64,000 nt of DNA from assembly GCA_002713365.1 (NCBI GenBank), contig PASR01000012.1, positions 9,848 through 73,847 of the forward strand. Reading direction: 5' to 3'. The notes beneath the pieces were generated by a model. That model made no database searches. It was not told the DNA's origin and saw only the letters and a program-made list of their open reading frames with translations. The stretch is from Rhodospirillaceae bacterium. Its GTDB lineage: Bacteria > Pseudomonadota > Alphaproteobacteria > UBA6615. The stretch's first letter is position 1. Each line of letters starts with the position of its first letter. Both the position numbers and the translations under genes were made by a program. Shown here piece after piece: positions 1-64,000 of this stretch.

Positions 1-975
1 ACTTGAGCCTTTAACAAGATTATCTATCACAGTAACTAATATTACGCGACCAGGTATTCGATCAGAGAAAATTCCTGTTATAACATAATTTGATCCTCGT
101 ACATGCCGTGTTGCAGGAATTACATTATCAGAACTAATTCTAACAAACTTTTCAGAACTAAAAGAGTTTATCAAAGCATCTTTTATATCATCGAAGCGTA
201 CACCCTCTGATAAACGAAGATAAGATGTGATTAATTCTCCTCTATTCATAGGCACTAAGTGAGGCGTAAAATTAACCTTAATTCTTTTTTGTACAATCTT
301 TTCGATTTCCTGTTCAATTTCTGGTGCATGACGATGGTGGGCAATACCATAAGGATGCATTCCCTCAGCCACCTCTGAAAAAAGCGATGCCTCCTTAAGA
401 GATCTGCCAGCTCCTGTTACTCCTGATTTAGCATCAATTATAATGTCATCAACATTAATTAATTTGTCTTTAACCAGAGGTAAAATTTGTAATAATGACG
501 CAGTAGGATAACAACCAGGACATGCAATTACTCGTCCTTTAGATATATTTTCTCGATTAAACTCCGTCAGGCCGTATACAGCCTCTTTTTGGATTTCTGG
601 GGCATAATGTTTATGCCCATACCACTCGGCGTAAGTATCGACATCCTCTAATCTAAAATCTGCTGATAGATCAATTACTTTAATACTAGTTGGTATAACT
701 TTAACAATCTCTTGGGTTGTTCCATGTGGTAAAGCACAGAAGACTACATCTACATCATCCCATAATATATCTTCTGTTTTTATTAGATTTGGAAGGTTTT
801 TATTTCCCAAATGAGGAAATACCTCACCATAACTCTTCCCTGCATGAGAGTTTGCCGTCATAAATTTTATTTTAGCATTAGGATGTAACGTTAAAAGTCT
901 AACAAGCTCAACACCAGTGTAACCACTTGCGCCCAAAATGCCTATGTTGAGTTCTATTTTACTAGATGATTTCAT
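1..975 (-). CDS. argC: N-acetyl-gamma-glutamyl-phosphate reductase (ArgC), 3' end runs off the window
   Basis: Reverse translation from the ATG at 975 gives MKSSSKIELNIGILGASGYTGVELVRLL... with the NAD-binding GASGYTG motif and the catalytic Cys region (VIACPGCYPTA). The frame stays open to position 1. Confidence 0.85.
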   Translation of the reverse strand, partial: MKSSSKIELNIGILGASGYTGVELVRLLTLHPNAKIKFMTANSHAGKSYGEVFPHLGNKNLPNLIKTEDILWDDVDVVFCALPHGTTQEIVKVIPTSIKVIDLSADFRLEDVDTYAEWYGHKHYAPEIQKEAVYGLTEFNRENISKGRVIACPGCYPTASLLQILPLVKDKLINVDDIIIDAKSGVTGAGRSLKEASLFSEVAEGMHPYGIAHHRHAPEIEQEIEKIVQKRIKVNFTPHLVPMNRGELITSYLRLSEGVRFDDIKDALINSFSSEKFVRISSDNVIPATRHVRGSNYVITGIFSDRIPGRVILVTVIDNLVKGSS

Positions 976-1357
976 GGATTAAACCACCAACTAGTGGCTC
1001 TCCTTAATTAAAGTCTGTAACGTTTCTAATTGATAACAAATAATTTCTAAGCCAAAGAATCAGTTTAATGCAAATCATCTATTCTAAAACTTTTAGATTT
1101 TAAGCAAGGTAATTACTATATATTCTATTATAAGCCTGGATCCACCCTTCACGTAGCCTTACATTTAAATACTAAACTAACATCTGCCAAACGATCCAAA
1201 TAAAGGTAACAGATCTATAAAAAAACGCTCTTAAATTCTTCTCTACTAATTTGTTCTTTGTAAAAATCCAAGTATATAATTACATAGTAAAAGACATTGA
1301 CCTTAATATACAATTTATAGGATCTTCCAAAATACTAAGATTTACCAAATATTTTAA

Positions 1358-2029
1358 TTAACAGATACCAGTTTTTTTACCATTCTTGTATATTATTTTT
1401 TGTCTTATCTGACCATTTTCGTAATACTCTTCCTCAACACCATCTCTCTTACCGTTCTTGTATGTTATTTTCCGTTTTAACTGTCCGTTGTCATGATAAA
1501 TTACTACAACACCTTCTACCTTACCATTCTTCCAAGTGCCTTTTGTCCTTAACTGACCGTCGTTATAAAATTCTTCATAATCACCATGTAATTTCTCGTT
1601 CTTCCAAGTTTCTTTTTTCCATAACTGGCCATTCTCACCATACCACTCTTTCACTCCGTTTAACTTATCGTTCTTATATGTCGATTTAGTTCCAATACCA
1701 TAACGGCGATAATGTTCCCAAATACCATCTTTCTTATCGTTCTTTATAGTTCCTTTAGTCATTATCTGACCATTATCCCAATAGGATTCCCAAACGCCTA
1801 CTTTCTTACCATCTTTGTATGTTCCTTTTAATCTTAGCTGACCATTCCTAAATTTGTTTTCCACTGAACCAGTGAAAGGAACGTCTGCGAACTTTTCGTA
1901 TTTAAGTCCATTACGTTCTACTAAATCATCTCGAGATACTTTGGGACCTTCTTCATTCATATAAAAACTCTGGCATATATTGTAAGTTATGGAGTCTAAC
2001 TTTAGTTTTTTGGTTCCGTAACATCGCAA
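1358..2029 (-). CDS. YwqK/MORN-variant repeat protein (about 8 tandem ~23-aa repeats, G-x-W-x-x-Y-x-x-N-G-Q-L)
   Basis: The 223-aa ORF has repeats (KDGKKVGVWESYWDNGQI / KDGIWEHY / KLNGVKEWYGENGQL / GQLRTKGTWKNGKVEG ...) that are also visible as diverged DNA repeats. There is no signal peptide. The true start may be the internal Met (MNEEGP). Confidence 0.6.
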   Translation of the reverse strand: MRCYGTKKLKLDSITYNICQSFYMNEEGPKVSRDDLVERNGLKYEKFADVPFTGSVENKFRNGQLRLKGTYKDGKKVGVWESYWDNGQIMTKGTIKNDKKDGIWEHYRRYGIGTKSTYKNDKLNGVKEWYGENGQLWKKETWKNEKLHGDYEEFYNDGQLRTKGTWKNGKVEGVVVIYHDNGQLKRKITYKNGKRDGVEEEYYENGQIRQKIIYKNGKKTGIC

Positions 2030-2115
2030 GCTAAAGCAAGCAAACTGATACTATGATTAATACTGTTTGCAGACCTGATTCGGCAGAGGTATTTAGCTCT
2101 TTGTGAATGCATTAA

Positions 2116-2928
2116 TCATCGCGATTGACTACTTATCAAACGCTTAAGATCCTCAATCTCATTACGTACTTGCTTTAACTCCGTGCGTAAATTTTCAGCT
2201 ATATTATTTTTATCAATTTCTTTATCAGTAAATTCATTATTTTGCTTTTTTTCATTCAACGTTTGCAGAGAGTCTATGATAATGGCTATAAACAAATTTA
2301 ATACAGTAAAGCTTGATAAAATTATAAAAATTACAAATAAAAGCGAAGCCCATTGATATATTTCCATAACGGGCCGGACAATCCCCATAGACCAGCTTTC
2401 CAACGTCATAATTTGGAAAAGTGTAAACATGGAATTTCCAAGAGTACCGAACCATTCTGGAAAGTCTTGTCCAAATATTTCTGTTGTAATTACCGAGAAA
2501 ACATAAAAAACTAGTAAGAGTAATACTATAATCGCACCTACGCCAGGTACGGCATGCAAAAGAGCTGCAACTATTCTCCGCAAGCGCGGTATAGTAGACA
2601 CTAATCTGAATACTCTCAGTACTCTTAAAGCTCTTAAAACCGACAACGATTCATTAGATGGAACTAATGTTATACCAACCACTATAAAGTCAAAGATGCT
2701 CCAAGGATCACGGAAAAAACGCAATCCCTTTGCATAAATTCTTACTAAAAGTTCAATACAAAATATAATAATTACTGCCTGATCGAACAGTTTTAATTCC
2801 TGTCCAATAGCACTAGTTATTGTTGGTGATGTCTCTAACCCAAGTATTATGGCATTGATAATAATCAATGCCATAATAGATTTGTGGAAGAAAGAGTGAT
2901 CTACAAATTGTTCTATTTGCTGTCTCAT
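2116..2928 (-). CDS. Bacterial voltage-gated sodium channel (BacNav/NaChBac family), 6TM with C-terminal coiled coil
   Basis: S4 segment with Arg every third residue (LRALRVLRVFRLVSTIPRLRR). Pore helix and selectivity filter read FTLFQIMTLESWSMGIVRPV, matching the NaChBac/NavAb TLESWS filter. A charged C-terminal coiled coil is typical of BacNav neck/CTD. Confidence 0.85.
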   Translation of the reverse strand: MRQQIEQFVDHSFFHKSIMALIIINAIILGLETSPTITSAIGQELKLFDQAVIIIFCIELLVRIYAKGLRFFRDPWSIFDFIVVGITLVPSNESLSVLRALRVLRVFRLVSTIPRLRRIVAALLHAVPGVGAIIVLLLLVFYVFSVITTEIFGQDFPEWFGTLGNSMFTLFQIMTLESWSMGIVRPVMEIYQWASLLFVIFIILSSFTVLNLFIAIIIDSLQTLNEKKQNNEFTDKEIDKNNIAENLRTELKQVRNEIEDLKRLISSQSR

Positions 2929-3150
2929 CTATCTATCATCCTTATTTTATTAATTCGTTCTAAATTCCTATGTGCTCAACCCAGTAAGTATATTTGTATT
3001 AAAGAATGCTCAGCTTGAATTATATAAAATCAAGTAAAACAAATTAGCTTGTAAAGCCCTCACTATCCATCTTTTTTGGAATAACATTCTTTATGTTATT
3101 AGATAAAGGATATAGCAAATTATGATAAAGATATAAGATTGAACCTAATT

Positions 3151-3816
3151 TTACTTAACTGCTAACTTGGGCGCAACGTTACCTTGTGATTGCCCCAAGA
3201 TATTATTCCAGAAATCTTTACGATCCAAGCGCATCAAGATAGAAGTACCATTCAGGGCAGCATCTGGTGTACGGTGTAACAACCCTTTAGAGCCTCCTCT
3301 AAAAATTGCAACATCCCATCCATCTACAAACCGGCGGGCAGAAGGGTCTTTTAGGATTAACTTATTTGGCATTCCGTCTTCAAAAGCCTGGCGATCAGCG
3401 GCGGCGTCAGGAAGCCATTCCGTACCTCGCCCAGCATAAGTTACTAATAATCGAATCGGAACATTATCTATGTGATAACGGGGACATCCACGATGTGTAC
3501 CTAAACAAAAATCAATAGCATCTTCACCAACTATATCACAAAAGACGTTACAAACGTAGGCCATATCAGTAACCCAGAGTGAATAAAAGGGGTCATTTTG
3601 CAATTTGCTTGGGATATCTTCTTCAAGTATAAAATTTATATCTTCTACATTACTTTCTTTATAAACCTGTCCAACTACAGTAAACGTTGTTTTCATTAGT
3701 TTACTAAAGAACGTCTTTGATCCGTTTATAGGCTCTCTTTTAACCAAAGCTAGCTGACACTTAAGTGATTGAAACCTGGTCAAAGTTTCTAAATCTAAGG
3801 ACTCTAATACACACAT
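3151..3816 (-). CDS. Conserved hypothetical protein (possibly DUF1826-like)
   Basis: 221-aa ORF with a clean coding pattern and no recognisable catalytic motif. The family assignment is from memory only. Confidence 0.4.
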   Translation of the reverse strand: MCVLESLDLETLTRFQSLKCQLALVKREPINGSKTFFSKLMKTTFTVVGQVYKESNVEDINFILEEDIPSKLQNDPFYSLWVTDMAYVCNVFCDIVGEDAIDFCLGTHRGCPRYHIDNVPIRLLVTYAGRGTEWLPDAAADRQAFEDGMPNKLILKDPSARRFVDGWDVAIFRGGSKGLLHRTPDAALNGTSILMRLDRKDFWNNILGQSQGNVAPKLAVK

Positions 3817-3944
3817 TTATATCTCTATTATTCAAATTTTGCCGTTCGACGCTTACAATTGATATGTTATTACATAACAATCAATAACAAGGGTAATAGA
3901 AAAAAAAGATTATATAAGTAATTAAGCCTATAAAAACTCTAGAT

Positions 3945-5264
3945 TCAGCCGGTTAAGGGGAACATTTTAATCACTGTTATGCGATTGCCTTCGCGGTCCG
4001 CCACTTCAAAGCGAAATCCATGAAAGCTGAACATCTGACCCACTGTTGGTATCGTCTGGCTTTCATGGATGATCAAACCGGCAATTGTATTAGCCTCTTC
4101 ATCGGGGAGCGTGTTATCCGTAGCACGATTAAAGTCACGTATTGTCATGGCGCCATCGACGATGAACTGGCCATCAGACGTGCGTTCCAGAGTGCTATCT
4201 TCGGTTTCATCAAATTCGTCTGTAATTTCACCCACGATTTCTTCGAGGATATCTTCAAGCGTGATTAACCCCTGAAGGCTGCCATATTCATCAATAACCA
4301 AAGCAAAATGCGTATGCGAGCGTAAAAATTCCCGCATTTGGTCGTCTAAAGTTGTTGTGTTGGGAACAAAATAGGGTTTTTTTGTTACTTCTGAGATATT
4401 GAAATTCTGCAAAGCGGTCTTTGGTTCATTGCACCCACTGATAATCCGGTAGATGGTGCGCGCCAGATCTTTGGCATGCAAGACGCCTACAATGTTTTCC
4501 TGATTGTCTTTGAACATAGGAAGTCGCGTATATTTGCTTTCTAGACATTGATCCAGTATCTGCATCGGGTCAGCTTCTGCATTTACCATTTCTATGTCAG
4601 TGCGATGAAGCATAATTTCATCAACCGTTCGATCCTCAAGGTCAAGAGTGCCCAGAATGCGGTATCTGTCCTCCTTTTCAACGATCCCTTCGGAGTGCCA
4701 GATTTTAAGAGCACCGGCAATTTCTTCACGAACCGCGAGAACATTGGTTTCTGGATCTGTTTGCACGCCAAAAAGGCGCAACATAGCCCGTACGACCCAC
4801 CGCACTGCATAGACAATCGGGCTGAAGACAAGCATTATAATCTGGATCGGTCGGCTCACCATTGACGCCGCACTTTCAGCGTTTGTGATCGCATAGGTTT
4901 TGGGCAGGACTTCAGCAAAGATAAGGACCAAAACCGTCATCACCAAAGTGGCCAAAACAACCGCGCTTTCCCCGAAGCTTCTTGCCAGCAAGGCAGTTGT
5001 CAAAGAAGTTGCCAGAATATTGACAAGGTTGTTTCCCAAAAGAACAGACCCAATCAACCGCTCGCTATCCTCAGTGACATCAAGCGCACGCTGTGCGCCG
5101 CGTGAGCCTTTGTCAGCTTTTGCACGCAGTTTTCCACGTGAGGCCGCTGTAAGGGCTGTTTCGCTTCCTGAGAAAAACCCAGAAAGGATAAGAAGGGCCG
5201 TAATGGCTAAAACCGAAATCCAGAACTCGGCATCATAAAGGAGTGTTGTTTCTTCCATCGTCAT
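3945..5264 (-). CDS. HlyC/CorC (TlyC) family transporter: DUF21 (CNNM) membrane domain + CBS pair + CorC_HlyC C-terminal domain
   Basis: 439 aa with N-terminal TM helices (SGFFSGSETAL motif), a CBS pair region and a C-terminal CorC/HlyC transporter-associated domain. Confidence 0.8.
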   Translation of the reverse strand: MTMEETTLLYDAEFWISVLAITALLILSGFFSGSETALTAASRGKLRAKADKGSRGAQRALDVTEDSERLIGSVLLGNNLVNILATSLTTALLARSFGESAVVLATLVMTVLVLIFAEVLPKTYAITNAESAASMVSRPIQIIMLVFSPIVYAVRWVVRAMLRLFGVQTDPETNVLAVREEIAGALKIWHSEGIVEKEDRYRILGTLDLEDRTVDEIMLHRTDIEMVNAEADPMQILDQCLESKYTRLPMFKDNQENIVGVLHAKDLARTIYRIISGCNEPKTALQNFNISEVTKKPYFVPNTTTLDDQMREFLRSHTHFALVIDEYGSLQGLITLEDILEEIVGEITDEFDETEDSTLERTSDGQFIVDGAMTIRDFNRATDNTLPDEEANTIAGLIIHESQTIPTVGQMFSFHGFRFEVADREGNRITVIKMFPLTG

Positions 5265-5417
5265 ATCAGTTAGATATTTCTTTGGTTATACGGATATAGT
5301 GGATATAATCAAGTCTGAATGACATGGATGATCTAACACAGCGGATCAGTCTGCTACCTCGTCCGTGACCGGTGCATCAGGATAATCGGGGAAAGCGGTT
5401 ATCTAGATAAATAAAGG

Positions 5418-5455
5418 AAAAAAACAAGCGCAAAGTTTCGTAAGCGCTTGTTTTT
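5418..5455 (-). terminator. Rho-independent terminator downstream of rpsI
   Basis: On the minus strand: CAAGCGC-loop-GCGCUUG hairpin followed by a U7 run, located 20-60 nt downstream of the rpsI stop. Confidence 0.65.
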
Positions 5456-5476
5456 GATATATTTTGAAAAACGTTT

Positions 5477-5953
5477 TTAACGCTTGGAGAACTGGAAGCT
5501 TCTTCTGGCTTTAGCTCTACCATATTTTTTTCTTTCAACAACTCTTGAGTCACGTGTCAGCATACCAGCTTTCTTAAGAACTGACCTTAAACCCGGTTCT
5601 CGGAGACTCAGGGCCTTAGACAGTCCATGTCTAACTGCTCCAGCCTGACCTGAGAGTCCACCGCCAGCAACCGTGCAAACAATGTCATACTGTCCAAGAC
5701 GTTCTGTTATTTGGAAAGGCTGAGATAGAACCATTCGAAGTACAGGTCGGGCGAAGTAAACCCCTCCTTCCCGTCCGTTTACAGTTAAAGCACCGGTACC
5801 AGGTTTTATCCAAACTCTTGCTACAGCATCTTTTCTTTTACCAGTAGCGTATGTTCTTCCCAAATCATCAATTAAGGGCTCTTGGCTAACTGGAGTGGGT
5901 ATTTCGTCTGCCAACGAATTCGAGACTTGGGCCGTTTCATCGGTCATAGTCAC
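5477..5953 (-). CDS. rpsI: 30S ribosomal protein S9
   Basis: C-terminus ...[14 protein letters not shown] is canonical S9. Overlaps the rplM stop (ATGA). Confidence 0.95.
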
Positions 5954-6429
5954 CCTTTCCTTTTATTTTTACTATTTAATTGCCCCACATCGATAACTTC
6001 AGGCTGCTGAGCTTCGTGGGGATGATCAGTACCAGAATAAACTTTAAGTTTGCGTAATTGAGCTCGGCCCATTTTAGTCTTGGGTAGCATTCGTTCGACC
6101 GCCTTACGAATAACCCTATCTGAATGCGGTCCTTCTAAAATCTGTCCAGCCGTTCTACTTTTAATGCCTCCAGGATATCCTGTGTGCCTGTAATAGGTCT
6201 TATTATCTTTTTTGTTACCTGATAAATATACCTTATCTGCGTTAATTATTACTATGTGATCACCGCAATCAATATTAGGGGTATACATAGCTTTATGTTT
6301 TCCTCGTAGTCGATTAGCTACAATTACGGCCATTCGACCCAGGACTAAGTCCTCTGCATCAATAATCCACCATTTAGCTTCAACATCAGAAGGTTTAGCG
6401 CTATATGTTTTTTGAGCCGGAAGAGGCAT
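5950..6429 (-). CDS. rplM: 50S ribosomal protein L13
   Basis: [34 protein letters not shown]... is a typical L13 N-terminus. Ends with TGA. Confidence 0.95.
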
Positions 6430-6665
6430 AATATTTATTTCCGATTTTGTTCATAAATATATTTTCAATGAAATTTTGACCTATCTATGTTACTTAAATT
6501 ACTATGTCAATGTTGAAAAGTTCTTTTTTTCTAATAACTTAGATTAACGGTAATATAATACCGCTGCATTAATATCGTTACTTGTATATGCTATAATTAT
6601 AGTTAGGTACGAATGATCACTAATTGGAAATAGATACTTACTTACCATGAAAAAAAAGTGAAAAT

Positions 6666-7481
6666 ATGACAAAAAATACAAACACCCATTTAATTATAAA
6701 TATTAATGATTCGATAATTGAATTAACCCTAGATAGACCAACAAAAATGAATGTTCTATCTTTTGATATGCTGACTGAGCTTCAAAACGCTCTCGATATG
6801 ATAGCTAATGATAAATCAATAAGAGTTGTTATTTTATCAGCTACTGGCAAGGCATTTTGTACAGGCCATGACCTTAAGGACATGCGATCAAACTATACAA
6901 TCGATTATCAGAAAAAACTCTTCAATAAATGCAGTAAGGTAATGTTATCGATACTTAAGTTACCACAGCCGGTTATAGCAAAGGTCAATGGAATTGCTAC
7001 AGCAGCTGGTTGTCAGTTAGTGGCCACTTGTGACCTAGCTATAGCCGCGTCATCAGCTACTTTTGCCACATCAGGTATAAATAACGGGTTATTCTGTACC
7101 ACACCGGCCGTAGCAGTAAGCAGAAATGTAAGCCGCAAACATGCCTTAGAAATGCTTTTTACTGGCGATTTTATCGATTCAAAACGAGCCGAAGAAATTG
7201 GTCTAGTAAACCGGGTTGTTGCAGATGATCTACTAAATGACTCAGTTAACAAACTAGCAAATACCCTATCTTCAAAAAGTGCATATGGATTATCACTTGG
7301 TAAAGCTGCTTTTTATAAACAACTAGAGATGGGAATAAGTGATGCTTATTCATATACTGGGCCAATAATGGCAATGAATGTTATGGATACTGATGCTGCA
7401 GAAGGATTTGATGCATTTATTGAGAAAAGAGAGCCTGAGTGGGATCAAATGCCAAGAGACAAATCTATGACTGAGGAATAG
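6666..7481 (+). CDS. Enoyl-CoA hydratase/isomerase (crotonase) family protein
   Basis: 271 aa with a crotonase fold signature (ILSATGKAFCTGHDLKDM, oxyanion hole region). Confidence 0.8.
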   Translation: MTKNTNTHLIININDSIIELTLDRPTKMNVLSFDMLTELQNALDMIANDKSIRVVILSATGKAFCTGHDLKDMRSNYTIDYQKKLFNKCSKVMLSILKLPQPVIAKVNGIATAAGCQLVATCDLAIAASSATFATSGINNGLFCTTPAVAVSRNVSRKHALEMLFTGDFIDSKRAEEIGLVNRVVADDLLNDSVNKLANTLSSKSAYGLSLGKAAFYKQLEMGISDAYSYTGPIMAMNVMDTDAAEGFDAFIEKREPEWDQMPRDKSMTEE

Positions 7482-7484
7482 ATT

Positions 7485-7919
7485 TTGAATAGTAAATTAT
7501 TTTATTCAGATAAAATGTTAAAATCTTTATTTGAAAATATAAAAACAATTGCACTGGTCGGTGCCAGTCCAAGGGGCCCAAGCAGAGCTAGTTGGAGAGT
7601 AATGCAATTTCTACAATTGCAAGGATATAAAGTTTATCCTGTAAACCCAAATGCTAGTGGTGACACTATTAATGGTGAAGTTACTTATGATTCCTTAAAA
7701 GATGTTCCTGAAAAAGTTGATCTTGTGGATATATTTCGTCGTTCAAGCAAAGTTTCTACAATAGTAGATGAAGCAATAAAGTTAAAAATTCCTTATATAT
7801 GGATGCAACTTGACGTTATTGACAGGCTAGCAGCAGAAAAGGCAGAAAATGCCGGAACGATTGTTATAATGGATCGATGCCCAGCAATAGAGATACCAAG
7901 GTTAATATCCCAGGGTTAA
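7485..7919 (+). CDS. CoA-binding domain protein (YccU/YneT-like), paralog 1
   Basis: 144 aa with IALVGASPRGPSRASWRVMQFLQLQGYKVYPVNP, a CoA-binding Rossmann-like domain. Starts 4 nt after the upstream gene. Confidence 0.75.
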   Translation: MNSKLFYSDKMLKSLFENIKTIALVGASPRGPSRASWRVMQFLQLQGYKVYPVNPNASGDTINGEVTYDSLKDVPEKVDLVDIFRRSSKVSTIVDEAIKLKIPYIWMQLDVIDRLAAEKAENAGTIVIMDRCPAIEIPRLISQG

Positions 7920-7957
7920 TTAATACAATTCTTTACTAATATTAAAAGGATTAAGAA

Positions 7958-8449
7958 ATGGAACCGCTATATTATCCAGAGTGGCTTATACGCCGCATTC
8001 TAAGAGATACAAATATAATTGCTATGGTTGGAGCAAGCAGTAATTGGAACAGGCCAAGTTACTTTGCTATGAAATACCTTCAATCAAAAGGCTATAGAAT
8101 CATTCCCGTGAATCCAACAATCAGTGGAACCAAATTGCTAGGTGAAAATGTTTATGCCAACCTTAAAGATATTCCAGAAAAAATAGAAATGGTGGATATA
8201 TTTCAAAAGTCTGAACGCGTTCCTGAAATAGTAGATGATGCGATTAGTATTGACGCCAAAATAGTTTGGATGCAACTGACTGTTCGACATGATTTAGCAG
8301 CTAAAAAAGCTGAAAAAGCAGGTCTTACTGTAATTATGGACAGATGTCCTAAAATAGAATTTGGTCGATTTAGCGGAGAATTAGGTTGGAACGGAATTAA
8401 TACACGTCTTATAACTTCACGACGTTCTAAAGAAATTAGAACAAACTAA
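7958..8449 (+). CDS. CoA-binding domain protein, paralog 2 (tandem duplicate)
   Basis: 163 aa and collinear with the previous ORF (IAMVGASSNWNRPSYFAMKYLQSKGYRIIPVNP ... VWMQL ... IMDRCP). Confidence 0.75.
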   Translation: MEPLYYPEWLIRRILRDTNIIAMVGASSNWNRPSYFAMKYLQSKGYRIIPVNPTISGTKLLGENVYANLKDIPEKIEMVDIFQKSERVPEIVDDAISIDAKIVWMQLTVRHDLAAKKAEKAGLTVIMDRCPKIEFGRFSGELGWNGINTRLITSRRSKEIRTN

Positions 8450-8471
8450 AGTATTCCTTTAGGAAATTATT

Positions 8472-9773
8472 ATGAATGAATTTAAGAAAACGCCTAAACC
8501 ACCAGGTTTCGAAACTCTAGCCATCCATGCTGGCGCATCGCCTGATCCAGTAACTGGTGCGCGTAATGTACCTATATATCAGTCTACAGGGTTTGTATTT
8601 AATGATGTTAATCACGCAGCTTCTTTATTTAACCTGCAGGATTTTGGATACATTTACTCTCGTATAGGGAATCCAACCGTATCGTCTTTAGAAGAAAAGG
8701 TTGCAGCTTTAGAAAATGGTAGAGCAGCAGTTGCTACATCTTCAGGGCATGCAGCACAATTACTTGCAATGTACATTTTACTCGAACCCGGTGCTAATTT
8801 TGTTGCATCAAGTAACTTGTATGGAGGCTCTATAACTCAGTTTACGCATACTTTCAAAAAGTTCGGCTGGGAGTGTAGGTTCGTAGATCCCAGTGATCCC
8901 ATAAATTTTAAAAACTCAATAGATGCCAATACTAAGGCAATATTTTTAGAAGTTTTGGCTAACCCTGGCGGAATAATATTAGATTTAGAGCCCATTGCAG
9001 ATATTGCAAAAACTTCTGGTATACCACTAATAGTAGATAACACAACTGCAAGCCCTTATTTATGTAGACCTTTTGAGTGGGGCGCAGATATCATTATACA
9101 TTCAATGACAAAATTCCTAGGCGGTCATGGCAATGCAATGGGAGGAATAGTGGTAGAAAGTGGCAATTTTGACTGGGCTCAAAATGATAAGTTTCCATCT
9201 TTAACTAAACCTGATCCAGCCTATCACGGTTTAACATTCTTTGAAAGCTTCGGAGATTTTGGGTTTTCAACTAAGGCAAGAGCTGTAGCCCTAAGAGATT
9301 TGGGGCCTACATTAGCTCCGACAAATGCTTCATTAATACTAACCGGTATTGAAACACTTTCAATTAGAATGGAACGCCATGTAGAAAATGCTCAGAAGGT
9401 CGCTGAATATTTAGACTCTCATGATGAGGTGGCGTGGGTTTCTTATGCAGGACTAAAATCTAGTAAATATCATCAATTAGCTAAAAAGTACCTTCCTAAA
9501 GGACCTGGATCTCTTTTTACGTTTGGACTTAAAGGAGGTTATGAGTCAGGAATTAAACTTGTGGAAAGCGTGGAACTTATTTCTCACCTAGCTAACCTTG
9601 GCGATACTAGGACTCTGATTATACATCCAGCTTCCACAACACATAGACAACTAACTCAAGATCAGTTAATTGCTTCCGGAGCTGGACCAGAAGTCGTTAG
9701 GATATCTGTTGGCTTGGAAACAATTGATGATATAATAGCTGATTTAGATCAAGCTCTTGATAATGCTTTATAA
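8472..9773 (+). CDS. metY: O-acetylhomoserine aminocarboxypropyltransferase (sulfhydrylase), PLP-dependent
   Basis: 433 aa in the Cys/Met-metabolism PLP family. PLP-lysine motif HSMTKFLGGHG and a typical MetY N-terminus (GFETLAIHAG). Confidence 0.85.
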   Translation: MNEFKKTPKPPGFETLAIHAGASPDPVTGARNVPIYQSTGFVFNDVNHAASLFNLQDFGYIYSRIGNPTVSSLEEKVAALENGRAAVATSSGHAAQLLAMYILLEPGANFVASSNLYGGSITQFTHTFKKFGWECRFVDPSDPINFKNSIDANTKAIFLEVLANPGGIILDLEPIADIAKTSGIPLIVDNTTASPYLCRPFEWGADIIIHSMTKFLGGHGNAMGGIVVESGNFDWAQNDKFPSLTKPDPAYHGLTFFESFGDFGFSTKARAVALRDLGPTLAPTNASLILTGIETLSIRMERHVENAQKVAEYLDSHDEVAWVSYAGLKSSKYHQLAKKYLPKGPGSLFTFGLKGGYESGIKLVESVELISHLANLGDTRTLIIHPASTTHRQLTQDQLIASGAGPEVVRISVGLETIDDIIADLDQALDNAL

Positions 9774-9801
9774 TTTAATAGATAACCTCAATTACTAGAG
9801 A

Positions 9802-10293
9802 TTACTCAGCAGCATCCTTAACGTATTTATGCAACGGCATTGATCCTTTAATGGCATATGATAAAACATCAACTACTTGCTGAGGAGTTTGTGCAACTAC
9901 CTTTGCGGCCGCATCAACTTCCTTTAAAGCATGATTGTGCTCAGGCTGATGTAAAATTATCAAAGGCTTACCTAGAGCAGCCGCATAACCAGCGTCAAAA
10001 GCAGCATTCCACTGTTTGTACTTCTCTCCAAACCTTACTACTACTATATCAGCATCAGCTATAAGTGTACTTGTTCTAACAGAATTAAGCAGAGCACCCT
10101 TGTGATCATGCCAGAAACTTAATTCTTCGCTCCCTAATATTGCCACACCACAATCATCTGAATCCTCATGTACCGTTATCGGGGCGTTTAGAGTTACTGG
10201 AAGGGACATTTTATTAACCCCCTCTTCTATCTGCTCTCTCCAATCACTATGAATTTCACCAGATAGATAAATTTTCCAGATCCTTTCACTCAT
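9802..10293 (-). CDS. YtoQ family protein (nucleoside 2-deoxyribosyltransferase-like fold)
   Basis: 163 aa (MSERIWKIYLSGEIHSDWREQI ... VVVRFGEKYKQWNAAFDAGYAAALGKPLIILH) matches YtoQ-like proteins. Confidence 0.6.
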   Translation of the reverse strand: MSERIWKIYLSGEIHSDWREQIEEGVNKMSLPVTLNAPITVHEDSDDCGVAILGSEELSFWHDHKGALLNSVRTSTLIADADIVVVRFGEKYKQWNAAFDAGYAAALGKPLIILHQPEHNHALKEVDAAAKVVAQTPQQVVDVLSYAIKGSMPLHKYVKDAAE

Positions 10294-10424
10294 TAGTCTA
10301 ATACTCCATTAAATAATAAATTTGTTATATCAAAACTTTACTTTTTTATTATATACGTTTTATTTAGATACCTATAGATTTAATTTGTATATTTGTTTTT
10401 AACAGCATTGGTGGCTGATCTATC

Positions 10425-10748
10425 ATGCAGAAACGTAAAACTAATACAATATATAGTTCCAACGTGGTGGCTCTACAACCTCATAGAGATAAATCAAATC
10501 ATACTGATAGGTTAAATTATAAAAACAATAAAATATCAAACTCCCAAAGGGACTGGCTATTACGCGGTTTATCGCAGCCAGGCGGAAAACTGCCTTTATT
10601 TGATAGAGAAGGACAAAGAATAAATCAGCGTACAATTAAAAGTTGTATTCGCAAAGGATGGGCCGAACCATGGTTTGAAAATCCTATCAAACCTGATTGG
10701 TTAGTATGCAAACTTACAGATAAAGGGAGAAATATAATAACAACTTAA
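10425..10748 (+). CDS. Hypothetical small basic protein
   Basis: 107-aa ORF in an otherwise empty 580-nt gap. No recognisable motif. Confidence 0.35.
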   Translation: MQKRKTNTIYSSNVVALQPHRDKSNHTDRLNYKNNKISNSQRDWLLRGLSQPGGKLPLFDREGQRINQRTIKSCIRKGWAEPWFENPIKPDWLVCKLTDKGRNIITT

Positions 10749-10875
10749 ATAGAGCAAAAGTTATATCACTACATCTAAAAGTAAAATAAAATAACTTCTA
10801 TATGCTTATCAAGCACTAAATATAATTGGCCTGTAAGCTCATATTAAATATTCTACAAAACCCAGATATTCTGCA

Positions 10876-11850
10876 TTAACCCTGAACGGTCAGCATGATC
10901 CGTCCAAAGTGCTTGTTCTGTTTAGCACGTTCCAGTGCTATTGATGCCTCAGACATATCGAAGGTACTATCAATCGGCATATTAAATACACCGGCTTCCA
11001 TGGCATCCCATAAATCTTCTTTTGCAGCACGAAATACTTCTGCATGTTCTTCAAGTGAACGAGTACGACCGGTTGTACCAATATATGTAAGACGCCGTTC
11101 AGCATGCATATTAAAATCAAATTCAGCGATCTCACCACCCAAACGACCAACATTAACGATACATCCATGTATTTTTGTTGCCGCCATATTCTGATTAGCT
11201 ACATAACCAGAGATTTGATCAATAACCAAATCTACGCCTTTACCATCAGTAGCTTCCAAAACTTGGTCCACCCATCCCGAATCAGATGAATCCAGAGCTA
11301 AATCGGCACCGTAATCACTCAAACGCGAGCGTCGCTCAGTGTTCGTCGACGTCCCTATTACGAGACTCGCACCTAAATGTTTACCCATCTGCATGCCAAT
11401 TATACCAACTCCTGTACTTGCACCTTGAATTAGTATTGATTGACCTGCTTCAAACTGACCGTTAGTGACAATGGCATCATGCATTGTTAAAAATGCGGAA
11501 GAATATGAGCCACCATGAATGAGATCCATACCGCTAGGAACTGGCAATGTACGTCGAAAATCAGCGACAGCATATTCAGCCCAGCCGGCAGCACCAACAG
11601 CCATCACGCGATCACCAACTGTAATTCCGCTGGTCTCCGATCCTACCTCGGTAACTTCACCACAAAACGCAGCGCCCATAACCTTAGCACTTCCCCCAAC
11701 ATGCCCATAGTTCTTCCCTTGGGTGGTTAACAAATCCGAACGGTTAACGCTACAGCTTGCTACCTTGACCATTACCTGGGTTGGCTTAACCGCAGGCATA
11801 TCTACTTCATCAAGAACGACACCGCCTTCCCCCAATACAACGGCTTTCAT
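10876..11850 (-). CDS. Zinc-binding alcohol dehydrogenase family / NAD(P)H:quinone oxidoreductase (MDR superfamily)
   Basis: MKAVVL... start and a GxGxxG-like nucleotide-binding region (IQGASTGVGIIGMQMGK). The ORF track extends 5 codons further, to 11865. Confidence 0.75.
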   Translation of the reverse strand: MKAVVLGEGGVVLDEVDMPAVKPTQVMVKVASCSVNRSDLLTTQGKNYGHVGGSAKVMGAAFCGEVTEVGSETSGITVGDRVMAVGAAGWAEYAVADFRRTLPVPSGMDLIHGGSYSSAFLTMHDAIVTNGQFEAGQSILIQGASTGVGIIGMQMGKHLGASLVIGTSTNTERRSRLSDYGADLALDSSDSGWVDQVLEATDGKGVDLVIDQISGYVANQNMAATKIHGCIVNVGRLGGEIAEFDFNMHAERRLTYIGTTGRTRSLEEHAEVFRAAKEDLWDAMEAGVFNMPIDSTFDMSEASIALERAKQNKHFGRIMLTVQG

Positions 11851-12003
11851 TTTATTCTCTTTCATCGCGTACCTTTCTGAGCAGATGTGTTATTACGAGG
11901 TGATATAATCAAATATGTAAAGATGTAAGCTCAATAAACTATCAGTTTATCACTATTCAAATTTGTATATTGATTAATAAGTTATTTCAACGATTCATAT
12001 AAT

Positions 12004-12080
12004 TGGTCGGGACGGCAGGATTTGAACCTGCGACCCCCACACCCCCAGTGTGATGCGCTACCAGACTGCGCTACGTCCCG
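12004..12080 (-). tRNA. tRNA-Pro (anticodon GGG)
   Basis: Cloverleaf on the minus strand: acceptor CGGGACG/CGTCCCG, D-arm GCGC-AGTCTGGTA-GCGC, anticodon arm TCACA-CTGGGGG-TGTGG (U33, GGG, G37), T-arm GCAGG-TTCAAAT-CCTGC, discriminator A and an encoded CCA. Confidence 0.9.
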
Positions 12081-12156
12081 ACAATAGAATTAATCTCAAC
12101 TAAAACATATAATTCATGGCTAATTTACATCTATGGAGTATTATAAATTGGGTAAT

Positions 12157-12594
12157 CTAAATTTTACCTGAATCTAGGATTAAACGTTTTAGTTCTTGAA
12201 GTTCCTGTAGAACTTCTTTTAACTTCTCTTTATCTACCCCGGATTCAGTATTACTAATCTTAGTATCTGAAACAGTTTTAATGGAAGATTTTTCAACTAA
12301 TAAATCATTCTTATTCTTAGATTCATTTAATAATTTCTGTACACCTTTTATGGTGTAACCGTCATCATAGAGTAATTTTTTAATTCTTTTTATTAGAATA
12401 ACGTCATCTGGTCGATAATACCGTCTTCCTCCACCTCTTTTAAGTGGATTCACTTGCCTAAATTTAGATTCCCAGAATCGTAAAACATGCTGTGGAACAT
12501 CAATAATTTCTGCAACTTCTCGTATTGTACGAAAAGCTTCGGAAGATTTATTAGTTGATAGATTTTTTGTTAATTCTTTGCCAGACATCGCCAT
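12157..12594 (-). CDS. MerR family transcriptional regulator (conserved partner of ihfA in alphaproteobacteria)
   Basis: 145 aa with an N-terminal HTH ([25 protein letters not shown]) and a C-terminal coiled coil. Confidence 0.8.
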
Positions 12595-12641
12595 AACTTG
12601 GATATATCTAATGAAATTTGTTGTTATACAAGATTACTGAT

Positions 12642-12953
12642 CTAATCATCTTGTATAATCGATTCAGGTGGATTTATATTATTTTTTAAAACTTGACTTG
12701 CCCTAAAGGTAATAACACGTCTTGGGAGAATAGAAACTTCCTCCCCTGTTTTAGGGTTTCTTCCTATTCTTTCATTCTTATCTCTTACAGAAAAACTGCC
12801 AAATGAAGAGAATTTAACCATCTCTCCTCTGACCAAGGCTTCAGAAACCTCTGAAAGCAATGATTCAACAAGTTCCGATGATTCATTACGAGACAAACCA
12901 ACTTCCTGATAAACGGCCTCTGTCAATTGTGCTCTTGTTATTGTTCCAGCCAC
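12642..12953 (-). CDS. ihfA: Integration host factor subunit alpha
   Basis: 103 aa: [33 protein letters not shown] ... [12 protein letters not shown]. Confidence 0.9.
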
Positions 12954-13097
12954 CGTTATCCCCCATTATTTAGATATTTGACGGTAACCTTTACTGATAT
13001 ATCCGTCAATATCAATACATTGTAGTATGTGGTTAAACTAACTTGATGAGTTTGATAAAGTTATTTAAATATCCTATACATTACTAATACAGTAATT

Positions 13098-14096
13098 CTA
13101 CCAACGTATTAAACCTGAGCCCCAAGTCATACCGCCACCTAAGGCTTCAACCAAAACTAAGTCATGTTTTTCTATTTTTTTATCACATACAGCTTCCCAT
13201 ATAGCCAGAGGTATAGATGCAGCTGAAGTGTTCGCATGTTTATCAATCGTTACAATAACTCGCTCAGTGTTTATTCCAAGTTTCTTTGCAGTTCCATCAA
13301 TAATTCTTTTATTAGCTTGATGCGGAACAAACCAGTCAATATCAGCAGCCAGAAGATTATTATGAACCAGAGCCTCGGTTACCACTTCTGACATTTTAAC
13401 AACAGCATGCCGAAAGACTTCTTTTCCTTCCATTCGTATACAACCAACTGTTCCCGTTGTTGATGGCCCACCATCAACATAAAGCAAGTCATGGAGCCGT
13501 CCATCTGAATGTAGATGTGTTGATAAAATTCCCCTATCACTACCTAGACTTTCAACGGACTCATTACTTAATAAAATACTTCCTGCACCATCACCAAATA
13601 AGACACAAGTTCCTCTATCATTCCAATCCAAAATACGTGAATTAGTTTCAGCTCCAATTACAAGTGCATTGTTAACTTGACCTGATTTAATAAAATTATC
13701 AGCAGTAGCCAAAGCATAAACAAATCCAGAACAAACTGCTGCAATATCAAAGGCCATCGCGTTGTTAGCACCAACTTTCGCCTGAACAGTTGTAGCTGTA
13801 GCTGGAAATGTATGATCTGGTGTACTTGTAGCAACTATAACGAGATCAATATCCTTAGGATGCATACCTGCACTCTTTAATGAAACGTCTGCAGCGGCGG
13901 CGGCCAGATCTGAGGTTAATTCACCTGGCGCAGCAATATGGCGCTTTTCAATTCCACTTCTAGCTTTTATCCAATCGTCAGATGTTTCGAGTTGTTCTGC
14001 TAAATCCTCATTAGTGAGGATATTCTTCGGTAAATAACCTCCACACCCAACAACTACAGATCTACGTAACTTATTATTACTCACTCTGCTCACCAA
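13098..14096 (-). CDS. fabH: 3-oxoacyl-ACP synthase III
   Basis: 332 aa with the active-site Cys context ([15 protein letters not shown]) and the His/Asn region (VPHQANKRI). Confidence 0.9.
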
Positions 14097-15108
14097 TGTT
14101 TAGTTGGGCGATATGTTCAGCTATCATTTGATTTCCTCCATAGTTAATCATATCAATTGCTACGCCTATAGCTGTAGCAAAACCCAATGCATCAGTCCCC
14201 CCATGACTTTTAACACATATACCATTTAGTCCAAGAAACATTGCACCATTATATCTTCTCGGATCACTCCTGTTTCTTAGTTTATCCAGTGAATGTTTAG
14301 CAAATACATAGCCTAATTTCGCCCATAAAGAGTTACGAAAAGCTTCCCTAACAAATCCATTTATCAGTTTTGCTGTACCCTCAGCAGTCTTTAAAGCAAT
14401 ATTCCCAGTAAACCAATCAGTAACAACAACATCTACAGCTCCTGCAGGTATGTCATCACCTTCTACAAAACCTACAAATTCTCCAGAAAAATCAATACCC
14501 CGAATTATATCAGCTGCTTTTTGTAATTCTAGATTTCCTTTTGTATCCTCTGTTCCAACATTTAATAAACCAAGAGTAGGGTCTTCAATACCTAATATTG
14601 TTCTTGAATACACTTCTCCCATTACAGCGAATTGTACAAGATTTCTTGCACTACAAGATATATTAGCACCTAAATCAAGCATAACAGTCTCTCCCCTTAA
14701 TGTGGGGAAAAAAGAAGCAATAGCTGGTCTATCTATTCCTGGAAGATTTTTCCACTGTATCATAGCCATGGCCATCAAAGCTCCAGTATTACCAGCTGAA
14801 ACGGCCCCGGATGCAGTACCATTTTTTACTGATTCTAAGCTAAGCCACATAGATGTATTACGACCGCTACGTATAACCTGAGATGGCTTATCATCATCAG
14901 CCACCTGCTCTGAAGTATGATAAATCTCAACGTAATCTCTTAAACCACGTTGTTTAGATATTAATTTACTTATCTGTTGTTCATCACCATAAAGTAAAAA
15001 ATTGACATGAGGATATCTTCGGCGAGCAATGTTTGCACCTGCAACAACTATCTGCGGCGCATCATCACCGCCCATGGCATCTAAAGCTATAGTGACGGGC
15101 TCCATCAA
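14077..15108 (-). CDS. plsX: Phosphate acyltransferase PlsX
   Basis: 343 aa: [14 protein letters not shown] ... a typical PlsX N-terminus. Overlaps fabH by 20 nt. Confidence 0.9.
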
Positions 15109-15147
15109 TTGAGACCGCTTTCCAGCCGATCAGAACGGCTTTTAAAG

Positions 15148-15333
15148 TTATATTTTATCTTTAACTTGAATAACTTGTCGACCTTTATAAAATCCAGTCT
15201 TCATGTCAACATGATGTGGACGGTGATATTCGCCAGTAGTTTGATCTTCTACATAGGCAGGAGATTTAAGAGCGTCATGCGAGCGCCGTTCACCACGTCG
15301 AGTTTTTGATATTTTCTTTTTTGGAACAGCCAT
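15148..15333 (-). CDS. rpmF: 50S ribosomal protein L32
   Basis: [23 protein letters not shown]... Confidence 0.9.
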
Positions 15334-15445
15334 AATATTTTCCTTCAGACATTACCTATTTAAAGAATATATTTTTAAATAGAGGGAGGTAATTAGCTAA
15401 TAGTCCGCTCGCATGCAAGGGACATAATTTTAAAATATGTAATTA

Positions 15446-16012
15446 TTAAATTTTTTCATTTTTAAATAATGTTTTTAATTTAGTAAATGGACCATCATTT
15501 TGTATACCAGAACTATAGTTTTCCATATGAGCATCTGCAGCCGGTGATCTAGGATATGGTACTATAGCTAAAGCAAGGTATTGTGTTATTAACTCTCCTA
15601 GTTCAATTGTATCACCCATTAATATTTCAGACGAATCATATTTATATGCTTCCTTGATGAGTGTTTCCTTATCTAAGTCATTGCTATCTGTTAAATAGTG
15701 TTGAGCAAACGATGTTTTAATGTTTATGCTGAATGGTTCTAATGTAACGACGCAATCCTGACGAGTTTTTGCTTTTATGTCTCCTGTGACTAAGATTTCT
15801 TTAGGCGAAATTTGTTCTACTGAAACTAAGGCGCGCAAGTAATCTAATGATATTAATGAGCACCTAATTGACAATAATTTTCTTTCTGCTTCAGAGGCTA
15901 ATATATCAATATTAACTTTTCGTGAAGCTTTTAAAGAAGTTAAATAAAATATCCTAGACAATTCAATCTCAGAATTATCTAGGTAATCATTAGCTATATT
16001 GTTATCTTTCAT
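15446..16012 (-). CDS. yceD: YceD/DUF177 family protein (23S rRNA accumulation protein)
   Basis: 188-aa acidic protein immediately upstream of rpmF-plsX, the conserved position for DUF177. Confidence 0.7.
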   Translation of the reverse strand: MKDNNIANDYLDNSEIELSRIFYLTSLKASRKVNIDILASEAERKLLSIRCSLISLDYLRALVSVEQISPKEILVTGDIKAKTRQDCVVTLEPFSINIKTSFAQHYLTDSNDLDKETLIKEAYKYDSSEILMGDTIELGELITQYLALAIVPYPRSPAADAHMENYSSGIQNDGPFTKLKTLFKNEKI

Positions 16013-16541
16013 ATGATGCCTTTGGAAATAAAATTTTTCCTTGCATAATATCCGAACTAGATTGAGCGTTAAGCTGAAGCAACGATTCTGTTATGTATTT
16101 AATCATAGCTGCTATCTGATTATCAGTTGCCGCATTGGTTGCATAAAGATTTCGGTTTAAAGCCATTGACAGAGCTTCATTGCCTTGTTCAAAGGCATTA
16201 TCGTAAGCATCTACACGTCCGTAAAGATTGCGGGCTAGTGTTTTAATGCGTTTACCTATCCCCATATCTCCAATACCTTTTTCTCGCAGAGTTCTATCCA
16301 AATCAGCAAACATCAAATCGTGCACTAATTGGGATAAATGTTTACCAGATTCATCTGTATTACCGAGCCTTTTAAAGAGTAAATAAGCATGTAAACATAT
16401 CATTTCAAATCTACCTAATTCAGAATCTGGTACACCGTAATGAATATAAAATTCAGGAGAACGCGCACAAACCACCAAGTTATTATATAGCTTTAGTGCT
16501 ATATCGCGTTGCTGATTACGTTTCTTTAACCTTTCAAACAT
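16002..16541 (-). CDS. Ubiquinol-cytochrome c chaperone (Cbp3-like) family protein
   Basis: 179 aa: ...CARSPEFYIHYGVPDSELGRFEMICLHAYLLFKRL... matches the bacterial Cbp3/Ubiq_cyt_C_chap N-region. Overlaps yceD by 11 nt. Confidence 0.65.
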   Translation of the reverse strand: MFERLKKRNQQRDIALKLYNNLVVCARSPEFYIHYGVPDSELGRFEMICLHAYLLFKRLGNTDESGKHLSQLVHDLMFADLDRTLREKGIGDMGIGKRIKTLARNLYGRVDAYDNAFEQGNEALSMALNRNLYATNAATDNQIAAMIKYITESLLQLNAQSSSDIMQGKILFPKASYER

Positions 16542-16602
16542 TAATCTCTACTTTAAATCTCATCATTGGCTCAGTTGACAGGAAGTTAAGGGCAGTGCAA
16601 AT

Positions 16603-17142
16603 GTGTTTTATAATATTATAGATCTGATTATCAGGAAAAACATAGTAATGATACCATATAATATTTGTCGAAAACTTTTGAATTTGACAAGACCATTCCA
16701 TTACCTAATTATTTTAATAACATTTCTTATAATTACCTCTTGTACGCCTATAGTTAATGTTCATGGAAAGATGTCAATAAATGAAGACATACAAAGTATT
16801 AAAGTCGGTGTTTCCAAACGTGATGATGTAATAAAATTACTTGGAACCCCCTCAACTGAAGGCGTTTTAACAAATGATGTATGGTTCTATTTTTCAGAAA
16901 AAACGGAAACAACAGCTTTTCTTAAACCGAAAATTGTTAAAAGAAATATATACGCTTTAGTATTTCAAGAAAATAATCTAGTTAAAAATGTTGTTACCTA
17001 TACCGAGTCTAATGGAAAAGAAATAGATATAACCAGCCGGGTAACTCCCTCTGCGGGGGCAGAATTAACATTTCTACAACAACTATTCTTTAACCTGGGC
17101 AGATTCAGCGGTGGTGAGAAAGATCTAGAACCAGGAAGATAA
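16603..17142 (+). CDS. bamE: Outer membrane protein assembly factor BamE (SmpA/OmlA lipoprotein)
   Basis: Lipobox ...LIITSC followed by VHGKMSINEDIQSIKVGVSKRDDVIKLLGTPS. The true start is probably an internal Met/TTG downstream of 16603. Confidence 0.7.
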   Translation: MFYNIIDLIIRKNIVMIPYNICRKLLNLTRPFHYLIILITFLIITSCTPIVNVHGKMSINEDIQSIKVGVSKRDDVIKLLGTPSTEGVLTNDVWFYFSEKTETTAFLKPKIVKRNIYALVFQENNLVKNVVTYTESNGKEIDITSRVTPSAGAELTFLQQLFFNLGRFSGGEKDLEPGR

Positions 17143-17181
17143 TATCTCATTTTATCTTCCTGGTCCTGGATAAATTTTTTT
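17131..17181 (+). terminator. Perfect 12-bp hairpin overlapping the bamE stop codon with a downstream T-run (putative terminator between convergent bamE and hppA)
   Basis: CCAGGAAGATAA-tatctcatt-TTATCTTCCTGG, then TTTTTTT at 17175-17181. Confidence 0.45.
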
Positions 17182-17184
17182 CAT

Positions 17185-19308
17185 TCAAAAACTAGCTAAA
17201 ACCGCTAATATCATAAGTGCAACAATATTGGTTATTTTTATCATTGGATTAATAGCAGGACCGGCAGTATCTTTATATGGATCTCCAACGGTATCACCAG
17301 TAACAGCAGCTTTATGGGCGTCTGAACCCTTTCCTCCATGATTACCATCTTCAATGAATTTCTTAGCATTATCCCAGGCACCTCCTCCGGCTGTCATTGA
17401 GATTGCTACAAATAATCCCGTAACAATAACCCCTAATAACATTGCTCCTAGGGCAGAAAAAGCAGCAGATTTACCACCTATGACTAAGATAACTACGTAC
17501 AGTATTATTGGTGATAATACAGGAAGTAGTGACGGTATAATCATTTCTTTAATTGCTGCACGTGTCAAAAGGTCAACACATTTACCATATTCCGGTTTAC
17601 CCGTGCCCTCCATTATACCTGGTATTTCTTTGAACTGCCTCCTAACTTCAATTACTACCGAGCCGGCTGCTCTACCGACTGAGGTCATACCCATAGCACC
17701 AAATAAGAAAGGAAGCATACCGCCTATAAACAATCCGACCACAACGAAAGGATTAGTTAATGAAAAATCCAAATTGACTCCTGAAAAATATCCATAATCT
17801 TGGACATTATTTCTAAAATAATCCAAATCTGAAGTGTAAGCTGCAAAAAGAACAAGAGCACCTAATCCAGCTGAACCGATAGCATAACCTTTAGTTACTG
17901 CCTTTGTCGTATTTCCAACTGCGTCTAAAGCATCGGTGGTTTTACGAACATTCTCATCAAGATCTGCCATTTCTGCTATACCGCCAGCATTGTCTGTAAC
18001 TGGCCCATAAGCATCTAGGGCCGCCACCATACCTGCTAGTGCAAGCATGGCTGTTACAGCGATCGCAATTCCCAATAATCCGGCGAGAGCGTAAGATACA
18101 ATGATAGCAGCACAAATGATTAAAGCCGGAACCGCCGTAGCCTCCATTGATATAGCTAGCCCTTGAATTACATTTGTACCATGACCAGTCGTTGAAGATT
18201 CAGCTATAGATCGAACTGGTCTATACTCGGTACCGGTGTAGTATTCAGTAACCCAAATAAGAAGACCAGTAACTACCAGCCCAGTAACAGCACTAAGAAA
18301 TAGAGACATACCATTTACTTCAGTACCACCCACCTGAAATTGTGAATCAAATCCTATTACCCAACTAGTAACAGCTGCTATACCAACTAAAGAAAGCAAT
18401 GCAGATGCAATAAACCCTTTATAGAGAGCCCCCATTATATTGTTACTATTTCCTAAACGCACAAAAAAAGTGCCTACTATAGAGGCAATTATACAAATTC
18501 CTCCTATAGCAAGTGGATAGACCATCATAGATTCTTGCAAAGGGTTTCCTACGAGATATATTGATATTAAGACCATAGTGGCAACAACTGTTACAGCGTA
18601 TGTTTCAAATAAATCTGCTGCCATACCTGCGCAATCACCAACATTATCTCCAACATTATCAGCTATAACAGCTGGATTTCTTGGATCATCCTCAGGAATG
18701 CCAGCCTCTACTTTACCAACTAAATCAGCACCAACATCTGCCCCTTTAGTGAATATACCCCCACCCAATCTTGCAAATATTGAAATAAGAGAGGCTCCAA
18801 AGCCTAAGGAAACTAAAGCGTCAATCATATCACGCCCGCCTATAACTCCTTTATTTTCAAGTAGTATGAGAATACCGTAATAACCTGCCACGGAAAGCAG
18901 AGCTAAACCAGCAACTAACATGCCTGTTACTGCTCCCGCTCTAAATGCAGTTGATAAACCTTCAGCAAGACCCTGACGAGCAGCCTCGGTTGTCCTTACA
19001 TTAGATCGAACCGATATATTCATTCCAATAAAACCGGTGGCACCAGACAAAACAGCACCTATCACAAAGCCTAAGGCTGCAGGCCACTTAAGTACAAATA
19101 ATAGAATTATAGTTATCACTACACCAACCATTGCTATGGCTCTATACTGTCTATTTAAATATGCTGCAGCCCCTTCTTGAACAGCAGCAGAAATTTCCTG
19201 CATTCGTTCAGAACCAGAACTCATAGCTAAAACCGAGCGTGAAGCCCATATACCGTATAAAATTGCCAAAATGCCACAAGCTACGGCGAACCAAATAACT
19301 GAAGTCAT
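17185..19308 (-). CDS. hppA: Membrane-bound proton-translocating pyrophosphatase (H+-PPase), likely K+-independent type
   Basis: 707 aa with about 16 TM segments. Motifs GGG(I/A)[35 protein letters not shown] and [17 protein letters not shown] (Lys/Thr variant). Confidence 0.95.
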
Positions 19309-19477
19309 ATCAAAACTTCCTCTGTATTAGTTTATTTAATGTTGGATTACCTATTGCTAATATTTAAAGCCAATTACGAATCTAACAATTTATTAAAAGA
19401 CGCGGGAACATGCCAAAAAGATATAGTGAACGCAACCGGTCAGTACATTTACTTTTAATATTTTTCTAAATAAATAC

Positions 19478-20692
19478 TTAAGCTATCTTTACAACTCTTC
19501 TACCCCTTAACCAAGTAACGCTGATTAGAACGGCAACAAGCAAAGGGACCGCAGCTAAATTAACCGCATTCCATCCTACTGTCTGATAAGTACCCCCCGC
19601 TAATAATGAGACTACAGCAACCGTTCCAAAAACAAAAAAATCGTTCACGCCTTGAACTTTTGCCTTTTCTGCCGGCGTATAAGTCTGTAAAAGTAAGGTA
19701 GTACCTCCTGTAAACATAAAATTCCAACCCAAGCCAACAAGTGCCATGGCTACTCTTAGGTGCATAAGGGAATCACCATTTAAATTTACCAATATACTGG
19801 CGCCAGATATAAGAGCGCCGATCGTTATTATATTAATGTCACCATAACGCTTAATTAACCAACCAGTAAAAAAACTCGGGACAAACATACCTAAAACATG
19901 CCACATAATTACATTAGTAACATCGAAGAATTCGAAAGAATGTATCGGATGAGAGCCCATAAATAATGGGGTAGCAAGCATAACAAAATTCATAACACCA
20001 TATCCAACCATCGAACTTAAAACTGCAACAAGAAATGCTGGCTGAGCTGCAATTTCTCGAAATGGACGAACCTTTCCTGTACGTTCTTTCTCATCAGGCA
20101 TTGGGATATCAGTAAATAACAAAAATATAACCATCATTATTTGCATGACTATAATAACTGCAAAAACACCACCATAAATTATTGGCGCTAAAAGATCATA
20201 TGCCCACGCTGATAATGTTGGCCCCGCTAAGCCTGCAAACACTCCTCCAGCCAACACCAAACTAACGGCCTTAGCTTTTGTATTTTTGTCAGCTGTATCT
20301 ACAGCAGCAAATCTAAACTGTTGGTTAGATCCTGCACTTGCTCCAAATAATGAGGAACCTATACAAAAGATTAAAAAATCTTGATTATAAAGTGCATATA
20401 ATGCCAGAAAAGCTCCCAATGTACCAATAACTATGAATATAATAAATCCGTTCGCCCTTCCCACTTTTTTCATTAAAAGTGCCGCTGGCAAGGTTGCTAG
20501 TGTCATAAATGTAAACTGTAAGGTAATTGGTAATGTCGCTAATCCAAACGGCAAATTAAATATCTCTATTATCGGAGCTAAAGCTGCCCCTATAAAGGTA
20601 GTAACAGAGAAAATTAGTACCATCTGAGTTTGAGCCAATGCTTGACAGAAAGATAATAGCGTTACGTTTTTTATTACAGAACTTGTATTCAT
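19478..20692 (-). CDS. MFS transporter
   Basis: 404 aa, 12 predicted TM segments, MFS-like loop motifs. Confidence 0.75.
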   Translation of the reverse strand: MNTSSVIKNVTLLSFCQALAQTQMVLIFSVTTFIGAALAPIIEIFNLPFGLATLPITLQFTFMTLATLPAALLMKKVGRANGFIIFIVIGTLGAFLALYALYNQDFLIFCIGSSLFGASAGSNQQFRFAAVDTADKNTKAKAVSLVLAGGVFAGLAGPTLSAWAYDLLAPIIYGGVFAVIIVMQIMMVIFLLFTDIPMPDEKERTGKVRPFREIAAQPAFLVAVLSSMVGYGVMNFVMLATPLFMGSHPIHSFEFFDVTNVIMWHVLGMFVPSFFTGWLIKRYGDINIITIGALISGASILVNLNGDSLMHLRVAMALVGLGWNFMFTGGTTLLLQTYTPAEKAKVQGVNDFFVFGTVAVVSLLAGGTYQTVGWNAVNLAAVPLLVAVLISVTWLRGRRVVKIA

Positions 20693-20792
20693 TCGCTCAG
20701 TATTCTCTTAACTTTGAAATCAAAATGTTTAGTAAACTGTCCTAATAAATTATTAATTGATAACTCTTATAAAATAACACCTGTTTATCAAT

Positions 20793-21803
20793 TTAATTAC
20801 TAAAATGCTGATATCCCTCAGAATCAACTTTTAGTATTTTTCCATTTATATCCTTTAAAGTTATAACATCTTCATTCAAACCTGCTCCGATGATTTTACC
20901 TATCTGTTTTATTTCAACATTATATTTTTCAGATAATTCACTCACTTGAGATATAAGTTCAAAGGGAACGGTAAAAACAAGCTCATAATCATCACCTCCA
21001 GATAATAATTCTATTCGTGAATCTATATCATTTTTAATAATAGATTCAGCTTCACTAGAGATTGGAATATCATTTAAATATATTTCAGCATAAACGCCAG
21101 AGGCTTCACATATATGCCTAAGATCAGCTAATAGTCCATCTGATACATCAGCTGCACTGTTTGCAATTCCGTTGAGGCCTTTTCCAAGATCTATCCTAGG
21201 AGTTGGCTTTCTAAATCTATTAACTAAATAATCAGTAATAGAAATATTATTTGATTTATAATGGCCTTGAATTAATGAAAGACCAAGTGCAGCGTCACCA
21301 ATAAACCCAGAAACATATATGTAGTCACCTATGCGAGCTCCACTTCTCAGCAAAATATTATTATCGTATATTTCACCTATCATTGTTATAGAAAGCATTA
21401 ATTCACTATGAGTATGTGTTGTATCCCCTCCTATCAATGAAATACTGAATTCCTTCTGCTCATCAGATAATCCCTCAACAAATGATTCAATCCATTTTAA
21501 AGTGGTAGAACTGGGAAGGGCTAAAACAAGTAAATATGCCCGTGGAACAGCACCCATAGCAGCAATATCTGATAAATTAACTCGAATAATACGACTAGCT
21601 AATATTTTAGGATCTTCAGATTTAGGAAAATGTACCCCTTCTATAATGGCATCAGTAGTTAGAACGATATTTCCTTTTTCTATATTTAATTTTGCAGCGT
21701 CATCACTTAGCCCATATGCTCCACCTTCTCCTAATGAAAGAGGAGAGAGATGCTCTTTAATCATTTTGAATTCATCAAAATGTGTTGATTTGATAGAGCT
21801 CAT
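20793..21803 (-). CDS. thiL: Thiamine-monophosphate kinase
   Basis: 336 aa in the AIR synthase-related family (LTTDAIIEGVHF; GGDDYELVFT), in the canonical position after nusB. Confidence 0.85.
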   Translation of the reverse strand: MSSIKSTHFDEFKMIKEHLSPLSLGEGGAYGLSDDAAKLNIEKGNIVLTTDAIIEGVHFPKSEDPKILASRIIRVNLSDIAAMGAVPRAYLLVLALPSSTTLKWIESFVEGLSDEQKEFSISLIGGDTTHTHSELMLSITMIGEIYDNNILLRSGARIGDYIYVSGFIGDAALGLSLIQGHYKSNNISITDYLVNRFRKPTPRIDLGKGLNGIANSAADVSDGLLADLRHICEASGVYAEIYLNDIPISSEAESIIKNDIDSRIELLSGGDDYELVFTVPFELISQVSELSEKYNVEIKQIGKIIGAGLNEDVITLKDINGKILKVDSEGYQHFSN

Positions 21804-21819
21804 ATTAAGAATTCGTTTC

Positions 21820-22314
21820 TTATAAATTTTGTTCTAGCCGCAATCTTTTTGATAATTTATCTAGTATTGCATTTACTAAAGCTGATTCATTTCCCGAAAA
21901 GAACGAATCAGAAATCGATATATATTCACTCACTAAAACGGCGGGCGGTATTTCTTTATGTGCTATTATTTCATATATACCACATCTTAATATAGTTAGT
22001 AACAATGTTTCCATTCTATCTATGGGCCAAGATTCATCTAGTGATTCATCTAGAATATCATTGATTTTATCTACTAAATCCTGTGTTCCTGTAACAAGCA
22101 ACCGATAGAATTCTTCATCAACATCGTGGAGTTTTTCTGATATATCTTCGGACAATTCATTTGGAGCGATACTTGAAAAATATGAAATAGATTTCTCTAC
22201 AGATACATTATTAAATTCGATTTGATATAAAGTTTGTACTGCTGACAGCCTAGCTACACTTCTAGCTAAATTATCTTTATTTACACTTGAAGAGTATGTT
22301 TTTTCAGAAATCAC
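21820..22314 (-). CDS. nusB: Transcription antitermination factor NusB
   Basis: 164 aa: ARSVARLSAVQTLYQIEF... Confidence 0.85.
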   Translation of the reverse strand: MISEKTYSSSVNKDNLARSVARLSAVQTLYQIEFNNVSVEKSISYFSSIAPNELSEDISEKLHDVDEEFYRLLVTGTQDLVDKINDILDESLDESWPIDRMETLLLTILRCGIYEIIAHKEIPPAVLVSEYISISDSFFSGNESALVNAILDKLSKRLRLEQNL

Positions 22315-22775
22315 CGAACAGACAGTCCAAAATTATTCTTTAATTCAAACATTTTTAGGCATACACGGGCAGCCTCTCCCCCTTTGTTTTTACGATTAAC
22401 AAAAGCCCGTTCTTCAGCTTGTTCTTTATTATCCACTGTTAGAACTCCAAATCCTATCGGAACTTTATGCTCTATAGCAATTGTTTGCAGCCCTCTAGCT
22501 GTTTCACCGCAAACATAATCATAATGAGATGTCTCACCTCGAATAACACAACCAAGAGCTACATAACCATCGACTGACTTATTTACTTCTGGTTTCTTGT
22601 TTGAATTAATTGACATTGATATAGCTGCTGGTATTTCGAATGCTCCTGGCACTTCTATAATTTCCCAAGTTGATTTGCTCTTCTTTAGCTCTACAATCGA
22701 CCCAGCTAACAACTCTTCAGCAATTTCTTTATAATATTTCGATACCACCAACATAATATGAGCGTTATGCGGCAT
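22311..22775 (-). CDS. ribH: 6,7-dimethyl-8-ribityllumazine synthase
   Basis: 154 aa: ...WEIIEVPGAFEIP...GYVALGCVIRGETSHYDYVC... Confidence 0.9.
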   Translation of the reverse strand: MPHNAHIMLVVSKYYKEIAEELLAGSIVELKKSKSTWEIIEVPGAFEIPAAISMSINSNKKPEVNKSVDGYVALGCVIRGETSHYDYVCGETARGLQTIAIEHKVPIGFGVLTVDNKEQAEERAFVNRKNKGGEAARVCLKMFELKNNFGLSVR

Positions 22776-23938
22776 TATCCATCTTCCCTATTTTGCGATT
22801 CATTACTTATAGGTCGTGTTTCAACAACTCTTAATCCAAAACCTTCTAGCCCGATTATAGATCTATTAGAATTAGATAATAATATAATATCTCGAACACC
22901 CAAATCGGTGAGTATTTGTGCACCAACTCCATAATCTCTTAGTTCATTCACTGGACTACTAGGAGAACTACGTAATTGTTTAATCCTATTACTTTCATCA
23001 GTTGGGGAAGTATCTCTTATAACTACTATTATTCCACTACCTTCTGCACCAATCATCTCCATAGATTTTTGCAATACTCCAGCATCTTTTGCATCAACAC
23101 TCCCTAAAGCGTCGCTTCCCAGGCTGAATGAATGCATACGGACGAGTGTTGGCACATCAGGAAAAACATTACCTTTAACAATAGCCACATGCTCCGCATA
23201 TTCTACCTTATTATAATAAACATAATATTTAAACTGACCTCCATATTCAGAGTGAAAGTCTTTATCCAGTAATCGCTCAACAATACGATCATTACGTCTG
23301 CGATAGGCAATTAAATCTGCTATTGCCCCTATTTTTATATTATGGAATTGTGCGAATTTAATTAACTCAGGTAAACGTGCCATTGTTCCATCATCATTCA
23401 TAATTTCACAGATTACTGAAGACGGGTTTAGGCCGGCCAATCTAGCTATATCAACTCCCGCTTCAGTGTGACCTGCTCGCACTAATACCCCACCATCTCT
23501 CGCAGCAAGTGGAAATACATGACCAGGAGTTACAATATCATTAGCTCTTGAATGAGGATCTATAGCAACACTAATCGTTCTAGCTCTATCTGGGGCCGAA
23601 ATTCCTGTGGTTACTCCATCTTTAGCTTCGATTGAAACCGTAAATGCCGTTTCCAATCCTCCGCGACGTGATTGTGGAAGTAAAGGTAAATCAAGTTGAT
23701 TTACTCTCTCTCTGGATAGAGCTAAGCAAATTAATCCACGCCCATTTGTTGCCATAAAGTTTACTGCATCAGGAGTGGCCATTTGAGCAGGAATAACCAA
23801 ATCACCTTCATTCTCTCGATCTTCATCATCAATAAGGATAAACATGCGCCCATTACGGGCATCATCAATTATATCTTCAATTGGCGATAAAATACTAACA
23901 TCATCTTCAGATCGCTGAATCTGGACTTCATCTTTCAA
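22775..23938 (-). CDS. ribB: 3,4-dihydroxy-2-butanone 4-phosphate synthase fused to a degenerate (probably inactive) GTP cyclohydrolase II-like domain (RibBX-type)
   Basis: The N-terminal DHBP synthase domain is intact (DDEDRENEGDLVIPA ... RAGHTEAGVD). The C-terminal RibA-like domain has lost the zinc-binding Cys triad: RMHSFSLGSDALGSVDAKDAG versus canonical RVHSECLTGDALxSLRCDCG. Confidence 0.85.
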   Translation of the reverse strand: MKDEVQIQRSEDDVSILSPIEDIIDDARNGRMFILIDDEDRENEGDLVIPAQMATPDAVNFMATNGRGLICLALSRERVNQLDLPLLPQSRRGGLETAFTVSIEAKDGVTTGISAPDRARTISVAIDPHSRANDIVTPGHVFPLAARDGGVLVRAGHTEAGVDIARLAGLNPSSVICEIMNDDGTMARLPELIKFAQFHNIKIGAIADLIAYRRRNDRIVERLLDKDFHSEYGGQFKYYVYYNKVEYAEHVAIVKGNVFPDVPTLVRMHSFSLGSDALGSVDAKDAGVLQKSMEMIGAEGSGIIVVIRDTSPTDESNRIKQLRSSPSSPVNELRDYGVGAQILTDLGVRDIILLSNSNRSIIGLEGFGLRVVETRPISNESQNREDG

Positions 23939-23941
23939 TGC

Positions 23942-24532
23942 TTAACTCCGTTCCATAAGTCTCGCTACATAGCGAGCTACTACATCAATTTCTAGATTAA
24001 CAATTTGACCGGTTTCATAAAAACTAAAACTAGTACTTTCCCATGTATGAGGAATGATATTTACGCCAAATGTATTATCCACAACCTCATTAATAGTTAG
24101 TGATACACCATCAATAGTAATTGAACCTTTACTCGCAATATATTTAGATAATTGAAATGGAGCAGATATCAAAATTCTATGATTATTTCCTTCTAATTGT
24201 ATACTTTCAATCTTTCCTACACCATCAACATGTCCAAGTACTATATGTCCTCCCAACTCGTCTTTAAGACGCAAAGAACGTTCAAGGTTTACATGCGTAC
24301 CAGTTTTCCAAGTATTTAAACATGTGCATTCTAAAGTTTCACCTGAAACATCCGCTGCAAACCATTCTTTACCCAAATCAACTACCGTCAGACATGCGCC
24401 ACTACATGCTATAGAAGACCCCAAGGAAATATTATTGGTGTCATAATTCGTGCTGATTTTCAATCTATACCCTACTTTTAGAGCATCAATTAGCAAGACA
24501 CGACCAATGTCAGTAGTTATTCCAGTAAACAT
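23942..24532 (-). CDS. ribE: Riboflavin synthase alpha chain
   Basis: MFTGITTDIGRV ... CLTVVD ... two lumazine-binding repeats. Confidence 0.9.
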   Translation of the reverse strand: MFTGITTDIGRVLLIDALKVGYRLKISTNYDTNNISLGSSIACSGACLTVVDLGKEWFAADVSGETLECTCLNTWKTGTHVNLERSLRLKDELGGHIVLGHVDGVGKIESIQLEGNNHRILISAPFQLSKYIASKGSITIDGVSLTINEVVDNTFGVNIIPHTWESTSFSFYETGQIVNLEIDVVARYVARLMERS

Positions 24533-24533
24533 T

Positions 24534-25670
24534 TTAATTAATCAATCCTATTCGACCATAAAGATCCAGTGTTTCAGAACCAATATTTTCATGATTAAGC
24601 AGTTCAAACTTATGCATGCTATCAATACCATCAACACCAAGATTACTAAACACCGATTTTCCATCCGCACCAATTAGACTTGGGGCACGAAACCAAGCTA
24701 GTAAATCAACCAGATTAGATCGCAAGAAAGAGGTACTAAGAGTAGCCCCCCCTTCAACCATAAGCCTGGTAATACCTCGCTTAGCTAGAGCCGCGAGAGC
24801 CAAATATAAATCAATATGCCCTTCACCATCTAGGGCAACTGATATAATTTCAACACCGTATTCTTCAAATTTATTTATCACAGAAAGATCATGATTTTTC
24901 GATGTTATTATCCAAGTTTTATAAGACGATGCTGTTTTTAATATATCAGAATTGAAGTCTATTTTTAAACTGCTATCAAATACGACTCTTACTGGTGAAC
25001 GATTCTCAAGACCTGGCAAACGACAGGTTAGCTTTGGGTTATCTTGAAGAACAGTATTTATACCAATTGCTATGGCATCATACTGAGATCTCATTATATG
25101 AACCTTTTCACGAGCTAAAGCACCAGTTATCCACTTTGATTCACCAGTCTTAGTTGCAATCTTGCCATCTACAGTAGTAGCCATTTTGAGGGTTACTAAT
25201 GGCCGTCCTGATCTAACTTTGTTAAAAAATCCAGCATTTAAAGATTCTGATTCTTGCTCTAATATTCCTGAGACAACCTCAACACCAGATTTTTTTAATA
25301 ACTCTATACCCATACCCGACATTCGGGGATCTGGGTCAACACATCCTATCACAACTCTTCTAAGACCAGATTCTATTAATAAATTAACACAGGGCGGGGT
25401 CTTACCATAGTGACAACATGGTTCAAGAGACACGTATGCAGTACTGCCTATAAGGCTATCTTTACCATAAACACTAATTGCTTGATTTATTGCTTGATTT
25501 TCTGCGTGAGGAAAACCGCCGCTTTGGGTTGTTCCACGCCCTATAATTATTTTTTTATCTGTATCAGACCGAACTATAACACAACCCACGGAAGGATTCG
25601 GCCACGTTCTGCCAAGACCTCTCTGACCAAGTCGCAACGCTATTTTCATATATTTAGAATCATCACTCAT
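24534..25670 (-). CDS. ribD: Bifunctional diaminohydroxyphosphoribosylaminopyrimidine deaminase / 5-amino-6-(5-phosphoribosylamino)uracil reductase
   Basis: 378 aa with the deaminase zinc motif (HAENQAI ... EPCCHYGKTPPC) and a C-terminal reductase domain. Confidence 0.9.
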   Translation of the reverse strand: MSDDSKYMKIALRLGQRGLGRTWPNPSVGCVIVRSDTDKKIIIGRGTTQSGGFPHAENQAINQAISVYGKDSLIGSTAYVSLEPCCHYGKTPPCVNLLIESGLRRVVIGCVDPDPRMSGMGIELLKKSGVEVVSGILEQESESLNAGFFNKVRSGRPLVTLKMATTVDGKIATKTGESKWITGALAREKVHIMRSQYDAIAIGINTVLQDNPKLTCRLPGLENRSPVRVVFDSSLKIDFNSDILKTASSYKTWIITSKNHDLSVINKFEEYGVEIISVALDGEGHIDLYLALAALAKRGITRLMVEGGATLSTSFLRSNLVDLLAWFRAPSLIGADGKSVFSNLGVDGIDSMHKFELLNHENIGSETLDLYGRIGLIN

Positions 25671-25697
25671 GGCTTTAATAAGCCAGATTTCTATTAT

Positions 25698-26165
25698 TTA
25701 ATCTAGAGCTTCAGGTGCTAATTGTTCAACACCAATAAAATCTTCGAAATCTTTTGCTTCTCTAAAATTCTTATATACGGATGCAAATCTTACATAGGCA
25801 ACTGAATCTAAACTAGCCAATGCATCCATAACCGCTTCTCCAATAGCATCGCTAGATATTTCGGACTCACCCGATGATTCAAGACGCCTTACAATACCAC
25901 TAACAACCCGGTCTATTCGCTCTGGATCAACAGGACGTTTACTTAAAGCAATTCGCATAGACCTTTCCAATTTATCACGATCAAAAGGTGCTCTTTGTCC
26001 ATTATTCTTGATAACTAATAAGTCCCTTAACTGAACACGCTCAAATGTTGTCCATCTAGCTCCACAATTAGGGCATGCCCTTCTACGACGTATAGAAGTA
26101 TTATCTTCTGTAGGACGTGAGTCCTTAACATGAGTATCGGAATGGCCACAAAATGGACACTTCAT
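25698..26165 (-). CDS. nrdR: Transcriptional repressor NrdR
   Basis: [18 protein letters not shown] ... [14 protein letters not shown]: zinc ribbon plus ATP-cone. Confidence 0.95.
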
Positions 26166-26197
26166 ATCTTACACCCTCATTAATTAAACGTTTTAAT

Positions 26198-27505
26198 TTA
26201 ATTATCACCGTAAATGGGAAAACGACTACATAAATCGGAGATTTTTAATCTTACTGAATTTTCAACCTCTATGTTATTTATTCGATTATTAGAAAGTCCA
26301 TTTAGTACTTCTGATATAAGTTCACCTACTATTCTAAATTCACTAGAGCCAAAACCACGTGTCGTAGCTGCTGGGCTACCGAGCCGTATGCCAGAAGTTA
26401 CAGATGGTTTCTCTGGGTCAAATGGGACCCCATTCTTATTACAGGTTAAACCTGCTTTTTCTAAAGATGCCTCTGCTATATCTCCGGTCAATCCCTTGGG
26501 CCTTAGATCAACTAATAATACATGTGTGTCAGTTCCACCTGAAACTATGTCTAATCCGTTTTCCATTAAGACATTCGATAAAACTGACGCATTCTTAACA
26601 ACCTGTTCCACATAATTTTTAAAGCTAGGCTGTAAGGCTTCACCAAAAGCTACAGCCTTAGCAGCAATAATGTGCATAAGAGGACCGCCTTGAAGACCTG
26701 GAAAGACCGCAGAATTCAATTTTTTACCTATATCAACATTATTTGTTAGAATCATTCCGCCCCTTGGCCCACGCAATGTTTTATGGGTCGTAGTTGTTAC
26801 TACATCTGCATAAGGTAAAGGGCTTAGATGTACTCCTCCTGCCACCAGACCTGAGAAATGGGCCATATCTACCATTAACATACAATCATACTTATCTGCG
26901 ATATAACGAAAACGTTCAAAATCTATAGAACGAGGATAAGCAGAACCCCCAGCAATTAAAATCTTTGGTTTATATTCTTTTGCTAATTTTTCAATTTCGT
27001 CAAAATCAATTAATGCATCACTGCGTTTTACACCATACTGAATTGAGTTAAACCATTTTCCAGATTGATTCGGGGGAGCTCCATGAGTTAAATGGCCGCC
27101 AGCAGCTAATGACATACCCAGGATGGTATCACCTGGTTTACACAATGCTAACATAACAGCCTGATTTGCTTGAGATCCAGAATGTGGTTGAACATTCGCA
27201 TATTCACATTTAAACAAAGATTTAGCTCTATCAATCGCTAGTGATTCTGCTACGTCCACATATTCACATCCACCATAGTATCTTCGACCAGGGTATCCTT
27301 CGGCATATTTATTAGTAAGGACTGAACCGGCTGCTTCTAAAACAGCTTTAGAAGTAATATTTTCAGATGCAATTAACTCCACCTGATCTTTTTGCCTATA
27401 AAGTTCAGAATTAATAGCATCAGATATTAACGGATCAGCATCAGCCAAGCCTCTGTAAAAAAAATCGTCATTATAATCTTCAATATCAATAGCTTCAGTG
27501 GTCAT
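26198..27505 (-). CDS. glyA: Serine hydroxymethyltransferase
   Basis: 435 aa with the PLP-Lys motif [14 protein letters not shown]. Confidence 0.95.
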
Positions 27506-27543
27506 TAAATATTTATTCCTTGTTTCAATCTGAATCTCTTTAT

Positions 27544-27981
27544 TTATCCCAATTTGACTATACGACGTAAATGTCGTTCTCCTCCTTCAAAAGGAGTAGA
27601 TAAGAAAACACGAAGGCACTCTTTGGCAACTTCTGATCCAATTATGCGTGCCCCCATAGATATTATATTGGCATCATTATGCAGCCTAGCTAGACGCGCA
27701 GTTGTCGCATCATGACAAACAGCCGCTCGAATTGAGTTTATTCTATTAGCGGCTATGGAAATACCTATACCCGTCCCACAAATAACCACGCCTCTATTAA
27801 CAGCCCCTTCAACTAATACTTCCGCAACTTTTTTTCCATAATCTGAGTAATCCACAGCATCTGTATTATTAGTACCTAGGTCTATATATTTTATATTCAT
27901 AGACTCCACTTCAGATTTCAATTTTTCCTTGAGAGAGAAACCTGCATGATCAGCAGCTAGAGCTACAATAATCTGGGTCAT
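27544..27981 (-). CDS. rpiB: Ribose-5-phosphate isomerase B
   Basis: 145 aa: [21 protein letters not shown] ... [16 protein letters not shown]. Confidence 0.9.
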
Positions 27982-28198
27982 TTATTATATCCGTTGAAAT
28001 AATTTGATTATTTTTACCTAATAGACTTACCACATATTGTGTGTTTGTGCCAAGTTACTACTAATATTATGTTTAACAGCTTATTTATTAGACATATTTA
28101 ATAAATTTAAAAAAAATATTATAAATAGATATAATATTAAGCTGTATATTAATGAAACCAACTACTACTTATCATGTTAAGGGATGAGGTGGTTATAA

Positions 28199-28618
28199 AT
28201 GACTCAAGAAACTAATGTAAATATAAATCATAAAGATATGCTGCATATGACGGCACAAGTGGTCACCGCATACGTAGGAAATAACAATATTAACGGATCA
28301 CAAATTTCTGATTTAGTTAAATCTGTATATACGAGTTTATCAGGATTAAATGATATCTTAGAAAAGTCTTCTTCGATAAAGAAAATTCCTGCGGTAGCAA
28401 TAAAGAGATCAGTCAGGGCTGATTATATAATTTGCCTTGAAGATGGTAAAAAATTAAAAATGCTTAAACGACATTTAAGAACCACTTATGGATTAAGCCC
28501 CGATCAATATCGTCTGAGGTGGGGACTCAAATCAGATTACCCAATGGTCGCCCCTAACTACGCGAAACAAAGGTCTGCATTTGCAAAAAAGATAGGATTA
28601 GGAAAGAAGTCGGCCTAA
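28199..28618 (+). CDS. mucR: Ros/MucR family zinc-finger transcriptional regulator
   Basis: 139 aa: ...ICLEDGKKLKMLKRHLRTTYGLSPDQYRLRWGL..DYPMVAPNYA..R...A is the Ros/MucR DNA-binding zinc-finger region. Confidence 0.85.
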   Translation: MTQETNVNINHKDMLHMTAQVVTAYVGNNNINGSQISDLVKSVYTSLSGLNDILEKSSSIKKIPAVAIKRSVRADYIICLEDGKKLKMLKRHLRTTYGLSPDQYRLRWGLKSDYPMVAPNYAKQRSAFAKKIGLGKKSA

Positions 28619-28691
28619 GAAATAGTATAAACATTTTTTCTTATTATTTTATTGATCTAAGGTAATAAAAATTCTTTTAGGACATAATACA

Positions 28692-29075
28692 ATGGCAAAT
28701 AAAAAACATAAATTCATAGTAAATAAGTCTGAAGAAGCAATTTGGGAAAAAGGTCTGAGGAGTGAGTTTGAATATAGGGACCTAGGTATCCGTGAAGCGA
28801 CATCAAATGAATTTGGAGCGCAGGTAATAAGAATGACTGAAGGTGGCCTTCATGAAGCAACAGGAAAACACAGTCATCTAACAAACTTCCAAATGTTTTA
28901 TGTTCTTGAAGGAGAAGCTAAGTTTTATTTTGATAATGAAGGCGAAATAACAGTTAAAAAAGGAGACTGTTATTATCAACCAGATGGGCTAATACATGAT
29001 GCACTGTATATGTCTGATGACTGCAAGTTATTAGAGATAACCGCACCGGCAGATTTTGAGACTAAGATTTATTAA
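28692..29075 (+). CDS. Cupin domain protein
   Basis: 127 aa with cupin motifs (HSHLTNFQMFYVLEGEAKFYF ... PDGLIHD). Confidence 0.7.
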   Translation: MANKKHKFIVNKSEEAIWEKGLRSEFEYRDLGIREATSNEFGAQVIRMTEGGLHEATGKHSHLTNFQMFYVLEGEAKFYFDNEGEITVKKGDCYYQPDGLIHDALYMSDDCKLLEITAPADFETKIY

Positions 29076-29125
29076 AATTAATCATAGAGAAAAACACTAA
29101 TTAAAACATATACATTGGATTTGTA

Positions 29126-30337
29126 ATGAACGAAGTTAACAGTTCTTCAAAAAATAATACCAAAAAAAATAACTTTATCTGGCAAGACCCGCTACTGCTT
29201 GATGATTTACTTACAGAAGATGAGAGAATAGTCAGAGATACGGCCAATTCTTATGCCCAAGAGAATCTGATGCCAAGAATTTTGGAGGCAAACCGTCAAG
29301 AAAATTTTGACCGTAATATAATGAATGAAATGGGTAAGCTTGGTTTTCTTGGATCAACTTTACCAGAAAAATACTGATGCGCAGATGTAAATAATGTTTG
29401 CTATGGGTTGTTAGCTAGAGAAATAGAAAGAGTGGATTCAGGATATAGATCCGCCCTGTCAGTTCAATCTTCTTTGGTAATGTGGCCAATTTATACTTAT
29501 GGCAATGAAGAACAGAGAATAAAATATTTACCAAAACTTTCAACAGGGGAATGGATCGGTTCATTTGGCTTAACAGAACCTAATGCAGGATCTGACCCTT
29601 CTAGCATGTTGACAAGGGCCACCAAAACAGAGGATGGATTTTTATTAAATGGTTCAAAAATGTGGATATCAAATGCACCAATAGCTGATATATTTGTTAT
29701 TTGGGCCAAAGACAATGAAAATATTATACGTGGTTTTATTCTTGAAAGAGAAATGAAAGGACTTACAACTCCAAAAATAGAAGGGAAATTCTCTTTACGG
29801 TCCTCATCAACAGGTGAAGTCGTGATGGACAATGTATTTGTTCCTTTTGAAAATAAACTGCCAAATGCACAAGGACTTAGTGGACCCTTTGGATGCTTAA
29901 ATAAGGCTAGGTATGGGATAGCTTGGGGAGCAATTGGAGCTGCCGAGTTTTGTTGGCATGCAGCCCACCAATACACATTAGACAGACATCAATTTGGAAA
30001 ACCTCTAGCCGCAACGCAACTAGTTCAAAAAAAGTTAGCCGACATACAAACAGAAATAACTTTAGCTTTACACGCAAGCTTAAGACTTGGCAGATTAATG
30101 GATGAAGACAAGTCATCGCCAGAAATGATTTCTCTACTCAAACGTAATAATGCAGGTAAGGCACTTGATATAGCAAGATTATCCAGAGATATGCACGGCG
30201 GCAACGGAATATCTGATGAATTTCATGTGATACGTCATCTTATGAACTTAGAGACAGTTAATACATATGAAGGGACGCATGATGTTCATGCCTTAATACT
30301 AGGAAGAGCACAAACTGGAATACAAGCATTTTTCTAA
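29126..30337 (+). pseudogene. gcdH: Glutaryl-CoA dehydrogenase (acyl-CoA dehydrogenase family) interrupted by a single in-frame TGA at 29375-29377
   Basis: ORFs 29126..29377 and 29408..30337 are in the same frame. The TGA falls where the conserved Gly of the ...Y-G-C-A-x-V... segment belongs (...[30 protein letters not shown]...). GGA to TGA is a single-base change. Confidence 0.8.
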
Positions 30338-30341
30338 TAAA

Positions 30342-30596
30342 ATGAATAAAGATCAAGCAATTAACCAACTGCGTTTGCGGTTATTATTATTAATAATAGG
30401 CCTGATATTATCTTATATTATATCGTTTGGTTTAGCCATTTATTTTGTATTTAGTAACAATTATTTTAAGGATGATAATAGCTTATTAATTATATCTATT
30501 GGCATAATTTTACTATTTATGAGTTTTTTACATATCAGATTTCAATATCGAAAATACAGCCTTTACCTTATGAGAGCTCAGAAGCTAGAAGAATAA
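30342..30596 (+). CDS. Hypothetical small membrane protein (2 TM)
   Basis: 84 aa with two hydrophobic helices. Starts 4 nt after the gcdH stop. Confidence 0.4.
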   Translation: MNKDQAINQLRLRLLLLIIGLILSYIISFGLAIYFVFSNNYFKDDNSLLIISIGIILLFMSFLHIRFQYRKYSLYLMRAQKLEE

Positions 30597-30627
30597 TACA
30601 TTAATATCTCTATCTAATAACAAAAGA

Positions 30628-30656
30628 TTTATCATTACAGTTAATGTATATATAAT
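30628..30656 (+). promoter_or_regulatory. Candidate sigma70 promoter for the TPP-riboswitch/thiOSG transcript (TATAAT at 30651-30656; weak -35)
   Basis: TATAAT lies about 30 nt upstream of the aptamer 5' end. The -35 (TTTATC) is poor. Confidence 0.25.
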
Positions 30657-30684
30657 AGAGTTTTATAAAACTAATATTTTAACA

Positions 30685-30762
30685 ACTGGGGTGTCGCCTT
30701 TTCTAGTCGACTGAGATCATACCCATAGAACCTGAGCTGGATAATGCCTGCGTAGGGAGTAA
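30685..30762 (+). promoter_or_regulatory. TPP (thiamine pyrophosphate) riboswitch, THI element
   Basis: ACUGGGGUGUCGCC...CUGAGA...ACCC..GAACCUGAGCUGGAUAAUGCCUGCGUAGGGAG is a near-perfect match to the THI-box consensus (GGGGUG, CUGAGA, ACCUGAUCUGGAUAAUGCCAGCGUAGGGAA). It sits directly upstream of thiO-thiS-thiG. Confidence 0.9.
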
Positions 30763-30766
30763 AATT

Positions 30767-31915
30767 ATTAATAAATTTTCAAATTCTCAACCTAATGTAT
30801 CTATAATAGGCGCAGGTGTATGCGGTCTAAGTATAGGCTGGCGGTTAGCTAGTGCTGGTTGTCAAGTTAATATATATGAGCGCGGCAAATCTGGACGGGC
30901 AGCTTCTTGGGCTGCTGCTGGTATGTTAGCAGCTGGCGTTGAATGTGAACCCGGAGAAGAAAACCTATTAAAGCTAACAACATTAAGTCAGAAACTTTGG
31001 CCTAAATTTCTTCATGACCTTAGCAAAGACTCTAAACAAAATCCTGAGTATCGCAATGAAGGAACACTTGTTGTTGCTATAAACCGTGATGACGCGACAA
31101 GATTAGAATTCACCTATAATTTTCAAAAGAACCTTGGAATAAACCTTGAATGGCTTGATGGATATGAAACTAGAAAACTTGAGCCTCATTTAAACCCATC
31201 TATCGTGGCTGGCGTATACAGTTCTAACGATCATCAAATAAATAATCGTTTACTTATGAGATCATTAGAGGAAGCCTTTGTTCATAAAGAAGGAATAATT
31301 CACGAGTACACAGAAGTAACTGACATAGAGACACATAATGAATCTGTGAAGGGTATAATAGTTGATGGCTCATTAATAGAAACTGATGTGGTGATTATTG
31401 CAGCAGGTGCCTGGTCTAATAATATAAACGGACTTACTAAGGAATGTATCCCTCCGGTCAGACCTGTTAAGGGACAAATGCTATCATTGAAAATGGAGCA
31501 AAATTCACCGCTATTAAAACATGTAATTTGGGCCCCAAATGCATATTTAGTTCCACGTAATGATGGAAGTTTATTAGTTGGAGCAACTATAGAGGAAAAT
31601 GGTTTTAATCCCGACTTAACAGCTGGTGGAATATTTTCCTTGTTAGAGGCCTCTTGGCGTGTGATACCAAATATTGAAGAGTTACCCATAAAAGAAATGT
31701 GGGCTGGATTCAGGCCAACTAGCAGAGACGATGCTCCAATACTTGGCGCAACAAAGATTAAAGGACTTGTAATGGCAACAGGTCATCACAGAAATGGGAT
31801 ACTTCTAGCACCAGTTACAGCTAACGCGGTAAGTGAATTAATTTTAAATGGTGAAACAACTAAAGAAGTAGAGCCTTTTTCAATAGAACGATTCAATAAT
31901 AACATTGAACATTAA
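30767..31915 (+). CDS. thiO: Glycine oxidase ThiO (FAD-dependent); start probably non-AUG (AUU at 30764/30767), because the ATG at 30923 would remove the FAD-binding GxGxxG motif
   Basis: In-frame extension upstream of 30923 encodes ...NVSIIGAGVCGLSIGWRLASAGCQVNIYERGKSG..., the Rossmann dinucleotide-binding motif. That frame is open back to the stop at 30704 and contains no ATG/GTG/TTG. An AGGGAG Shine-Dalgarno at 30754-30759 precedes ATT codons. Confidence 0.7.
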   Translation: MNKFSNSQPNVSIIGAGVCGLSIGWRLASAGCQVNIYERGKSGRAASWAAAGMLAAGVECEPGEENLLKLTTLSQKLWPKFLHDLSKDSKQNPEYRNEGTLVVAINRDDATRLEFTYNFQKNLGINLEWLDGYETRKLEPHLNPSIVAGVYSSNDHQINNRLLMRSLEEAFVHKEGIIHEYTEVTDIETHNESVKGIIVDGSLIETDVVIIAAGAWSNNINGLTKECIPPVRPVKGQMLSLKMEQNSPLLKHVIWAPNAYLVPRNDGSLLVGATIEENGFNPDLTAGGIFSLLEASWRVIPNIEELPIKEMWAGFRPTSRDDAPILGATKIKGLVMATGHHRNGILLAPVTANAVSELILNGETTKEVEPFSIERFNNNIEH

Positions 31916-31943
31916 AGCATCTATACAGATAAAGTAATGAATA

Positions 31944-32156
31944 ATGAATAATTCTAAAATTATTGTGAACGGAAAATTAGAAACATTCACAGCGAAAAAT
32001 ATAAGCGGATTACTGTTACAAAAAGGTATTACGCCAGACATGAAAGGAATAGCTGTTGCTATAAACGGCGTTGTAGTCCCAAGAGACTTTTGGAAAACTA
32101 GAAATATAACATCGGGAGATGAAGTAGAAATTGTTAAGCCTTTCAAAGGAGGGTAA
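31944..32156 (+). CDS. thiS: Sulfur carrier protein ThiS
   Basis: 70 aa ending ...[10 protein letters not shown] (C-terminal GG). Confidence 0.85.
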
Positions 32157-32169
32157 TCGGAAAAGTACT

Positions 32170-32940
32170 ATGTCAGATAAACTTCAAATATCTAATAAAT
32201 ATTTTAACTCCAGGTTATTAATAGGGACTGCCGGATATCCAAATCAGCAGATAATGTTAGATGCTGTATCTTCCAGCGGAGCTGAAATAGTAACTGTATC
32301 TATAAGACGTATTAGCTTAGACGCATATTCAGAAAGTATGATCGACTTAATTGGAGATAAGTATCACCTACTTCCAAATACAGCAGGCTGTGCAACCGTT
32401 AATGATGCAGTTCTTACAGCGCAACTAGCCCGAGAATCACTTCAAACAAACTGGATAAAATTAGAGATAATTGGCGATAGAGAAACACTATATCCGGATA
32501 GTAATCAGCTAGTGATAGCCGCCGAAGAACTCATAAAAGATAACTTTATTGTTCTACCATACTGTACTGATGATCCAATAATATGCCAAAAACTACAGGA
32601 TATTGGGTGTGCAGCAGTAATGCCATTAGGGTCACCCATTGGGTCAGGAATGGGTATTTGCAACCCATACAATATAGAGATGATTTGTAAACGCAGTAAT
32701 GTACCAGTCGTCCTTGATGCAGGAGTAGGTACGGCATCAGATGCCACTTTGGCCATGGAACTTGGATGTGACGCAGTGCTACTTAACTCAGCGGTATCCA
32801 AGTCAATAAATCCGGTAAGCATGGCGAAGGCAATGCGGGACGCCGTAACTGCTGGACGCTTAGCGTCTTTATCAGGAAGAATACCTAAACGTAAGTATGC
32901 AGAGCCATCTAGTCCTCGTCTTGGACTTATAGGTTCATAA
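32170..32940 (+). CDS. thiG: Thiazole synthase ThiG
   Basis: [25 protein letters not shown] ... [13 protein letters not shown] is typical ThiG. I chose the ATG at 32170 over the ORF-track TTG at 32131. Confidence 0.85.
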
Positions 32941-32943
32941 ACT

Positions 32944-33840
32944 TTACTTATTAATATTACTGATCTGTTTTATTATAGCTGAAAAATCAAGTTCTGAATT
33001 GTTTTCTAGCTGAGAGAATGTATTGTATAGTTCAGTTGCCTTCGCTCCTAGAGGGGTATTAAGTCCATTGTCCTTGGCAGCAACTTGAGAGAGATTTAAA
33101 TCTTTCAACATCATAGCAACCGTAAACCCTGCGGAGTAATCTTTATTAGCTGGAGATGTTGGCACCGGGCCTGGCACAGGACAATAATCTGTCATTGACC
33201 AACATTTACTAGTTGCAGTAGATGCAATATCCCATAATTTTTGAATATCAAGGTCAAGTTTTTCTGCCAATAAAAAACCCTCACTAACTCCAATCATTTG
33301 AATAGCTAACATTAGATTATTACATACCTTAGCAGCCTGTCCGCTGCCCGCATCACCTGCATGAAAAATATTTTTTCCCATAGATTTAAGAATTGATTCG
33401 GCTTTATCATAAGCTTCAATTTTACCTCCACACATAAACGTTAATGTTCCTGCATCAGCTCCACCTACTCCTCCTGAAACAGGCGCATCAATCATTTCTA
33501 TTCCTCTTTGAGCAGCAACTTCCATGACTTGACGAGCAGTAATAACATCTATGGTTGATGAATCTATAAGTACGGTTTTAGGTGAAACAGAATAAAGAAT
33601 TTTATTGTCTTCAAGATATACAGAACGGACATGTTCTCCTGCGGGAAGCATAGTGATTACGAATTCCGCATCTATAATAGTTTCTTCGGCAGAATTTGCT
33701 TTAGTTGCTCCTTTGTTTACAGCTCTATCAATAGCCTCAGGGATGATATCATATGCTTTAACTTTATGACCGTCTTGAATAAGATTGGAAACCATGGGGC
33801 CACCCATATTCACAAGTCCAATAAAGCCTATTTGTGACAT
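32944..33840 (-). CDS. mmsB: 3-hydroxyisobutyrate dehydrogenase
   Basis: MSQIGFIGLVNMGGPMVSNL... NAD-binding GxGxxG, 298 aa. Confidence 0.85.
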   Translation of the reverse strand: MSQIGFIGLVNMGGPMVSNLIQDGHKVKAYDIIPEAIDRAVNKGATKANSAEETIIDAEFVITMLPAGEHVRSVYLEDNKILYSVSPKTVLIDSSTIDVITARQVMEVAAQRGIEMIDAPVSGGVGGADAGTLTFMCGGKIEAYDKAESILKSMGKNIFHAGDAGSGQAAKVCNNLMLAIQMIGVSEGFLLAEKLDLDIQKLWDIASTATSKCWSMTDYCPVPGPVPTSPANKDYSAGFTVAMMLKDLNLSQVAAKDNGLNTPLGAKATELYNTFSQLENNSELDFSAIIKQISNINK

Positions 33841-33854
33841 TCTATTTCCTTTTG

Positions 33855-34913
33855 TTATATTTTATAATTGTAGAAATCTGGCTCGTCTGGTTTTTGCGTA
33901 AAGTATTCATCAATGTCTTCTTCACTTATATCATCAACTTTTGAGGGTGACCATTTAGGAGTTCTATCTTTATCTACCACAACTGCCCGGATTCCTTCGA
34001 ATAGATCATGCCCATTGAAACAGCGATTTGCCATGCGATATTCCATAGCCACAACGTTTTCAAATTCTTCAATTGTTCTAGCTTTTCTTAGCTGACGAAA
34101 CGTAATCTTTAGACTGGTTGGACTCATTTTATTAAGAGAATCAATCGTTTCTTTACTCCAAATATCATCTTCTGATTTTAAATTTTCTATAATTTTTTCT
34201 ATACTTTCAGCGGAAAAGCACCGGTCTATAGTTTCTTTTTTTTCTGATAAATTATTTAATCCCACTTTATTTGTATATTTAGAAATCACGTCATCAATAT
34301 GGCCTGGTTGATTTGAAATAGCACTTAACTCATTAATTAATAAGTCAAGTGAATCTGATTTCATATAATAGTCAGCAATTTTAGCATATAAACAATCAGC
34401 GGCTGACAGTCGGGCCCCAATTAGGCCTAGATACATACCAATTTCTCCAGGACATTTAAGTAAAAACCAACTTGCACCAACGTCTGGGAATAAACCTATA
34501 GAAGTTTCTGGCATTGCAAACAATGTTCGCTCAGTTACAATTCTATGAGAACCATGTACCGATACTCCGGCACCACCGCCCATTACAACTCCATCCATCA
34601 AGGCTATGAATGGCTTAGAAAAGTTAAAAATTGTTACATTAAGCAGATACTCATTAGTATAGTAAATTTGACCATAATCGGTACCACGCTTATTATATAA
34701 AACACGTATATCACCTCCTGCACAAAATGTTTTGTCACCAGCCCCCTGAATGACAACGGCGAAGATTTTATTATCTCTTTCCCAATTTAATAATTGAGCA
34801 TGTATCATTTTAACCATAGAAAGTGATAGAGCATTTAGTGCTTTGGGCCTATTTAGAGTTATTAAACCTATAGACCCCTTATGATCAAAAATTACCTCAG
34901 TGTTATCGTTCAT
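33855..34913 (-). CDS. 3-hydroxyisobutyryl-CoA hydrolase (enoyl-CoA hydratase/isomerase family)
   Basis: 352 aa with the crotonase N-domain (AFCAGGDIR) and the long C-terminal extension typical of HIBCH. Confidence 0.8.
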   Translation of the reverse strand: MNDNTEVIFDHKGSIGLITLNRPKALNALSLSMVKMIHAQLLNWERDNKIFAVVIQGAGDKTFCAGGDIRVLYNKRGTDYGQIYYTNEYLLNVTIFNFSKPFIALMDGVVMGGGAGVSVHGSHRIVTERTLFAMPETSIGLFPDVGASWFLLKCPGEIGMYLGLIGARLSAADCLYAKIADYYMKSDSLDLLINELSAISNQPGHIDDVISKYTNKVGLNNLSEKKETIDRCFSAESIEKIIENLKSEDDIWSKETIDSLNKMSPTSLKITFRQLRKARTIEEFENVVAMEYRMANRCFNGHDLFEGIRAVVVDKDRTPKWSPSKVDDISEEDIDEYFTQKPDEPDFYNYKI

Positions 34914-34924
34914 AGAGCCTCTGG

Positions 34925-36064
34925 TTATTGCCTTAGAATATCACGTGCAATAATTAACCGCATGATTTCATTAGTACCCTCAAGTATCTGATGTACTCGT
35001 AGGTCCCTTAAATAACGCTCAATAGGAAAATCTTTAAGATAACCGTATCCGCCATGTAGCTGCAATGCGCGGTTAACAATATCAAATCCGGCATCTGTTG
35101 AAATCCTTTTTGCCATAGCTGCAGCGGCAGTGGTTCCAACTTTATTATCGTCTAGCATACTTGCGGCACGATATAACATTAATCTAGATGATTCTAATTC
35201 AGAAGCCATATCAGCTATATAAAACTGTAAAGTTTGAAATTCCGATAGTGGTTTTCCAAATTGTTTACGATTTTTAATATGCTCGATTGCTAAATCAAGA
35301 CAAGTCTGGGCGCCACCCACTGAACATGCACCAATATTTATTCGACCACCATCTAATCCTTGCATGGCAATTTTGAATCCATCACCTTCTTTTCCTACTA
35401 TGTTGGAAACCGGCACTCGACAATCCTGAAATATTACAGCCGCTGTAGGTTGACTATTCCACCCCAGTTTTTCTTCGAATTTACCAAATGAAAGTCCCGG
35501 TGAATCTTTTTCTACTAAAAGACAAGAAATACCATTTGGTTGATTGCCCCCAGTTCTCAACATACAAACAAAAACATCAGAAACTCCTCCTCCAGAAATA
35601 AAAGCTTTCTCGCCATTTATAACGTAGTAATCTCCATCTCGTTTTGCTGTAGAAGTTAAAGAGGCAGCATCTGATCCAGATCCAGGTTCTGTTAAGGCAT
35701 AGCTGGCAAAATATTCCATAGTAGTTAACTTAGGCAAAAAACGCTTTCGTATATCGTCACCCCCAAACCTATCGATCATCCATGAAGCCATATTATGAAT
35801 AGATATAAATGCAGCAGTTGAAGGACACGCCATTGATAGTTGTTCAAATATCAAAGTTGATTCTAAACGGCCTAGAGCAGACCCTCCATATTTTTCAGAG
35901 CAATATATTCCAGCAAACCCTAGTGCAGCAGCAAGACGCAATGTTTCCTTTGGAAATATAGATTCTTTATCCCATTTAGCTGCATTCGGAAGCATTTTTT
36001 CAATTGCAAACCTATGTGCCATTTGCTTTATTGAAAGTTGCTCTTCTGTTAGCTCAAAATTCAA
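34925..36064 (-). CDS. Acyl-CoA dehydrogenase (likely isobutyryl-/short branched-chain specific)
   Basis: 379 aa with ACAD motifs (YALTEPGSGSD ... GGYGY). Clustered with hibch and mmsB. Confidence 0.85.
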   Translation of the reverse strand: MNFELTEEQLSIKQMAHRFAIEKMLPNAAKWDKESIFPKETLRLAAALGFAGIYCSEKYGGSALGRLESTLIFEQLSMACPSTAAFISIHNMASWMIDRFGGDDIRKRFLPKLTTMEYFASYALTEPGSGSDAASLTSTAKRDGDYYVINGEKAFISGGGVSDVFVCMLRTGGNQPNGISCLLVEKDSPGLSFGKFEEKLGWNSQPTAAVIFQDCRVPVSNIVGKEGDGFKIAMQGLDGGRINIGACSVGGAQTCLDLAIEHIKNRKQFGKPLSEFQTLQFYIADMASELESSRLMLYRAASMLDDNKVGTTAAAAMAKRISTDAGFDIVNRALQLHGGYGYLKDFPIERYLRDLRVHQILEGTNEIMRLIIARDILRQ

Positions 36065-36242
36065 TGAATATTAGCTCCTTTGAAACTTATTAAGAGGATA
36101 TGAACTATAACTAATAACAATAATAGTACCAGGACAGTGTATTGTTTATATGTATAAATAAACATTATCAAGGCATGACAGAACTACAGATCTATAGCTA
36201 TATTAGTTCGTGTCATAAATTTTACGAAAGAATGTTTATAAA

Positions 36243-37259
36243 ATGAGTCGAGGCCCCACAACTCCAGTTGGAAAATACCCACAAACTAGAATGAGACGGA
36301 ATCGTCGCCATGAATGGTCACGCAGAATGGTACGAGAAAATATCCTTAGTTCAAGTGACCTTATTCTTCCAATTTTCATTTCTAACGAGATGGGTAAATT
36401 AGAAAAGATCGATTCTATGCCGGGAATTTTTCGTCATAGTATTGATTTAATTTCTGATATAGTTGGTGAAGCAAAATCATTAGGAATACCTTCTGTAGCT
36501 TTATTTCCTGCAACACCACCTGAATTAAAAACACCCATGGCAGAGGAGGCATATAACCCTAACAATTTAATATGCCGGGCCATAAGAATAATAAAAGAAT
36601 CCCATCCAGACATTGGTATAATTTGTGACGTTGCATTAGACCCTTTTAATTCTGATGGCCACGATGGCATAGTTCGAGATGGACACGTAGTGAATGATGA
36701 AACAATAGAAGCATTATGCAGACAAGCACTAGTTCAAGTTGAGTCAGGATGTGATATAATTGCCCCATCTGATATGATGGATGGGCGTGTTGGAGCCATC
36801 CGTGAGACTTTAGATAATTCTGGTTATAATCATACTCAAATCATGTCTTATGCGGCAAAATATTCATCCGCTTTTTATGGGCCTTTTCGGGATGCTATCG
36901 ATAGCTCGGGTTTCTTAGCTGGTGAAACTAAAGATACTTATCAGATGGACCCCGCTAATTCTGATGAGGCTTTGAGAGAAGTAGCGCTAGATATTAGTGA
37001 AGGTGCTGATATGGTAATGATTAAACCAGGCCTACCCTACTTAGATATAATTTGGCGCATAAAAGAAAATTTTGGTATCCCTACTTTTGCATATAACGTA
37101 AGTGGTGAGTATGCAATGCTAAGATACGCCGCTGATTCAAATGCTATAGAGTATACTAAGGCAATTATGGAAACATTAATATCTTTTAAAAGAGCTGGCT
37201 GTAATGGAGTATTAACTTATTTTGCGTTAGAAGCAGCCAGGGTTATAAACTCACAATGA
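36243..37259 (+). CDS. hemB: Porphobilinogen synthase (delta-aminolevulinic acid dehydratase)
   Basis: 338 aa with active-site lysine regions (...MIKPGLPYLDII...) and an N-terminus RRNRRHEWSRRMVRE. Confidence 0.9.
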   Translation: MSRGPTTPVGKYPQTRMRRNRRHEWSRRMVRENILSSSDLILPIFISNEMGKLEKIDSMPGIFRHSIDLISDIVGEAKSLGIPSVALFPATPPELKTPMAEEAYNPNNLICRAIRIIKESHPDIGIICDVALDPFNSDGHDGIVRDGHVVNDETIEALCRQALVQVESGCDIIAPSDMMDGRVGAIRETLDNSGYNHTQIMSYAAKYSSAFYGPFRDAIDSSGFLAGETKDTYQMDPANSDEALREVALDISEGADMVMIKPGLPYLDIIWRIKENFGIPTFAYNVSGEYAMLRYAADSNAIEYTKAIMETLISFKRAGCNGVLTYFALEAARVINSQ

Positions 37260-37882
37260 TTAATAAGAAACACAATAAAGACCAAAAAAATAAAGCACCT
37301 GCCGGATATTACGTGTATTACAATCCAAGAGTACATCAATTTAAACTCTTAGCTATATTAGCCATATGTATAGTCTTAATTACATTACCTTTGATGGTAG
37401 AAAAAACAGAACCAGGGCCTCTATATATACTAAGTTTATTCATAATGGGGTTTCTCTTGTGGGCTTATGTAACTCTCCTTCGTATCCGTGATAGACGTCC
37501 GCAGGTAATAATTGATGAAGCCGGAATCTTTGTGAGAGATTGGTATAGCAATATACTGCCATGGTCAGAAATCGAATTTATATCACACTCTAGTTCGGTT
37601 AGAAGAGGCATAATAAGTGCACTAACTCGCTCACGTAGAGGTCCATATTTACTATTTAAATTTTCTAACAACCCAGAGTATATTTCATCTATATCTCCTC
37701 CATTATCATGGATCCATAAAATATGGATAGAAATGGAACTACAAGAACCTGCTATCATGGAATTTGGTTTAGATAGTAAAGCCACACAAATTCTCAAAGC
37801 AATTGAAGAACATATTGAATATTGGCAAAAATCATCAAATTCAGATATTGAAGATAGTGCAATAATTGTAAGTACTAATTAA
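37256..37882 (+). CDS. Hypothetical membrane protein (2 N-terminal TM helices + soluble domain)
   Basis: 208 aa. Start overlaps the hemB stop (ATGA). Confidence 0.5.
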   Translation: MINKKHNKDQKNKAPAGYYVYYNPRVHQFKLLAILAICIVLITLPLMVEKTEPGPLYILSLFIMGFLLWAYVTLLRIRDRRPQVIIDEAGIFVRDWYSNILPWSEIEFISHSSSVRRGIISALTRSRRGPYLLFKFSNNPEYISSISPPLSWIHKIWIEMELQEPAIMEFGLDSKATQILKAIEEHIEYWQKSSNSDIEDSAIIVSTN

Positions 37883-38003
37883 TGGGTATGATATTAAATA
37901 TGTTTCATATCTAGGTGCATGAAACGCATAATATTGATAGATCCTATGAAATTATCTATAAAAGCTATATTCGGAATAAAATCATTAAGATACTCGTAGA
38001 TTT

Positions 38004-38738
38004 ATGACAGTCCAAACTTCTAAAAAACCGTTAATTTTTCATCGTACAGGGCCAATGCCTTGTCCATATATACCTGGTCTTGTTGAACGTAATTTATTTA
38101 CAGAACTGACTGGAATTAAAAATCAGGAACAACATGATTTCTTAACTAAAGCAGGCTTTAGAAGATCCCATAACATAGTTTATAGACCAGCATGTAATGG
38201 ATGTAATAGCTGTGTCCCGGTTAGAATTGCAACAAAATCTTTTAGAACTGATCGTTCTGAGCGTAGAGTTCTAAAAAAGAATAATGACATAGTTATCAAT
38301 GTATTAACTCCTAATGCTAATGCTGAACATTATAATTTATTTAAAAATTATCAAGAAGATAGACATAGTGATGGTGAGATGGCTGCAATGACCTTTTCGG
38401 ATTTTCGTTCAATGATAGAAGACACATCCGTAGAGACTTATTTAATTGAATTTCGCAATAGCCAAGGTGTTTTACTAGCAGGTTGTTTAGTTGATCAAAT
38501 AAGTGATGCATACTCTGCTGTCTATAGCTACTTCAGCCCTACAGAGAATAACAGAAGTTTAGGTAATTTTATTATTCTTTGGTTAGTAGAAAGAACAAAG
38601 GCCTTAGGACTGTCCTATGTGTATCTCGGGTACTGGATTAAGGATTGCCCAAAAATGTCCTACAAGTCACGATATAATCAAATCGAGTATTTAGGCCCTT
38701 CAGGATGGGAAAAATTCCAAAATAACTGTCTTAATTAA
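38004..38738 (+). CDS. bpt: Arginyl-tRNA--protein transferase-like (bacterial Bpt, aspartate/glutamate leucyltransferase)
   Basis: 244 aa: ...FRRSHNIVYRPACNGCNSCVPVRI ... SAVYSYFSP ... ATE_N/ATE_C architecture. Confidence 0.8.
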   Translation: MTVQTSKKPLIFHRTGPMPCPYIPGLVERNLFTELTGIKNQEQHDFLTKAGFRRSHNIVYRPACNGCNSCVPVRIATKSFRTDRSERRVLKKNNDIVINVLTPNANAEHYNLFKNYQEDRHSDGEMAAMTFSDFRSMIEDTSVETYLIEFRNSQGVLLAGCLVDQISDAYSAVYSYFSPTENNRSLGNFIILWLVERTKALGLSYVYLGYWIKDCPKMSYKSRYNQIEYLGPSGWEKFQNNCLN

Positions 38739-38943
38739 ATTAGCTTTTTCAATAAATTAGCTGTTAGTAATCATACTAACGTATAGCACTGCCACCGTTG
38801 CTGAAAATTTTCCTCTGTCCTAGAATAAATCATCAATGTCTACCTATGTGTACTAGAAGAGAAGAAGTGTAAATAGTTTATAGTTATTTTTAAAAGCATC
38901 TATATATCTAAATTTAAATAACAACATTATCGGGGACAAATTA

Positions 38944-40041
38944 ATGAAGAGACGTAAATTTATTAAAACAGCCGGTTTAGCTAGTGCTGGCGGTGCAATA
39001 GCTGTATCAAATATGGCGGCACCCGCAATAGCTAAGGACCGCATAGAAATAGCTATGGTGGCCACTTGGCCAAGAGACTTTCCTGGACTAGGGACAGGAG
39101 CTCAACGTATGGCGCAGCGCATTAAAGATATGAGTGATGGTCGCATTCAAATACAATACTTTGCAGCAGGAGAACGCGTTGGTGCATTTGATTCATTTGA
39201 TGAGGTCGCATCAGGCAATGCCCAGGCATATCATGCAGCGGATTATTACTGGAAAGGAAAACACCCAGGTTGGGCATATTTTACTTCAGTTCCATTTGGA
39301 CTTACTTACACAGAAATGAATGCCTGGATAAGGTTTGGAGGTGGCCAACAATTATGGGATGAGCTAGCTGGAGGCTTTGGCATTAAAGCTGTGATGGCTG
39401 GAAGTACAGGCGTACAAATGGGCGGTTGGTTTAATAAAGAGATTAATACTGCAGACGATCTTAAAGGCCTAAAAATGAGAATACCAGGTCTCGGTGGTGA
39501 CGTTATGGCTAAATTGGGGGCATCCCCAGTATCGCTTCCAGGTGGACAGATTTATGAAAATCTCGTGTCTGGAGCAATAGATGCCACAGAGTGGGTTGGT
39601 CCATGGAATGATAGTTTCATGAAGTTTTATGAAGCTGCAAAATATTACTACTTCCCGGGGATGCATGAGCCAGGCTCAATGTTATCATTTGGAATGAATG
39701 CTTCATTTTGGAGTAAATTATCAAAAAATGATCAAATTCTTATTGAGTCAGCAGCATCTATGGAAAATGATGTAATGATGTCTGAGTACAATGCTAAAAA
39801 TGGCGCTGCACTCGCTTCTTTAATTAAAGACCAAGGTGTAGAGCTAAGAGAGTTTAGTGATGAAATCTACGATAGCTTTGGCGTTGCAGCTAATGAAGTA
39901 TTTGATGAAGTAAGAGGACATAGTGCTCTAGCTAACAAAATTCACGAGAGCTTTCTCAAATCGAGAAGTGAGGTCGGTGGATGGGCTAATATAGCAGATG
40001 TTGCCTACCTTCGTCAGAGAAATAGAGTTCTCGGACTTTAA
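38944..40041 (+). CDS. dctP: TRAP transporter substrate-binding protein (DctP family)
   Basis: 365 aa with a twin-Arg-like signal (MKRRKFIKTAGLASAGGAIA...AIA) and DctP-family periplasmic domain. Confidence 0.85.
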   Translation: MKRRKFIKTAGLASAGGAIAVSNMAAPAIAKDRIEIAMVATWPRDFPGLGTGAQRMAQRIKDMSDGRIQIQYFAAGERVGAFDSFDEVASGNAQAYHAADYYWKGKHPGWAYFTSVPFGLTYTEMNAWIRFGGGQQLWDELAGGFGIKAVMAGSTGVQMGGWFNKEINTADDLKGLKMRIPGLGGDVMAKLGASPVSLPGGQIYENLVSGAIDATEWVGPWNDSFMKFYEAAKYYYFPGMHEPGSMLSFGMNASFWSKLSKNDQILIESAASMENDVMMSEYNAKNGAALASLIKDQGVELREFSDEIYDSFGVAANEVFDEVRGHSALANKIHESFLKSRSEVGGWANIADVAYLRQRNRVLGL

Positions 40042-40062
40042 ACATCTATAAGCAAGCTCTAT

Positions 40063-40090
40063 AAAGCGGAGTTGTTAAGCTCCGCTTTAT
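40063..40090 (+). terminator. Intergenic hairpin between dctP and dctQ (partial terminator/attenuator)
   Basis: AAAGCGGAG-ttgttaa-GCTCCGCTTT, a 9-10 bp stem followed by a T/A-rich stretch. Confidence 0.5.
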
Positions 40091-40196
40091 AATTCCAATG
40101 TTTTTTAATTAAATATACAAACATTTGTTTCGTTTCATAAACATTTTATTCTAGCGATTTCAAATATATGAGGAATGCAAATTTGAGGTCGAAAAA

Positions 40197-41228
40197 GTGA
40201 TAGCTTCAACTGGTACTACTCATGACTGGGAAGTTAGTAAACTTGATTTATTTTATCGCTTGATTAGTCTGACTACGGTCAGTATCGGGTTTCTATTTCT
40301 ATTTAATAATTATTTAATTTTTTGGCGTGGCTGGCCTGGGATTATTAATCTCTTTGCAACAAAAGGGTGGTTTAGTCTCGAAGAACTGCAGAAACCTCTT
40401 ACCTCAGAAGCAATCAATTTAGGATGGCTGCAATTATCAAGTTATATATTAGTTATAATTTTAGTTATTACTTATATATACTTTACAAGAGATGACTATC
40501 TACGTTCTGACGCAAAAAAACTATCATCACTATCGGCATATATTATTAGGTCCGCCTTCTGGGCGGTATTAATAATTGGATTAACAGATAGTATCATCTC
40601 GTTTTTACGTGTTGAGGACTTACTAGATTCAGTAGTCGGAGATAATATGGCTAAAAATTTGGGTATATCACGTTACCGTGGAACATATATTCATTATCCG
40701 ATTATAGGTTTATCTTTTATAATAGCATATTTTATTAAATCACTTGGATTTACATGGTTAGCAATTCTAGTTGTTCTAGCTGAATTTCAAATAGTAATTG
40801 TAAGGTTTATATTTTCATATGAACAAGCGTTTCTAGGTGATCTTGTGCGCTTTTGGTATGCAGCACTTTTCTTATTTGCCAGCGCATACACCTTAATTGA
40901 AGAAGGGCATGTAAGAGTTGACGTCCTTTATGCAGGGTTTTCCGCGCGTCGCAAGGCATTGGTTAATGCTTTAGGTTCATTATTACTTGGTATTCCTCTT
41001 TGCTGGATTATATTAGCTCTAGGTATGTGGGGAAAAGCAACAATAATAAACAGCCCATTACTTGCATTTGAAATGACTCAAAGCGGATTTGGATTATATG
41101 TAAAATATCTAATGGCCGGTTTTCTTGCAGTATATGCCATCACAATGATGATTCAATTTGCAAGCTACTTTTTATCAAACATTGCAATTTTTCGAAATGA
41201 ACCAAATCAAATATCGATAGAAAATTAA
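40197..41228 (+). CDS. dctQ: TRAP transporter small permease (DctQ family) with extra N-terminal membrane domain
   Basis: 343 aa. The DctQ signature ...EEGHVRVDVLY... sits in the C-terminal half, preceded by about 150 aa of extra hydrophobic segments. Confidence 0.75.
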   Translation: MIASTGTTHDWEVSKLDLFYRLISLTTVSIGFLFLFNNYLIFWRGWPGIINLFATKGWFSLEELQKPLTSEAINLGWLQLSSYILVIILVITYIYFTRDDYLRSDAKKLSSLSAYIIRSAFWAVLIIGLTDSIISFLRVEDLLDSVVGDNMAKNLGISRYRGTYIHYPIIGLSFIIAYFIKSLGFTWLAILVVLAEFQIVIVRFIFSYEQAFLGDLVRFWYAALFLFASAYTLIEEGHVRVDVLYAGFSARRKALVNALGSLLLGIPLCWIILALGMWGKATIINSPLLAFEMTQSGFGLYVKYLMAGFLAVYAITMMIQFASYFLSNIAIFRNEPNQISIEN

Positions 41229-41289
41229 TGTATCAAATATTTTTAATTTATAAAACTTATACGACAATAATTGAATTGTTTCGAATATA

Positions 41290-43956
41290 ATGGAACTTTT
41301 TTTCCTAGCATTACTTGTTTTATCGATGGCAGGAGCTTTAGCTGTTGGCTTCCCTGTAGCCTTTGCTTTACCTGGTTCAGCAATACTAACAATAGGTGCC
41401 GCATCAATTGCAGGCTTTATTTTTACTGGTGACGTAAGCTCTTATTTTTCTCAAGACGGTCCAATTCAATGGCTTACTGCCGGAGTTACTAACTTTAGAG
41501 GAGTATATTGGGAAGTTGAAAGAGATACCTTAATAGCTGTTCCTTTATTTGTATTCATGGGAATAATGCTTCAACGTTCAAAAATTGCAGAAGATTTATT
41601 AGTTACAATGGCCCAATTATTTGGTCCAGTGCCTGGTGGACTTGGTATATCTGTAGTTTTAGTTGGAGCTTTACTGGCGGCCACCACAGGAATTCTTGGC
41701 GCTACGGTAGTAGCTATGGGTTTAATTTCTTTACCTGCAATGCTACGAAACAATTACTCAAAATCGTTGGCATCTGGCACTATAGCAGCAGCTGGCACTC
41801 TTGGACAAATTATCCCCCCGTCTATTGTATTAATTATACTCGCCGACCAACTATCAAATGCAACAGATCAGGCGGCTACTTTACGATGGATTGAATATAA
41901 AAACGCCACTGGAAAATCTCTACTACCTAATGAGTTTGGAATAACTTCGACAAGTGCTGGAGATATGTTTTTGGGAGCTCTTCTGCCTGGGATTGTGCTG
42001 GTAGGACTTTACGTTAGTTATATACTCATTACAGCATTAGTTAGACCAAAAATGGCTCCGCCTATCCCGTCAGAAGAGAAATTTAATTTACGTTTTGGTA
42101 TTAAAGTAGTTCTGGCCTTGGTACCACCTCTTACATTGATCTTAGCAGTTCTCGGTTCAATTATTATGGGAGTCGCTACAGTAAACCAGGCTGGTGCTAT
42201 TGGTGCTATTGGAGCAATGATAATGGCTGGATATCGTTTGATGGAAGGCAAACGAAGAGCATTCACTCCTGCAATAATTGCTATATTATCAATTATAGCT
42301 ATTCTAATTTTATTAAATCAATTTGATCTAAATATTAAAAATATTAGTAATAATAGGGATTTGATTGGTGTCTCATTAGCAATACTAGCTGTTATTGCAC
42401 TTCTAATATCCGTAGCCTGGAGTACCTGGCGTACTATCAAAATTAATGACACCCTTTTGGGTGTAATGATAGAAACCGCAAAAACAACATCAATGGTTTT
42501 TATAATACTCTTAGGTGCGGCCATGTTAACGGCAGCATTTCGCAGTTTTGGAGGCGAGGAATTAGTTAAAGAATTTCTTACCAGCTTACCTGGCGGTTTC
42601 TGGGCGCAATTTATTGTTGTAATGGCAGTTATATTTTTTCTGGGTTTCTTTTTAGACTTTATAGAAATAGCAGTAGTAGTTGTCCCTATCGTCGCTCCTA
42701 TACTTTTGTCAGATCCCGCGGCGAATGTAACCGCAGTATGGCTGGGGGTAATGATAGGTGTAAACATGCAAACCTCTTTCCTAACCCCCCCATTTGGTTT
42801 TGCACTTTTCTACCTAAGAGGTGTTGCTTCCATTGAAGTAAAAACAACCGATATATATAAAGGTGTTATCGCGTTTATAATTCTACAATTAGTGGGTTTA
42901 GGTATTGTGGGTGTGTTTCCAAGCTTAGTAAACTTTCTACCTAATCAAGCGTTTTTGAACTCTGATACAGCACCACCTCCAAAAAATAGAAGACTACAAA
43001 TATGCATGGAAGAATATTTATATGAATGGTATCAAGAAAATACTGTATTTCTTAGATCTGAAATACAAATTGCTAAAAATATAGATATTAGTTACTTACC
43101 AGAGAAACGACTACAGGAACTTAATAAAAGCTTTTTGTATGCAGAAAAAACTTTCAATTTATTTGAAAATATTTTTGAGGCAAAAGAACAAGTTATTAAA
43201 GCAACTCCTGAATATAGACCAATACATAAATTAGCTCGTAAACAGGAAAAAATAATAAGAAATATAGATAAAGAAATAGAAAATCTTAATAATGAGATTC
43301 GTAGAATTAAACGATCCGAATCATCTTCTGAATCAACCACAAAAGAATTTGAAGAAAGATTGTATTACCTTGAAGAAAAGAAAGCAGAAGAAAAAGCAAA
43401 AATACCTAATGACTGGAATACAATTAGAAAAGAATTTGCTAGTCATTTGAATAAAGAAAAACAAGCTAGAAGAATATATAGACAGAATGTAGATAAAGCA
43501 TATCAACCCGTCATGAAATATATTTTATTGGCAAAATCAGGGGATTCACTAAACCAGATTCGTGACGAAATGCTTCATGTTCGTAACTTAGTAAGACATG
43601 GTTCAGTGAAAGAAATTAAAGCAGCTATTAAAAATACACGGATAAAACTTACAAAATCTGCTCCTGATACAAATTCCATAAGTAGATTACTAACAAAAGC
43701 TTCTCGAGTTTTAAAAACAAATAATAAAAGTCGTCAAAAATCTACTAAATATATAGATGAAGCAGTTGAGATATACTTAAATGAAGTAAAATGGCGATCA
43801 AGAGCTTCTTTAGAACTATATGAAAATTTAAACATATATAATGAAGCAATTAAAAGCTCTATTGGATTAAGATTACAAGACCGTTTACCGTCAACTGTAG
43901 CCAACAGTATAGCAATATGTCGCTCAACACATCGCGACATTTCACTAAATTTTTAA
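41290..43956 (+). CDS. dctM: TRAP transporter large permease (DctM family) fused to a ~320-aa charged coiled-coil C-terminal domain
   Basis: 888-aa single ORF. The DctM-like membrane domain (MELFFLALLVLSMAGALAVGFPVAFALPG ... LVNFLPNQAF) is followed from about residue 565 by a K/E/R-rich, predicted coiled-coil extension (EIENLNNEIRRIKRSE..., EERLYYLEEKKAEEKAK...). Confidence 0.8.
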   Translation: MELFFLALLVLSMAGALAVGFPVAFALPGSAILTIGAASIAGFIFTGDVSSYFSQDGPIQWLTAGVTNFRGVYWEVERDTLIAVPLFVFMGIMLQRSKIAEDLLVTMAQLFGPVPGGLGISVVLVGALLAATTGILGATVVAMGLISLPAMLRNNYSKSLASGTIAAAGTLGQIIPPSIVLIILADQLSNATDQAATLRWIEYKNATGKSLLPNEFGITSTSAGDMFLGALLPGIVLVGLYVSYILITALVRPKMAPPIPSEEKFNLRFGIKVVLALVPPLTLILAVLGSIIMGVATVNQAGAIGAIGAMIMAGYRLMEGKRRAFTPAIIAILSIIAILILLNQFDLNIKNISNNRDLIGVSLAILAVIALLISVAWSTWRTIKINDTLLGVMIETAKTTSMVFIILLGAAMLTAAFRSFGGEELVKEFLTSLPGGFWAQFIVVMAVIFFLGFFLDFIEIAVVVVPIVAPILLSDPAANVTAVWLGVMIGVNMQTSFLTPPFGFALFYLRGVASIEVKTTDIYKGVIAFIILQLVGLGIVGVFPSLVNFLPNQAFLNSDTAPPPKNRRLQICMEEYLYEWYQENTVFLRSEIQIAKNIDISYLPEKRLQELNKSFLYAEKTFNLFENIFEAKEQVIKATPEYRPIHKLARKQEKIIRNIDKEIENLNNEIRRIKRSESSSESTTKEFEERLYYLEEKKAEEKAKIPNDWNTIRKEFASHLNKEKQARRIYRQNVDKAYQPVMKYILLAKSGDSLNQIRDEMLHVRNLVRHGSVKEIKAAIKNTRIKLTKSAPDTNSISRLLTKASRVLKTNNKSRQKSTKYIDEAVEIYLNEVKWRSRASLELYENLNIYNEAIKSSIGLRLQDRLPSTVANSIAICRSTHRDISLNF

Positions 43957-44010
43957 ATAATTCTACAGTCTGTAAACTAATAGCCCAAGTAAATTATACA
44001 AGCTATTATT

Positions 44011-44643
44011 CTATTTAAACCTAGGTAATAAACGCCAAACGTACGGAAAAATAATGGCGGCCAAAGCTAACTTTAGTATATCTCCGATTATAAATGGCAA
44101 TAGTCCCTTTGTAAGTGCAGCACCAATTGCTGTACTAGCTCCAATTGCAGCAACATACTGACTTCCAGGTCCTTCAAAGAAAATTGTTAACCATATTAAT
44201 CCCGGAATATATATAGCTAGATTACCAAGTAACATTGCTAATCCGGTATACCAAACGTTCCTATCCCATTTTTTTTCTGCAAGATATCCAGTAATTGCTG
44301 CCGCAAATACAAATCCGACTAAATAACCGCTGGTCGGTCCAGCTAAACCAGATTTGCCTCCAGCAAAAACCGGTAATCCGAGATGCCCTTCTAATAAGTA
44401 TAATAAAAGAGTTAGTCCACCCAGACGAAAACCAAAGGCCATCCCGACAACTAAAACACCAAATGTTTGACCGGTTATAGGTACCGGCCAGATAGGCACC
44501 TGTACTTGCGCTAACAGAGCAATAAATAAGCTTCCTAGTAGCGCCATAATTAAAGTACGTAGGAGACGATATGGTATAGAAATATTATTTTCTGGCCACA
44601 CGACAGAAAGTAAAGTTGGTTGTATTTCCGCTATTCTGGGCAT
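44011..44643 (-). CDS. bioY: Biotin transporter BioY (ECF S-component)
   Basis: ...LLGSLFIALLAQVQVPIWPVPITGQTFGVLVVGMAFG... is the BioY signature. The ORF track extends to 44673. Confidence 0.8.
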   Translation of the reverse strand: MPRIAEIQPTLLSVVWPENNISIPYRLLRTLIMALLGSLFIALLAQVQVPIWPVPITGQTFGVLVVGMAFGFRLGGLTLLLYLLEGHLGLPVFAGGKSGLAGPTSGYLVGFVFAAAITGYLAEKKWDRNVWYTGLAMLLGNLAIYIPGLIWLTIFFEGPGSQYVAAIGASTAIGAALTKGLLPFIIGDILKLALAAIIFPYVWRLLPRFK

Positions 44644-44722
44644 TTGATAGGTCCTTTTAAATCTGCAACGCAATCTTATAAATTAGATAATAATTATTAA
44701 AATGGTAGTTTGTATATATATT

Positions 44723-46969
44723 TTATAATTTATTTGTTCGAGGAAAACCAGTTGGTGGGAGTCGTCCAGCTTGTGCTCTCTTCCCTTCCCATTTAATTAT
44801 TTCTTCTCTTTCAAATTTACGTTTTCTCGAACCTGTTCTAACAGTTAACCCTTCTTCTAATGTAAATATTTTTGCTGAACTTAAGCCACCTTTAGAGTAA
44901 CTCTGCAATTTAATACCCCTTCCCCGGGTCATTATAGGTAGATCAGATGTTGGAAATACAAGTAGTTTTCTATTCTCACCAATTACAGCAAGACGATCAC
45001 CGTCACACTGGACGCATATCTTTGCCTTTACATTTCCATGTATATTTAATACTTGCTTACCCGATCTCGTTTGGGCAATTACATCTTTTTCCAAAACAAC
45101 GAATCCTCTACCATCACTTGATGCAATAAATAACTTCTTATCTATATTATGAACTATTAGCGCTAAAATACTGTTATCATTGCCTAAATCAATCATAAGA
45201 TTTAGTGGCTCTCCATGACCTCGGCCACCAGGCAACTTATCAACACCAATTGTATAAAACCTTCCATTAGAAGCAAAGACAAGTAACTTATCAGTAGTTT
45301 CTGCATTTATGACAAAACTTCCACTATCCCCTTCTTTGTATTTTAAGGACTCATGGTCAATATTATGTCCTTTAATACAGCGTATCCAATTCTTTTGTGA
45401 GCAAACCACAGTTACCTGCTCACGTTCTATAGTGGCTTCCAGAGGTATGTGAATTAAATCTTGGGGGACACTTACTAATGTTTTTCTAATGCCATTTTCT
45501 GACTTATATCCATATTTTTTCTTTAAATCAGAAATTTCTGAACTTAGATAATCTATCCTAGCTTTACGATTATTTAATATTTGTTTTAGTTGCTTCTGAT
45601 CTATTTTAAGAGATGCAATTTCTTTTTTTATAGCCACTTCTTCGAGTTTTCGTAATGAACGTAAACGCATATTTAATATTGCATCAGCTTGAATATCATT
45701 TAATTTCCAACGATTCTTCATTTCAAGTTTAGGATTATCATCCTCACGAATAATTTCTATTACCTCATCTAAATTAAGGTAAACAATTATATAACCCTCA
45801 AGAACTTTTAGACGTTCATGAATCTTATTTAGTTTAAAATCAGTCCTCCTAACCAATACATCAAGTCTATGATCAATATAGGCTTGCAGCACCTCCCTCA
45901 AAGACATAACTCGAGGTGTCTGATTAGAATCAATCACGTTCATATTCATACTAAAACGTGTTTCTAAATCAGTTAGACGAAACAAACTTTCCATTAGTAT
46001 TTCAGGATTAACGTTTCTATTTTTTGGCTCTAAAACTAGACGTATATCTTCAGCTGACTCATCACGAACATCTCCTAAAAACACTAACTTACGGTTATGA
46101 ATTAAATCTGCTATACGCTCAGTTAAACGTGATTTCTGAACTAGATAGGGAATCTCGCTTACTATGATTTGGTACTGTCCTCTGCCTAGGTCCTCAATCT
46201 CCCACTTTGCTCGGACACGAAAATTCCCTCTCCCAGTTTTATATGTTTCAGTAATACTTTCACTATCCTCAATTAATATGCCACCTGTAGGGAAATCTGG
46301 TCCCGGCATAAAGCTAATTAGTTTTTCAATCGATGCATTTGGTGTTTTCAGTAGATATAAGAGAGAATCGCATATCTCACTTAAATTATGAGGGGGAATA
46401 CTAGACGCCATACCAACAGCAATTCCACTAGCTCCATTAGCTAATAGGTTAGGAAAGTTTGCAGGAAGAACTATAGGTTCTGTTGAGTCTCCATCATAAG
46501 TATCTCGAAAATTGACAGCATCATCATCTATACCATCCAGCAGGGCTACAGCAATTTCAGTTAATCGAGATTCAGTATAACGCATAGCAGCTGCATTATC
46601 ACCGTCTACATTTCCGAAATTCCCTTGACCATCAATTAACGGATATCTTACTGAAAAATCTTGAGCTAACCTCACAAGAGCGTCATATATTGCTTGATCG
46701 CCATGTGGATGAAATTTACCCATAACATCACCCACCACCCGCGCACACTTTTTATAGCCTTGCTCCGGATCTAATCTCAATTGCATCATCGCATATAATA
46801 ATCTCCGATGAACGGGCTTCAATCCATCGCGTACATCAGGAAGCGATCTAGACATAATAGTTGACACAGCATAACTAAGATATCTTTCACCGAGAGCGTC
46901 CTTAAACGGCTCCTCACGAATAGATCCAGAAATAGTATTATTAGACATATATAAACACTCCAACCGCAA
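44723..46969 (-). CDS. parC: DNA topoisomerase IV subunit A
   Basis: 748 aa: ...[29 protein letters not shown]... Length fits ParC rather than GyrA. Confidence 0.85.
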
Positions 46970-47007
46970 TATATAGTGGTTAGAGAACCTTTTAAAACAA
47001 TTTATAG

Positions 47008-47772
47008 TTATTTGTCACATAGCAAATTAGTTTTAAAGCTATTATCCATAAAATTTATTAGACGTTCTCTAGCGCCTGGTGTTTTACGGTTAAGCTGATT
47101 AAATACATGTTGAGTTAAAAAATAGCCCGTTAATCTTAAGCCATCTTTGATATCAGATTCTGATATTTTTAAATTATCGGCATGACTATTAAGAAGAAAA
47201 GAAGGTAATGGTAATAACTTAGTGTGGTATTCTAATCCCGCCCCTTTAGAAACGGCACGCCCAGTTTTGGGACTCACATAGGTTAAATTAGTTTTTACTC
47301 CGGTTGCAGCACAGGCAAACAAGTCTAAGCCAAAACCAATCTCTTTTAACAAACCAAGTTCCCAATGCACATATACGACTGGCCATATATCTTCATCATT
47401 ATTAATGAGGCTATCCATAAGGACACGTGTTGCATTAAATACCTCTGGATAAACTTGTCGCTCGGGTAAAACCACCTCCGCAACTGCACAAGCTGAAGAT
47501 AAAGCTAATAATTTTCCTGGATCATTTAAAAATAAGGATGAATATGATTTTATAATCTCTAATTTAACTCTTCCTAAATGCTCGGGTAATCTCCCACGCC
47601 AGGTTGCCTCCACAAAATTACCTGGCTCTGTCAGGCCTCTTTTACTTGATGACGCATGTCCATTTATTAAACCAGCATGACGTCCATGTTTAAGAGTTAG
47701 TAATTGTACAACTGCCGAGTTTTCGCCATGCCTACGAGCTCCTAGTACAATTGCTTTATCGGTCCAGTCCAT
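47008..47772 (-). CDS. recO: DNA repair protein RecO
   Basis: 254 aa, in the conserved position after era. Confidence 0.8.
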   Translation of the reverse strand: MDWTDKAIVLGARRHGENSAVVQLLTLKHGRHAGLINGHASSSKRGLTEPGNFVEATWRGRLPEHLGRVKLEIIKSYSSLFLNDPGKLLALSSACAVAEVVLPERQVYPEVFNATRVLMDSLINNDEDIWPVVYVHWELGLLKEIGFGLDLFACAATGVKTNLTYVSPKTGRAVSKGAGLEYHTKLLPLPSFLLNSHADNLKISESDIKDGLRLTGYFLTQHVFNQLNRKTPGARERLINFMDNSFKTNLLCDK

Positions 47773-47799
47773 ATTATTTAAATTATGTTGAGCATATTA

Positions 47800-48702
47800 T
47801 TAAGCATCAAAACGTAGACCCCATTCTCTATAACGGCCTGGTTCGTTTATCCAGTTTGCACTTACTTTAACATGTAAGAATAGATGCACCTTTGTCTCAA
47901 ACAAATCAGAGAGTTCTCTCTGAGATTCCATACGTATCCTTTTGATTGTTTTACCCCCACTGCCAAGAACGATACCTTTTTGTGATTCCCTTTGGACATA
48001 AATTACCTGTTCGATTCTAATGCTATTATCTTTTAGTTCTTTCCAATTATCATTATCAACAGCTACTGAATAAGGTAATTCCTGATGCAAATAAAGATAA
48101 ACCTTTTCCCTTGTAATCTCCGACGCTAAAAGCCTTTGAGGTAAATCAGATAGTTGATCATCTGGAAACAACCATGGCCCAGCTGGCATACGTGTTGCTA
48201 TAGTTGTTTGAAGTTCTGAGACGCCCTCACCATTTAAGGCAGAAACCATAAATATTTCATTAATTTTTGTTTCATATTTAAGTTCATCAATTAGTCTCAA
48301 TAGTAATTCACGTTTCAAGTTATCTATTTTATTTAACACTATATATATTTGGCATTCTCTTTTAGAGAGTTTATCTATTATCGATTTTATATTTGCTCCA
48401 ATTCCACGAATTGAATCAATAACAAGTAAGACTATATCCGCTTCTTCAGCCCCTACCCAGGCAGCATCAACCATAGCTCGTTCAAGTCTTCTTTGGGGAG
48501 CGAATATTCCTGGAGTATCAACGTAAATTATTTGAGTTAAATCTAAAATAGAAATAGCTCTGATTCTACTTCGTGTCGTTTGAACCTTGTGTGTAACAAT
48601 AGAGACTTTACTGCCAATAAATTTATTTACTAGAGTAGATTTACCAGCATTGGTAGGACCAATAACAGCAACGATTCCACATCTAGTGGGTTTTATTGTC
48701 AT
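47800..48702 (-). CDS. era: GTPase Era
   Basis: CGIVAVIGPTNAGKSTL (G1), DTPG (G3), NKID (G4), C-terminal KH domain. I started it at the internal Met (MTIKP). Confidence 0.9.
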   Translation of the reverse strand: MTIKPTRCGIVAVIGPTNAGKSTLVNKFIGSKVSIVTHKVQTTRSRIRAISILDLTQIIYVDTPGIFAPQRRLERAMVDAAWVGAEEADIVLLVIDSIRGIGANIKSIIDKLSKRECQIYIVLNKIDNLKRELLLRLIDELKYETKINEIFMVSALNGEGVSELQTTIATRMPAGPWLFPDDQLSDLPQRLLASEITREKVYLYLHQELPYSVAVDNDNWKELKDNSIRIEQVIYVQRESQKGIVLGSGGKTIKRIRMESQRELSDLFETKVHLFLHVKVSANWINEPGRYREWGLRFDA

Positions 48703-49360
48703 GTGAAACCCCCAACTCAAATAATAAATTGTGAGCAGCTTTCTGTTCAGCTGATTGTTTATTATTACCTTTAGCTGTAGAATTTCCTAGCCGAGGAACG
48801 TTCACCATGACAGTAAATATGGGTTCATGATCAGGCCCTTCTCTAGTCACTTCTGTATAAATAGGTATCCCAGCTCCCTTTGATTGACTCAATTCTTGTA
48901 GTGCTGTCTTCGAGTCTTGGGGTGGAATACCTAGCGTTTTAACCAAAGGCTCCCAGAACTTATAAATAAACTTTTTTACTACAGGAAATCCACCATCTAA
49001 ATACAATGCAGCAATAATTGCCTCCATAGTATCAGCCATAATACTATTATTGACTTTTACCCCTTTTAAAATAATAAATTTATTAAGTTCGATTCTATAT
49101 CCAATATTAGTCAAAGTATCACCCATTACTAATTGAGAAAATCGACGACCAATATCACCCTCATTATCTAGCGGATATTCATCCAAAAGCATTTTAGCTA
49201 TAACCAATCCCAGGACACGATCACCAAGAAATTCTAATCTTTCATTATTATAATTCAGATCTGAACTGGAATGAGTTAAGGCTTGTTCTAATAATAATTT
49301 ATTAGTAAACTCATGCTCCAAATGTATTAGCAGCACTTCCAAACCTTCATTAAAAGACAT
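48683..49360 (-). CDS. rnc: Ribonuclease III
   Basis: ERLEFLGDRVLGL catalytic signature and a C-terminal dsRBD. Confidence 0.95.
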   Translation of the reverse strand: MSFNEGLEVLLIHLEHEFTNKLLLEQALTHSSSDLNYNNERLEFLGDRVLGLVIAKMLLDEYPLDNEGDIGRRFSQLVMGDTLTNIGYRIELNKFIILKGVKVNNSIMADTMEAIIAALYLDGGFPVVKKFIYKFWEPLVKTLGIPPQDSKTALQELSQSKGAGIPIYTEVTREGPDHEPIFTVMVNVPRLGNSTAKGNNKQSAEQKAAHNLLFELGVSHDNKTH

Positions 49361-50110
49361 TAGTTAATGCTTTGAGTTATTCGTGTAAATCGCGTTGCAC
49401 TTGGCCACATCCATGGCTTAAACCAGCCAGCTGTTCCATCTGTTGAAAAAAATATAAATTCAGCGCGACCAATAAGATTTTGTTGTGGTATGTAACCCCA
49501 ACTGCGACTGTCATTACTATTGTCTCTATTATCCCCCAAAGCAAAATAATGTCCATCAGGAACAATGTATTCTGGAGTATTATCGTAAGGCCCTGTATTA
49601 CCTAAAGATTCTCTAACTTTATAACTTTTACCATTAGGAAGCGTTTCAATGTACTCAGAAGATCTATGATTTTTTCCTGCACGAATTTCTAACTCAGGGT
49701 TTTTGATTTTAATTTTCTTCACAGGCAATCCATTTATATGAAGTAAACCATTTACCACCATGATTCTATCTCCTGGGATTCCAACAATTCGTTTAATAAA
49801 ATCTTCTTTATTTTGTGGAGGATGTCTAAATACAGCTACATCCCCACGTACGGGTTCATTATTTAATATTCTACCTGAAAAAAAAATTCAATCCAAACGG
49901 TATTGAAAATCGACTGTACCCATATGAAAATTTAGATACAAATAGATAATCACCAACCAATAATGTAGGTATCATAGACCCAGATGGAATATTAAAGGGT
50001 TGGTAGGCGACTGATCTTACAAAAAATGCAATTATAAGAGCATAGAGAATTACTCGTATGTTTTCACCAATGCCTCCACGACTTTTATTTTTATCTAATG
50101 GTTTTGCCAT
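49360..50110 (-). pseudogene. lepB: Signal peptidase I (LepB) with a +1 frameshift inside a 9-nt homopolymer (A9 on + strand, 49878-49886)
   Basis: N-terminal ORF (49871..50110: ...PSGSMIPTLLVGDYLFV...) and C-terminal ORF (49360..49761: ...GDNRDNSNDSRSWGY...) are both LepB. The stretch between them is open in the downstream frame (SGRILNNEPVRGDVAVFRHPPQNKEDFIKRIVGIPGDRIMV). Removing one A from the run restores a single 250-aa ORF. Confidence 0.8.
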
Positions 50111-50249
50111 TTTATCAACTTACTTTTATAGAGGTGGTTTAGGCTTAAATGTTATTAAGTTATTCTATTAGGGCTTTTAAATAAATTAAGGTGTGAGTAC
50201 CAGTGAATATTAACATAATTATAAGTTACTAATATTATAGTCCTAGGCA

Positions 50250-50651
50250 TTATATTTCTTTAATAGCAGATATTACCACTATTGCTTGAGCTAAAGGACT
50301 CTCATCAGTAAGCGATAAATCTATTTTAGGCTTCATACCCTTTGGTGTGATTTCATCTAATCTAATAGCTGCCCCGCCAAAAAGTTCCAGAGTAGGTTTA
50401 CCAGATGGCAAGCTAACAACTTCTATATCCCGCCAGTAAACCCCACTTCTAAAACCAGTTCCCAAAGCTTTTGAACAGGCTTCTTTAGCTGCATATCTTT
50501 TTGCATAACTATCTGCACTGTTAGCTCTTTTATTACATTTATTCTGTTCATTTTTTGTAAAACAGCGGTTCATAAAACGTGAACCAAATCGATCAAGAGT
50601 CCGTTCAATTCTCTCTATATCTATTAAATCACTACCTACACCAATTATCAT
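50250..50651 (-). CDS. acpS: Holo-[acyl-carrier-protein] synthase
   Basis: [19 protein letters not shown]... 133 aa. Confidence 0.85.
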
Positions 50652-50657
50652 TCTAAC

Positions 50658-51413
50658 TTAATCCTTTGAGCTTTCACGAGACTTATTTATTAAAAAACGC
50701 ATATGTTTAATGGAATTCTCAAGTCCGATATATATTGATTCACCAATAATAAAATGACCAATATTAAGTTCGATTATTGAAGAAATTGACGCAACTTTAC
50801 CTACCGATTCATATGTTATTCCGTGACCAGCATGAATATCTAAGTCTAAACTACTGCCATGCATAGCAGCTTCACTTATCATTTCAATTAGTTGCTCAGA
50901 GTTATTTTTATGATGATAAGTAACACTATCACAGTATGCACCCGTATGTAATTCGACAGCTGTTGCACCAATAGATTTAGCGGCATTAATTTGGTTAATA
51001 TTTGGTTCTATGAATAACGATACTTTAATACCTTTTTCACGAAGTGATTTAGTAATTCCTGACAAATGGTCTATTTTAGAAATAACGTCTAGACCTCCTT
51101 CGGTAGTTCTTTCCAATCTATTTTCAGGAACTATACAAACAGTATCAGGAGTATGCCTTAAAGCTATATCTAACATTTCGTTAGTGGCGGCCATTTCTAA
51201 TGTAATAGGCTTTTGTATAACATCAGTTAATCGTACAAGATCTAAATCAGAAATATGCCGACGATCTTCACGTAAATGTACAACAATACTATCAGCTCCC
51301 GCTGAAACTGCCATACAAGCAGCCCTAATAGGATCAGGATGACTTCCCCCACGAGCATTTCTAATCGTAGCAACGTGATCTATATTTATGCCTAGTCTTA
51401 GATAACTGGTCAT
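50658..51413 (-). CDS. pdxJ: Pyridoxine 5'-phosphate synthase
   Basis: MTSYLRLGINIDHVATIRNARG... The ORF track extends 10 codons further upstream. Confidence 0.9.
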   Translation of the reverse strand: MTSYLRLGINIDHVATIRNARGGSHPDPIRAACMAVSAGADSIVVHLREDRRHISDLDLVRLTDVIQKPITLEMAATNEMLDIALRHTPDTVCIVPENRLERTTEGGLDVISKIDHLSGITKSLREKGIKVSLFIEPNINQINAAKSIGATAVELHTGAYCDSVTYHHKNNSEQLIEMISEAAMHGSSLDLDIHAGHGITYESVGKVASISSIIELNIGHFIIGESIYIGLENSIKHMRFLINKSRESSKD

Positions 51414-51627
51414 AATAAACTTCCTCTGCACATAAGTTATCATATAAATGCGAATTACTCATGATTTATGAAAACCTGGTAATGCATTAAGAAATCCAAT
51501 AAGTTATATAAAAATATTTTCCAAGAAATAAAATACCAATAGAAAAAATTAATTTTATTTGTCCAAATCTAATATTCACTTAGCACAAATATTTTTAGAA
51601 ATACTTTAAAAGTCCGAGAATACTTAC

Positions 51628-52413
51628 ATGTCAAATATTTTAACCAAAGATCAAATCAATGATTATAAAACAAATGGATTTATATATCCGGTACCAGTAA
51701 TACCTTCTATAAAAGCTGATTACTATGCTAAAAAACTATTATCTTTTCAAAATCAACATCCTGAACACCTAAGCGGAATAAAGGCTCGTAAACTTCATCT
51801 AATTCTTACTTGGATGGCAGATTTAATTTCGGAAAAAGTTATTTTGGACGCCGTTGAAGATCTATTAGGGCCCAATATAATGTGTTGGTCATCTACCCTA
51901 TTCATCAAAGATGCTGAAAACCCTGCATTTGTTTCATGGCACCAAGACGGAAATTATTGGGGACTGAGTAATGATGAATTAACTACAGCATGGCTGGCAT
52001 TAACACCATCAACAGTATTAAACGGTTGCATGAAAATGCTTCCTGGTTCACATAAATGGCCCAAAATAGATCATGAACAAACAACTGACAGAGATAATCT
52101 ATTATCTAAAGGTCAAGTAATTAAAAAAGAGATTACTGATTCTGATTCTGTAAATTTATGCATAAATTCTGGCGAGATTTCGTTACATCATATCAACGTT
52201 GCTCATTCATCGGGTCCCAACAATTCCAAATCTAAAAGAATTGGAATTGCAATTAGATATATAACACCCCATGTCAGACAACTTAATAATTATAAAGATA
52301 GTGCAACCTTAGTAAGAGGAACGGATACCTATAATAATTTTGAACACGAGCCCATTCCTAAATATGATTACGAAACAGCATCTATGTCATTTTTTAAAAA
52401 ATTCGAAGATTAA
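51628..52413 (+). CDS. Phytanoyl-CoA dioxygenase (PhyH) family Fe(II)/2-oxoglutarate oxygenase
   Basis: 261 aa with the HQDGNYW HxD motif and a distal His. Confidence 0.7.
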   Translation: MSNILTKDQINDYKTNGFIYPVPVIPSIKADYYAKKLLSFQNQHPEHLSGIKARKLHLILTWMADLISEKVILDAVEDLLGPNIMCWSSTLFIKDAENPAFVSWHQDGNYWGLSNDELTTAWLALTPSTVLNGCMKMLPGSHKWPKIDHEQTTDRDNLLSKGQVIKKEITDSDSVNLCINSGEISLHHINVAHSSGPNNSKSKRIGIAIRYITPHVRQLNNYKDSATLVRGTDTYNNFEHEPIPKYDYETASMSFFKKFED

Positions 52414-52439
52414 ATTTAAAAATATTTCTATTAGAATAT

Positions 52440-54617
52440 CTAACTTCTTGTTCTGTCCACAGAACTAACCGACTTACCAGCTCTAAGTGCCGACATAACA
52501 TCGTTAAGATGTCTTACGTTATCAACTTCAATGTCAACCGTCATATCAAAAAACTCTAGATTTCTATTCGTGAATTTAAGATTAGAAATATTACCTCCTG
52601 ATTTGGCTATTGTGTTAGCCAATTCACCTAAACTGCCGGGTTCATTAATTAATGTAACATTAAGCCTGCTTACCTGTTTATTTTCGCCTTCATCATCTAC
52701 ATCCCATGAGACGTCCACCCAGCGTTCGGGACTGTCAGCAAAAGCCTCCAAAGTCATACAATCAATAGTATGCACGGTTAGTCCTTTGCCTGTAGTTGCA
52801 ATAGCTACTATCCTATCTCCTGAAAGAGGATAACAACATTTAGCGAAATGAACAGCTAGTCCTGGTATCAATCCATTAATTGGTACGGAATGCTTCTCTA
52901 TATTTTTCATCTTTTTACGAGACCTGCCAAGCGAGAATATCTTTGTCGCACTTTTCGACTCTTTTTTAACTTCTTTTTCTGGAAATATAATCTTCATTAC
53001 TGAACGGCCAGTATGCACTCCCTGACCAACTAATGCATAAAGATCATCAATAGACGCCGCATGGAATTCATCTAAAACGTATGTCAACTTTACTTCATCA
53101 AGAGATTCATCATAGCGTGAAAATGCCTTTTCCAGTATTCCACGACCTAATTCCTTATATTGTAACAATTGTTGATTTCGTAAAACCCGCCTAATACGTG
53201 CACGAGCCTTTCCTGTAACTACAATATTTTCCCAATTAGGCGAAGGTGTTTGATTAGTAGAGGTTAAGATTTCTACTTGATCACCATTTTGTAAAAGTGT
53301 GCGTAAAGGCATATTTCTTCCATTTATTTTAGCACCAACACAATGGTCACCAACCTCTGTATGAACAGCGTATGCAAAGTCAATTGGTGTAGCTCCTTGA
53401 GGTAGAGCATAAACTTCACCTTTTGGTGAAAACCCAAATACTTGGTCTGAGAACATCTCGAGCTTAGTGTGTTCAAGAAAGTCTTCCGGTCCAGCTGCAT
53501 CTTCTAATATATCTAAAAGTTCTTGCAACCATCTATATTGTTTACTTTCAGATATAACAGTATTTGATACTGGGCCCGCTCCAAAGGAACTATACCTCCA
53601 ATGAGCAGCAACACCTCGTTCAGCAATCTCATGCATATTATTTGTTCTGATTTGCACTTCAATACGGTGTTTTTCAGGGCCGAGAACACCCGTATGTAAC
53701 GATTGATATCCATTAGGTTTAGGTGTTGATAAATAATCTCTAAATCTTCCAGGCACAGCACTATAACGCCCATGGATTATACCCAGAGTTTTATAACATT
53801 GATCCGAGTTATTTACGATTATCCTAAAAGCCATAATGTCAGACAACTGTTCAAATTCCACCTGTTGTCTTTGCATTTTTTGCCAAATAGAGTAAGCCGT
53901 TTTTTCTCTACCAGAAACTGCAGCTATTATATTTTCGTCAATCATGACTTGATTTAGTTCACTAATGACTCGATCAACTAAATTACCACCTTCTTCTCGT
54001 AAAAAATTTAATCTACGTATTATCGAATCCCTCGCTTCTCTATTAAGTTCAGCAAATGCTAAATCCTCTAATTCGTCTTTAATATCCTGCATACCAATTC
54101 TAGAAGCTAAGGGCGCATAAATATCCATAGTCTCGCGGGCTATACGATGACGTCTCTCTAATTCTTCAACATGTTTTATAGTGCGCATATTATGTAGACG
54201 ATCAGCAAGCTTAACCATTAAGACACGGATATCCCTACTACTTGCCAAGACAAGTTTTCTAAAGTTTTCGGCCTGCTTTGCTTTATTCGATTGTAACTCA
54301 AGCCTTGTTAGCTTGGTTACACCATCAACTAACTGAGCAATTTCATCACCAAAATTACTACGTATTTCTTCTTCAGTGGTTTGTGTATCTTCAATAGTAT
54401 CGTGCAATAACGCAGTAACAATTGAGGCACCATCAAGACGATAGTTAGTTAATATATCAGCTACTTCTAAAGGATGTGAAAAATAAACCGCACCAGATTC
54501 TCTTTTTTGTCCGCCGTGCGCTTTTTCCGAAAATAAATAAGCGCGTTTTAGTAATGACATGTCAAACTTTGGATCGTACTTTTTAACTCGTTCAGTAAGT
54601 TCCTGTTGGCCTGTCAT
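52440..54617 (-). CDS. spoT: Bifunctional (p)ppGpp synthetase/hydrolase (RelA/SpoT homolog)
   Basis: 725 aa with HD domain (HPLEVADIL..HD), synthetase domain, TGS and ACT domains. Confidence 0.95.
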   Translation of the reverse strand: MTGQQELTERVKKYDPKFDMSLLKRAYLFSEKAHGGQKRESGAVYFSHPLEVADILTNYRLDGASIVTALLHDTIEDTQTTEEEIRSNFGDEIAQLVDGVTKLTRLELQSNKAKQAENFRKLVLASSRDIRVLMVKLADRLHNMRTIKHVEELERRHRIARETMDIYAPLASRIGMQDIKDELEDLAFAELNREARDSIIRRLNFLREEGGNLVDRVISELNQVMIDENIIAAVSGREKTAYSIWQKMQRQQVEFEQLSDIMAFRIIVNNSDQCYKTLGIIHGRYSAVPGRFRDYLSTPKPNGYQSLHTGVLGPEKHRIEVQIRTNNMHEIAERGVAAHWRYSSFGAGPVSNTVISESKQYRWLQELLDILEDAAGPEDFLEHTKLEMFSDQVFGFSPKGEVYALPQGATPIDFAYAVHTEVGDHCVGAKINGRNMPLRTLLQNGDQVEILTSTNQTPSPNWENIVVTGKARARIRRVLRNQQLLQYKELGRGILEKAFSRYDESLDEVKLTYVLDEFHAASIDDLYALVGQGVHTGRSVMKIIFPEKEVKKESKSATKIFSLGRSRKKMKNIEKHSVPINGLIPGLAVHFAKCCYPLSGDRIVAIATTGKGLTVHTIDCMTLEAFADSPERWVDVSWDVDDEGENKQVSRLNVTLINEPGSLGELANTIAKSGGNISNLKFTNRNLEFFDMTVDIEVDNVRHLNDVMSALRAGKSVSSVDRTRS

Positions 54618-54753
54618 TCAACACCTAAGGCTATCGTCTTATTCGTAAAACAAAGGTTAACGCCCGGGCACTATAGATAAATATTTATTATTACTTTATT
54701 AACTACCCAGGTTTTCTCTACAAATTACCTGATAGTAAATGTTCAGTCATTCA

Positions 54754-55167
54754 TTAATCAACATCTACTGGACCAACAACATCCTCAAAAAGCATTTCAG
54801 GAGAATCAGGGGCTTTTTCAATAAAACTACTTCTTTCATCTATTTCATCACCTAAATCAACGCCAGGTATACCTGTATCAGATTCAAGTAATTCAACTAT
54901 ATCATCTGTTTCTTTCTCTTCTTCTTGAACTAGATCAAATTCTACGTGTCGCTGTTGGCTTTCTACAAGTGCCTCTTGTAGGTCTGCTAATTGTACTGTC
55001 TCTTCAGCAATTTCACGTAATGAAATAACGGGATTTTTATCATTGTCGGGCTCTACGGTTAGAGGAGAGCCGGCTAAAATCTCACGAGATCGCTGTGCTG
55101 CAACCATTACTAATTCAAATCTATTTGGTACTTTTAGTACACAATCCTCAACAGTTACGCGCGCCAT
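54754..55167 (-). CDS. rpoZ: DNA-directed RNA polymerase subunit omega
   Basis: [30 protein letters not shown]. An SD (GGAG) precedes the ATG at 55167. Confidence 0.9.
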
Positions 55168-55254
55168 ATAATAAAACTCCACAAATATTCTAGTTATGAT
55201 CTATATAGGATAAAAATCTTAATATGCAAATATGTTATAATAAATTCATTTTTA

Positions 55255-55770
55255 TTAAGAAACAACAAAACAAGAAGATGATTCATGACTATGATTAATA
55301 TCAATCACCATTTCCTGCGCGCTTTTTCCTGTTTTAGGATGTCGCCATTCAGGATTTATATCACAAATAGGCATTAACACAAATGCACGTTCAGCAATAC
55401 GCGGATGTGGTATATGAAGTCTACTTTCTTCGTTAATTAAATCCCCATAAGCAAGTAGATCTAAATCAATCGCTCTAGCAGCATTAACTACACTTCTTTT
55501 ACGACCAAATTTTATTTCAATATCTAATAAAACGTTCAATAGGTCATACGGTGATAGTTGTGTCTTAACTTCAACAACTGAGTTCATATAACTAGGTTGA
55601 TCAGATTTTGGCATAGGTAATGATGAATACCAACGCGATTGATTCTTAATTTGGATACCTACTCTGACAAATGAATTCAGAGCAGCTTCTAATGTTTTTT
55701 TTGGAGGACCATATTCTTCTGAGGGAATATTGGCACCTAGACCAATTAAAATAGATGATGGCATTGGCAT
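55255..55770 (-). CDS. folK: 2-amino-4-hydroxy-6-hydroxymethyldihydropteridine diphosphokinase
   Basis: ILIGLGANI ... RAIDLDLL ... HIPHPRIAERAFVL. Confidence 0.85.
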   Translation of the reverse strand: MPMPSSILIGLGANIPSEEYGPPKKTLEAALNSFVRVGIQIKNQSRWYSSLPMPKSDQPSYMNSVVEVKTQLSPYDLLNVLLDIEIKFGRKRSVVNAARAIDLDLLAYGDLINEESRLHIPHPRIAERAFVLMPICDINPEWRHPKTGKSAQEMVIDINHSHESSSCFVVS

Positions 55771-55912
55771 GTTATATTACTCAAAATTAAAAAACTAATA
55801 TAAATTCAACTATTTAATACTATTAATTATATAAAATACTTCTTAATAAAGATAATATCGAATTAAAAAAATCTGCTAATATAAATAGATAACAATTTGT
55901 TAGTGAAAGCAC

Positions 55913-56560
55913 ATGATCCAGTTACAACTTCCGAAAAGCAACTGCAGTTTATGCCCTCGTTTAGTAGATTTTCGAGAACTAAACCAAAAGAATTTTCCAA
56001 ACTTTCATAACGGACCTGTCAAAAGCTTCGGATCTCTACAAGCACAACTATTAATAGTTGGTCTTGCTCCAGGATTAAAGGGAGCAAATAGAACAGGCAG
56101 GCCTTTTACAGGAGATTATGCCGGTGATTTATTATATTCAACATTAATTAAATTTGGTTTGGCAAAAGGGTCTTATAAAAAACATGCCTTAGATGGATTA
56201 AAACTTCAAAACTGCAGATTAACTAATGCAGTCAGATGTGTCCCCCCCCAAAATAAACCTATAGGTCACGAAGTAAAATCCTGTAGAAATTTTTTAATTA
56301 ATGAAATAGACGCAATGCCCAATCTTCATTCTGTAATAGTGTTAGGAGGATTAGCTCACAACGCTTTTTTATCTGCCGTGAAAGCAAAGAAAAGTCTTTT
56401 TCCATTTGGCCACAGTTCTGAACACCAAGTTAATTATGATAATAAAAGAATAATGTTAACTGATAGTTACCACTGTTCACGATACAATACAAATACAGGA
56501 CGCCTAAATGCAGAGATGTTTGAAAATGTTTTTAAGATTGTATTAAAGCAGTTGTCTTAG
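55913..56560 (+). CDS. Uracil-DNA glycosylase superfamily protein (family 4/5-type, Fe-S cysteines present)
   Basis: GLAPGLKGANRTGRPFTGDYAG motif, with Cys residues at CSLCPRL, RCVPP and SCRNF. Confidence 0.75.
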   Translation: MIQLQLPKSNCSLCPRLVDFRELNQKNFPNFHNGPVKSFGSLQAQLLIVGLAPGLKGANRTGRPFTGDYAGDLLYSTLIKFGLAKGSYKKHALDGLKLQNCRLTNAVRCVPPQNKPIGHEVKSCRNFLINEIDAMPNLHSVIVLGGLAHNAFLSAVKAKKSLFPFGHSSEHQVNYDNKRIMLTDSYHCSRYNTNTGRLNAEMFENVFKIVLKQLS

Positions 56561-56766
56561 AATTGCACTAAAGCGAGTATCTTCTAGAGAATTAAATATA
56601 AATATATTTTTATTATAGCAACAATATATAAATTTAGACTAAATAGAGTTTCAAATTTCTAATTAAATACGTATATAATCTCTATGACTTTATCTCTATG
56701 CCGTTGCGATGAATCGAATGCTATGTTACCCGCTTTAAGTATAACAACCAACATGGGTCAAAATAA

Positions 56767-57216
56767 TTGAATATCAGCCCACAAATTTGGGTTCTTAATG
56801 GACCAAATCTAAACCTACTCGGGGAACGTGAACCCGACACCTACGGTCACGAAACCTTGGAATCAATTGAACATAAATGCATATCCATTGCTGATGGTTT
56901 AAACTTAAATATAGAATTTAAACAATCAAACCATGAAGGCGAATTAGTTGCCTGGATACAAGAAGCTCGCAAATCAGTAGACGGGTTGGCTATAAATGCT
57001 GGTGCTTACACGCATACATCAGTTGCTCTACATGATGCATTAAAGTTATTAACAATACCTATAATCGAAGTACACTTATCAAATATCTATACGAGAGAAG
57101 AGTTTCGTCACCATTCATTTATTAGTCCATTAGCAAAAGGTATAATATGTGGTTTTGGAGCTAATAGTTATGTCCTCGCCATTCAAGCCTTACGCTTATT
57201 AATGGATGAAAAGTAG
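56767..57216 (+). CDS. aroQ: 3-dehydroquinate dehydratase, type II
   Basis: IWVLNGPNLNLLGEREPDTYG ... a typical type II DHQase. TTG start as in the ORF track. Confidence 0.85.
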   Translation: MNISPQIWVLNGPNLNLLGEREPDTYGHETLESIEHKCISIADGLNLNIEFKQSNHEGELVAWIQEARKSVDGLAINAGAYTHTSVALHDALKLLTIPIIEVHLSNIYTREEFRHHSFISPLAKGIICGFGANSYVLAIQALRLLMDEK

Positions 57217-57228
57217 AAGTCTTAATCA

Positions 57229-57682
57229 TATGTCAAAAAAACTTAACATTGACGAATCTTTGGTTAGAAGAATGTCAAAACTTCTTGATGAGACTGGCTT
57301 GTCAGAAATTGAATACGAGGACAACGGAACTAAAATTAGAGTTTCAAAGGCAACCATCAAAGCAGAACAATCGCCAAGTATAATTCCTCAACCAACTATA
57401 ACTCAAGAAAAACCATTACTTGAAGAAAATGAATATGATTTAAATTCTCAAGGTTCAGTTTTATCTCCAATGGTGGGGACTATTTATATGTCTTCTGCTC
57501 CTGGCGAACCCCCATTTGTTCAAATAGGTGACTCAATTAAGAAAGGCCAAACTATTTTAGTAGTTGAAGCTATGAAAACCTTTAATGAAATTGTTGCACC
57601 AATATCCGGCAAATTATCCAAATTATTAGTTACCGACAGTCAACCTGTCGAATTTGGTGAATTACTTGCCATAATTGAATAA
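57229..57682 (+). CDS. accB: Acetyl-CoA carboxylase biotin carboxyl carrier protein
   Basis: Biotinylation motif EAMKTFNEI and a C-terminal lipoyl-like domain. I chose the ATG at 57229 (MSKKLNIDE...) over 57206. Confidence 0.85.
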
Positions 57683-57699
57683 ACTGGGTTGTAAATTCT

Positions 57700-59046
57700 A
57701 TGTTTGAAAAAATTCTTATCGCTAACCGGGGCGAGATAGCTTTACGCATCCATCGTGCATGTAAAGAAATGGGAATTAAAACTGTCGCAATTCATTCTAC
57801 GGCAGATGAAGAGGCAATGCATGTCCGCTTGGCAGATGAAAGCGTTTGTATAGGGCCTGCATCTGTCGAACAAAGCTATCTTAATATCCCTGCTATTATA
57901 TCAGCAGCAACAGTAACAAATGCTGATGCCATACATCCAGGCTATGGGTTTCTGTCTGAAAGCGAAAATTTTGCCCAGATAGTTGAAGAGCATGATTTCA
58001 TATTCATAGGTCCAAAACCTAAACATATTGCTAATATGGGTGATAAGATTTCTGCCAAAAAAATGATGATAGAAGCTCACATACCAGTAGTTCCTGGCTC
58101 TACTGAAGTGATTGATAACCTAGAAAAAGCAAAAAATGCTGCTGAAGAAATTGGATATCCAGTGATTATCAAAGCTACATCTGGTGGTGGGGGTAGAGGT
58201 ATGAAAGTAGTAACTAGACCTGAAGAAATGGAGTTGGCAATAAGTATAGCTCAAAATGAGGCAGAAACTAATTTTGGTAATAAATCCGTTTACTTAGAAA
58301 AGTATCTTAAAAATCCCAGACATATAGAAGTACAGGTATTAGCTGATAATCATGGCAACGCTATTCATTTATATGAACGTGATTGTTCATTACAACGAAA
58401 ACATCAAAAAGTACTAGAAGAAGCTCCGGCTCCTTCTCTTAGTAATGATCTAAGAGAATATATTGGTAATTTATGTTGCTCAGCAGCAAAAGATATAGGC
58501 TACAGAAGTGCAGGTACTTTTGAATTCTTATACGAAAATAATAAGTTTTATTTTATAGAAATGAACACCCGTGTTCAGGTTGAGCATGCGATAACGGAAA
58601 TGATATGCAGTTTAGATATCGTAAGTGAAATGATAAATATAGCTGCAGATATTCCTCTTACTTATAAACAAGATCAAATAGTATATGAAGGACATGCAAT
58701 TGAATGTCGAATCAATGCAGAAAACCCTATATCTTTTATACCCTCTCCTGGAAGAATTAATGAATTTCATGCACCCGGCGGACTCGGCATAAGGATAGAT
58801 TCTGCTTTATATACAGGATACACAGTACCACCATACTACGATAGCCTAGTGGCAAAACTGGTTGTTCATGCTAAAAATCGCGATGACTGTATAATGCGGT
58901 TGAAAAGAGCATTAGACGAGATGGTAATTTCTGGAATTGAAACAACAATACCCCTCCACCAGCAGATAATAGAAAGTCCAACCTTCATATCTGGTGATTA
59001 TGATATACACTGGTTGGAGAGTTTTGTATTTTCTAAAAAATCATGA
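57700..59046 (+). CDS. accC: Acetyl-CoA carboxylase biotin carboxylase subunit
   Basis: [17 protein letters not shown]... ATP-grasp; 448 aa. Confidence 0.95.
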
Positions 59047-59699
59047 CATCAAGTATTATTGAGCCTGAATTCCTATTAAAGGCGTACGCCTGTGGTATTT
59101 TCCCTATGGCAGAGGATCGTGAAGACACTGAAATTCACTGGATAGAACCAGAATTCAGAGGAATAATACCTATAGATCAATTTCATATTCCAAAAAAATT
59201 AAGACAAACATTAAGAAACGGGTCCCATGAAATAAGTATAGATAGAAACTTTAGAGAAGTGATACGTGCTTGCTCAGAAACAAATCAATTGAGAGAAAAA
59301 ACTTGGATCAATAAGCCAATTGAAAAATTATATATTACACTATTTAACATGGGATTTGCCCATAGTGTCGAAACATATAAAGACGGAAAACTTGTAGGTG
59401 GATTATATGGAGTGGCACTGGGTGGTGCCTTTTTTGGAGAAAGCATGTTTTCGAGAACTACAGATTCAAGTAAAGTAGCTTTATGTCATTTGTCAGCACG
59501 TCTAGCAAAAAGTAAATTTAAACTACTAGACATTCAATTCATTACTGATCACTTAAAGCAATTTGGAGCACTAGAAGTTAGCAAAGATCAATATAAAACT
59601 CTATTATTTAATGCTGTTAATTCTAATAAAAAATTTCAATCTGAGCTTACATTAGACGAACTTGATAATTTTATACAGTCCACAACCCATACATCATAG
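59043..59699 (+). CDS. aat: Leucyl/phenylalanyl-tRNA--protein transferase
   Basis: 218 aa: ...[14 protein letters not shown] ... [19 protein letters not shown]. Confidence 0.85.
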
Positions 59700-60091
59700 A
59701 TAGGATGCTCTAAAGCCGACAAAGCGGGACTTGAAGAAAACATCCATCCATTAAATACTAAACTATTTCCTTGTCCTATAACATTATCAGTTATTTCGAC
59801 AAAAACTGCAGATTCCGGATTTTCCGTTGGAGGATTCTTATAGCAAGTTCTAACTTTTATAGTCAGGGTACCAAAGTATATTTTTTGTTTTATTGTTGCC
59901 TGAAGCCTTTCAGTCCTAGCGGTAACTTTATCTAACCCATGAAGAATTGCTATGGGCTTAAATTTCTCAGATTGTAAATTCGTTGACTGGGCAAAGCACA
60001 TATTCAACATAATAATATTTAATAATATATATATAGAGAAAACATATCTCAAAAAATTAATATTATTAGTTATATTAATAAAAGAAAACAC
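59636..60091 (-). CDS. DUF2155 domain-containing secreted protein
   Basis: 151 aa with a signal peptide. Has the alphaproteobacterial DUF2155 character and the usual neighbour (NDUFA12-like gene). Its 3' end overlaps aat by 64 nt. Confidence 0.55.
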   Translation of the reverse strand: MFSFINITNNINFLRYVFSIYILLNIIMLNMCFAQSTNLQSEKFKPIAILHGLDKVTARTERLQATIKQKIYFGTLTIKVRTCYKNPPTENPESAVFVEITDNVIGQGNSLVFNGWMFSSSPALSALEHPIYDVWVVDCIKLSSSSNVSSD

Positions 60092-60537
60092 TATTTATCA
60101 TTTGTCATAAATATGATTTTGGAAACACTATCTTCAAGTGATTCATAATCACGTGTTTTAAAGACCTCATCACCATCTTTCAGTATTTTATCTGATATGC
60201 CTGGGGTAAGCCTCAAATAAGAACCTCCTAATAAACCTTCACTATCTATAAACACAGATGTATCAGTTGGAACTTTAATATCCGCATCAACACTAAATGT
60301 TATTAAGGCTTCAAAGCTTTCTTTATCAAGAGAACGGTCAATAACAACGCCTACTTTGACTCCACTGATTTTAACTTCATTTCCAATATTTAAACTTCCA
60401 ACTTTATAAAAACGCGCCTTAAGATTAATAACATTATCATTACTGCTATCTATATATTGGAGAGCAAATATTAGAAATATGAGCGCAACTAAAAGAACTA
60501 TTGCACCAATTAAGGTCTCTGCCATTCCACGATTCAT
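60091..60537 (-). CDS. mlaD: MlaD-like MCE domain protein (outer membrane lipid asymmetry/ABC transporter periplasmic component)
   Basis: 148 aa: N-terminal TM helix plus a single MCE domain. Confidence 0.7.
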   Translation of the reverse strand: MNRGMAETLIGAIVLLVALIFLIFALQYIDSSNDNVINLKARFYKVGSLNIGNEVKISGVKVGVVIDRSLDKESFEALITFSVDADIKVPTDTSVFIDSEGLLGGSYLRLTPGISDKILKDGDEVFKTRDYESLEDSVSKIIFMTNDK

Positions 60538-61010
60538 GGCATCCTCTTATTATATTCAACATCATCATGTCTTTTTGATTTACTACCGATTATTTTAAGT
60601 AAATCAGCTAAAATAAGTGAATCTTCTGTGTATATAATTTCTTGGCCAGGTTTAAGAGTATTACCACTTCCAATATCTAATTGAATATATTTTTTTCCAA
60701 ATAAACCAGGAGTTGTAATTGAAGCTACTGATTCAGAATCTAAAATTATATTGTTTTCTACAGTGATGGATATTACAGCTCGTAAATCTTTATCTAAATA
60801 CAAGTCTTTTACGATTCCAACTGGAATACCTGCAATTTTAACTTCACTTCCAACTGATATCCCATCCACTTGGTTAAACCGAGCGGTATAATAAAAACTT
60901 TTTGATTTAGATTCTGTAACTTTGAAAACAGATATTATTAAAAATATAAAACATACAGAGATTACAAATCCCGTCAATAATTCGTATTGTTTATGCCGTA
61001 AATAATACAT
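60534..61010 (-). CDS. MCE domain protein, second tandem MlaD-like paralog
   Basis: TM helix plus MCE domain. Start set at the internal Met (MYYLRH...) to avoid a 53-nt overlap with the upstream gene. The ORF track extends to 61097. Confidence 0.6.
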   Translation of the reverse strand: MYYLRHKQYELLTGFVISVCFIFLIISVFKVTESKSKSFYYTARFNQVDGISVGSEVKIAGIPVGIVKDLYLDKDLRAVISITVENNIILDSESVASITTPGLFGKKYIQLDIGSGNTLKPGQEIIYTEDSLILADLLKIIGSKSKRHDDVEYNKRMP

Positions 61011-61044
61011 TTGACTGTTTGCTTTTATTAATAACCAAATATAT

Positions 61045-61398
61045 CTATTTGGGTGTCCACGATTCATAGTCTCCTGTATTACGAGGTCTATGACCACCTC
61101 GCAACGTACTACCAGGCGGCACGTATGCAGCTCGAGTACCGCTCAAGTTGGGAACATGTTCTTTTTGCCACGAATGTCTATTTTTATCCGTCAGAGGTGT
61201 ATCAGTTATATGGTGGAGCCAAGCGTGCCATTCTGGTGGAACCTTACTTGGCTCAGAACTCCCCTTATAAACAACCCACCTTCTTTCTCTATTATATCCT
61301 GATCTACCTTTACTTCGATAATAACGATTACCAAAGTTATCTTCTCCAACTTTAATGCCTGTAATCCAGGTCTTTATCAACGTACCAAGCGTTGCCAT
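61045..61398 (-). CDS. NADH:ubiquinone oxidoreductase subunit NDUFA12-like (17.2 kDa) family protein
   Basis: MATLGTLIKTWITGIKVGEDNFGNRYYRSK ... RWVVY ... PPEWHAWLH. Confidence 0.8.
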   Translation of the reverse strand: MATLGTLIKTWITGIKVGEDNFGNRYYRSKGRSGYNRERRWVVYKGSSEPSKVPPEWHAWLHHITDTPLTDKNRHSWQKEHVPNLSGTRAAYVPPGSTLRGGHRPRNTGDYESWTPK

Positions 61399-61572
61399 AT
61401 TATTTTTTTTCCAGTTCAATTAATTAAATTTTATCACCAACAACGTCCGAGTCTCTTAAATCCTACCCAAATATTGCACTGACAGACGTTTAGGTCCAGC
61501 TAATAAGATGTCGCAGTAATTATAGGAGTCGCGCATTAGTAAATACTATATTTATCTCCAATTTTTTATACA

Positions 61573-61662
61573 ACACAAAATATAGTTGCTACTCAAATAT
61601 GTAGTAGTATAGCCTATGTAATAATCGAGATGTAGTAGTTATAAAAAATAAAAGTAGTTTGT
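61573..61662 (+). promoter_or_regulatory. Candidate operator region upstream of nrdJ: ACAC-ATAT half NrdR-box-like site plus CTACT-N9-AGTAG palindrome, with the TGTAGTAG motif repeated 31 bp downstream
   Basis: ACACAAAATATAGTTG (61573-61588), then CTACTCAAATATGTAGTAG (61589-61607). TGTAGTAG occurs again at 61631-61638, i.e. 31 bp (about 3 helical turns) from the first copy. Confidence 0.3.
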
Positions 61663-61791
61663 TACTAAATGCGACTCGGTTGGTGCCGCGAACAGTTAGG
61701 GGATAAAACATGAACTCTAGCGGTATACCTGGCTTATAGAGGACGATTAACACCCTTAAATTTCGTCCAATGTATATTGGGGGATATTCAT

Positions 61792-64000
61792 ATGCGGATT
61801 AATCGCCGCTTCACGTTAGAGGGCAAAGATCCCTATAATGGCATAAAATTTCGTAAAACCAGCAGTGAAATAAGAAATCCAGATGGTTCAGTCGTGTTTT
61901 CTGCTAAAAATATATCAGTTCCGGAAGAATGGAGCCAGGTAGCATGTGATATATTAGCTCAAAAATATTTCAGAAAAGCTGGTGTTCCTATAATACTAAA
62001 AAGAATTCCAGATAAATCTATACCAGATTTTTTATGGTGCAGTGTTGGAGATACTGAGAAACTAAATAAATTGGCAGAGGATGAAAGATATACTAGCGAA
62101 AATGACTCTAAACAGGTTTTTAATAGACTAGCTGGCACTTGGGCTTACTGGGGTTGGAAAGGTGGATATTTTGATAGTGAAGAAGACGCACAAGCATATT
62201 TAGATGAGACATGCTATATGCTGGCAAAACAGATGGCAGCACCAAACAGCCCTCAATGGTTCAATACTGGTCTAAACTGGGCATACGGAATTGATAGCCC
62301 TGGTCAGGGACACCACTACGTTGACTACGAAACAGGAAAACTGACACGATCGAAAAGTGCATATAAACACCCCCAGCCGCACGCGTGTTTTATTCAGTCA
62401 ATATCAGATGATTTGGTAACTGATGGCGGAATAATGGACCTTTGGACACGTGAAGCAAGGCTTTTTAAATATGGTTCTGGTACAGGTACAAATTTCTCTA
62501 GCTTAAGAGGGTCAGGGGAATCTCTATCTGGCGGAGGTAAATCATCAGGTTTAATGAGTTTTTTACGTATTGGTGATAGAGCAGCCGGCGCAATAAAGTC
62601 AGGAGGAACGACTAGAAGAGCCGCTAAAATGGTAGTTGTAGATATAGATCATCCTGACGTAGAAGAATTCATTGACTGGAAAGTAATTGAAGAACAAAAA
62701 GTTGCCTCTCTTGTTACTGGTTCTAATATATGTAAACGCCATCTGATCAATATTATGGAAGCTTGTAATTCTGCGGATGTAAATATTGTTTCTGACGAAC
62801 GATTTAATCCATCTGAAAACAGTGCACTAAAAAAATCTATTAAACAGGCACGCAAAGATTTGGTGCCAGAAAACTACATTCAAAGAACTATTGATTATGC
62901 TCGCCAAGGTTACAAAGAAATGCATTTTCCGTCTTTTAACACAGACTGGGATTCAGAAGCATATAAAACAGTCTCAGGACAGAATTCAAATAACACTGTC
63001 AGAATAACTGATTCCTTTCTTAATGCTGTACAAAATGATGATTTATGGGATTTAAAACAACGTACAGATAACAAGGTTAGCAAGACTGTTAAAGCAATAG
63101 ATCTCTGGGAAAAAATTGGTTCGGCCGCATGGTCTAGCGCAGATCCTGGCATTCAGTTTGATACAACAATTAATGATTGGCACACCTGCCCTAAGTCAGG
63201 TCGTATAAATGCATCAAATCCATGTTCAGAATATATGTTTTTAGATAATACTGCTTGTAACTTGGCTTCTTTAAATCTGCTTAAGTTTAAAAAAGAAGAT
63301 GGTAGTATTAATATTGATTCGTTTGAGCATGCCGTTAGATTATGGACATTAACTTTAGAAATATCTGTTTTAATGGCCCAGTTTCCTTCTAAAGAAATCG
63401 CACGAAGGAGTTACGAGTTTAGAACTCTCGGTCTAGGATTTGCTAACATCGGAGGGTTATGTATGGCTTCCGGTATCCCCTATGATAGTGATCAGGGACG
63501 TTCATTATGTGGTGCGATAACAGCTATAATGACAGGTATATCTTACGCCACATCCGCTGAAATAGCAGGAGAAATGGGTTCTTTTCCCGGATACCCTAAA
63601 AACTCACAAGACATGCTACGCGTCATAAGAAATCACCGTCGCGCAGCATATGCTAAAAAATCTGGCTATGAGAAAATATCAACTTTTCCAGTCCCGCTAG
63701 ATACTAATAATTGTCCAAATAAAAACCTTGTGAGTAGAGCTCAAAAAGCATGGGATTTAGCACTAAAGCTTGGCGAAGAAAATGGCTTTCGTAATGCTCA
63801 AACAACAGTAATAGCACCAACTGGTACTATAGGGCTGGTAATGGATTGTGATACTACAGGGATAGAACCAGATTTTGCATTAGTTAAATTTAAGAAGCTA
63901 GCGGGAGGAGGATACTTTAAAATAATAAACCGTATGGTTCCAGATGCTCTAGTTACTTTGGGATATGATGCCAAGCAAGTTACTGAAATAATAAACTATG
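61792..64000 (+). CDS. nrdJ: Vitamin B12-dependent (class II) ribonucleotide reductase, 5' portion (continues beyond window)
   Basis: MRINRRFTLEGKDPYNGIKFRKTSSEIRNPDGSVVFSAKNISVPEEWSQVACDILAQKYFRKAGVP... is a characteristic alphaproteobacterial NrdJ N-terminus. The frame is open to the window end. Confidence 0.9.
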   Translation, partial: MRINRRFTLEGKDPYNGIKFRKTSSEIRNPDGSVVFSAKNISVPEEWSQVACDILAQKYFRKAGVPIILKRIPDKSIPDFLWCSVGDTEKLNKLAEDERYTSENDSKQVFNRLAGTWAYWGWKGGYFDSEEDAQAYLDETCYMLAKQMAAPNSPQWFNTGLNWAYGIDSPGQGHHYVDYETGKLTRSKSAYKHPQPHACFIQSISDDLVTDGGIMDLWTREARLFKYGSGTGTNFSSLRGSGESLSGGGKSSGLMSFLRIGDRAAGAIKSGGTTRRAAKMVVVDIDHPDVEEFIDWKVIEEQKVASLVTGSNICKRHLINIMEACNSADVNIVSDERFNPSENSALKKSIKQARKDLVPENYIQRTIDYARQGYKEMHFPSFNTDWDSEAYKTVSGQNSNNTVRITDSFLNAVQNDDLWDLKQRTDNKVSKTVKAIDLWEKIGSAAWSSADPGIQFDTTINDWHTCPKSGRINASNPCSEYMFLDNTACNLASLNLLKFKKEDGSINIDSFEHAVRLWTLTLEISVLMAQFPSKEIARRSYEFRTLGLGFANIGGLCMASGIPYDSDQGRSLCGAITAIMTGISYATSAEIAGEMGSFPGYPKNSQDMLRVIRNHRRAAYAKKSGYEKISTFPVPLDTNNCPNKNLVSRAQKAWDLALKLGEENGFRNAQTTVIAPTGTIGLVMDCDTTGIEPDFALVKFKKLAGGGYFKIINRMVPDALVTLGYDAKQVTEIINY

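Follow-up and report, generated by a model that had tools for sequence, protein, structure and literature searches.

A voltage-gated sodium channel gene and a gene for a MORN-variant repeat protein lie next to each other on the same strand of the window (by which we mean the whole 64,000-nucleotide stretch of Rhodospirillaceae DNA analysed here), and the locus raises the question of whether the two form a functional pair or are simply neighbours. A sequence-only reading had put forward a conserved pairing of a bacterial voltage-gated sodium channel (BacNav) with a MORN-repeat protein, and had named coincidental adjacency as the alternative. A conserved pair would have been the first such auxiliary subunit, as well as a prokaryotic parallel to the association of junctophilins with channels; our literature search found no auxiliary subunit or operon of bacterial voltage-gated sodium channels, and no paper naming both BacNav and MORN.

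The sodium channel gene

The channel gene (2116..2928, minus strand) codes for 270 amino acids with one six-transmembrane Ion_trans domain, and is by homology a textbook BacNav of the NaChBac/NavAb type. NavAb of Arcobacter butzleri and NaChBac belong to the BacNav family, whose members are voltage-gated Na+ channels built as homotetramers. Residues 11–228 match Pfam Ion_trans (E 7e-47), and residues 4–267 align with the NavAb chains 5vb2, 3rvy and 4ekw at E ~4e-80 in a phmmer search of the PDB. The S4 segment, LRALRVLRVFRLV, has arginines at every third position (99, 102, 105 and 108), which lie opposite the gating charges of NavAb, where the counterpart in the PDB alignment is LRVLRVLRLFRLV; all four are invariant across 15 relatives of 61–100% identity. 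The selectivity filter TLESWSM occupies residues 175–181 and is the same as that of NavAb, with T175 to W179 and M181 invariant across the 15 relatives. A heptad-like C-terminal tail (residues ~240–267, NLRTELKQVRNEIEDLKRLISS) aligns with the NavAb C-terminal neck and coiled coil, and both the neck and a four-helix coiled coil appear to be present. The identification as a BacNav, with its RxxR periodicity in S4, its NavAb-type filter and its C-terminal coiled coil, had been made from the letters alone and is borne out by these alignments. By near full-length homology to NavAb and NaChBac, the C-terminal coiled coil would hold together four of the 270-residue subunits, voltage would be sensed by the four S4 arginines, and a ring formed by Glu177 of the filter would select Na+. 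The protein is a 100% match to NCBI MBC93695.1, a 'hypothetical protein' of a marine Rhodospirillaceae MAG, and adds one more member to a family that is thoroughly known.

The MORN_2 repeat-protein gene

The neighbouring gene (1358..1960, minus strand) encodes a 200-residue protein of the MORN_2 type (MORN repeat variant, 'YwqK-type') with an ATG at 1960. Its frame is open further upstream (1358..2029), and the description of a 223-residue protein separated from the channel by 86 nt holds if translation begins at the TTG at 2029; it does not hold for the start chosen by the gene callers in eight conspecific contigs, which is the ATG equivalent to that at 1960, giving 200 residues and a gap of 152–155 nt (155 nt in the window).

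The product matches Pfam MORN_2 (PF07661) with E 3.2e-28 and 94.9 bits against a gathering cut-off of 29.6, with four stretches above threshold, and an in-house repeat HMM places eleven envelopes in it (E ~1e-36). With neither start is there a hydrophobic N-terminus (the maximum 10-residue Kyte-Doolittle mean is 0.88 for the 200-residue form and 0.37 for the 223-residue form), and neither a signal peptide nor a transmembrane segment is found in the protein. The earlier description of about eight MORN-variant repeats and no signal peptide agrees with the Pfam match, with the 18-strand model described below and with the lack of a hydrophobic N-terminus. A search of the PDB gave no sequence relative. 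In a homolog search of a protein collection the best match is at most 47% identical, in a collection that does not contain the 99–100% identical conspecific proteins; the lack of a close orthologue there is for this reason not counted as evidence, and the survey below relies on DNA-level loci.

A signal-peptide-like hydrophobic N-terminus is present in 98 of the 118 closest homologs (those starting with Met), whereas the window protein and four homologs (P0034, P0046, P0085 and P0108) are signal-less and begin at a conserved N-cap motif, DLVxRxGLxYxKFxDVPFTG. The gene could thus be the decaying remnant of one for an exported protein, in which the ancestor lost its signal or lipoprotein peptide through a frameshift in an A6 run, leaving a MORN reading frame with an internal ATG and doubtful function. 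Besides the N-termini of the homologs, a 36-codon reading frame (MHSQRAKYLCRIRSANSINHSISLLALACDVTEPKN) fits this explanation: it lies upstream of the MORN ATG in another frame, contains a signal-like hydrophobic stretch (Kyte-Doolittle 2.19) that ends in LALAC, and stops at CCAAAAAACTAA, where a shift of 1 nt would make it continuous with the MORN frame. However, hydrophobic stretches arise by chance in AT-rich spacers, and another frame of this same spacer contains VLIIVSVCLL; the conspecific variant L166 has Trp in place of the Cys and Phe in place of Leu; the four signal-less homologs start at the same N-cap motif; and every variant keeps the 603-nt MORN reading frame whole, with differences biased towards synonymous ones. 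We regard a decaying remnant as very improbable, and the upstream out-of-frame 'signal peptide' as most likely a product of chance.

Local gene order and spacers

The minus-strand order in the species of the window is L13, S9, CNNM/CorC, DUF1826, channel, MORN_2 and ArgC-like. The ribosomal protein genes rplM (5950..6429) and rpsI (5477..5953), together spanning 5477..6429, are a syntenic anchor held in common with the sister clade (see below). Between rpsI and the DUF1826 gene is one for a CorC-type transporter (CNNM/CBS/CorC_HlyC, 3945..5264), and the DUF1826 gene (3151..3816; Pfam DUF1826, 3.1e-28) is immediately upstream of the channel. Following the MORN_2 gene there is a semialdehyde-dehydrogenase family gene (ArgC-like, 1..975) that is cut by the window edge; its equivalent in two conspecific contigs (L166 and L170) encodes 351 residues and matches Pfam Semialdhyde_dh. 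All of these genes are on the minus strand.

The spacer from the channel stop to the MORN_2 ATG (1961..2115, 155 nt) is AT-rich, and contains neither a terminator-like hairpin nor a promoter-like consensus site, with site counts at or below the shuffle expectation; its predicted RNA fold is no better than that of shuffled sequences (z = 0.09), and it differs by 0–4 mismatches among conspecific contigs. Because no terminator is visible between the two genes, a single transcript is possible, and co-transcription of channel and MORN_2 in the window's species is a possibility that we retain. The second spacer, from the MORN_2 stop to the next gene (976..1357, 382 nt), is also AT-rich (GC ~0.26–0.29), with promoter and terminator site counts likewise at or below the shuffle expectation and an RNA fold no better than shuffles (z = 0.10), and is the far edge of a lineage-specific segment.

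The GC content of the MORN_2 gene (~0.36) is like that of the channel and ArgC-like genes, and comparison with these neighbours gives no compositional sign of a recent import. No conspecific variant disrupts the 603-nt reading frame, and the differences among them are mostly synonymous (S4/N1, S3/N2 and S2/N0), although with five or fewer differences there are too few for dN/dS; this weakly suggests that the gene is maintained within the species.

Several of these features are what would be expected if the MORN_2 protein were a species-specific accessory subunit, co-transcribed with the channel and either binding its cytoplasmic neck or coiled coil or tethering it to the membrane in the manner of a junctophilin, so as to modulate gating or localisation. 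The genes are on the same strand, 155 nt apart and with no terminator-like site between them, the repeat protein has no signal peptide and would share a compartment with the C-terminal domain of the channel, and its reading frame is intact with mostly synonymous variation in the population. The distribution of the pair among BacNav loci argues strongly against this explanation.

Survey of channel neighbourhoods

We assembled 173 BacNav loci in three sets. The first takes one genome for each GTDB species and has 80 loci with flanks of 6 kb, the second has 80 loci from metagenomes that a search with the window's own channel protein brought up, and the third has 13 from exact-protein look-ups of close relatives. 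A tblastn search with the MORN_2 protein gave no match in the first 85 loci, and a repeat HMM was built from 148 single MORN_2 repeats as a guard against low tblastn sensitivity and run against all six-frame reading frames, with the window gene as a positive control (E ~1e-36). The survey covers the fetched flanks of the channel, and partners encoded elsewhere in a genome are outside its view. Among the first 165 loci, only two besides the window match the HMM (L086 and L089), and tblastn shows the MORN_2 gene also in the eight look-up loci L166–L173. In all of these the L13 and S9 proteins are 100% identical to those of the window, the channel is 99–100% identical and the MORN_2 protein 99–100% identical, with 0–6 mismatches between the spacers, and by these identities all MORN-bearing channel loci belong to one species-level population. 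Since they are conspecific, they are uninformative on evolutionary conservation. None of the 163 non-conspecific loci has a MORN_2 reading frame in its flanks, at least 1 kb being available downstream of the channel in 132 of them and on both sides in 117.

Two related clades are informative as to how the arrangement differs. In the sister clade, the channel is 85–87% identical to that of the window, which is comparable to L13 (83–85%) and S9 (80%), and the gene order is ECH and two CoA_binding_2 genes, then L13, S9, channel, GYD and FTHFS. There is no MORN_2 gene at the channel locus, the channel directly follows S9, and the spacer after the channel is only 147 nt, which leaves no room for a MORN remnant. 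The CorC-type gene is not at the same position in this clade, the DUF1826 gene is near the channel in conspecific contigs only, and the ArgC-like gene likewise follows MORN_2 in conspecific contigs only and was not found in the sister-clade loci. The sister clade therefore keeps just L13, S9 and the channel before other genes follow, which places the MORN_2 gene exactly at a synteny breakpoint. The second example is a clade with channels 73–75% identical to that of the window, from which MORN_2 is also absent, and where the order is CoA_transf_3, HMGL-like and channel, with an AidB-like acyl-CoA dehydrogenase gene convergent on the opposite strand.

When the flanking reading frames within 3 kb of the channel are clustered, no family is shared by more than 14 of the 158 loci. 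The families that do recur reflect clade-level synteny, several of them are on the opposite strand, and no neighbour of the window channel is among them. Across the ~160 proteobacterial loci, BacNav genes are generally without a conserved partner gene, which fits the view that these are stand-alone channels. The proposal of a conserved BacNav and MORN pair is thus not upheld, as a survey of the neighbourhoods of BacNav homologs, the check suggested with it, shows no recurrent adjacency (0/163 loci outside the species); the alternative offered at the time, coincidental adjacency, is the one that gains support, with MORN_2 next to the channel only within one species. An accessory subunit is for the same reasons highly unlikely: the pair occurs in one species and at none of the 163 other loci, including those of the sister clade, whose channel is conserved to the degree of ribosomal proteins and has no MORN_2 neighbour. 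With the pair not conserved, the prospect of a new accessory subunit falls away.

Neighbourhoods of MORN_2 homologs

The converse comparison gives a similar picture, in that none of six neighbourhoods of MORN_2 homologs contains an ion channel (Ion_trans) gene. The sister MAG GCA_002937505.1 has both components but they are unlinked, which is a further point against an accessory subunit: its channel is on contig PTJY01000004.1 (locus L004), and its best MORN_2 relative (P0034; 124 residues, signal-less, 39% identical to the window protein) lies on PTJY01000003.1, with genes for a 2OG-Fe(II) oxygenase and a Meth_synt_2 protein on either side. The other five are near genes for an MFS transporter, a hypothetical protein and CMD (P0009), a phage integrase (P0019), a phage integrase inside a duplicated segment (P0058), a tandem MORN_2 and a resolvase (P0035), and a tandem MORN_2 and Adhesin_E (P0093). 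Integrase or resolvase genes are thus present in three of the six contexts and tandem MORN_2 paralogs in two, and in their behaviour these small MORN_2 genes resemble members of the flexible genome.

This setting raises a different explanation, in which the MORN_2 gene is the immunity gene of a polymorphic-toxin system whose toxin has been lost, and its product neutralises an incoming toxin domain by binding to it in the cytoplasm. In polymorphic-toxin systems the role of YwqK-like MORN_2 proteins is one of immunity, and orphan immunity genes are often in flexible regions. The location of the homologs beside integrases, resolvases and tandem paralogs is consistent with this, as are the cytoplasmic, signal-less character of the window protein and the names given to homologs by several databases ('antitoxin component YwqK of YwqJK toxin-antitoxin module'). 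However, the name 'YwqK' is assigned to the family automatically, and no NCBIfam equivalog is matched, the one match being to the LIC20035 adhesin family with 48.7 bits against a cut-off of 250. There is also no adjacent toxin-like gene, the neighbours being the BacNav and ArgC-like genes with no toxin-like reading frame in 1..3150, and the signal-peptide-like N-termini of 98 of the 118 closest homologs are hard to reconcile with immunity in the cytoplasm. We consider an orphan immunity gene unlikely, though a less strained proposal than either a decaying remnant or an accessory subunit. We note that an orphan immunity gene is compatible with independence of the MORN_2 protein from the channel.

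Predicted fold of the MORN_2 protein

An AlphaFold2 model of the MORN_2 protein from a 26-sequence alignment has a mean pLDDT of 91.1 and a pTM of 0.81, and contains 18 β-strands that form an N-terminal cap and about eight hairpins of 23 residues, one of which (residues ~85–108) is degenerate and of low confidence. The protein is accordingly modelled as a single-layer β-hairpin solenoid that is MORN-like. Foldseek comparison with the PDB matches the model to MORN1 of Plasmodium, Toxoplasma and Trypanosoma (6t4d, 6t69; E ~1e-6) and to junctophilin-2 (9uo9, 7rxq; E 1.6e-4 to 5.8e-4), both with a probability of 1.00, and also to engineered OspA single-layer sheets and to radial-spoke and axonemal MORN proteins. 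The analogy with junctophilins that accompanied the proposed pairing is therefore valid at the level of the fold, and the match to 7rxq, which is junctophilin-2 with a CaV1.1 peptide, is the remaining point in favour of an accessory subunit. Against it, the MORN_2 protein has no transmembrane anchor; the model is all-β and the C-terminus (...IIYKNGKKTGIC) offers neither a helix nor a hydrophobic tail that might act as a membrane anchor.

By analogy with the CaV1.1 peptide bound by the junctophilin MORN domain in 7rxq, a species-specific interaction of the MORN_2 protein with the channel is physically conceivable. One version is that, in a single marine Rhodospirillaceae species, a signal-less MORN_2 solenoid was recently taken on to partner the C-terminal domain of the BacNav in the cytoplasm and is co-transcribed with the channel; if true, this would be a bacterial and independently evolved analogue of junctophilin–channel coupling; we attach only a very slight probability to it. 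The protein is more simply viewed as a soluble, signal-less cytoplasmic solenoid, putatively and most likely a protein-binding scaffold.

A probable stand-alone channel beside a lineage-specific gene

The explanation that we favour, and that we hold to be very probably correct, is that the channel and the MORN_2 protein are functionally independent, and that their adjacency is a recent arrangement at the level of the species. The locus would then consist of two unrelated genes side by side, a stand-alone BacNav and a lineage-specific accessory MORN_2 gene, which may share a transcript in the window's species yet would not constitute a conserved functional pair. A few observations point the other way, namely the lack of a terminator- or promoter-like site between the genes, the intact and mostly synonymously varying MORN_2 frame, its GC content like that of its neighbours, and the junctophilin-like fold. 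What remains is a well-conserved, ordinary BacNav of an uncultured marine alphaproteobacterium beside a repeat-protein gene of the flexible genome.

Comparison with known systems

With the MORN_2 protein, a large and poorly characterised family gains a new member. The protein is like its PF07661 relatives (COG2849 'YwqK') in its 23-residue G-x-W/Y...NGQ...G-x-YKNGK repeats, and its N-cap is common to more than 1,300 marine homologs; it departs from them in lacking the signal-like N-terminus of most of the closest homologs, and has one degenerate repeat (that at ~85–108) and no adjacent toxin gene. The locus differs from a YwqJK-type toxin–immunity pair in that there is no adjacent toxin-domain gene, either a YwqJ-like deaminase or another polymorphic toxin. 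With the eukaryotic MORN proteins (junctophilins, apicomplexan and trypanosome MORN1, and radial-spoke proteins) it shares an elongated single-layer antiparallel β-hairpin sheet, although the sequence identity is 17–21%, the TM-scores are 0.3–0.36, and there is neither a conserved genomic link nor a known physical one to a channel; it differs from junctophilin in particular in having no C-terminal membrane anchor and in belonging to Pfam MORN_2 rather than MORN. The channel, whose source is the MAG of an uncultured marine member of the Rhodospirillaceae, has the NavAb architecture of a single six-transmembrane Ion_trans domain in ~270 residues, with four S4 arginines, the TLESWSM filter and a coiled-coil tail, and it differs from NavAb by sequence divergence only, as many substitutions along a full-length alignment.

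Genomic context of the channel gene

Both of the closest clades have the BacNav gene just downstream of rplM-rpsI and on the same strand, as is evident when the rplM-rpsI genes (5477-6429) and the channel gene (2116-2928) of the window are compared with seven related loci (L001-L005, L087 and L088). In the sister clade, the nearest relatives, it follows rpsI directly. The channel is 85-87% identical between the window and the sister clade and the ribosomal proteins encoded by rplM-rpsI are 80-85% identical; the channel is at least as conserved as the ribosomal proteins, and this comparison implies strong purifying selection on it.

Two genes occupy the interval between rpsI and the channel gene in the window, and the sister clade has neither of them at this position. 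One, a 221-aa DUF1826 gene (3151-3816, minus strand), is 222 nt upstream of the channel gene on the same strand, and like the MORN_2 repeat-protein gene on the other side it adjoins the channel only in conspecific contigs. The other codes for a CNNM/CBS/CorC_HlyC transporter (3945-5264, minus strand), and its GC content of 0.44-0.51 is markedly above that of the surrounding genes (0.32-0.38). It has 13 non-synonymous differences among the conspecific contigs, with more amino acid changes than its neighbours. Taken together, the GC content, the absence from this position in the sister clade and the amino acid differences may point to a variable locus or to a gene inserted recently.

Elsewhere in the window, an enoyl-CoA hydratase-like ORF is followed by two tandem paralogous CoA_binding_2-type ORFs of 144 aa (7485-7919, plus strand) and 163 aa (7958-8449, plus strand), whose Pfam labels are those of their counterparts on conspecific contigs; the sister clade keeps this arrangement. 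A tRNA-Pro(GGG) gene (12004-12080, minus strand) and a TPP riboswitch (30677-30775, plus strand; Rfam RF00059, 62.9 bits) have no relation to the channel-MORN finding.

The MORN_2 gene and its homologs

The spacer between the channel and MORN_2 genes (1961-2115, minus strand) contains a 36-codon ORF (MHSQRAKYLCRIRSANSINHSISLLALACDVTEPKN, then a stop) that is out of frame with the MORN_2 gene and includes a stretch resembling a signal peptide or lipobox. At its end is an A6 run (CCAAAAAACTAA), and a shift of 1 nt there would fuse it to the MORN_2 frame. Signal peptides are present in most MORN_2 homologs. Nonetheless, this signal-like ORF is probably without meaning, because its cysteine is a tryptophan in one conspecific contig (L166) and hydrophobic frames arise by chance in AT-rich sequence.

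Many conspecific contigs carry a gene call for the 200-aa MORN_2 protein, none with a recorded Pfam match. This protein is absent from the protein collection searched, and the homolog search therefore missed its nearest relatives; such gaps call for caution in any inference of 'no orthologue' for repeat proteins.

In the loci L181/L182 and L185, and L180 and L183/L184, small marine MORN_2 genes are frequently present as tandem paralogs and beside Adhesin_E, phage-integrase or resolvase genes, and in one contig a MORN_2-integrase segment is present twice (L183/L184). These features suggest that small marine MORN_2 genes travel on mobile or flexible elements.

Follow-up and report, generated by a model that had tools for sequence, protein, structure and literature searches.

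A TPP riboswitch with an embedded Shine–Dalgarno sequence precedes a putative AUU start codon of thiO in Alphaproteobacteria

The thiO–thiS–thiG locus and its leader

Near the middle of the window (the whole 64,000-nucleotide stretch analysed), a TPP riboswitch aptamer is followed by thiO, thiS and thiG, all on the forward strand. The initial annotation had read the locus in this way from the sequence alone, and matches to RF00059, TIGR02352, TIGR01683 and PF05690 bear it out. The main features are:

30629–30656, + strand: promoter-like site TTATCA-16 nt-TATAAT (consensus scan, 10/12 matches; a weak pattern match only)
30677–30775, + strand: TPP riboswitch aptamer (THI element), Rfam RF00059
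30764–31915, + strand: thiO, glycine oxidase, 383 codons as counted from the putative ATT start, stop at 31913–31915; TIGR02352 equivalog
31944–32156, + strand: thiS, sulfur-carrier protein, 70 aa with a GG end; TIGR01683, 54.5 bits (cutoff 37.45)
32170–32940, + strand: thiG, thiazole synthase, 256 aa; PF05690, 348.6 bits (cutoff 23)

The synteny of thiS is identical in all related loci, and gene calls there likewise give thiG a length of 256 aa. The protein families, the thiO–thiS–thiG order and control by a THI element are shared with ThiO, ThiS and ThiG of Bacillus subtilis and with Rhizobium thiCOSGE; in themselves, the riboswitch and the operon are ordinary. In Rhizobium the aptamer precedes thiC, whereas here thiO is the first gene and directly adjoins the aptamer.

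The aptamer contains the Shine–Dalgarno sequence

The aptamer aligns with the full RF00059 covariance model (model positions 1–105), scoring 62.9 bits (gathering threshold 54.3; E = 5.7e-10), and is the sole riboswitch match in the window. Orthologous aptamers in the relatives L001, L002, L010 and L095 score 64.9–68 bits, and 16 of 20 representative relatives lie, like the window, above the gathering threshold. The pyrimidine sensor CUGAGA is found at 30711–30716, and the pyrophosphate sensor (ACCUGA...GCGUAGGGA) is present as AACCUGAGCUGGAUAAUGCCUGCGUAGGGA at 30729–30758. The elements of the fold are:

30682–30686 with 30759–30763, + strand: nominal helix P1 (Rfam alignment; 2 Watson–Crick pairs only)
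about 30687–30725, + strand: helices P2/P3, also recovered by the minimum free energy (MFE) fold
30731–30756, + strand: helices P4/P5, also recovered by the MFE fold
30753–30759, + strand: Shine–Dalgarno sequence (SD) UAGGGAG in the conserved 3′ core of the aptamer (Rfam alignment; invariant in all relatives)

The earlier description of the element as matching the consensus 'almost base for base' was too generous: its score is only modestly high, non-canonical pairs occupy three of the five Rfam P1 positions (the pairs seen are C30686–G30759 and A30685–U30760) and the optional P3a stem is missing. In the 100 related leaders compared, P1 typically comprises 3 contiguous bp.

The AGGGAG at 30754–30759 and the in-frame ATT codons 4 and 7 nt later (30764 and 30767) lie exactly where the initial annotation had put them. 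Of the AGGGAG, whose pairing within P1 it had proposed to check, G30759 forms the first P1 pair; U30753–G30756 constitute the 3′ strand of P4, so that A30754–G30756 are paired there, and G30757–A30758 lie in the junction. In the predicted fold, the unpaired probability of 30755–30760 is at most 0.05 and the cost of opening about 5 kcal/mol. A recognizable SD core precedes only about a third of the genes in the window; SD-led initiation is thus not the rule here.

No terminator-like site was found 3′ of the aptamer. On its 5′ side, TATATAA(T/G)AGA is conserved in the clade alignment at the promoter-like site, and this weak pattern match would place the transcription start about 10–20 nt 5′ of the aptamer. 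The folding energy of the AT-rich leader is no better than that of shuffled sequence (z = 0.36), and predicted leader structures shift with construct length. Three further pairings were considered and rejected. An extended AU-rich P1 around both AUU codons, predicted for 30655–30800 (the same z = 0.36), is lost once more downstream sequence is folded and is not conserved in L002. Pairing of the P5 3′ strand (GCCUGCG) with the CGCAGG that encodes part of GxGxxG is likewise not conserved, L002 having TTCAGGG. Finally, in a Stellaceae-like subclade (L017, L021, L024 and L060), a 5′-flank segment GAUGGCG(G) is complementary to (C)CGCCAU(C/U) and could form an 'anti-start' helix; over 97 leaders, complementarity between flank and start region is at the shuffled level (mean z about 0), and CTTGCA-N17-(-10-like) motifs suggest that this segment belongs to a promoter spacer.

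The thiO frame lacks a canonical start before its FAD-binding motif

The ATT-initiated protein matches TIGR02352 at 344.7 bits (cutoff 250.8), with profile positions 1–350 of 351 aligned to residues 12–363, and has homologues that are 99%, 87% and 82% identical. The features that bear on its start are:

30764–30769, + strand: tandem in-frame ATT ATT, putative thiO initiation codon(s), by comparison
30809–30826, + strand: FAD-binding GxGxxG motif (GAGVCG), 5′ of ATG 30923
30923–30925, + strand: first canonical ATG of the thiO frame (internal Met54, not the start)

Two observations of the initial annotation proved correct: the first ATG lies 3′ of the Rossmann motif, and from the TAG at 30704–30706 to that ATG the frame is open with no ATG, GTG or TTG. 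As the sequence stands, thiO cannot have a canonical start and keep its Rossmann motif. The 38 codons 5′ of ATG 30923 differ from L002 by 19 synonymous and 5 non-synonymous changes, and from L010 by 14 and 1. Synonymous differences far exceed non-synonymous ones, and this codon pattern indicates that the stretch encoding the motif is translated and under purifying selection. In the short peptide between the ATT codons and the Rossmann strand, all within-clade differences are non-synonymous, and purifying selection is not seen.

ATTATT is conserved in close relatives

The arrangement GGGAGT-NNN-ATTATT is invariant in five strains or lineages, namely the window, L001, L095/L096, L010/L011 and L002–L009. 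Nucleotide identity to the window is 98.96–99.3% for L001 and L095/L096, 85.8% for L010/L011 and 80.3% for L002–L009, and the sequences were assembled independently of one another (an NCBI MAG, three lineages from JGI metagenomes and an ENA contig). Around the invariant ATTATT, the three preceding bases and the following codons vary, and L002–L009 carry a 3-nt indel directly 3′ of it. No canonical thiO start was found in any of the five (80–99% nucleotide identity). The alignment of orthologous 5′ regions that had been suggested as a check thus returned a retained ATTATT and no canonical codon within the clade. Outside it, GTG (L014/L015) or ATG (others) is aligned at the ATTATT position.

Putative near-cognate starts recur in alphaproteobacterial thiO leaders

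Our survey covered 113 distinct leaders of alphaproteobacterial thiO genes that have a TPP aptamer next to them. An ATG, GTG or TTG lies within 20 nt of GGGA in 53 of them, mostly at offsets 4–13. Another 38 lack any canonical codon 5′ of GxGxxG, and every one of these has an in-frame ATH (20 ATT, 16 ATC and 2 ATA) 4–9 nt after GGGA, with a mode of 7; in-frame ATH codons have a background frequency of 0.043. Of the ATH triplets at offsets 3–10, 55 are in frame and a single one is not; among 55 leaders with a canonical start, just 3 have an ATH in that interval. Adding eight leaders whose canonical codon comes much later gives 46 non-canonical leaders, all with ATH at offsets 4–9. A canonical codon is entirely absent between the upstream in-frame stop and GxGxxG in half of these (23/46), and in 14 of the 23 that stop is at most 30 nt from the aptamer 3′ end. 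Overall, a canonical or ATH start lies 4–13 nt after GGGA in 99 of the 113 leaders. The proposal of an AUU start after the riboswitch is therefore supported by the ATTATT or ATH that relatives conserve at SD distance, and we infer AUU as the thiO initiation codon. Between the tandem codons, ATT 30767 is slightly favoured over ATT 30764, its spacing being nearest the family mode.

A canonical start is present in all 18 thiO loci that have no aptamer next to them, whereas it is lacking in 46 of the 101 'direct' loci (Fisher p about 1e-4, with loci treated as independent of phylogeny). The comparison suggests that ATH starts go together with an aptamer-embedded SD. Because the surveyed sequences are phylogenetically related, the raw counts overstate independence; on a neighbour-joining tree of ThiO, the start changes at least 10 times between the ATH and canonical classes, and one ATH codon gives way to another 9 times. 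Every relative in which an ATH start was found is represented by a MAG or a metagenome contig. A genome scan and a tblastn search of PLSDB plasmids found no cultured organism with an ATH-start thiO, the plasmid search returning only Azospirillum thiO of the ATG class.

Alternative start sites

The initial annotation had called the SD followed by ATT the only plausible arrangement. Comparative support for it was found, as described above, but three further in-frame near-cognate codons had been overlooked: ATA 30803, ATA 30806 and, within the aptamer, CTG 30737.

Initiation at ATA 30803 or ATA 30806, directly 5′ of GxGxxG, is the strongest competitor, though we consider it unlikely. ATA is likewise near-cognate, ATA 30803 is conserved in the five lineages, and NCBI annotates the 99%-identical MAG protein P0001 (GCA_002698185.1) from MIGAGV..., that is, from ATA 30806. 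However, both codons encode hydrophobic residues of β1 (xVxIIGxG) and are internal in every relative with an upstream canonical start, so that the protein itself explains their conservation; ATA 30806 is GTA in L010/L011. No SD-like sequence precedes either codon, and the TIGR02352 profile begins at V12, 5′ of both. An ATA start would also leave unexplained the invariant ATTATT at SD distance and the ATH found in 38 of 38 leaders.

A start inside the aptamer is a good deal less probable still. The frame is open from 30707 and includes CTG 30737; alternatively, ribosomes could terminate and reinitiate after a three-codon mini-ORF, AUG CCU GCG UAG (30744–30755), which ends in the SD, its stop overlapping UAGGGAG. 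Yet CTG 30737 is part of the P5 helix and is preceded by no SD, and in many relatives a stop closes the thiO frame 5–17 nt before the aptamer 3′ end. The AUG and UAG of the mini-ORF are missing in most relatives (AAUACCAGCGAAGGGAG), which nonetheless keep the ATH.

Hardly any weight attaches to a ThiO that begins at ATG 30923 and does without the N-terminal FAD-binding motif. This is the first canonical start and the one picked by gene callers for the window ORF and for P0003, but a protein begun there matches TIGR02352 only from profile position 43, with a loss of 64 bits. The 38 codons before it, which include GAGVCG, match profile positions 1–42 and show the excess of synonymous differences (14–19 against 1–5) described above. 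A DAO-family flavoenzyme without the β1–GxGxxG dinucleotide-binding element is not expected to bind FAD.

The possibility that ATT took the place of an ATG through faulty sequencing or assembly, or through a recent inactivating mutation, so that thiO would be mis-assembled or a pseudogene, can practically be dismissed: a single G-to-T change would suffice, and another such difference in the window introduces a premature stop, TGA, into the neighbouring gene for an acyl-CoA dehydrogenase, but the single-base error that the initial annotation had allowed for is refuted by the identical ATTATT in L001, L095/L096, L002–L009 and L010/L011, independent assemblies at 80–99% nucleotide identity, by ATC, ATT or ATA in the same arrangement in dozens of distant relatives, and by purifying selection throughout thiO. 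The in-frame TGA had also raised an alternative genetic code or widespread sequence errors; these were rejected because more than 50 other long ORFs of the window are intact under table 11 and because the TGA is GGA in the 99%-identical L001.

Proposed mechanism of thiO control

We propose that the TPP riboswitch controls translation of thiO–thiS–thiG by direct occlusion of the ribosome-binding site (RBS), with thiO starting at AUU, and regard this as likely. The leader would be short, with no separate expression platform or terminator. The purine-rich 3′ core UAGGGAG would double as the SD, next to a P1 of only 2–3 bp and with the thiO start codon 4–7 nt after it. When TPP is bound, P4 and P1 would lock the SD in the folded aptamer, excluding the 30S subunit. 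When TPP is scarce, the aptamer would open often enough to permit weak initiation, with initiator tRNA reading the tandem AUU (30764 and 30767) inefficiently. Initiation from AUU, AUC and AUA in E. coli reaches only about 1–2% of the AUG level (10.1101/063800), and ThiO expression would therefore be very low.

The weak start itself appears to have been selected. A possible reason is that the aptamer dictates the SD, any weakening of which would cost it ligand binding; the start codon would then be the sole tunable element. A more far-reaching reading, which we put forward tentatively and consider somewhat less than an even bet, is that selection on the third base of the start codon amounts to 'anything but G', giving two-layer control, in which a near-cognate start is added to a ligand-gated RBS, with at least about eight independent origins. 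An AUH codon, proofread by IF3, would keep ThiO expression low, and may also give the aptamer time to beat the 30S subunit kinetically, sharpening the switch.

Relation to known systems

Use of the aptamer's purine-rich 3′ core as an RBS has already been described (Barrick & Breaker 2007, Genome Biol 8:R239, PMC2258182). In such 'direct translation attenuation' TPP riboswitches, as here, a terminator and a separate hairpin to sequester the SD are both absent, the AGGGA of the aptamer 3′ end is the RBS and the start follows within a few nt (PMC2258182); the thiO leader has the RBS-like UAGGGAG inside the aptamer, a putative start a few nt on and no terminator-like site 3′ of the aptamer. What differs is the setting in alphaproteobacterial thiO and the AUU, AUC or AUA start in about 40% of the surveyed leaders. 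E. coli thiM and thiC carry aptamers of the same RF00059 family; these turn off translation of genes for thiamine biosynthesis in a TPP-dependent way, as the thiO leader would. In thiM, a downstream expression platform pairs a separate SD by strand exchange and the start is AUG (PMC1920254), and a review groups TPP riboswitches under 'strand exchange' (PMC10907184); here, by contrast, the SD lies within the aptamer, P1 has 2–3 bp and the putative start is AUU.

Phylogenetically conserved near-cognate AUU or AUC codons after a good SD are also found in infC (IF3), pcnB and Enterococcus faecalis ebpA (ATT), where such starts are usually read as setting low expression or IF3 sensitivity (10.1101/063800, PMC5499595, PMC4447247). 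The thiO leaders resemble these in that no canonical start preserves the motif and a near-cognate codon is conserved at a fixed SD distance. They differ in the protein encoded, a glycine oxidase, and in the coupling of the putative weak start to a predicted ligand-gated RBS; the third base drifts between U, C and A among lineages, and the autoregulatory logic of IF3 is not evident.

Consequences for annotation and for the thiO family

Standard gene callers accept ATG, GTG and TTG only, and accordingly truncate ThiO, start it at β1 or extend it through the riboswitch. Truncated proteins are annotated in P0002, P0003 and P0110; P0001, P0012 and P0098 begin at a β1 Ile codon just before GxGxxG, with a similar β1 start in P0030, P0035 and P0095; and P0006, P0019, P0060, P0064 and P0090 read through the riboswitch. 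Starts are mis-annotated in about 14 of the 120 nearest database homologues. Judging from these comparisons, the arrangement is a conserved design across related bacteria whose start gene-finding software routinely misreads. Pipelines that depend on the start codon would misclassify thiO leaders with an AUU, AUC or AUA start, and classifiers of riboswitch mechanism that use annotated starts will mis-assign them.

The aptamer-embedded RBS is known, as noted above; the conserved AUH start of thiO is apparently unreported in the searchable literature. Among papers open to full-text search, none was found that describes a thiO start other than AUG or a TPP riboswitch paired with a non-canonical start. 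Very few non-canonical bacterial start codons have been verified, those confirmed in E. coli being infC and pcnB only (10.1101/063800). With the RBS embedded in the aptamer, the thiO leaders should be useful for weighing start-codon strength against riboswitch gating, and the family offers a natural system for asking why weak starts are selected. If selection indeed favours anything but G at the third base, these leaders would form one of the largest natural collections of bacterial genes with a conserved AUH start.

The TPP riboswitch and the start region of thiO

The window comes from a marine alphaproteobacterium (GC ~36%), the nearest public relative being GCA_002698185.1, labelled 'MAG: Rhodospirillales bacterium'. 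Its sole riboswitch in the Rfam scan is a TPP aptamer, with the pyrimidine-sensor CUGAGA and the pyrophosphate-sensor arm AACCUGAGCUGGAUAAUGCCUGCGUAGGGA, and matches to RF00059 and to the profiles below bear out a TPP riboswitch ahead of thiO-thiS-thiG.

Features of the thiO leader and operon
30629–30656, promoter-like TTATCA-16-TATAAT (pattern scan)
30677–30775 (+), TPP aptamer RF00059 (Rfam 62.9 bits, gathering score 54.3, E = 5.7e-10)
30754–30759, AGGGAG; in-frame ATT codons at 30764 and 30767
30809–30826, FAD-binding GAGVCG motif, upstream of ATG 30923
Downstream of the aptamer, thiO (TIGR02352, 344.7 bits, cutoff 250.8)
Downstream of the aptamer, thiS (TIGR01683)
Downstream of the aptamer, thiG (PF05690, 348.6 bits)

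P1 is weak, its pairs limited to C30686–G30759 and A30685–U30760, and a window scan found no terminator-like site downstream of the aptamer. The thiO frame is uninterrupted after TAG 30704, with the earliest ATG, GTG or TTG at 30923. Frame, motif, AGGGAG and ATT positions all agree with the initial annotation, whose observation is therefore correct; its account of the start region left out further in-frame near-cognate codons (ATA 30803, ATA 30806 and CTG 30737). A mini-ORF within the aptamer (AUG CCU GCG UAG, 30744–30755, P5 loop to P4), outside the thiO frame, has a stop that overlaps the Shine–Dalgarno (SD) sequence; it is missing from most relatives and is probably incidental.

Translation upstream of the first ATG

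The TIGR02352 alignment begins at residue 12 of ATT-initiated ThiO; begun at ATG 30923, the protein enters the profile at position 43 and loses 64 bits. Across the 38 codons from GxGxxG to this internal ATG, the related locus L002 shows 19 synonymous and 5 non-synonymous differences, and L010 shows 14 and 1. The profile coverage and the synonymous excess therefore rule out a truncated ThiO and show that translation already covers the codons ahead of the first ATG.

Conservation in close relatives

The closest ThiO database proteins, P0001, P0002 and P0003 (99%, 87% and 82% identical), each have an aberrant N-terminus: P0001 (NCBI) starts at ATA 30806, giving MIGAGV..., P0002 (JGI) at a TTG within the Rossmann fold and P0003 at the internal ATG. 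We compared the contigs of these three proteins and two further metagenome contigs, L095/L096, with nucleotide identities to the window of 98.96% (L001), 99.2–99.3% (L095/L096), 85.8% (L010) and 80.3% (L002). GGGAGT-NNN-ATTATT is common to all, and a canonical thiO start (ATG, GTG or TTG) is absent from all of these contigs. The triplet ahead of ATTATT varies (AAA, AGA, AGT, GAA), as do the codons following it; L002–L009 carry a 3-nt insertion immediately 3' of ATTATT, and L010/L011 have GTA in place of ATA 30806. A single-base error in an ATG, the alternative initially raised, is thus rejected, ATTATT being kept without a canonical start at 80.3–99.3% identity. At the homologous position, other close relatives carry GTG (L013; L014/L015, 4 nt after GGGAG) or ATC (L012).

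Survey of thiO leaders

We surveyed 80 alphaproteobacterial thiO loci from a genome scan and 80 more from a metagenome scan, establishing the reading frame by tblastn and locating the aptamer 3' end (...AGGGA) in each. The aptamer lies directly upstream of thiO in 130 loci, representing 113 distinct leaders. Offsets are counted downstream of the aptamer 3' GGGA, and ATH denotes ATT, ATC or ATA.

Start codons in the 113 leaders
53/113, canonical start ≤20 nt from GGGA (ATG 42, GTG 4, TTG 7; mostly offsets 4–13)
38/113, no canonical codon before GxGxxG; in-frame ATH at offsets 4–9, mode 7, in 38/38 (ATT 20, ATC 16, ATA 2)
8/113, ATH at offset +7 and a canonical codon much later
14/113, separate expression platform (more distant relatives)

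At offsets 3–10, 55 ATH triplets are in frame versus 1 out of frame (across these leaders, in-frame ATH has a background frequency of 0.043), and among the 55 canonical-start leaders just 3 carry ATH at that position. In half of the ATH leaders (23/46), the whole stretch from the in-frame stop upstream to the Rossmann motif is free of canonical codons; in 14 of those 23 the stop lies ≤30 nt from the aptamer 3' end, for example TAA in GGUAAUACC. Where thiO has no aptamer next to it (18 loci), the start is canonical in every case. Of 20 representative loci, 16 have an RF00059 match that exceeds the threshold (Rfam), the remaining 4 carrying long P3 insertions. Parsimony on a neighbour-joining ThiO tree gives at least 10 ATH/canonical switches (~8 gains from ATG, 3 reversals) and 9 ATT/ATC/ATA interconversions; the tree is rough, and the leader counts ignore kinship. 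A putative ATH start after the aptamer is a general pattern among related thiO leaders.

An SD sequence within the aptamer

The Rfam alignment places U30753–G30756 in the P4 3' strand, paired to C30731–G30734, G30757–A30758 in the three-way junction and G30759 as the first P1 nucleotide. Pairing of AGGGAG within P1 thus holds for G30759, 30754–30756 lying in P4 and 30757–30758 in the junction; the SD therefore belongs to the aptamer core, not to a separate platform. This arrangement fits the class that Barrick & Breaker (2007) termed 'direct translation attenuation'; a 2024 review (PMC10907184) places TPP riboswitches under strand exchange. Contiguous P1 is usually only 3 bp (offsets 0–2) across 100 related leaders, in which no consistent pairing extends beyond it. 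The SD nucleotides are predicted to be paired (unpaired probability ≤0.05, opening cost ~5 kcal/mol), but folding is weakly informative for this AT-rich leader, whose minimum free energy is no better than that of shuffled sequence. The second ATT (30767, offset 8) is nearer the family mode of 7 than the first (30764, offset 5); L037 and L048 likewise have two ATH codons in tandem, at offsets 5 and 8. A thiO start at AUU, 30764 or 30767, is supported by these sequence comparisons.

Observations at neighbouring and related loci

An in-frame TGA (29375–29377) splits an acyl-CoA (glutaryl-CoA-like) dehydrogenase into ORFs 29126–29377 and 29408–30337. L001, a 99% identical MAG contig, has GGA (Gly) there and an intact 403-aa dehydrogenase; the TGA therefore reflects one G-to-T change, which this comparison identifies as a strain-specific nonsense mutation or sequencing error, not recoding. 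Between this gene and the riboswitch, a hydrophobic 84-aa ORF (30342–30596, +) without a Pfam match is a conserved protein, with 84–89-aa ORFs at the equivalent position in every syntenic relative (L001, L002, L010, L012, L014), to 59% ThiO identity. The only further structured-RNA match in the window is a tRNA gene (12007–12080, −; Rfam 64.4 bits).

In GC-rich relatives (L070, L076, L113, L117), CTTGCA-N16-18-(C/A)(G/A)A(A/C)AT(T) recurs 35–45 nt upstream of the aptamer, immediately before P1, which suggests a conserved promoter, with transcription from or just before P1 and an extremely short leader. Confined to one subclade (L017, L021, L024, L060) is GAUGGCG(G), ~26–34 nt ahead of the aptamer, a perfect complement of (C)CGCCAU(C/U), the spacer plus AUC/AUU start, an AUU codon turning a G-C pair into G-U. 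With a −35-like motif (CTTGCA) and a −10-like motif probably flanking it, this segment may be absent from the transcript. A suhB/mmgR sRNA match (RF00519, L026 2–73, −; 42.2 bits, gathering score 41, Rfam) at one end of a Stellaceae MAG locus is unrelated to the thiO start.

Annotation and a proposed weak start

The riboswitch, operon and aptamer-embedded ribosome-binding site are already known; no conserved AUH start, whether for thiO or for any TPP-regulated gene, turned up in the openly searchable full-text literature. Strong comparative evidence supports interpreting AUU as the start. Public annotations of thiO genes with putative ATH starts are inconsistent: ~14 of the 120 closest ThiO entries (P0001, P0002, P0003, P0006, P0012, P0019, P0030, P0035, P0060, P0064, P0090, P0095, P0098, P0110) have artefactual N-termini, either MIGAGV starts, truncations within or after the Rossmann motif, or extensions through the riboswitch (aptamer read as ...PIEPDL...EGS...). 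Such N-termini are consistent with gene callers that fail at non-canonical starts.

In E. coli, AUA, AUC and AUU initiate at ~1–2% of AUG, and the only confirmed natural AUH-type starts are infC and pcnB (10.1101/063800); other measurements give 5–7.5% (PMC5499595). Because the SD would be held by aptamer constraints at near-optimal spacing, the start codon may be the single element free to lower ThiO output. ATH lies at offset 7 in 33 of 46 leaders, whereas canonical starts are spread over offsets 4–19; the third codon position drifts between U, C and A, with few reversals to G. The drift, the few reversals and the tight spacing would fit a weak start that is selected.

What the first reader, a model, noticed from the sequence alone, without database searches (positions are those of the whole stretch)
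38944..43956. TRAP transporter with oversized Q and M subunits; DctM carries a ~320-aa coiled-coil C-terminal domain
The dctP-dctQ-dctM locus is recognisable from the DctP periplasmic domain, the HVRVD motif in Q and the DctM N- and C-terminal membrane signatures. Both permease subunits are far larger than canonical ones. DctQ is 343 aa (typical is roughly 160-230), with about 150 extra N-terminal residues that contain additional hydrophobic helices. DctM is 888 aa (typical is about 430). Its membrane domain carries internal insertions and ends at ...LVNFLPNQAF, and it is followed by about 320 residues of K/E/R-rich predicted coiled coil (for example EIENLNNEIRRIKRSESSSESTTKEFEERLYYLEEKKAEEKAK). 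I do not know of a characterised TRAP system with such a soluble extension on the M subunit. It could be a regulatory, scaffolding or partner-docking module. An alternative is a cryptic fusion of a downstream gene. The substrate is unknown.
Basis: partly seen in the sequence, partly recalled or inferred. Interest (0 to 1): 0.6.

Follow-up and report, generated by a model that had tools for sequence, protein, structure and literature searches.

The report
TRAP transporter with extra periplasmic domain
This is a real, widely conserved subfamily of bacterial TRAP nutrient importers (probably for small 2-oxo acids such as pyruvate) whose membrane subunits carry extra helices and a 330-residue helical domain found in no domain library or paper searched here; the domain most likely faces the periplasm and its job is unknown.

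Summary
The locus is dctP (365 aa), dctQ (343 aa) and dctM (888 aa), each an intact ORF.

The long DctM is not a fusion artefact:
- More than 120 protein clusters of 864-890 aa match it over 98-100% of its length.
- 40 of 44 complete loci in a scan of species-representative genomes show the same P-Q(316-381)-M(879-890) layout as an intact M reading frame. They include SAR11, SAR116, roseobacters, Gammaproteobacteria and Desulfofustis.

The closest canonical relatives (54% identity) have a Q of 192 aa and an M of 463 aa that ends exactly where the extension starts.

The extension is not a simple coiled coil. AlphaFold2 gives a confident (pLDDT 94) all-helical multi-bundle domain. It has about 45 near-invariant residues, an invariant C-terminal HRDISLNF tail and one invariant cysteine pair. 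It matches no Pfam or NCBIfam family and no solved structure beyond generic four-helix bundles. It was found only fused to DctM.

Three lines of evidence place it in the periplasm: the solved SiaQM topology, loop charge bias and the cysteine pair.

DctP keeps all six TakP ligand and cation residues, so a 2-oxo acid substrate is likely.

The function of the domain is inferred only. My best guess is a module that docks or retains the binding protein.

I rate this a new variant of a known kind, of moderate to high interest.

The parts
38944..40041 (+). dctP: TakP-like TRAP solute-binding protein, 365 aa, with a twin-arginine signal (RRKFIK)
   Evidence: PF03480 E 1e-53 and TIGR01409 Tat signal. 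Best PDB sequence match is TakP/SmoM 2hzk, E 4e-76, then the 2-oxo-acid binders 4pet, 5cm6 and 7ug8. All six TakP ligand/cation residues (Y100, Q156, R177, E214, W215, E240; PMC1839085) are conserved in the alignment, which runs into the C-terminal swapped-helix region.
40060..40091 (+). 14-bp stem / 4-nt loop hairpin just after the dctP stop, with a T6 run 9 nt downstream; possible attenuator or mRNA 3'-end stabiliser between the SBP gene and the permease genes
   Evidence: RNA fold of 40035-40205: -38.3 kcal/mol, z = -4.2, 0 of 200 shuffles as stable; sequence read. Function is inferred, not tested.
40197..40736 (+). dctQ N-terminal extension (aa ~1-180): family-specific, 3-4 extra hydrophobic helices
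   Evidence: No Pfam match. Absent from canonical Q subunits of 183-192 aa. Present in all 47 orthologues, total Q length 316-381 aa. Aa 91-185 are 35-54% identical without gaps; aa 1-90 are poorly conserved. No detectable duplication of the Q core (hhalign probability <1%).
40737..41228 (+). dctQ canonical core (aa ~181-343), four helices, HVRVD motif at 238-242
   Evidence: PF04290 aa 199-322; alignment with canonical Q; loop K+R pattern fits N-in/C-in.
41290..42942 (+). dctM membrane domain (aa 1-551)
   Evidence: PF06808 and TIGR00786. Sequence matches to the solved TRAP permeases 7qha_B, 7qe5, 8thi and 9pym reach to aa ~552. About 90% identity across the family in core blocks.
42241..42444 (+). 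Insertion of two extra transmembrane helices in dctM (aa 318-385), flanked by positively charged, probably cytoplasmic loops
   Evidence: Absent from the 463-aa S. faviae DctM; present in the 541-aa S. indolifex DctM. Hydrophobic segments at 326-346 and 358-378; flanking loops have K+R 2.9 and 2.5.
42943..43956 (+). dctM C-terminal extension (aa 552-888): conserved linker TAPPPxN(P/R)RLQxC followed by an all-helical multi-bundle domain ending in HRDISLNF
43003..43005 (+). Cys572 codon (TGC), first member of the invariant cysteine pair
   Evidence: C-C in 236 of 237 sequences; the single exception has lost both (S/D). Exactly two Cys in the domain in 43 of 44 loci.
43918..43920 (+). Cys877 codon (TGT), second member of the invariant cysteine pair
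   Evidence: Same evidence as for Cys572.

Best explanation
The locus encodes a member of a distinct, widespread subfamily of DctP-type TRAP transporters. (Shown.) Its binding protein is TakP-like: it binds a small 2-oxo/monocarboxylic acid through a cation and is probably a helix-swapped dimer. (Inferred from conserved residues.) The QM permease is enlarged by about six extra membrane helices, three to four at the N-terminus of Q and two inserted in M. It also carries a ~330-residue helical-bundle domain fused directly to the last transmembrane helix of M, which belongs to the moving 'elevator' transport domain. That domain lies in the periplasm, on the same face where the binding protein docks, and is probably stapled by a Cys572-Cys877 disulfide. 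(Inferred; about 0.8.) Most likely mechanism (speculative; about 0.35-0.4): together with the enlarged periplasmic loop 189-225 and the conserved proline-rich linker, the domain remodels the docking surface. It acts as a platform that captures, orients or retains the dimeric binding protein, and so couples its arrival to elevator movement. Its invariant Arg/His/Asp residues and its invariant C-terminal HRDISLNF tail would be the contact elements.
For: Identity and reality. Conservation: more than 120 clusters of 864-890 aa; intact P-Q-M with the same sizes in 40 of 44 complete genome loci; 732 representative clusters hit by the domain profile, with the 150 listed all DctM-linked fragments or full-length proteins. 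Fold: confident AF2 model.

Periplasmic side:
(i) In the solved PpSiaQM and HiSiaQM structures, Q is N-in/C-in. M has three crossing helices before the cytoplasmic hairpin, and two crossing helices follow the periplasmic hairpin, so the C-terminus is outside. Natural M-P fusions exist (PMC9971032; PMC9352664).
(ii) Our M aligns with those structures to within a few residues of their C-terminus and has no hydrophobic segment after aa 547.
(iii) The insertion adds two helices, so parity is kept.
(iv) Family-averaged loop charges follow the positive-inside rule for that topology. The loop before the last helix has K+R 2.8 against D+E 1.2. The predicted outside loops are acidic, 2.0 against 5.1 and 2.6 against 5.1.
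(v) There are exactly two Cys, invariant, and lost together in the one exception.

Docking idea: the SBP is highly conserved within the family (mean distance 0.32) and shows no large indels against TakP. The novel elements all sit on, or lead to, the periplasmic face. The neighbourhood holds no other conserved partner gene, so the partner must be P, Q, M or a housekeeping component.

Substrate: six of six TakP ligand/cation residues are conserved (PMC1839085).
Against: No direct evidence for any function. TakP-type binding proteins also work with canonical-size QM (S. indolifex has a 359-aa substrate-binding protein, not itself compared with TakP, next to Q183/M541), so a dimeric SBP does not by itself require the domain. 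The domain evolves fast (mean distance 0.68 against 0.32 for the SBP), which is unusual for a surface that binds a conserved partner. The distance-correlation test did not single out the SBP as partner (partial r 0.41 for P, 0.55 for the Q extension). Periplasmic placement rests on homology and sequence statistics, not on a dedicated topology predictor or an experiment.
Confidence: 0.4

Rival explanations
1. Structural strut or oligomerisation module. The periplasmic bundle, together with the six extra membrane helices, enlarges and braces the scaffold of the elevator, dimerises the QM complex, or acts as a fixed-length spacer towards peptidoglycan or the outer membrane. It would not contact the binding protein specifically.
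For: Length is almost invariant (883-890 aa, near-gapless alignment) while sequence identity is only ~32-35%, as expected of a ruler or strut. One helix is 71 residues long, about 105 A. The extension always co-occurs with the Q N-terminal extension, and its residual distances correlate best with that extension (partial r 0.55). In SiaQM, Q is thought to exist to extend the scaffold (PMC9971032).
Against: The domain hangs from the last helix, TM12, which in SiaQM belongs to the moving transport domain, not the scaffold. About 45 near-invariant polar or charged residues and an invariant C-terminal tail suggest specific recognition rather than bulk. The correlation test is weak and confounded by shared rate.
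Confidence: 0.25
2. Periplasmic ligand-sensing or regulatory domain. A four-helix-bundle sensor, like those of chemoreceptors and histidine kinases, binds a small molecule or ion and allosterically gates transport.
Against: The matches cover only 80-115 of 333 residues, at 5-13% identity, and are equally good to cytochrome b562, PsbQ, HPt, talin and designed bundles, so the fold is generic. No 4HB_MCP/TarH or other sensor Pfam family was detected even at E up to 10. No precedent for ligand-gated TRAP permeases turned up in the searches made here, which did not target that question.
Confidence: 0.15
3. Cytoplasmic coiled-coil regulatory or scaffolding tail (one reading of the first reader's proposal). 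The extension faces the cytoplasm and recruits metabolic or regulatory partners.
For: K/E/R-rich helical sequence. Cytoplasmic regulators of TRAP systems are known from my own knowledge (for example the USP protein TeaD), not tested here.
Against: The canonical topology puts the M C-terminus outside, and the insertion keeps helix parity. The loop before the last helix is positive-inside. The invariant, co-lost cysteine pair is atypical for a cytoplasmic domain. There is no hydrophobic segment after aa 547 to bring the chain back in.
Confidence: 0.08
4. Artefact: a separate downstream gene fused by a lost stop codon or an assembly error.
For: None, beyond the composition shift in the last 1 kb.
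Against: The same single ORF of 879-890 aa is intact in 40 of 44 complete loci from diverse taxa, and more than 120 protein clusters of 864-890 aa match over 98-100% of the query. No convincing stand-alone homologue among the 150 best profile hits. Canonical relatives have unrelated genes downstream. The composition shift follows from the amino-acid composition.
Confidence: 0.01

Closest known systems
TakPQM of Rhodobacter sphaeroides (alpha-keto-acid TRAP transporter; TakP = PDB 2HZK/2HZL) and related 2-oxo-acid binders 4PET, 5CM6, 7UG8
   Same: The binding protein is the closest solved relative (E 4e-76), of equal length. All six ligand/cation residues are conserved and the alignment covers the start of the C-terminal helix that mediates the swapped dimer (PMC1839085). 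It has a Tat signal and a P-Q-M operon.
   Different: Only roughly 40% identical to TakP, against 59-80% to the window's DctP in the family loci, so this is a paralogous clade. The TakP paper describes ordinary dctQ/dctM homologues and mentions no extra domain. I could not fetch TakQM to measure them.
SiaPQM sialic-acid TRAP transporters (HiSiaQM 7QE5/8THI, PpSiaQM 7QHA), the structural archetype
   Same: Same DctQ and DctM families. The M core aligns to the last residues of PpSiaM. The elevator architecture and N-in/C-in Q topology are presumably shared.
   Different: SiaQM has 4 helices in Q and 12 helical elements in M, and no soluble domain. This family adds about 3-4 Q helices, 2 M helices, a longer L5b-6 loop and a 330-aa periplasmic domain.
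Natural M-P fusion TRAP transporter of Acidaminococcus intestini (UniProt G4Q5D7, cited in PMC9352664)
   Same: A precedent for a soluble periplasmic domain fused to the C-terminus of the M subunit.
   Different: There the fused domain is the binding protein itself. Here DctP is still a separate gene and the fused domain is an unrelated all-helical bundle.
Canonical and intermediate 'mannitol/chloroaromatic-type' (COG4664-like) DctQM, e.g. Sulfitobacter faviae Q192/M463 and S. indolifex Q183/M541
   Same: 54% and 49% identity to the membrane core. The S. indolifex type already has the two-helix insertion.
   Different: No Q N-terminal extension and no C-terminal domain; their M ends 5-6 residues after the conserved LP motif.
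Four-helix-bundle periplasmic sensor domains (e.g. McpZ 8F7N, QseE 9M07) and other generic 4-helix bundles (cytochrome b562, PsbQ)
   Different: Covers less than a third of the domain, at 5-13% identity, with no family-level sequence match. This is a resemblance of a ubiquitous fold, not evidence of homology.

Membership tests
DctP-type TRAP transporter (TC 2.A.56) | Periplasmic DctP-family binding protein (PF03480) with a signal peptide | tested here: met
   PF03480 E 1e-53; Tat signal TIGR01409 just above its cut-off.
DctP-type TRAP transporter (TC 2.A.56) | Small membrane subunit of the DctQ family (PF04290) | tested here: met
   32.7 bits against a cut-off of 28.3, aa 199-322 only; aligns with canonical Q subunits.
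DctP-type TRAP transporter (TC 2.A.56) | Large membrane subunit of the DctM family (PF06808) | tested here: met
   203.8 bits. TIGR00786 scores 263.5, just under its 268.45 cut-off because of the insertions. Matches solved TRAP permeases.
DctP-type TRAP transporter (TC 2.A.56) | The three genes are co-located and co-oriented | tested here: met
   P-Q-M on the + strand with 155-nt and 61-nt gaps; the same order in 44 complete loci.
DctP-type TRAP transporter (TC 2.A.56) | SBP-dependent, Na+/H+-coupled uptake | not testable with these tools
   Needs transport assays.
TakP-type cation-dependent 2-oxo-acid binding proteins | Carboxylate-binding Arg177 and Tyr100, plus cation ligands Gln156, Glu214, Trp215 (main chain) and Glu240 | tested here: met
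   All six are identical in the phmmer alignment with 2hzk; residue list from PMC1839085.
TakP-type cation-dependent 2-oxo-acid binding proteins | Long C-terminal helix that swaps between monomers (dimeric SBP) | tested here: inconclusive
   Same total length (365 aa) and the alignment runs to TakP residue 352 of 365. Dimerisation itself is not testable here.
TakP-type cation-dependent 2-oxo-acid binding proteins | Actual binding of pyruvate or other 2-oxo acids | not testable with these tools
   Needs fluorescence, ITC or DSF.
Any described protein domain family for aa 552-888 | Significant match to a Pfam, NCBIfam or PDB sequence | tested here: not met
   Best Pfam hit is DUF6730, E 0.0046, 18 bits against a cut-off of 27. 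NCBIfam finds nothing beyond dctM. Best PDB sequence E-value is 0.14.
Four-helix-bundle sensor domains (4HB_MCP/TarH-like) | Family-level sequence match, or a specific structural match over the whole domain | tested here: not met
   The AF2 monomer folds into a bundle with pTM 0.86 and 12 helices separated by short loops, which argues for an intramolecular bundle. No coiled-coil predictor or multimer model was available.

The most novel reading that the evidence does not exclude
A whole clade of TRAP transporters, abundant in marine Alpha- and Gammaproteobacteria including SAR11 and SAR116 lineages, uses a previously undescribed periplasmic, disulfide-stapled helical 'mast' attached to the moving elevator domain. 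With about six extra membrane helices, this mast would hold or gate the dimeric binding protein. If so, binding protein and permease would be coupled in a new way: a semi-permanent SBP-transporter assembly of the kind Gonin et al. proposed for TakP in 2007, rather than free diffusion and collision.
Probability: 0.3. Interest if true: 0.75.

Novelty: new variant of a known kind. Interest (0 to 1): 0.55.

Why it matters
Mechanistic models of TRAP transporters rest almost entirely on the compact sialic-acid SiaPQM systems. Here a large, taxonomically broad subfamily has a much bigger membrane assembly (about 22 helical segments) and a confidently folded 330-residue domain on the face where the binding protein docks. 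It is attached to the helix that moves during transport. It occurs in SAR11-type, SAR116-type and roseobacter genomes.

If the domain handles the binding protein, it bears on an open question: how SBP binding is coupled to the elevator stroke. It also bears on how oligotrophic marine bacteria tune high-affinity uptake of central metabolites such as pyruvate.

Even if the role is purely structural, the domain deserves a family definition. At present these proteins are annotated only as 'TRAP transporter large permease subunit', which hides 40% of the protein.

Tried and rejected
- **Q duplication.** I tested whether the Q N-terminal extension is a duplicated Q core. hhalign of the family N-half against the C-half gave probability below 1%. 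Rejected.
- **Full-length AF2 of DctM**, meant to show how the domain sits on the membrane part. The membrane part came out at low confidence (pLDDT 68, pTM 0.45), probably because the alignment is shallow and more than 59% identical. Unusable for orientation. No coordinates were accessible, so the Cys-Cys distance could not be measured.
- **Foldseek against AFDB50.** The library was not installed.
- **Stand-alone copies of the domain.** The word-indexed protein search with the C-terminal part alone returned only 8 fragments. The exhaustive profile search lists only the top 150 of 732 hits, so the weak tail, where distant stand-alone relatives would be, was not seen. Apparent stand-alone or odd hits are fragments, frameshifted products or chimeras on inspection (P0274, P0238, P0188, P0179, P0213).
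- **Gene neighbourhood** across 55 loci, for a conserved partner or catabolic pathway. Nothing is shared family-wide. There are only lineage-specific neighbours: a sensor kinase/LuxR-type regulator pair in 4-5 loci, ParC in 4 loci and this window, and an FAD-linked oxidase resembling D-lactate dehydrogenase/GlcD (my reading of the sequence, no family search run) near some SAR11 and Lentibacter loci.
- **Mirror-tree or partial correlation of pairwise distances**, to pick the domain's partner. All fast-evolving parts correlate with each other (0.33-0.55). Not discriminating.
- **Link to the characterised SAR11_0864 TRAP binding protein.** It groups with HpsK/IseP-type sulfonate binders (PMC13335735), a group that matches our DctP only weakly (IseP 8t9t, E 2e-10). 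Not the orthologue.
- **Literature.** Three full-text searches for a description of long DctM or extra domains found nothing relevant. The library lacks most subscription-journal papers, so this is not proof of absence.
- **Plasmid collection.** No long-form member; only canonical or intermediate relatives.

Full report
**1. What is in the window**

Pfam and NCBIfam identify them as DctP, DctQ and DctM:
- DctP: PF03480, E 1e-53, with a twin-arginine signal.
- DctQ: PF04290 covers only aa 199-322.
- DctM: PF06808/TIGR00786 is confined to about aa 1-553.

The flanking genes are unrelated housekeeping genes: acyl-CoA dehydrogenase, HemB, a 208-aa membrane protein with no family, an arginine-tRNA-protein transferase (ATE) family protein, then BioY and ParC on the other strand.

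**2. How much is extra**

I aligned the proteins with the nearest canonical relatives found on roseobacter plasmids. These are Sulfitobacter faviae (Q 192 aa, M 463 aa, 54% identical to the core) and S. indolifex (Q 183 aa, M 541 aa).

The additions are:
- In Q, about 165-180 N-terminal residues. Family-averaged hydropathy shows three to four extra hydrophobic segments.
- In M, a 14-residue insertion in the loop at 203-216.
- In M, a ~65-residue insertion at aa 318-385 made of two hydrophobic helices. The 541-aa class shares this insertion.
- In M, 337 residues after the conserved ...LP motif. Canonical DctMs stop within six residues of that motif.

**3. Real or artefact**

The full-length protein retrieves more than 120 protein clusters of 864-890 aa. 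They are 59-100% identical over 98-100% of the query and come from NCBI, ENA, JGI and Tara sources.

Taxa include:
- Roseibium, Loktanella, Thalassobaculum, Marivibrio, Paramylibacter, Hoeflea
- Pelagibacteraceae single-cell genomes, Candidatus Puniceispirillum
- Granulosicoccus, Ectothiorhodospiraceae, Desulfofustis and Quisquiliibacterium

Where the contig allows, nearly every locus shows P (~360-370 aa at its true start), Q (316-381 aa) and a single M ORF of 879-890 aa. L011 is an exception: its M reading frame is interrupted.

A profile of the C-terminal part hits 732 clusters at 50% identity (552 at E up to 1e-10). All of the 150 best are either full-length DctMs or contig-edge fragments. 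The fragments are preceded by the last DctM helix (...LVNYLPNR...) or begin inside the domain. Nearly all end in the same C...H(R/K)D(I/V)SL.F tail; a few are frameshifted or truncated. None is a convincing stand-alone gene.

The fusion-artefact alternative is refuted. The low GC and A-richness of the last kilobase follow from the K/E/N/R-rich composition in a low-GC genome. GC-rich relatives encode the same domain with Ala/Arg/Glu.

**4. What the extension is**

Across 120 homologues the membrane core is about 90% identical. The extension is only about 30-50% identical, yet it aligns almost without gaps.

Its conserved features are:
- the linker T-A-P-P-P-x-N-(P/R)-R-L-Q-x-C
- the motifs ISYLP, EYRPxH...R, IPxxW, A(R)xxYRxNVDxAY, WRxxA and TIGLRxQxRL
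- the invariant tail C-x-x-x-H-R-D-I-S-L-N-F, which forms the very C-terminus

AlphaFold2 with a 51-sequence alignment gives pLDDT 94.1 and pTM 0.86. All five models score at least 92. The model has twelve helices, one of them 71 residues long. This is a folded multi-bundle helical domain, not a low-complexity coiled coil.

**5. Which side of the membrane**

The solved structures give the topology:
- Q is N-in/C-in.
- In M, three crossing helices precede the hairpin that enters from the cytoplasm.
- The second hairpin enters from the periplasm and is followed by two crossing helices.
- The C-terminus is therefore periplasmic. Natural M-P fusions agree with this (PMC9971032; PMC9352664).

Our M fits this topology:
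- It aligns with those permeases to within a few residues of their end.
- It has no hydrophobic segment after residue 547.
- Its insertion adds two helices, flanked by positive loops, so parity is unchanged.
- Family-averaged charges fit. The predicted cytoplasmic loops are K/R-rich (151-171: 1.8 K+R against 0 D+E; 314-325: 2.9 against 0.8; 491-524: 2.8 against 1.2). The predicted periplasmic loops are acidic (46-79 and 189-225: about 2-2.6 against 5.1).

The cysteines add independent support. The domain contains exactly two cysteines in 43 of 44 loci. At the two columns, 236 of 237 sequences are Cys/Cys, and the only exception (P0161) has lost both. That is what a structural disulfide in an oxidising compartment would look like.

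I put the periplasmic placement at about 0.8. It remains an inference.

**6. Substrate**

The DctP's best solved relatives are TakP (2hzk, E 4e-76) and other 2-oxo-acid binders (4pet, 5cm6, 7ug8 'ketoacid-binding protein').

All six residues that bind pyruvate and its bridging cation in TakP are identical in the alignment: Tyr100, Gln156, Arg177, Glu214, Trp215 and Glu240 (PMC1839085). The C-terminal region that forms the swapped helix of the TakP dimer is present.

A cation-mediated 2-oxo or small monocarboxylic acid substrate and a dimeric binding protein are therefore likely. Neither is tested.

The SAR11_0864 sulfonate binder is not the orthologue.

**7. How it may work**

Nothing in the neighbourhood is conserved family-wide. 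The domain's partner must therefore be P, Q, M itself or a general envelope component.

The domain is attached through a rigid-looking, invariant proline-rich linker to the last helix. In SiaQM that helix is part of the moving transport domain. The domain shares the periplasmic face with an enlarged, acidic, highly conserved 189-225 loop.

My preferred reading is a platform that docks or retains the binding protein and couples its arrival to the elevator stroke (about 0.35-0.4). This echoes the 'membrane-bound pathway' proposed for dimeric TakP (PMC1839085).

The rivals are:
- a fixed-length strut or oligomerisation module working with the six extra helices (0.25)
- a ligand-sensing bundle (0.15)
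- a cytoplasmic tail (0.08)

The tests I could run did not separate them. The full-length model was poor. The distance-correlation analysis was non-discriminating. The Q extension is not a recognisable Q duplication.

**8. Known or new**

This is a bona fide DctP-type TRAP system; all three family criteria and the operon criterion are met. It belongs to an architectural subfamily that I could not find described:
- no domain model in Pfam (2025 copy) or NCBIfam release 20
- source annotations that say only 'TRAP transporter large permease subunit', or even 'SLC13 family permease'
- no relevant paper in three full-text searches

The paper library omits most subscription journals, and I could not query TCDB or InterPro. 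Prior mention therefore cannot be excluded.

I class it as a new variant of a known kind. The interest comes from four things: breadth (hundreds of clusters, abundant marine lineages), the confident fold, the attachment to the moving domain on the docking face, and the absence of any functional assignment.

Noticed in passing
window 40060-40091 (+), T-run 40101-40106: A near-perfect 14-bp hairpin lies immediately after the dctP stop codon, in the 155-nt gap before dctQ. It is very stable (z -4.2, 0 of 200 shuffles as stable). It probably attenuates read-through or stabilises the dctP message so that more binding protein than permease is made.
   Followed up: partly
window 30677-30775 (+): TPP (thiamine pyrophosphate) riboswitch, 62.9 bits against a gathering score of 54.3. 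The downstream gene was not examined.
   Followed up: no
window 12007-12080 (-): One tRNA gene (Rfam RF00005, 64.4 bits).
   Followed up: no
window 37256-37882 (+): A 208-aa ORF with two hydrophobic helices and no Pfam match overlaps the hemB stop by 4 nt. It is an unknown small membrane protein between hemB and the arginine-tRNA-protein transferase (ATE) family gene.
   Followed up: no
window 42750-43750: GC drops to 26-31% and AT skew rises to +0.3 within the dctM C-terminal domain. The K/E/N-rich composition of a fast-evolving soluble domain in a low-GC genome explains this; it is not a sign of foreign DNA.
   Followed up: yes
L003, L005, L038, L043 (downstream of the long dctM): A second, shorter DctM-like ORF (458-610 aa) lies just downstream of the long dctM in several Roseibium, Hyphomicrobiales and Marivibrio loci, so a second TRAP system is adjacent.
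   Followed up: no
L011 4322-6981: In this long-read MAG the dctM reading frame is interrupted: a 516-aa ORF, then the C-terminal domain in another frame about 130 nt on. A sequencing frameshift is most likely, but a genuine split was not excluded.
   Followed up: no
L039, L044, L045, L047, L049 (Pelagibacteraceae SAGs); L023, L048: The SAR11-type loci share conserved neighbours. By my reading of the ORF sequences, with no family search run, these look like a ketopantoate-reductase-like protein, an acyl-CoA synthetase and a gamma-glutamyltranspeptidase. L039 and L049, like L023 and L048, also have an FAD-linked oxidase resembling D-lactate dehydrogenase/GlcD nearby, which would fit a 2-hydroxy or 2-oxo acid substrate.
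   Followed up: partly
L005, L027, L029, L037, L038 (upstream); L003 has the regulator only: A sensor histidine kinase with a periplasmic domain, and in most of these loci a LuxR-type response regulator, lie immediately upstream of dctP in several roseobacter, Hoeflea and Hyphomicrobiales loci. This is a possible dedicated two-component regulator of this TRAP subfamily.
   Followed up: no
protein P0274 (239 aa, 1142-nt ENA contig): This is a partial copy of the domain (profile positions 123-332) preceded by a signal-peptide-like N-terminus (MLARVLTLLGLLAGPGLAQ...). If real, it would be a secreted stand-alone version. More likely it is a mis-called start or a chimera on a very short contig.
   Followed up: partly
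window 43933-43953 (aa 882-888) and family-wide: The extreme C-terminus ...D-I-S-L-N-F-COOH is nearly invariant and ends hydrophobic-x-hydrophobic. From my own knowledge, this resembles class II PDZ ligands and the C-terminal signals read by periplasmic PDZ proteases. This is pure speculation and was not tested.
   Followed up: no

Follow-up and report, generated by a model that had tools for sequence, protein, structure and literature searches.

In E. coli LepB (MEROPS S26A), a type I signal peptidase of 324 aa, the catalytic dyad is formed by Ser90 in IPSGSM and Lys145 in KRAVGLPGD. Among single-base frameshifts at homopolymers, close parallels in living cells are those of the endosymbionts Buchnera and Blochmannia, rescued by transcriptional slippage: an essential housekeeping gene with no other decay is shifted by 1 nt, an A/T tract of at least nine bases marks the very spot, and different populations, and even species, share such frameshifts (PMC3017870). 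Sites in Citrobacter rodentium tssM1 (A11), Shigella mxiE and Thermus dnaX (A9) likewise have homopolymers of 9-11 bases just upstream of a premature stop, beyond which the gene goes on in another frame; slippage there adds nucleotides and is needed for function, and Yersinia has the tssM site too (PMC4256274, PMC5009743). A similar picture is produced by homopolymer-length consensus errors in draft or long-read assemblies, in which a one-base difference in the longest A/T run of a region splits an essential gene and close relatives all carry the in-frame length; gene-fragmenting homopolymer errors are a recognised problem, detected by reference comparison (PMC12007338).

The lepB gene examined here, which lies in a stretch of 64 kb (the window), shares features with all of these cases: a nine-base tract exactly at a 1-nt frameshift, shortly before a premature stop, in an otherwise undecayed essential gene whose close relatives are in frame. 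Unlike the frameshifts of Buchnera and Blochmannia, that of lepB is a singleton against 16 near-identical contigs, its tract is young, and its genome is of a free-living marine type with 36% G+C and one such tract in 64 kb. Unlike the tssM1, mxiE and dnaX sites, it could be mended only by the loss of one base or the gain of two, and no relative has the site. The window also differs from assemblies with homopolymer errors, in that there is one event in about 48 kb and the other suspicious differences are G:C>T:A substitutions. Taken together, the comparisons reported below indicate that the extra T is probably no property of the organism but a consensus error, a T8 run miscounted in sequencing or assembly.

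The sequence-only reading had described lepB as split over two minus-strand ORFs exactly at the A9/T9 run, with eight residues giving an uninterrupted LepB, and both points were borne out (Table 1). At the frame break the sense strand reads GGA TTG AAT TTT TTT TTC AGG TAG, with an in-frame UAG two codons past the T9 run, while the C-terminal frame begins slightly ahead of the run and continues unbroken to the TAA stop at 49360. Deletion of one T yields a 249-aa protein reading ...NFFSGRILNNEPVRGDVAVFRHPPQNKEDFIKRIVGIPGDRIMVVNG..., which scores 161.5 bits on the signal peptidase I model TIGR02227 (cut-off 47 bits; model positions 2-161 of 162) and can be aligned with three structures of E. coli SPase I (1T7D, 1KN9 and 1B12) at E of about 1e-36. 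Taken separately, the C part reaches 114 bits and the N fragment stays under the cut-off with 43.1 bits. The repaired protein resembles E. coli LepB in having a membrane anchor and the IPSGSM, KRIVGIPGD and GDNRDNSxDSR boxes; it is shorter, only one anchor is predicted and domain II is smaller, 249 aa being a normal size among alphaproteobacterial homologues (247-260 aa).

Table 1. Coordinates (window numbering) of the features of the lepB locus and of three substitutions private to the window in other genes.
Feature	Position	Strand	Remarks
lepB, type I signal peptidase, S26	49360..50110	-	751 nt, one base in excess; minus one T gives a 249-aa ORF
N-terminal ORF, 79 aa	49871..50110	-	ends ...GLNFFFR*; membrane anchor and Ser box IPSGSM
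Catalytic Ser45 codon	49976-49978	-	within IPSGSM; aligned to E. coli IPSGSMMPTL
T9 homopolymer at the frame break	49878..49886	-	A9 on plus strand
C-terminal reading frame	49360..49878	-	SGRILNN...QSIN*; Lys box FIKRIVGIPGD and GDNRDNSNDSR box
Catalytic Lys106 codon	49792-49794	-	within IKRIVGIPGD; aligned to 1T7D
133-aa downstream ORF (gene-caller view)	49360..49761	-	start is Met117, downstream of the catalytic Lys
rnc (RNase III)	48683..49360	-	Pfam Ribonuclease_3 and dsrm
PlsX Gly232>Trp in VVVTDGFTGN motif	14415 (plsX 14077-15108)	-	private C>A
Acyl-CoA dehydrogenase Gly84 GGA>TGA	29375 (gene 29126-30337)	+	private G>T
3-hydroxyisobutyrate-dehydrogenase-like Gly10>Val in GLGNMG Rossmann motif	33812 (gene 32944-33840)	-	private C>A

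Neither fragment would be workable alone, because the break falls between Ser45 and Lys106. In the window as written these two residues are in different frames, and they are united on one polypeptide solely in the T8 allele, which is borne by all relatives. The 133-aa downstream ORF lacks both the membrane anchor and the catalytic Lys and is no functional peptidase. The T9 allele as written would thus be null unless recoded, and transcripts with either U8 (wild-type protein) or U11 (one additional Phe) would restore the frame.

The acpS-lepB-rnc-era-recO context that had been ascribed to the gene agrees with the Pfam annotation, which gives the order ACPS, Peptidase_S26 (PF10502), Ribonuclease_3, Era-type GTPase with KH_2, and RecO both for the window and for every syntenic contig; lepB has acpS on its upstream side and is followed by rnc, era and recO. 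One base is shared by the lepB stop and the rnc ATG (TAATG, 49358-49362), and a premature lepB stop, if real, could lower expression of rnc and era through lost translational coupling, with a presumed polar effect.

The allele carried by the surrounding population was surveyed by looking up exact copies of the AcpS, RNase III and SpoT proteins of the window and reading lepB on each contig. All 15 distinct contigs that reach the site, obtained from independent samples and with different assemblers (among them Tara Oceans, LUOE20-1, Logan and JGI) and 99.6-99.9% identical to the window, read AAT TTT TTT TCA (T8) and have a single 249-aa LepB call. Among the 16 contigs that make up the T8 clade (the 15 intact ones and L092) neither the T9 allele nor any tract-length polymorphism was found, substitutions being the only variants seen at the level of contigs. 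In addition, a public protein (P0001) is 100% identical to the repaired LepB over 249 aa; over the 3,143 nt that its contig (L081) shares with the window, at 99.68% identity, the two differ by nine substitutions and by one gap, located at the tract, where L081 has T8.

The remaining contig of this clade, L092 (1,056 nt, 99.6% identical), has T8 followed by G at 525-535, which changes Ser78 from TCA to TGA at the equivalent of window position 49877. Real or in error, this is the codon hit by the extra T, disrupted here independently on a low-quality type of contig; the disruption is a substitution, and a length change was therefore rejected. A reassignment of TGA, which could have accounted for the stop in L092, was rejected as well, as TGA ends 9 of the 66 ORFs in the window and is thus an ordinary stop with no stop recoding at play. 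L092 was one of three short contigs retrieved with the exact 133-aa C ORF, the others being L093, which has T8 and begins near the tract, and L094, which begins downstream of it, so that neither of these two is a split gene. The exact 79-aa N fragment has no record on any public contig in the index. A variable-gap pattern scan of JGI metagenomes gave no match, a null that carries no information since a known JGI contig fits the pattern locally; a fixed-flank scan of JGI metagenomes gave one contig, L114, in which the run is interrupted (TAT). Among species-representative genomes the nearest matches are only 65% identical.

Contigs of three independent assemblies break within 50 nt upstream of the tract (window about 49914-49934), namely at the starts of L093 and L112 and at the end of L103; here codon 76 (TTT, CTT or TAT) and a G/T polymorphism at 49898 probably create strain bubbles. 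Sporadic gene breaks were observed in other genes of single contigs, including a spoT split into 234 and 362 aa by a 1-nt deletion at window 53699 (L095), a PhyH gene of 193 vs 261 aa (L099) and a 1-nt insertion in acpS at window 50577 (L121). These gene-breaking singletons, mostly outside homopolymers, are a baseline for lesions or errors in public assemblies.

Regarding the run itself, the T9 is the sole A/T homopolymer of at least nine bases in the 64-kb window, where nine A/T runs of eight are found; base composition (the window has 36.4% G+C) leads to an expectation of 2.9 runs of at least nine vs the one observed. A run of nine is therefore unremarkable by composition, and the non-random part is its placement exactly at the frame break. 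Codon 76 of lepB is TTT only within the clade at least 99.6% identical to the window. The run is interrupted in L114 (99.0% identical; AAT TAT TTT TCA), L112 and L082 (98% and 93%; AAT CTT TTT TCA), L083 (84%; AAT TTA TTT TCA) and L084-L091 (80%; GAT ATT TTT TCT), and the lepB frame is unbroken in every relative with an interrupted run. The relatives thus show neither a conserved slippery site nor a frameshift maintained over time, and the long T run is, by this distribution, evolutionarily young. The sequence at the break had been called fully conserved, which is overstated, as the residues there vary across relatives (NLFSGRILSNE, DIFSGRIFSDE, NYFS).

Both halves of lepB have a dN/dS of about 0.1 vs the 80-84% relatives and of 0.07-0.26 vs the 93% relative, values that show purifying selection acting on both; the other window-private difference within lepB, a single one, is synonymous. 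The run is followed by AGG, which at 10.8% of Arg codons is no rare codon here, and no Shine-Dalgarno-like or GGAGG-like element was seen upstream of the run when the sequence was inspected by eye. The features of a prfB-like +1 frameshift are missing, the site being absent in relatives and the UAG lying two codons after the run and not at the shift codon.

The near-identical contigs allowed the record to be compared over 12.3-60.6 kb of the window, with 1-12.3 kb and 60.6-64 kb outside the comparison; the ribosomal protein S9 encoded in the 1-12 kb part had no exact match. At the 47,478 positions with coverage by at least three relatives, the window has a single private indel, the extra T. 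The alignment with TARA scaffold_36 is free of gaps from 12311 to 48738, L115 differs from the window over 14.2 kb by 15 substitutions and the extra T, and at other runs of 7-8 bases no length difference from relatives was found. Furthermore, lepB is the sole frame-broken gene among about 66. A generally indel-prone assembly is thereby ruled out, and a one-off event remains.

Ten adjacent same-strand ORF pairs, scanned with Pfam as candidates for further split genes, all proved to be separate full-length genes. Two adjacent MlaD-domain genes (148 and 187 aa; 60091-61097, minus strand), preceded by an NDUFA12-like gene and followed by a DUF2155 gene, were likewise rejected as a split gene, each MlaD domain being complete, and are a tandem pair. 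Short intergenic indels at 55789-55794, 15348, 28678 and 38899 vary among subsets of the contigs, the window having a common allele at each; real indel variation in the population is limited to non-coding DNA. Most of a 585-nt stretch free of ORFs is accounted for by a TPP riboswitch (RF00059, 62.9 bits; 30677-30775, plus strand) upstream of a DAO/ThiO-like gene, which is followed by thiS and thiG.

In total 17 differences are private to the window: 7 synonymous, 5 nonsynonymous, 1 nonsense, 1 frameshift and 3 intergenic. Polymorphisms shared by at least two contigs comprise 88 synonymous vs 30 nonsynonymous or nonsense changes. G:C>T:A changes make up 5 of the 16 private substitutions, and the unpolarised C/A or G/T class is represented by 6/16 private vs 20/133 shared substitutions (Fisher p=0.037); private and shared differences were also compared for nonsynonymous vs synonymous changes (p=0.19) and for null alleles (p=0.11), tests that are weak owing to the small counts. 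Three of the private changes affect a Gly codon in plsX, in an acyl-CoA dehydrogenase gene and in a 3-hydroxyisobutyrate-dehydrogenase-like gene (Table 1), and every relative has Gly at all three sites. The PlsX Gly is also invariant in 1U7N and 1VI1 and that of the 3-hydroxyisobutyrate-dehydrogenase-like protein in 5Y8G and 3Q3C, from distant phyla. The acyl-CoA dehydrogenase has 403 aa in six of six relatives, whereas a remnant ORF of 309 aa (29408-30337) is left in the window; a second homopolymer frameshift, near an A8 run, was considered for this gene and rejected, the lesion being a nonsense substitution that is not at a homopolymer.

Together with lepB, these three G:C>T:A changes amount to four function-destroying private differences in about 48 kb. 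Extrapolated genome-wide, four such lesions are not credible for a viable free-living bacterium under purifying selection. As three private changes besides the extra T would destroy conserved genes, the private differences of the record include unselected noise, and the simplest reading is that part of them, the extra T included, is artefact or unselected damage. It is mainly the severity of the changes that carries this argument, the formal tests being weak from small counts.

The sequence-only reading had left two alternatives, a homopolymer length error in the assembly and a genuine indel rescued by slippage, of which the former gains and the latter loses ground. A sequence error is favoured because 15/15 near-identical contigs have T8 and an intact gene, to which are added the identity of P0001 and the status of the extra T as the only private indel; for slippage nothing but the run length spoke. 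The T9 thus likely has a technical origin, in sequencing or assembly, and did not arise in a cell. Against an error it can be held that homopolymers are otherwise accurate in the record, with no other run of 7-8 bases off, that about 7 private synonymous SNPs mark the window as a distinct strain, for which a private real mutation is conceivable, that T8 runs are natural hot spots of replication slippage, and that the L092 stop at the same codon could hint at tolerated null alleles. It is nevertheless unlikely that replication slippage caused a real, recent and private T8 to T9 expansion in this strain or single cell, with some full-length LepB rescued by RNA polymerase slippage (a minority of U8/U11 transcripts) or by a ribosomal +1 shift on U UUU UUU, and very unlikely that the T9 is real and a free-living streamlined marine alphaproteobacterium survives with it as polymerase slippage on U9 yields enough U8/U11 transcripts. 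Nine is indeed the length at which bacterial RNA polymerase reportedly slips on A/T runs (PMC5009743), it matches the tracts of at least nine bases counted in Blochmannia (PMC3017870), and full-length products or transcripts of 20-30% are found in the published cases of Blochmannia, Buchnera and Citrobacter tssM1 (PMC3017870, PMC4256274); U8 and U11 would each restore the frame, the strain is distinct, and the window has no second broken frame that would mark an indel-prone assembly. However, the frameshift is absent from relatives (0/16 contigs) and the run is young. Slippage on A/T runs mostly adds single bases, deletions in homopolymers being rare (PMC5574713), and that study has no instance of a transcription error restoring a reading frame, whereas here the addition of one base is useless and only a 1-nt deletion or a 2-nt insertion helps. 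The parallel that had been drawn with AT-rich reduced genomes does not fit either, this genome being poor in long tracts, with one of at least nine bases in 64 kb, vs 114-153 in coding regions of the whole genome in Blochmannia (PMC3017870). The ordinary AGG codon and the lack of a Shine-Dalgarno-like element upstream also count against a ribosomal shift, and the lesions in plsX and the two dehydrogenase genes are beyond repair by slippage and suggest that private differences are noise. If rescue were true, polymerase infidelity of the endosymbiont style would extend to an abundant planktonic lineage with large population size, and a real T9 would be a rare natural test of transcriptional slippage buffering an essential gene outside endosymbionts.

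A real null allele without rescue, in a defective or dying cell, a minority variant, a single-cell genome, a mutator lineage or a damaged template, is decidedly improbable. G:C>T:A is the class of change expected from unrepaired 8-oxoguanine, in vivo or in damaged DNA, and four severe private lesions in 48 kb, three of them of this class, would fit such an origin, as would another null at the same codon in L092 and the sporadic breaks in spoT, PhyH and acpS in L095, L099 and L121. Against this, neither an isolate nor a population consensus of high coverage would plausibly have a null allele, the density of lesions implies very many damaging changes genome-wide, and at the level of the consensus such an allele looks the same as a library or consensus artefact. 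There is very little likelihood that lepB is a genuine pseudogene whose role has passed to a second signal peptidase I in another part of the genome. In some bacteria there are indeed several such enzymes of type I; however, the search for a second intact lepB that had been suggested, carried out by tblastn on the 64-kb window, found no second S26 homologue there, lepB has no other decay and a dN/dS of about 0.1 in both halves, and the gene is intact at the same position in all close relatives. An evolved programmed recoding or phase-variation site setting LepB dosage has next to no probability. It can draw only on the run length and the in-frame UAG two codons beyond the run, and stands against an interrupted run with a continuous frame in the relatives at 99.0%, 98%, 93%, 84% and 80% identity and against a constant tract length among the 16 T8-clade contigs; by these comparative data programmed recoding and phase variation are effectively refuted.

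The organism is an uncultured marine alphaproteobacterium with 36% G+C, present in Tara Oceans and other open-ocean metagenome assemblies, and under the preferred reading of a one-base sequence error its real lepB would be the T8 allele, an ordinary, intact gene of single-copy appearance within the usual acpS-lepB-rnc-era-recO cluster, encoding a LepB of 249 aa with a Ser45/Lys106 dyad. The caution urged before any pseudogene call was right. The record has several private function-destroying differences, so that other broken genes or odd residues in it need checking against population contigs; the lepB finding is itself ordinary, and its practical value is as a warning on the private variants of the record. 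Regarding annotation, lepB is to be listed neither as a pseudogene nor as an example of recoding, since the population has an intact allele.
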